In this document: one piece after another, positions 1 to 789 of the stretch | Layout of the letters: each line of letters starts with the position of its first letter | Numbering within the stretch: the stretch's first letter is position 1 | Assembly (NCBI RefSeq): GCF_003334765.1 | Contig: NZ_QOWT01000099.1 | Length of the DNA stretch: 789 bases | Source of the DNA: Escherichia coli | Lineage (GTDB): Bacteria; Pseudomonadota; Gammaproteobacteria; Enterobacterales; Enterobacteriaceae | Direction: 5' to 3' (one strand) | Position numbers and translations under genes: made by a program | The notes under the pieces: generated by a model | The model's database searches: none | The model's input: only the letters and a program-made list of their open reading frames with translations | What the model was told of the DNA's origin: nothing

Positions 1-789
1 TGACAACGGCGACCTGGTGCGCATCAGCGGCCCGCGACAGACGCGGGAATACGGCTACAGCGCCACGGGCAGGCTGGAGAGTGTGCGCACCCTCGCACCA
101 GACCTGGACATCCGCATCCCGTATGCCACGGACCCGGCGGGCAACCGGCTGCCGGACCCGGAGCTGCACCCGGACAGTACACTCACAGTGTGGCCGGATA
201 ACCGCATCGCGGAGGATGCGCACTATGTCTACCGCCACGATGAATACGGCAGGCTGACGGAGAAGACGGACCGCATCCCGGCGGGTGTGATACGGACGGA
301 CGACGAGCGGACCCACCACTACCACTACGACAGCCAGCACCGCCTGGTGTTCTACACGCGGATACAGCATGGCGAGCCACTGGTCGAGAGCCGCTACCTC
401 TACGACCCGCTGGGACGGCGAATGGCAAAACGGGTCTGGCGGCGGGAGCGTGACCTGACGGGGTGGATGTCGCTGTCGCGTAAACCGGAGGTGACGTGGT
501 ATGGCTGGGACGGAGACAGGCTGACGACGGTGCAGACTGACACCACACGTATCCAGACGGTATACGAGCCGGGAAGCTTCACGCCGCTCATCCGGGTCGA
601 GACAGAGAACGGCGAGCGGGAAAAAGCGCAGCGGCGCAGCCTGGCAGAGACGCTCCAGCAGGAAGGGAGTGAGAACGGCCACGGCGTGGTGTTCCCGGCT
701 GAACTGGTGCGGCTGCTGGACAGGCTGGAGGAAGAAATCCGGGCAGACCGCGTGAGCAGTGAAAGCCGGGCGTGGCTTGCGCAGTGCGG
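1..789 (+). CDS. rhs: Rhs-family YD-repeat protein, internal fragment of the conserved core (partial at both ends; reading frame begins at nt 2, 262 complete codons to nt 787, no start or stop in the window)
   Basis: Seen in sequence: a single + strand frame (phase starting at nt 2) is open across the entire window. The translation contains five YD-repeat motifs: YGYSATGRL (50..76), [11 protein letters not shown] (224..256), YHYDSQHRL (320..346), YLYDPLGRR (395..421) and WYGWDGDRL (497..523). Codon usage is GC3-rich (ctg, ccg, cgg, acg, ggc dominate). Established knowledge: the translated peptide matches, from memory, the conserved core shared by E. coli RhsA/B/C/D; no alignment was possible here. 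I cannot tell from core sequence alone which paralog this is, so the symbol is given at family level only. The track omits this frame presumably because it has no in-window start or stop. Confidence 0.93.

Follow-up and report, generated by a model that had tools for sequence, protein, structure and literature searches.

The 789-nucleotide stretch of Escherichia coli DNA analyzed here (the window) very probably encodes the last stretch of the β-cocoon wall of E. coli RhsD, or of the identical rhsE copy, just upstream of the C-terminal plug. Rhs proteins encapsulate and deliver a C-terminal toxin, and YD repeats were first defined in E. coli Rhs cores. The segment is already known, as part of a textbook gene whose structure class is well described. 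The original prediction had described five degenerate YD-repeat motifs with uneven spacing and an unusually basic, tryptophan-rich spacer, typical of the C-terminal third of an Rhs core where the β-shell closes.

Identity of the window

The plus-strand frame that starts at nucleotide 2 is the sole frame open across all 789 bases. The peptide it encodes (262 residues) occurs unchanged in RhsD of E. coli K-12 (WP_000014739.1; N-terminus MSGKPAARQGD), where it makes up residues 872-1133 of 1426. At the DNA level the window is 100% identical to rhsD (789/789 nt), with intact genes in many strains, and the rhsE pseudogene of K-12 MG1655 matches it at 100% as well. Matches are found in 3821 of 5426 complete E. 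coli genomes, with a median of 3 places per genome and 14048 places in total. The NCBIfam model RHS_core (NF041261) matches the window over profile positions 875-1136 of 1261 with 583.2 bits (E=1.2e-174), to be read against a whole-protein cut-off of 2000 bits that is out of reach for a fragment such as the window; full RhsD scores 2787.7 bits. The window covers 69-90% of the core, which ends near residue 1236, and its assignment to the C-terminal third of an Rhs core is therefore upheld.

Because the window is identical to both genes, the locus of origin (rhsD or rhsE) is not readable from 789 bases. The DNA might come from the rhsE pseudogene or from another truncated or orphan core copy, and would then be a non-functional remnant, at most a substrate for recombination. 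We regard this as possible but on the doubtful side. It is favored by the 100% match in MG1655 which, among the matches listed, lies in an RHS coding sequence annotated as "incomplete; missing N-terminus" and adjoining ydcD (that is, rhsE), and by the several core copies carried per genome. However, the same bases occur unchanged in the intact rhsD of many strains, and the frame is open throughout with a GC3 of 82%. If the window were the N-terminally truncated rhsE, no shell would be made from this copy, but the sequence and its structural meaning are unchanged whichever copy it is.

The G+C content is 65.7% in the window, 63.8% in the rhsD core, 36.3% in the rhsD C-terminal tip and 30.6% in the downstream gene ybbC (locus L002, positions 3389-8077). 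Such a discontinuity between core and tip is a familiar feature of Rhs genes. On the minus strand, antisense to the Rhs frame, there is a 121-codon open reading frame at 183-548 together with several shorter ones. The plus-strand frame from nucleotide 2 is favored over these because the GC3 pattern fits it, and the minus-strand frames are most likely by-products of a G+C-rich coding strand.

Motifs and their conservation

Among 1.84 billion representative proteins searched, 146,483 relatives reached E≤0.001. An alignment of RhsD 61-1260 with 44 of these relatives (33-79% identity) is the source of all column counts given here, and it was also used for an AlphaFold2 model of RhsD 61-1260 (mean pLDDT 86.8, pTM 0.80), in which the model residue equals the window residue + 811. 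The features of the window are as follows, all on the plus strand.

2..787, plus strand: open frame without a stop in the window; its translation is an exact RhsD substring
2..28, plus strand: end of a preceding YD repeat that is truncated at the window start, with turn (S)DNGD and return strand LVRIS
50..76, plus strand: motif 1, YGYSATGRL, hairpin with the 5-residue turn SATGR (repeat HMM, alignment, model)
122..151, plus strand: sixth YD-type motif, with turn DPAGN (alignment, model)
149..211, plus strand: long irregular connector loop of 21 residues with a conserved W-x-D-N-R-I (model, alignment)
224..256, plus strand: motif 2, hairpin with turn DEYGR (D 41/41 and G 41/41 in the alignment; model)
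272..307, plus strand: connector loop of 12 residues, length varying across homologues (model, alignment)
320..346, plus strand: motif 3, YHYDSQHRL, hairpin with turn DSQHR (repeat HMM, alignment, model)
395..430, plus strand: motif 4, YLYDPLGRR (395-421), extended to the family signature Y-x-Y-D-x-x-G-R-R-x-x-K, with turn DPLGR
419..451, plus strand: first half of the spacer, the 11-residue return β-strand of hairpin 4 (model 951-961, pLDDT 93)
452..487, plus strand: second half of the spacer, a connector loop with a 3-residue strand, lineage-specific insertion (model 962-973, pLDDT 74)
497..523, plus strand: motif 5, WYGWDGDRL, hairpin with a tight 2-residue G-D turn (alignment, model, TIGR01643)
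545..607, plus strand: further hairpin, the last of the wall before the helical insertion (alignment, model)
608..787, plus strand: start (60 residues) of a helical insertion that spans about 78 residues (RhsD 1074-1151), not a YD repeat

When translated from nucleotide 2, the five motif peptides and the spacer peptide (416-484) of the original prediction are in frame and exact where they had been placed, and the start-to-start distances between the five motifs, 58, 32, 25 and 34 codons, match those reported. All five motifs are genuine, but five is an undercount, as there is a sixth at nt 122-151, a cut repeat at 2-28 and an extra hairpin at 545-607. The 58-codon gap is partly an artefact, because the motif at nt 122-151 was overlooked inside it. 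This motif surpasses all others in the window in conservation (D, A and G each 41/41, N 41/42, R 36/41, L 34/41) and aligns to YRYDAAGNRL of Pseudomonas aeruginosa Tse5 and to FAYDAAANLL of P. protegens RhsA. A practical point is that counting motifs by eye overlooks the best-conserved turn, DPAGN.

The cut repeat corresponds to the family consensus RxYxYDxxGQLxxI and to strand 806-810, turn 811-815 and strand 816-820 of the model. In motif 1 the two tyrosines (34/40 and 39/40), the arginine (37/40) and the leucine (40/40) are conserved, while the D position holds D in 28/40 and S in 11/40. The serine of RhsD is a common variant, since S is found in 11 of 40 homologues. Motif 1 aligns to FHYDATGRI of P. 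protegens RhsA (7q97). In motif 3 a histidine replaces the usual glycine, and it is shared by 31/41 homologues (D 40/41, L 40/41). The extended motif 4 (R 42/42, R 41/42, K 33/41) aligns to YRYDALSRRIAK of Tse5, YKYDPFGRRISK of S. bongori Rhs and MRYDVLGRRISK of RhsA.

The description of the motifs as degenerate YD repeats, weakly conserved copies of the wall repeat, is supported, except that motif 5 is strongly conserved (G 42/42, W 41/42, G 39/41, L 38/41). This motif lacks one residue relative to YDxxGRL and has its turn at model residues 982-983. Because it is among the most conserved blocks of the window, it is a family signature and not a decayed copy. The hairpin that follows at 545-607 is also conserved (Y 39/41, P 38/40, F 39/41, P 41/41). 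It consists of strands 993-999 and 1006-1013 of the model joined by the 6-residue turn EPGSFT, carries a conserved T-V-Y-x-P-G-S-F-x-P-L at nt 557-595, and aligns to TVHEPGGFVPLLRLE of Tse5.

Strength of the repeat signal

Standard profiles for single repeats nearly fail in this part of the core. TIGR01643 just passes its cut-off (17.8 against 15.8 bits, E=0.0035) at amino acids 164-188, around motif 5, but Pfam RHS_repeat (PF05593) has no match at E≤0.001 in the window, where its i-E values are 0.025 (cut repeat and motif 1), 0.89 (motif 2) and 7.1 (motif 3). The proposed hmmscan check comes close to failing. Full RhsD reaches 158 bits with TIGR01643, and a scan of RhsD 300-1299 gives 8 Pfam RHS_repeat matches at E≤0.001, all within residues 365-678. 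The evidence from single-repeat HMMs is marginal in the window, and the case rests on whole-core homology and fold. Whole-core models or structure are needed for calling this part of the core, because it is almost invisible to the standard repeat HMMs.

A test HMM was built from 13 clear YD repeats of RhsD, all outside the window (residues 361-761). Scanned with this HMM, the window yields exactly the five claimed sites, with 6.0, 4.1, 3.1, 1.3 and -0.8 bits. Four matches reach at least 1 bit, a threshold at which none of 2000 residue shuffles has more than 2 matches, and three reach at least 3 bits, where none of the 2000 shuffles has more than 1. The summed repeat score of the window is reached by just 1 of the 2000 shuffles. 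The repeat signal in the window is real but weak.

These results bear on the alternative that the window, being rich in Y, D, G, R and L, resembles the repeat at five sites by chance only, which we consider practically impossible. In favor of it are the low single-site scores (-0.8 to 6 bits) and the non-significant Pfam matches. However, the excess over the shuffles at 1 bit or more speaks against chance, and the motifs align column by column with solved Rhs shells and fall on predicted hairpin turns. The shuffles, the conservation in the alignment and the turns of the model together refute this reading. At the DNA level, repeat searches of the window found no tandem arrays, and what they did find were brief chance matches in two copies. 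The repetition is confined to the protein level.

Predicted fold of the wall

The claim that the motifs form β-hairpins of the shell is borne out by the AlphaFold2 model, in which all five lie on strand-turn-strand elements, as a prediction and not as an experiment. DSSP assigns a strand, a 5-residue turn and a strand at SDNGD, SATGR, DPAGN, DEYGR, DSQHR and DPLGR, where DPAGN (model 855-859) is flanked by single bridge residues only. The model as a whole has 44 five-residue turns, of which 37 follow the pattern [DNS]xx[GDNH]x. In the YD hairpins of Tse5, DxxGR makes the turn, and the tyrosine and the residue at the leucine position face the cavity; this leucine is often replaced by arginine, and the residue that follows is solvent-exposed (PMC10684867). 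The turn pattern of the RhsD model agrees with that of solved Tse5, where DxxGR makes the turn.

The wall encoded by the window would be a continuous antiparallel sheet of hairpins. In each YD repeat, aromatic-x-Tyr would end the outgoing strand, D-x-x-G-R would turn, and L/I-x would start the return strand. The window contains eight such turns, i.e., the one cut at the start, the five claimed, DPAGN and EPGSFT, and these alternate with connectors on the opposite edge of the sheet.

The connectors differ strongly in length. From the secondary structure of the model they are, in order, GPRQ (4 residues), PD (2), 21, 12, HG (2), 12 and TDT (3 residues). It is these unequal lengths, from 2 to 21 residues, that give the motifs their irregular spacing. 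The long connectors are prone to insertions and deletions and are modelled with lower confidence (pLDDT 68-75; columns filled in 11-24 of 41 homologues). The loop at 149-211 (model 861-881, pLDDT 71-75) has no regular secondary structure; within its conserved W-x-D-N-R-I at nt 191-208, D-N-R is nearly invariant (N 39/40, R 39/40) and the W before it is found in 30/40. The loop at 272-307 (model 902-913, pLDDT 68) contains no strand, and its columns are filled in 14-24 of 41 homologues.

The basic spacer

The spacer at nt 416-484 is no separate element. It is the return strand of hairpin 4 with the conserved GRRxxK, followed by a loop inserted in the E. coli lineage. The counterparts of GRRxxK in other shells are RRIAK in Tse5, RRISK in S. 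bongori Rhs and RRISK in P. protegens RhsA. Beyond GRRxxK, the homologues have 12 to 93 residues without a common sequence. Just 11-17 of 41 homologues have residues in the columns of RhsD 1021-1027, and the DLTGWM insert is confined to close relatives.

The original prediction had called the spacer unusually basic and W-rich. It is indeed the most basic 23-residue stretch of RhsD, with a net charge of +7, but this charge is within chance and the tryptophans are poorly shared. Shuffling produces stretches that reach +7 in 16% of trials with the window and in 36% of trials with the whole protein. The charge of the spacer is not statistically unusual because shuffles of this arginine-rich protein often reach +7. 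Only the first tryptophan is shared, with 14 of 41 homologues having it; the second is part of an insertion that 14 of 41 homologues possess.

The strand of the spacer would be part of a wall one layer thick, and successive side chains should then point in turn to the lumen and to the outside. By the Tse5 rule, R140, A142, R144, W146, R148 and R150 (window residues) would face the lumen, and M141, K143, V145, R147 and E149 would point outward. This tentative assignment builds on strand alternation and the Tse5 rule, and a β-bulge would shift the register.

A different reading is that nt 416-484 form a specialised patch, either lining the lumen, where it would hold the toxin in its unfolded state, or on the surface, where it would bind a membrane or a partner. 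We consider this unlikely. The patch would draw on the most basic 23-residue stretch of RhsD, on a nearly invariant RR..K, and on the positive net charge that homologues mostly keep in the spacer. A basic strip would also be conspicuous, given that solved Rhs shells otherwise carry negative charge on both their inner and outer surfaces (bioRxiv 10.1101/2024.02.26.582050). Against a patch stand the frequency with which shuffles of the window reach the charge, the variable and unconserved sequence past GRRxxK, and the restriction of the W loop to close relatives. In addition, hairpin geometry explains the conserved part of the spacer, as in Tse5 an arginine often takes the place of the leucine (PMC10684867). 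A return strand followed by a lineage-specific loop is therefore the reading we retain for the spacer.

Downstream of the wall

The last part of the window, from nt 608, encodes the start of the helical insertion. This insertion has five helices in the model (pLDDT 60-87) and is present in 30-39 of 41 homologues. The plug follows just past the window, with PF03527 at RhsD 1155-1190 and TIGR03696 at 1181-1258 (82 bits, cut-off 32.5). The statement that the β-shell closes in the window is therefore approximately right as to position, but the closing plug itself is encoded downstream.

In full RhsD the feature that marks the end of the Rhs-associated core is DPMGL at 1232-1236. The DPMGL motif occurs twice in RhsD, at a distance of 22 residues (ITQDPMGLKGG and QQIDPMGLLQ, RhsD 1232-1259, L002 7083-7168). 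This pair fits the aspartyl-protease signature DPXGX18DPXG given for Rhs proteins (PMC10684867). The AT-rich rhsD tip (putative toxin) and, immediately downstream, ybbC (putative immunity gene) both lie outside the window.

The two lineage-specific decorations of this segment, the tryptophan-containing basic loop (452-487) and the adjacent five-helix insertion (from 608), might together form a surface feature of the enterobacterial Rhs cocoon for contact with a membrane or a partner, by analogy with the helical protrusions of Tse5 that are proposed to bind the membrane. The analogy makes for a speculative proposal, which we hold to be improbable. In a literature search, neither decoration was found described for E. 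coli Rhs proteins.

Comparison with known shells

E. coli RhsD, the rhsE pseudogene and the NF041261 family represent the same family member as the window, with no difference between them. Among solved structures, the best Foldseek match of the model in the PDB is P. aeruginosa Tse5 (8cp6_B, E 9.6e-92, 30% identity, TM 0.80/0.88, where 0.88 is normalised to the target). A profile search of PDB sequences agrees, with 1098 bits for Tse5. The Tse5 shell was solved by cryo-EM at 2.45 Å (PDB 8cp6; PMC10684867).

The order of motifs in Tse5 is the same as in the window: YDAAGNRL, W-x-x-NR, YRFDALGNL, YDGAQRL, YRYDALSRRIAK, FGWDGDR and TVHEPGGFVPL. The differences lie in what is placed between and after them. 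After DPAGNRL, Tse5 has a 38-residue disordered or helical protrusion where RhsD has 10 residues. The loop at 149-211 of RhsD occupies the site of this "Predicted Helical Region 1", which comprises Tse5 residues 873-914 (+47 offset, chain B; PMC10684867). After GRRxxK, the connector of Tse5 is shorter and lacks the DLTGWMSL insert of RhsD. Where RhsD carries its helical insertion (about 78 residues), Tse5 has about 22-32 residues, which belong to its surface "Helical Region 2" (residues 1031-1062; PMC10684867), so that RhsD is two to three times longer there. The toxin of Tse5 also differs from that of RhsD.

All other solved T6SS Rhs shells come next after Tse5 in the Foldseek ranking (E 1e-51 to 1e-73, TM 0.63-0.88, 18-25% identity). 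They are P. protegens RhsA (7q97), S. bongori Rhs (8qjb/c/d), A. mimigardefordensis VgrG-Rhs (8qja), A. baumannii Tse15 (8uxt), V. parahaemolyticus RhsP (8h8a/b) and P. laumondii Rhs1 (7pq5). Their cocoon fold is as in RhsD, while loop lengths differ. RhsA and S. bongori Rhs share the conserved motifs of RhsD in the window segment. RhsA has only about 4 residues at the site of the helical insertion, and S. bongori Rhs has an enlarged loop (1120-1199) that ends where the RhsD loop at 149-211 lies.

The cocoons of TcB-TcC (4o9x, 4igl) and the YD shells of teneurins (6fb3 and others) have the YD-repeat β-shell architecture in common with RhsD, but they are far more distant (TM 0.2-0.5, 10-15% identity) and carry extra domains such as a β-propeller and an FN-plug. 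Tc-toxin structures, which the original prediction had proposed for mapping alongside solved Rhs shells, and teneurin structures were rejected as templates, being far worse matches than the T6SS Rhs shells. The irregular spacing of the motifs in the window marks the sites where the Rhs shells of other lineages bear variable loops or helical decorations.

Follow-up and report, generated by a model that had tools for sequence, protein, structure and literature searches.

The window, by which we mean the whole 789-nt stretch of Escherichia coli DNA analyzed here, lies inside the conserved core of an E. coli Rhs element that belongs to the RhsD/E subfamily. Frame +2 was the sole frame open throughout, with 262 codons, the first at nt 2 and the last full one ending at nt 787. 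Its translation matched positions 875-1136 of the NCBIfam profile NF041261, RHS element core protein (E = 1e-174, 583 bits), in agreement with the Rhs core identity claimed in an earlier note on this DNA. The cut-off of the profile is 2000 bits, and the window, being a fragment, scores under it. The full-length parent protein, RhsD, passes it with 2787.7 bits over profile positions 1-1261. In E. coli K-12, the window had two matches of 100% identity over 789 nt, one in rhsD (b0497; L002 20001-20789) and one in the 5'-truncated rhsE pseudogene (L001 20001-20789). These matches bear out the enterobacterial host that the earlier note had proposed. The features of the window are as follows.

Positions 1 to 789, plus strand: internal segment of an Rhs core ORF, corresponding to codons 872-1133 of E. 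coli K-12 RhsD (nt 2613-3401 of rhsD), with the same bases in the rhsE pseudogene.
Positions 2 to 607, plus strand: part of the YD-repeat beta-hairpin region of the Rhs shell, window residues 1-202, with strands in the AlphaFold2 model ending at residue 202.
Positions 608 to 787, plus strand: helical segment with four helices predicted by AlphaFold2, window residues 203-262.

ORFs in other frames (≤121 amino acids, minus strand) were rejected as genes because the 262-codon frame, with its family match at 1e-174, overlies them; we regard them as a by-product of stop-poor, GC-rich DNA. A megablast search of 5426 complete E. coli genomes found the window in 3821, at a median of 3 places per genome, and the 100% matches were annotated as rhsD or "RHS element core protein."

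The identity of the two K-12 copies extends past the window, as follows.

Locus positions 20001 to 20848 (L001 and L002): identical rhsD/rhsE tract of K-12, 848 nt long, which begins at window nt 1 and ends 59 nt beyond the 3' end of the window, so that the window lies wholly inside it.

Because the copies are identical over these 848 nt, it cannot be told from the sequence whether rhsD or rhsE is the source of the window. The shared core of K-12 rhsD and rhsE is 1566 nt long with 95.8% identity, and all 65 mismatches were outside the tract. Beside it, the shared core had 4-11% mismatches per 100-nt bin (89-96% identity). The tract looks like the result of a recent gene conversion or recombination between the loci. 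We also found mosaic patterns among 12 alleles across strains and loci. When strain 94EC was compared with K-12 rhsD, three segments had 0/404, 29/848, and 53/315 mismatches. The rhsA, rhsB, and rhsC genes were 97-99% identical inside K-12 and approximately 92% identical to E. albertii rhsC.

RhsD contains a DUF6531 domain, many RHS repeats, an Rhs-associated core domain, and a DUF4329 tip (approximately residues 1292-1411). Its tandem YD repeats were detected by TIGR01643 in 6 stretches and by Pfam RHS_repeat as 8 domains at E ≤ 0.001; within the window, the RHS_repeat matches were weak only. The Rhs-associated core domain lies outside the window (TIGR03696 at residues 1181-1258 and PF03527 at residues 1155-1190), and DPMGL occurs at residue 1232 and again at residue 1254. 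An AlphaFold2 model of the window (mean pLDDT 82) had strands confined to residues 1-202 and predicted helices at residues 203-210, 214-221, 233-247, and 253-261. The best Foldseek matches of this model were Tse5 (8cp6_B; E = 5e-11), P. protegens RhsA (7q97_A), and Tse15. With phmmer, window residues 63-202 aligned with Tse5 residues 864-983 (E = 1e-9), and the alignment ended at residue 202. Residues 203-262 fell outside the sequence alignments with solved Rhs structures. The consensus of the helical segment, SLAEKLxQ...RLExELRxGxLSxxSxxWLxQ, was conserved in an alignment of 17 diverse relatives (A1). The segment is kept in relatives with identity as low as 33-40%, and many relatives from GC-rich hosts align with residues 3-200 alone. 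Solved Rhs effector shells are reported to enclose a variable C-terminal toxin (PMC8765631, PMC10684867, and PMC8636562). By analogy, the window would encode part of a shell that encloses a C-terminal toxin.

A vgrG gene was directly upstream of full-length rhsE-locus alleles in E. coli 28RC1, 94EC, TW10828, and TUM1881. K-12 rhsD has no neighboring vgrG, and its PAAR_motif match was not significant (E = 0.28). The gene downstream of rhsD, ybbC, is annotated as YbbC/YhhH family. K-12 rhsE is a 5'-truncated remnant, and the same locus elsewhere (L087, L088, L092, and L094; positions 1-328) has a full-length Rhs core gene right behind vgrG. ISAs1-family (H-repeat) transposase genes are downstream of this full-length gene, as they are at K-12 rhsB and rhsC. 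Two proteins in the database (P0057 and P0064), which carry VgrG Pfam domains and are named VgrG, had 96-99% identity to approximately 70% of the window. They are probably fused or chimeric gene calls that span vgrG-rhs junctions.

By direct count, G+C made up 518 of the 789 nt of the window (65.65%). This is exactly the hand count of the earlier note, which was also exact for the full 60-nt lines: all thirteen were at 0.60-0.73, and the final 9 nt were at 0.78. In 120-nt windows along the stretch, G+C was 0.61-0.72. GC1, GC2, and GC3 in frame +2 were 0.679, 0.469, and 0.821, and the strong GC3 bias claimed before is therefore real. The coding strand has 283 G, 235 C, 173 A, and 98 T, which makes it strongly purine rich and T poor, and its AT skew along the window was 0.10-0.49.

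As background, we used 130 kb of E. coli K-12 outside rhs elements, taken as 4849 overlapping 789-nt windows. Their G+C had a mean of 0.512 (sd, 0.047) and a maximum of 0.616, and none of the 4849 reached 0.6565. Flanking genes of at least 300 nt at two K-12 loci (n = 53) had a GC of 0.52 and a GC3 of 0.55-0.57, with a maximum GC3 of 0.73. Chance or artifact was rejected as the cause of the high G+C because no background window was as high. A GC-rich host was also rejected, because the host is E. coli. The earlier note had held that a host or flanking genes of about 65% G+C would remove the argument; the flanks are at 52%. Its description of a marked anomaly relative to the host therefore stands.

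This composition belongs to the core of the gene. The rhsD core had a GC of 0.638 and a GC3 of 0.762 (0.69-0.84 along the core), whereas the tip had a GC of 0.358 and a GC3 of 0.177. A GC3 changepoint in rhsD came after codon 1240, just past the first DPMGL, and the downstream ybbC had a GC of 0.306. The changepoint trails the first DPxGL rather than the second, and the NCBIfam core profiles run to the second. Of the 16 cores examined, 15 have two DPxGL motifs 22 residues apart (residues 1232-1236 and 1254-1258 in rhsD), and E. albertii L010 has one. In an independent survey, rhsD ranked in the top 20 of K-12 for compositional anomaly (PMC2575891). A GC-rich core with an AT-rich tip is the classic composite from Hill's laboratory, summarized by Jackson et al. 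2009 (PMC2935791), who also reported a composite for Serratia Rhs, with a GC-rich core of 67.7% and an AT-rich tip of 46.4%. Within the core, GC3 peaks over the window (0.75-0.84, compared with 0.68-0.77 in the remaining core). This peak is common to all subfamilies and to E. albertii and is therefore older than the K-12 rhsD/rhsE conversion.

The excess was then divided between amino acids and codons. Host coding GC was 0.531, the window protein recoded with the codon usage of the flanks came to 0.565, and the observed value was 0.656. Amino acid composition thus contributes 3.4 of the approximately 12.5 points of excess, about a quarter, and synonymous choice contributes about three quarters. 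The window had 13% Arg (host, 4.9%), and both its GC1 and its GC2 exceeded host values. Amino acid composition as the sole cause was rejected because it accounts for those 3.4 points out of approximately 12.5. The shares of four codons within their amino acids were as follows.

CGG (Arg): window, 44%; flanks, 10%; ribosomal and elongation factor genes, 1%.
ACG (Thr): window, 64%; flanks, 29%; ribosomal and elongation factor genes, 6%.
GAG (Glu): window, 67%; flanks, 29%; ribosomal and elongation factor genes, 29%.
AGG (Arg): window, 12%; flanks, 2%; ribosomal and elongation factor genes, 0%.

The codon adaptation index (CAI) of the window was 0.337, and that of the flanks was 0.403 (sd, 0.073). 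The comparison of codon usage with the host that the earlier note had called for therefore came out in its favor. Translational selection was excluded as the cause because the CAI is low, under the host mean, and because the window favors codons other than those optimal for translation, with enrichment of the rare CGG, AGG, and ACG.

We then asked whether the high GC3 is maintained or decaying. We took eleven further E. coli loci of the rhsD/E subfamily together with rhsA, rhsB, and rhsC and codon-aligned 16 complete cores, including the two of E. albertii. All of the aligned clade I cores had a GC of 0.60-0.64 and a GC3 of 0.70-0.78. We used six outgroups to polarize the third-position sites with two alleles in ten cores of the rhsD/E type. 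By this parsimony polarization, with outgroups 17-23% diverged and alleles that are mosaic, the ten E. coli cores had 104 third-position changes from GC to AT (S>W) and 32 from AT to GC (W>S) (p = 4e-10). The codons of the window alone had 28 and 6, respectively. Seven alternative polarization schemes gave S>W/W>S ratios of 1.7 to 17. The equilibrium GC3 implied by the polarized changes was 0.55 (95% bootstrap interval, 0.46-0.64), the same as in the host and in contrast to the current 0.76-0.82. In rhsC orthologues since the split of E. coli and E. albertii, S>W and W>S changes numbered 23 and 3 on the E. coli branch and 31 and 8 on the E. albertii branch.

An AT-ward bias of recent changes is known in native genes. 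Our native control, 13 flanking genes in three strains only, had 49 S>W and 28 W>S changes at a GC3 of 0.607. The native per-site rates predict a ratio of approximately 4.5:1 for the core, and 3.25:1 was observed. The contrast in S>W ratio between native genes and core was borderline (Fisher p = 0.057), and the native genes too show an S>W excess. The high GC3 is not maintained but is eroding at host-like rates. Because the core is under the host substitution regime, its GC3 of 0.76-0.82 is not at equilibrium and was probably inherited from an earlier, GC-richer regime. The frequency of derived W>S alleles exceeded that of derived S>W alleles (p = 0.004), which could be polarization error or a weak GC-favoring bias. 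This frequency bias slows the net loss of GC but does not reverse it. A literature search found nothing specific on amelioration of Rhs.

We also examined homologues in other hosts, scanning one genome per bacterial species (GTDB). The GC3 of the homologous segment was compared with that of neighboring long ORFs at 45 loci with usable flanks in other hosts. Flank GC3 came from greedy nonoverlapping ORFs, which is crude, chiefly in GC-rich hosts, and only the broad pattern is used: the excess of segment over flanks ranged from -0.13 to +0.25, with E. coli rhsD as the extreme (+0.25) and other hosts reaching up to +0.20. In Trabulsiella odontotermitis, the segment is identical in at least four copies and has a GC3 of 0.653, with flanks at 0.61-0.67. 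The segment of Serratia silvae was at 0.58 (flanks, 0.60), and that of an Ignatzschineria metagenome-assembled genome was at 0.395 (flanks, 0.32). In the GC-rich hosts Acidovorax, Delftia, and Halomonas/Billgrantia, it was at 0.78-0.87. Neither the fold, the repeats, nor multicopy status forces a high GC3. A Citrobacter youngae rhs copy (L012 7445-11566) at the position equivalent to that of rhsA had a GC3 of 0.664, with flanks at 0.643. A second C. youngae copy (L013) had a GC3 of 0.817. Within this one genome, the two copies have either been resident for different lengths of time or had different histories.

Outside Escherichia, the closest relatives all came from Enterobacteriaceae of 50-57% G+C. 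No donor was found in the one-genome-per-species GTDB scan, in which relatives in GC-rich hosts had at most 39% identity. E. coli-type core sequences of 80-97% identity were also present under the labels Collinsella, Bacillota, Jeotgalibacillus, Acinetobacter baumannii, and Clostridium (L009, L017, and L035; proteins P0011 and P0054). Their presence there is probably due to contamination or misbinning.

Several observations bear on how long these elements have been resident. An E. albertii locus (L011) was syntenic with the K-12 rhsC locus (kdp genes, ybfA, and rhsC), with 92% identity over 9.3 kb. The rhsC cores of E. coli and E. albertii differed at 17% of four-fold sites, and the kdp flanks differed at 14-26%. 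Synteny and flank-like divergence together indicate that the ancestor shared by E. coli and E. albertii already had the rhsC element. In C. youngae, the gene order at the rhsA-equivalent site is aldB-yiaY-selBA-yibF, rhs, and yibH, and in Atlantibacter hermannii an rhs fragment (L036) adjoins yibF and yibH. The rhsD/E and rhsA/B/C subfamilies differed at 42% of four-fold sites. Clade I is older than E. coli according to Jackson et al. 2009 (PMC2935791).

The rhsD element is variable among strains. The ybbP/rhsD junction was present in 2866 of 5426 E. coli genomes, and in genomes without it, homology ended 6 nt past the ybbP stop codon. The interval between ybbP and mnmH in E. coli is a hotspot with three states, as follows.

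L002 16965 to 24257: rhsD element, 7.3 kb (state 1).
L004 9802 to 14717: Hcp-toxin gene (tssD, 2004 nt) and four DUF2931 genes (state 2).
L005 9807 to 10509: spacer of approximately 0.7 kb that contains REP-like repeats and a gene annotated as a dinQ-like toxin (state 3).

We think that the G+C of the window is probably, for the most part, a synonymous legacy of a GC-richer regime, with an old entry into Escherichia, slow amelioration since then, and copies that recombine. The core would have been shaped in a donor genome by a substitution regime richer in GC, and nothing more exotic than a proteobacterium of 58-65% G+C would be needed. By the general relation of GC3 to genome G+C, such a donor would suffice. 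Entry into the Escherichia lineage would have been long ago, for at least rhsC before the split of E. coli and E. albertii. Slow drift to the host composition would have followed, while the copies still swapped segments by recombination. Two points here are inferences: that the earlier regime belonged to another host, and how old the transfer is. Amelioration would be slow enough for GC3 to go from approximately 0.85 to approximately 0.75 over a divergence like that between the subfamilies. Because the residence of rhsC is old, the legacy signal must have lasted long. The foreign origin suggested in the earlier note is thus supported, with the core losing GC3 at host-like per-site rates. It has to be qualified as an old acquisition for which the scan yielded no donor and in which about a quarter of the excess is amino acid composition.

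Intense recombination might itself have produced this composition. GC-biased gene conversion among multicopy, recombining cores could have raised GC3 in enterobacteria and could now sustain it, without a foreign donor. An 848-nt identical rhsD/rhsE tract in a 92%-identical context, mosaic alleles, rhsA/B/C genes that are more alike within K-12 (97-99%) than they are to E. albertii rhsC (approximately 92%), the higher frequency of derived W>S alleles, and the failure to find a GC-rich donor are all consistent with this. However, the net flux is A/T-ward (104 versus 32, 23 versus 3, and 31 versus 8) at host-like per-site rates. T. odontotermitis has its identical-segment copies yet a host-like GC3, and the peak of GC3 at the window, which all subfamilies and E. 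albertii have, is older than the K-12 conversion. We consider it unlikely that conversion explains the anomaly in this way. A related reading is that GC-biased conversion, rather than a foreign legacy, made and partly sustains the GC of enterobacterial clade I cores, and that the window, as a fresh tract with a GC3 peak, is a hotspot of it. There is room for this because derived W>S alleles are at higher frequency and the scan yielded no donor, but it seems quite unlikely to us.

Selection for high G+C in the core is another candidate, acting for example through the YD repeats rich in Arg, Asp, Gly, and Tyr, properties of the mRNA or DNA, escape from silencing by H-NS, or a sharp boundary between GC-rich and AT-rich DNA for the swapping of toxin tips. 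Amino acid composition does raise GC, by about 3.4 of the 12.5 points, with its excess of Arg, and Serratia also joins a GC-rich core to an AT-rich tip (Jackson 2009, PMC2935791). Such constraint is very unlikely to be the main cause, given that three quarters of the excess is synonymous, GC3 is now eroding, and the CAI is under the host mean. Furthermore, homologues with the same fold and motif have a host-like or low GC3 in Trabulsiella (0.65), Serratia silvae (0.58), and Ignatzschineria (0.40). On the simplest reading of the classic argument, E. coli would have acquired the core horizontally, and recently, from a donor of approximately 65% G+C. This would account for the large anomaly and the foreign codon usage. 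It would also fit the distribution of the rhsD element, which only about half of the E. coli genomes carry and whose border, 6 nt past ybbP, is sharp. Even so, rhsC keeps its synteny in E. albertii, and its divergence there is in the range of that of its flanks. The two subfamilies are also separated by differences at 42% of four-fold sites, and near-identical sequence was absent from GC-rich hosts in the one-genome-per-species scan. Clade I relatives are also found in Salmonella, Citrobacter, and other Enterobacteriaceae (including those of Jackson 2009, PMC2935791). A recent acquisition is highly improbable.

The GC-rich core with its AT-rich tip and the inference of a foreign origin are already known; both date in the literature from the 1990s, and Jackson et al. 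2009 returned to them. Our analysis adds that the signal is mostly synonymous, that it is eroding at host-like rates, and that the transfer would be old. It cautions against taking composition as evidence of recent transfer, and it sets up a clean test of amelioration versus biased gene conversion in a multicopy family.

Among known systems, the closest is K-12 RhsD/rhsE itself (Hill's RhsD/E subfamily; clade I of Jackson et al. 2009), because the window is this gene, with zero differences. K-12 RhsD has in common with the element of the window a GC-rich core, an AT-rich tip, and a small downstream ORF (ybbC). The K-12 RhsA/B/C subfamily has the same architecture and is also GC raised (core GC, 0.62; GC3, 0.72-0.73), and its cores are also losing GC. 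However, it has 77% nucleotide identity to the subfamily of the window and a slightly lower GC3, and its rhsC is syntenic in E. albertii. The solved type VI secretion system (T6SS) Rhs effectors (Tse5, 8cp6; P. protegens RhsA, 7q97; Tse15, 8uxt; and the S. bongori Rhs core, 8qjb-d) have the same YD-repeat shell fold, with Foldseek E values of 5e-11 to 5e-7. Their sequence identity to the window is just 16-27%, and the sequence alignments with them do not cover its helical segment.

In the model of Lawrence and Ochman, genomic islands are reportedly known by their atypical composition, which is followed by amelioration. Like the rhsD element, islands of this type are atypical in GC and codon usage, occupy a fixed site in some strains but not in others, and drift to host composition. 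Unlike the usual AT-rich islands, however, the rhsD anomaly is GC rich, it is a composite of GC-rich core and AT-rich tip with no integrase or tRNA border, and its residence is old.

Follow-up and report, generated by a model that had tools for sequence, protein, structure and literature searches.

An RhsD-E core segment identical at two Escherichia coli loci as a probable recombination tract and a hazard for short-read linkage of toxin tips

The window, by which we mean the whole 789-nt stretch of Escherichia coli DNA analysed here, lies entirely inside the core of an RhsD-E subfamily Rhs gene, and the same sequence occurs without a mismatch at two loci of the K-12 chromosome. To the explanation as a whole, namely that this is RhsD-E core carried at two exact loci, that it would act as a conversion tract and recombination substrate, and that it would expose short-read assemblies to a risk of mis-joins, we assign a probability of roughly 90%.

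Frame +2 ran without interruption across all 789 bases, and a start codon, a stop codon and the core/tip boundary were all absent from the window, in agreement with the original prediction of pure core sequence. In a profile search, the 262 encoded residues matched positions 875–1136 of the 1261 positions of NCBIfam NF041261 (RHS_core) with an E-value of 1.2e-174 and 583 bits, where the whole-protein cut-off of 2000 bits is out of reach for any 262-residue fragment. YD/RHS repeats were found with TIGR01643 (YD_repeat_2x), which scored 17.8 bits against a cut-off of 15.8 bits, while the matches to Pfam RHS_repeat were weak (best i-Evalue 0.025). The window corresponds to codons 872–1133 of the 1426 codons of K-12 RhsD, and the DPMGL core/tip boundary of RhsD (...RYITQDPMGL) lies ~115 codons 3' of the window, with a divergent tip thereafter. 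The parent genes of the window matches were annotated as RhsD or RHS element core protein and showed the gene layout of the NF041261 family, that is, a GC-rich core, a PxxxxDPxGL boundary, a variable tip and a small immunity gene, the boundary and tip being read from the parent genes 3' of the window. Judged from these matches, the window encodes part of the YD-repeat shell, namely its C-terminal third, in an Rhs polymorphic toxin of E. coli that belongs to the RhsD-E subfamily.

The coordinates of the features are collected in the table below. Alignment of the window with the Rhs chains in the PDB, Tse5 (8cp6) and Salmonella bongori Rhs (8qjc/8qjd), was confined to window residues 55–202. The DNA of the charged segment that follows is conserved in rhsA/B/C, the ungapped 78% alignment covering window bases 2–789. 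The GC content of the window was 64–69%, and its antisense open reading frames look like by-products of 65% GC coding DNA, with no sign of a gene. A search of the window with Rfam returned no RNA feature at E-values up to 1, and a search for internal repeats of the window returned trivial matches of 15–18 nt and nothing longer.

Table. Features of the window and of the exact repeat that contains it, in window coordinates
Feature	Position	Strand	Basis
Internal fragment of an Rhs core ORF	1..789, frame +2, bases 2-787	+	Profile match and K-12 identity
Charged segment ending RAWLAQC, no obvious YD repeats	608-787, residues 203-262	+	Outside the solved-structure alignments
Antisense ORFs, 50-121 aa, proline-/glycine-/arginine-rich	183-548 and others	-	ORF list
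Exact rhsD/rhsE repeat, 848 bp	Window base 1 to coordinate 848, 59 bp past the window		Zero mismatches

In the K-12 MG1655 chromosome (NC_000913.3), the window was found at 100% identity at rhsD (525873-526661) and at rhsE (1528327-1529115), both on the + strand, in direct orientation and 1,002,454 bp apart. The rhsD copy adjoins ybbP and runs into its own tip and then ybbC; the rhsE copy adjoins yncH and runs into a different tip and then ydcD. The other K-12 relatives, rhsA, rhsB, rhsC and ybfO (an orphan fragment 3' of rhsC), were 77.7-78.1% identical to the window, and this gap of ~22% to rhsA/B/C, beside 100% identity with rhsD and rhsE, is the pattern of a member of the RhsD-E subfamily. 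Exact runs common to rhsA/B/C and rhsD/rhsE reached 44 bp at most; the window is assignable to the RhsD-E subfamily because rhsA/B/C hold no longer exact run, and with ~78% identity and runs of this size they cause no confusion in either its assignment or its assembly. The claim that such a window cannot be placed at a specific locus was therefore right for the locus itself, given the two exact K-12 copies and the varied contexts in metagenomes, but too broad for the subfamily.

The further expectation of several near-identical multi-kb copies per genome fitted rhsA, rhsB and rhsC, which are 99.2%, 97.0% and 96.8% identical over 3.7 kb in K-12, but not K-12 rhsD and rhsE, where rhsE is truncated and 1,577 bp are alignable at 95.6% identity. 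A full-length rhsE from a wild strain had 3,774 bp in common with rhsD at 96.7%. K-12 rhsE is a 5'-truncated pseudogene from which vgrG and the 5' core have been lost (L003:3891-5939 vs L007:4214-10612), whereas wild strains carry an intact vgrG-rhsE-ydcD module at the yncH site with vgrG immediately 5' of the full-length rhsE. [quoted passage not shown] Locus-anchored queries of 5,426 finished E. coli genomes recovered the K-12-type truncated rhsE junction in 540 and the linkage of the rhsD tip to ybbC in 1,853.

By megablast, 3,821 of the same 5,426 finished genomes had the window, in 3 near copies at the median and in no more than 9; the best place was ≥99% identical in 1,480 records, and in many genomes it was an exact match to rhsD. 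By sensitive blastn the number of carriers rose to 3,902, the median to 7 copies and the maximum to 13. Together with the two exact K-12 loci, these counts bear out the claim that the core is multi-copy. The remaining 1,524 genomes (28%) gave no homolog of the core segment by sensitive blastn, so Rhs cores of this kind are far from universal in E. coli. Paired exact copies were counted in K-12; elsewhere, because the search lists the best place per record, they were bounded through the locus-anchored queries. The original prediction named single-copy occurrence as the finding that would overturn it, and some exact-match genomes do hold one near copy, so that the multi-copy claim depends on the source strain. 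The number of places per genome goes down to 1, and among the 30 exact-match genomes listed, one, ECCWS199, had a single megablast place. The source genome of the window may be of this kind, in which case the assembly caveat would be void there, yet this is improbable, given that the other 29 of those 30 genomes had 2-6 near copies, that the medians among carriers are 3 near copies by megablast and 7 in total by blastn, and that K-12 derivatives carry two exact copies each.

Recombination between these cores has been recorded directly. In conjugation experiments with K-12 MG1655 derivatives, a transferred fragment circularised via rhsD × rhsE to give a circle of ~957 kb (PMC9551528), and the sole homology between K-12 rhsD and rhsE is the 1.58-kb stretch that includes the window. 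The reported circle is ~45 kb smaller than the distance of 1,002 kb between the two copies in the reference. In Salmonella, an rhs gene recombined with an orphan tip over 522 bp at 95% identity (PMC3967940), and in the C-terminal displacement model core and tip are decoupled and exchange is confined to highly identical cores of the same clade (PMC2935791). By the standards of this literature, the 848-bp tract should be long enough for RecA-dependent exchange. A crossover within it would circularise, duplicate or delete the intervening megabase, or would bring a core together with a different tip and immunity module.

Among the 5,426 finished E. coli genomes, an rhsE-type tip at the rhsD site was found in one, DETEC-S792 (L129, NZ_CP116067.1, 7960-18835). 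Its ybbP site holds an Rhs core with an rhsE-type tip, followed by ydcD, yncO and ISAs1 and, after ISAs1, by a second complete Rhs gene; the two Rhs genes were 93.0% and 94.6% identical to the window. This arrangement indicates that natural relocation of the rhsE module to the rhsD site occurs. The claim that the core is a recombination substrate, or rearrangement hot spot, is thus backed by a sequence footprint, consisting of the mosaic with its perfect block and the DETEC-S792 module, and by direct experiment on rhsD × rhsE (PMC9551528).

The exact 848-bp repeat exceeds short reads and most inserts, so that short-read assemblers cannot tell which flank goes with which tip, and they would at times connect the upstream flank of rhsE with the rhsD tip, or that of rhsD with the rhsE tip. 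A scan of public metagenome contigs for the 40-base start of the window gave at least 120 contigs, and 29 of those listed carried the full window exactly. In the metagenome contigs, the exact window was joined to two different tips and occurred in three different upstream contexts. We then took as a linkage set the 13 contigs, among those listed, in which the window had ≤2 mismatches and a unique upstream flank could be followed through to a recognisable tip. Nine contigs were concordant, five running from ybbP to the rhsD tip and four from yncH to the rhsE tip, and the other four (4/13) were cross-linked. In three of these (L017, L028 and L031), yncH was joined to the rhsD tip and ybbC, and in the fourth (L027), ybbP was joined to the rhsE tip and ydcD, the reciprocal junction to L017. 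Upstream of the window, L017 was a perfect K-12 rhsE flank, and from the window onward it was a perfect K-12 rhsD locus through ybbC, ylbH, ybbD and ylbG, which places its D/E switch inside the 848-bp block. Several other contigs switched more than once between D-type and E-type diagnostic sites.

The junction from yncH to the rhsD tip occurred in 0 of the 5,426 finished E. coli genomes, where the best places for the L017 query covered 74% of it, up to the very point at which the true rhsE locus diverges. The reciprocal arrangement, from ybbP to the rhsE tip, was seen among the finished genomes in DETEC-S792 only, at 95.7% identity and in a different structure. The L017- and L027-type joins are very probably assembly chimeras, which is the more economical reading because coverage is low (2-5x) and the flanks are K-12-identical. 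That chimeric joins may create false tip linkage, as had been predicted, is in line with these contigs and with the empty count in finished genomes.

The cross-linked contigs could also be real recombinant chromosomes, either junctions of 1-Mb duplications or tip-swapped strains, and several facts lend this some colour: rhsD × rhsE recombination does occur (PMC9551528), DETEC-S792 carries an rhsE-type tip at the rhsD site, and a 1-Mb tandem duplication would yield exactly the yncH-rhsE'::rhsD-ybbC junction of L017. We nevertheless regard it as distinctly unlikely, as the L017-type arrangement was missing from all 5,426 genomes, including the 540 with the same truncated rhsE junction, and DETEC-S792 differs from the contigs in its 95.7% identity and its two tandem Rhs genes. 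The reciprocal L027 junction would amount to a 1-Mb deletion, which on the K-12 map would take out essential genes. Both flanks of L017 and L027 are otherwise K-12-identical, and the repeated D/E switches in several contigs are characteristic of paths through an assembly graph that cross between paralogs at 2-5x coverage.

We had also considered a pile-up of contig ends in the core as a sign of fragmentation. Core DNA formed the end of 36 of 100 whole metagenome contigs, but the counts were not above the length-based expectation (34 observed vs 43.8 expected at the 5' end and 2 vs 18.6 at the 3' end); these data show neither fragmentation nor collapse, and this line of evidence was dropped. 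In published 454 assemblies of K-12 derivatives, rhsD and rhsE are listed as causing physical contig breaks, and rhs elements account for 5 of the 62 common breaks (PMC3045373 Table 6).

K-12-identical flanks at 2-5x coverage were seen in contigs deposited as 'marine metagenome' (L017, L027, L028, L031, L010, L019, L034, L051, L061, L065, L084 and L096), which suggests contamination by a laboratory strain or by reagents. One contig, L056 (OKVX01001758.1), carried the first 40 bases of the window twice, at 975-1014 and 5777-5816, 4.8 kb apart on the same strand, with strong divergence from the window over the remainder of each copy. The contig has the appearance of a pair of tandem Rhs cores of another subfamily that have this short conserved stretch in common with the window.

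Records deposited as plasmids and carrying Rhs core were mostly small and non-mobilizable. The record labelled Klebsiella oxytoca FDAARGOS_1334 plasmid unnamed5 (L130, NZ_CP069916.1), which is 19 kb, linear and non-mobilizable, held the window at 100% identity together with ybbA, ybbP, rhsD, ybbC and allantoin genes, that is, an E. coli chromosomal segment, and most probably represents a contaminating contig to which the plasmid label was wrongly given. The circular pF873-2 (L131, NZ_OY757120.1; 7,307 bp) consisted of rhs-locus DNA alone and corresponded to the stretch between two tandem Rhs core genes of ~1,359 finished chromosomes. The record stems either from a loop in the assembly graph or, with lower probability, from genuine excision of a core-plus-tip circle, and such circles have been postulated as intermediates (Jackson et al. 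2009, PMC2935791). Other small non-mobilizable 'plasmids' with Rhs core were CP048292.1 (7,010 bp), NZ_CP034740.1 (6,767 bp), CP088347.1 (14.6 kb) and NZ_CP069827.1 (2.3 kb, K. pneumoniae). We rejected plasmid-borne copies as evidence of mobility, with the two records inspected being a contaminant and, in pF873-2, rhs DNA alone, neither of them a real mobile plasmid. A more eventful combination, in which contigs of the L017 type come from 1-Mb tandem duplications that segregate at appreciable frequency, circles like pF873-2 are genuine excised intermediates and the block is a hot tract in the course of active conversion instead of the mark of one past event, seems to us very unlikely.

The 848-bp block that contains the window is the longest exact run of any rhsD/rhsE pair. 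The 69 mismatches in the 1,577 aligned bases of K-12 rhsD and rhsE were unevenly spread: the block had none, 36 fell in the 415 bp that precede the window (divergence of 8.7%), and the other 33 fell in the last 314 bp of the alignment (10.5%). When 69 mismatches were placed at random, a mismatch-free run of 848 bp arose in 0 of 200,000 permutations, where the longest such run was 328 bp, and the analytic bound for 848 bp was ~5e-22. The same patchiness extended over the full-length cores (L002:3262-7035 vs L007:6389-10162), with perfect blocks at gene positions 1-200, ~700-1600 and 2613-3460, divergence of 3-16% between the blocks, and unrelated rhsD and rhsE tips beyond position ~3740. A second rhsE allele, from strain EBJ001 (L008), agreed with rhsD where the first allele differed, which indicates that rhsE alleles differ in their conversion tracts. 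From this mosaic pattern, the 848-bp identity is best read as a probable recent gene-conversion or recombination tract, in which an exchange between the two loci would have homogenised cores that are otherwise 3-16% divergent.

Purifying selection on the Rhs shell could be invoked for the identity instead, the region being a conserved YD-repeat shell that is 78% identical even to rhsA/B/C, but this is hardly credible when synonymous differences are abundant in both flanks (26 of 40 differing codons on the left and 11 of 22 on the right) and absent from the 282-codon block, when the truncated K-12 pseudogene is still identical, when perfect and divergent blocks alternate over the entire core, and when the switch points in the D/E site patterns vary between sequences. 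Protein-level selection does not purge synonymous changes; with no synonymous change in the block and with one copy a pseudogene, constraint on the protein cannot explain the identity, and we discarded it as the cause of the perfect block on the synonymous-site count.

The window begins on the same base as the 848-bp block, and the base immediately before it is a D/E mismatch. At the right end of the window there is no variable site, the first one lying at coordinate 849. We considered whether the window is a repeat-bounded collapsed contig, which it probably is not, its right end being 59 bp short of the next variable site, and no contig of 789 bp was present among the metagenome contigs listed (at least 120). 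The coincidence of the left edge with the block is probably due to chance.

The biology of this core is already known, as these are the best-studied Rhs genes of the best-studied bacterium, and the value of the present analysis is practical. It serves as a warning for the typing of Rhs/T6SS effectors and immunity genes from short-read genomes or metagenomes, where an exact repeat of ~850 bp just upstream of the tip may lead a contig to pair a locus with the wrong toxin tip or immunity gene, as about a third of the flank-to-tip contigs examined, among those listed, appeared to do. Assigning a tip to a locus requires long reads, or read pairs that bridge the tract. In addition, the rhsD/rhsE mosaic would serve to illustrate neatly how gene conversion acts between paralogs dispersed over the K-12 chromosome.

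Compared with K-12 RhsD and RhsE themselves, the window showed no difference: the sequence is the same at 100% identity, and the GC-rich core, DPxGL boundary, variable tip and immunity gene are all theirs. The RhsD-E subfamily of Rhs elements was reportedly defined by C. W. Hill and colleagues. The subfamilies rhsABCF, rhsDE and rhsGH are set out in PMC2935791. What is added here is the measurement of the shared tract as an 848-bp exact block in a mosaic core.

The closest precedent in K-12 is the chromosomal duplication mediated by rhsA and rhsB that, as relayed in PMC3967940, gave rise to the name 'rearrangement hot spot' (Lin, Capage and Hill 1984). In both cases, direct-repeat Rhs cores are substrates of unequal homologous recombination. 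The rhsA/rhsB pair offers 3.7 kb at 99.2% identity with an exact run of 1,811 bp, whereas the K-12 rhsD/rhsE pair offers 1.58 kb at 95.6% with an exact run of 848 bp, at a spacing of 1.0 Mb. In the main/orphan system of Salmonella Typhimurium, a full-length core gains a different toxin tip and immunity gene by homologous recombination in the 3' part of the core (Koskiniemi et al. 2014, PMC3967940). The Salmonella partners lie side by side in a single locus, whereas here the exact copies sit at two distant loci, and tip exchange was seen only once in the finished E. coli genomes. The C-terminal displacement model (Jackson et al. 2009, PMC2935791) agrees with a mosaic confined to D and E and with the 22% divergence from rhsA/B/C. 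That model describes incoming tips that oust the resident ones, whereas the window bears on homogenisation of the core only. As an assembly problem, the block resembles rRNA operons, IS elements and tufA/B, exact repeats beyond read length that break contigs or lead to false joins; rhs elements appear beside them in PMC3045373 Table 6. Unlike those repeats, the block is internal to a gene in which the variable end specifies the biologically important toxin and immunity identity, and a wrong join therefore yields a plausible but false effector-immunity pairing.
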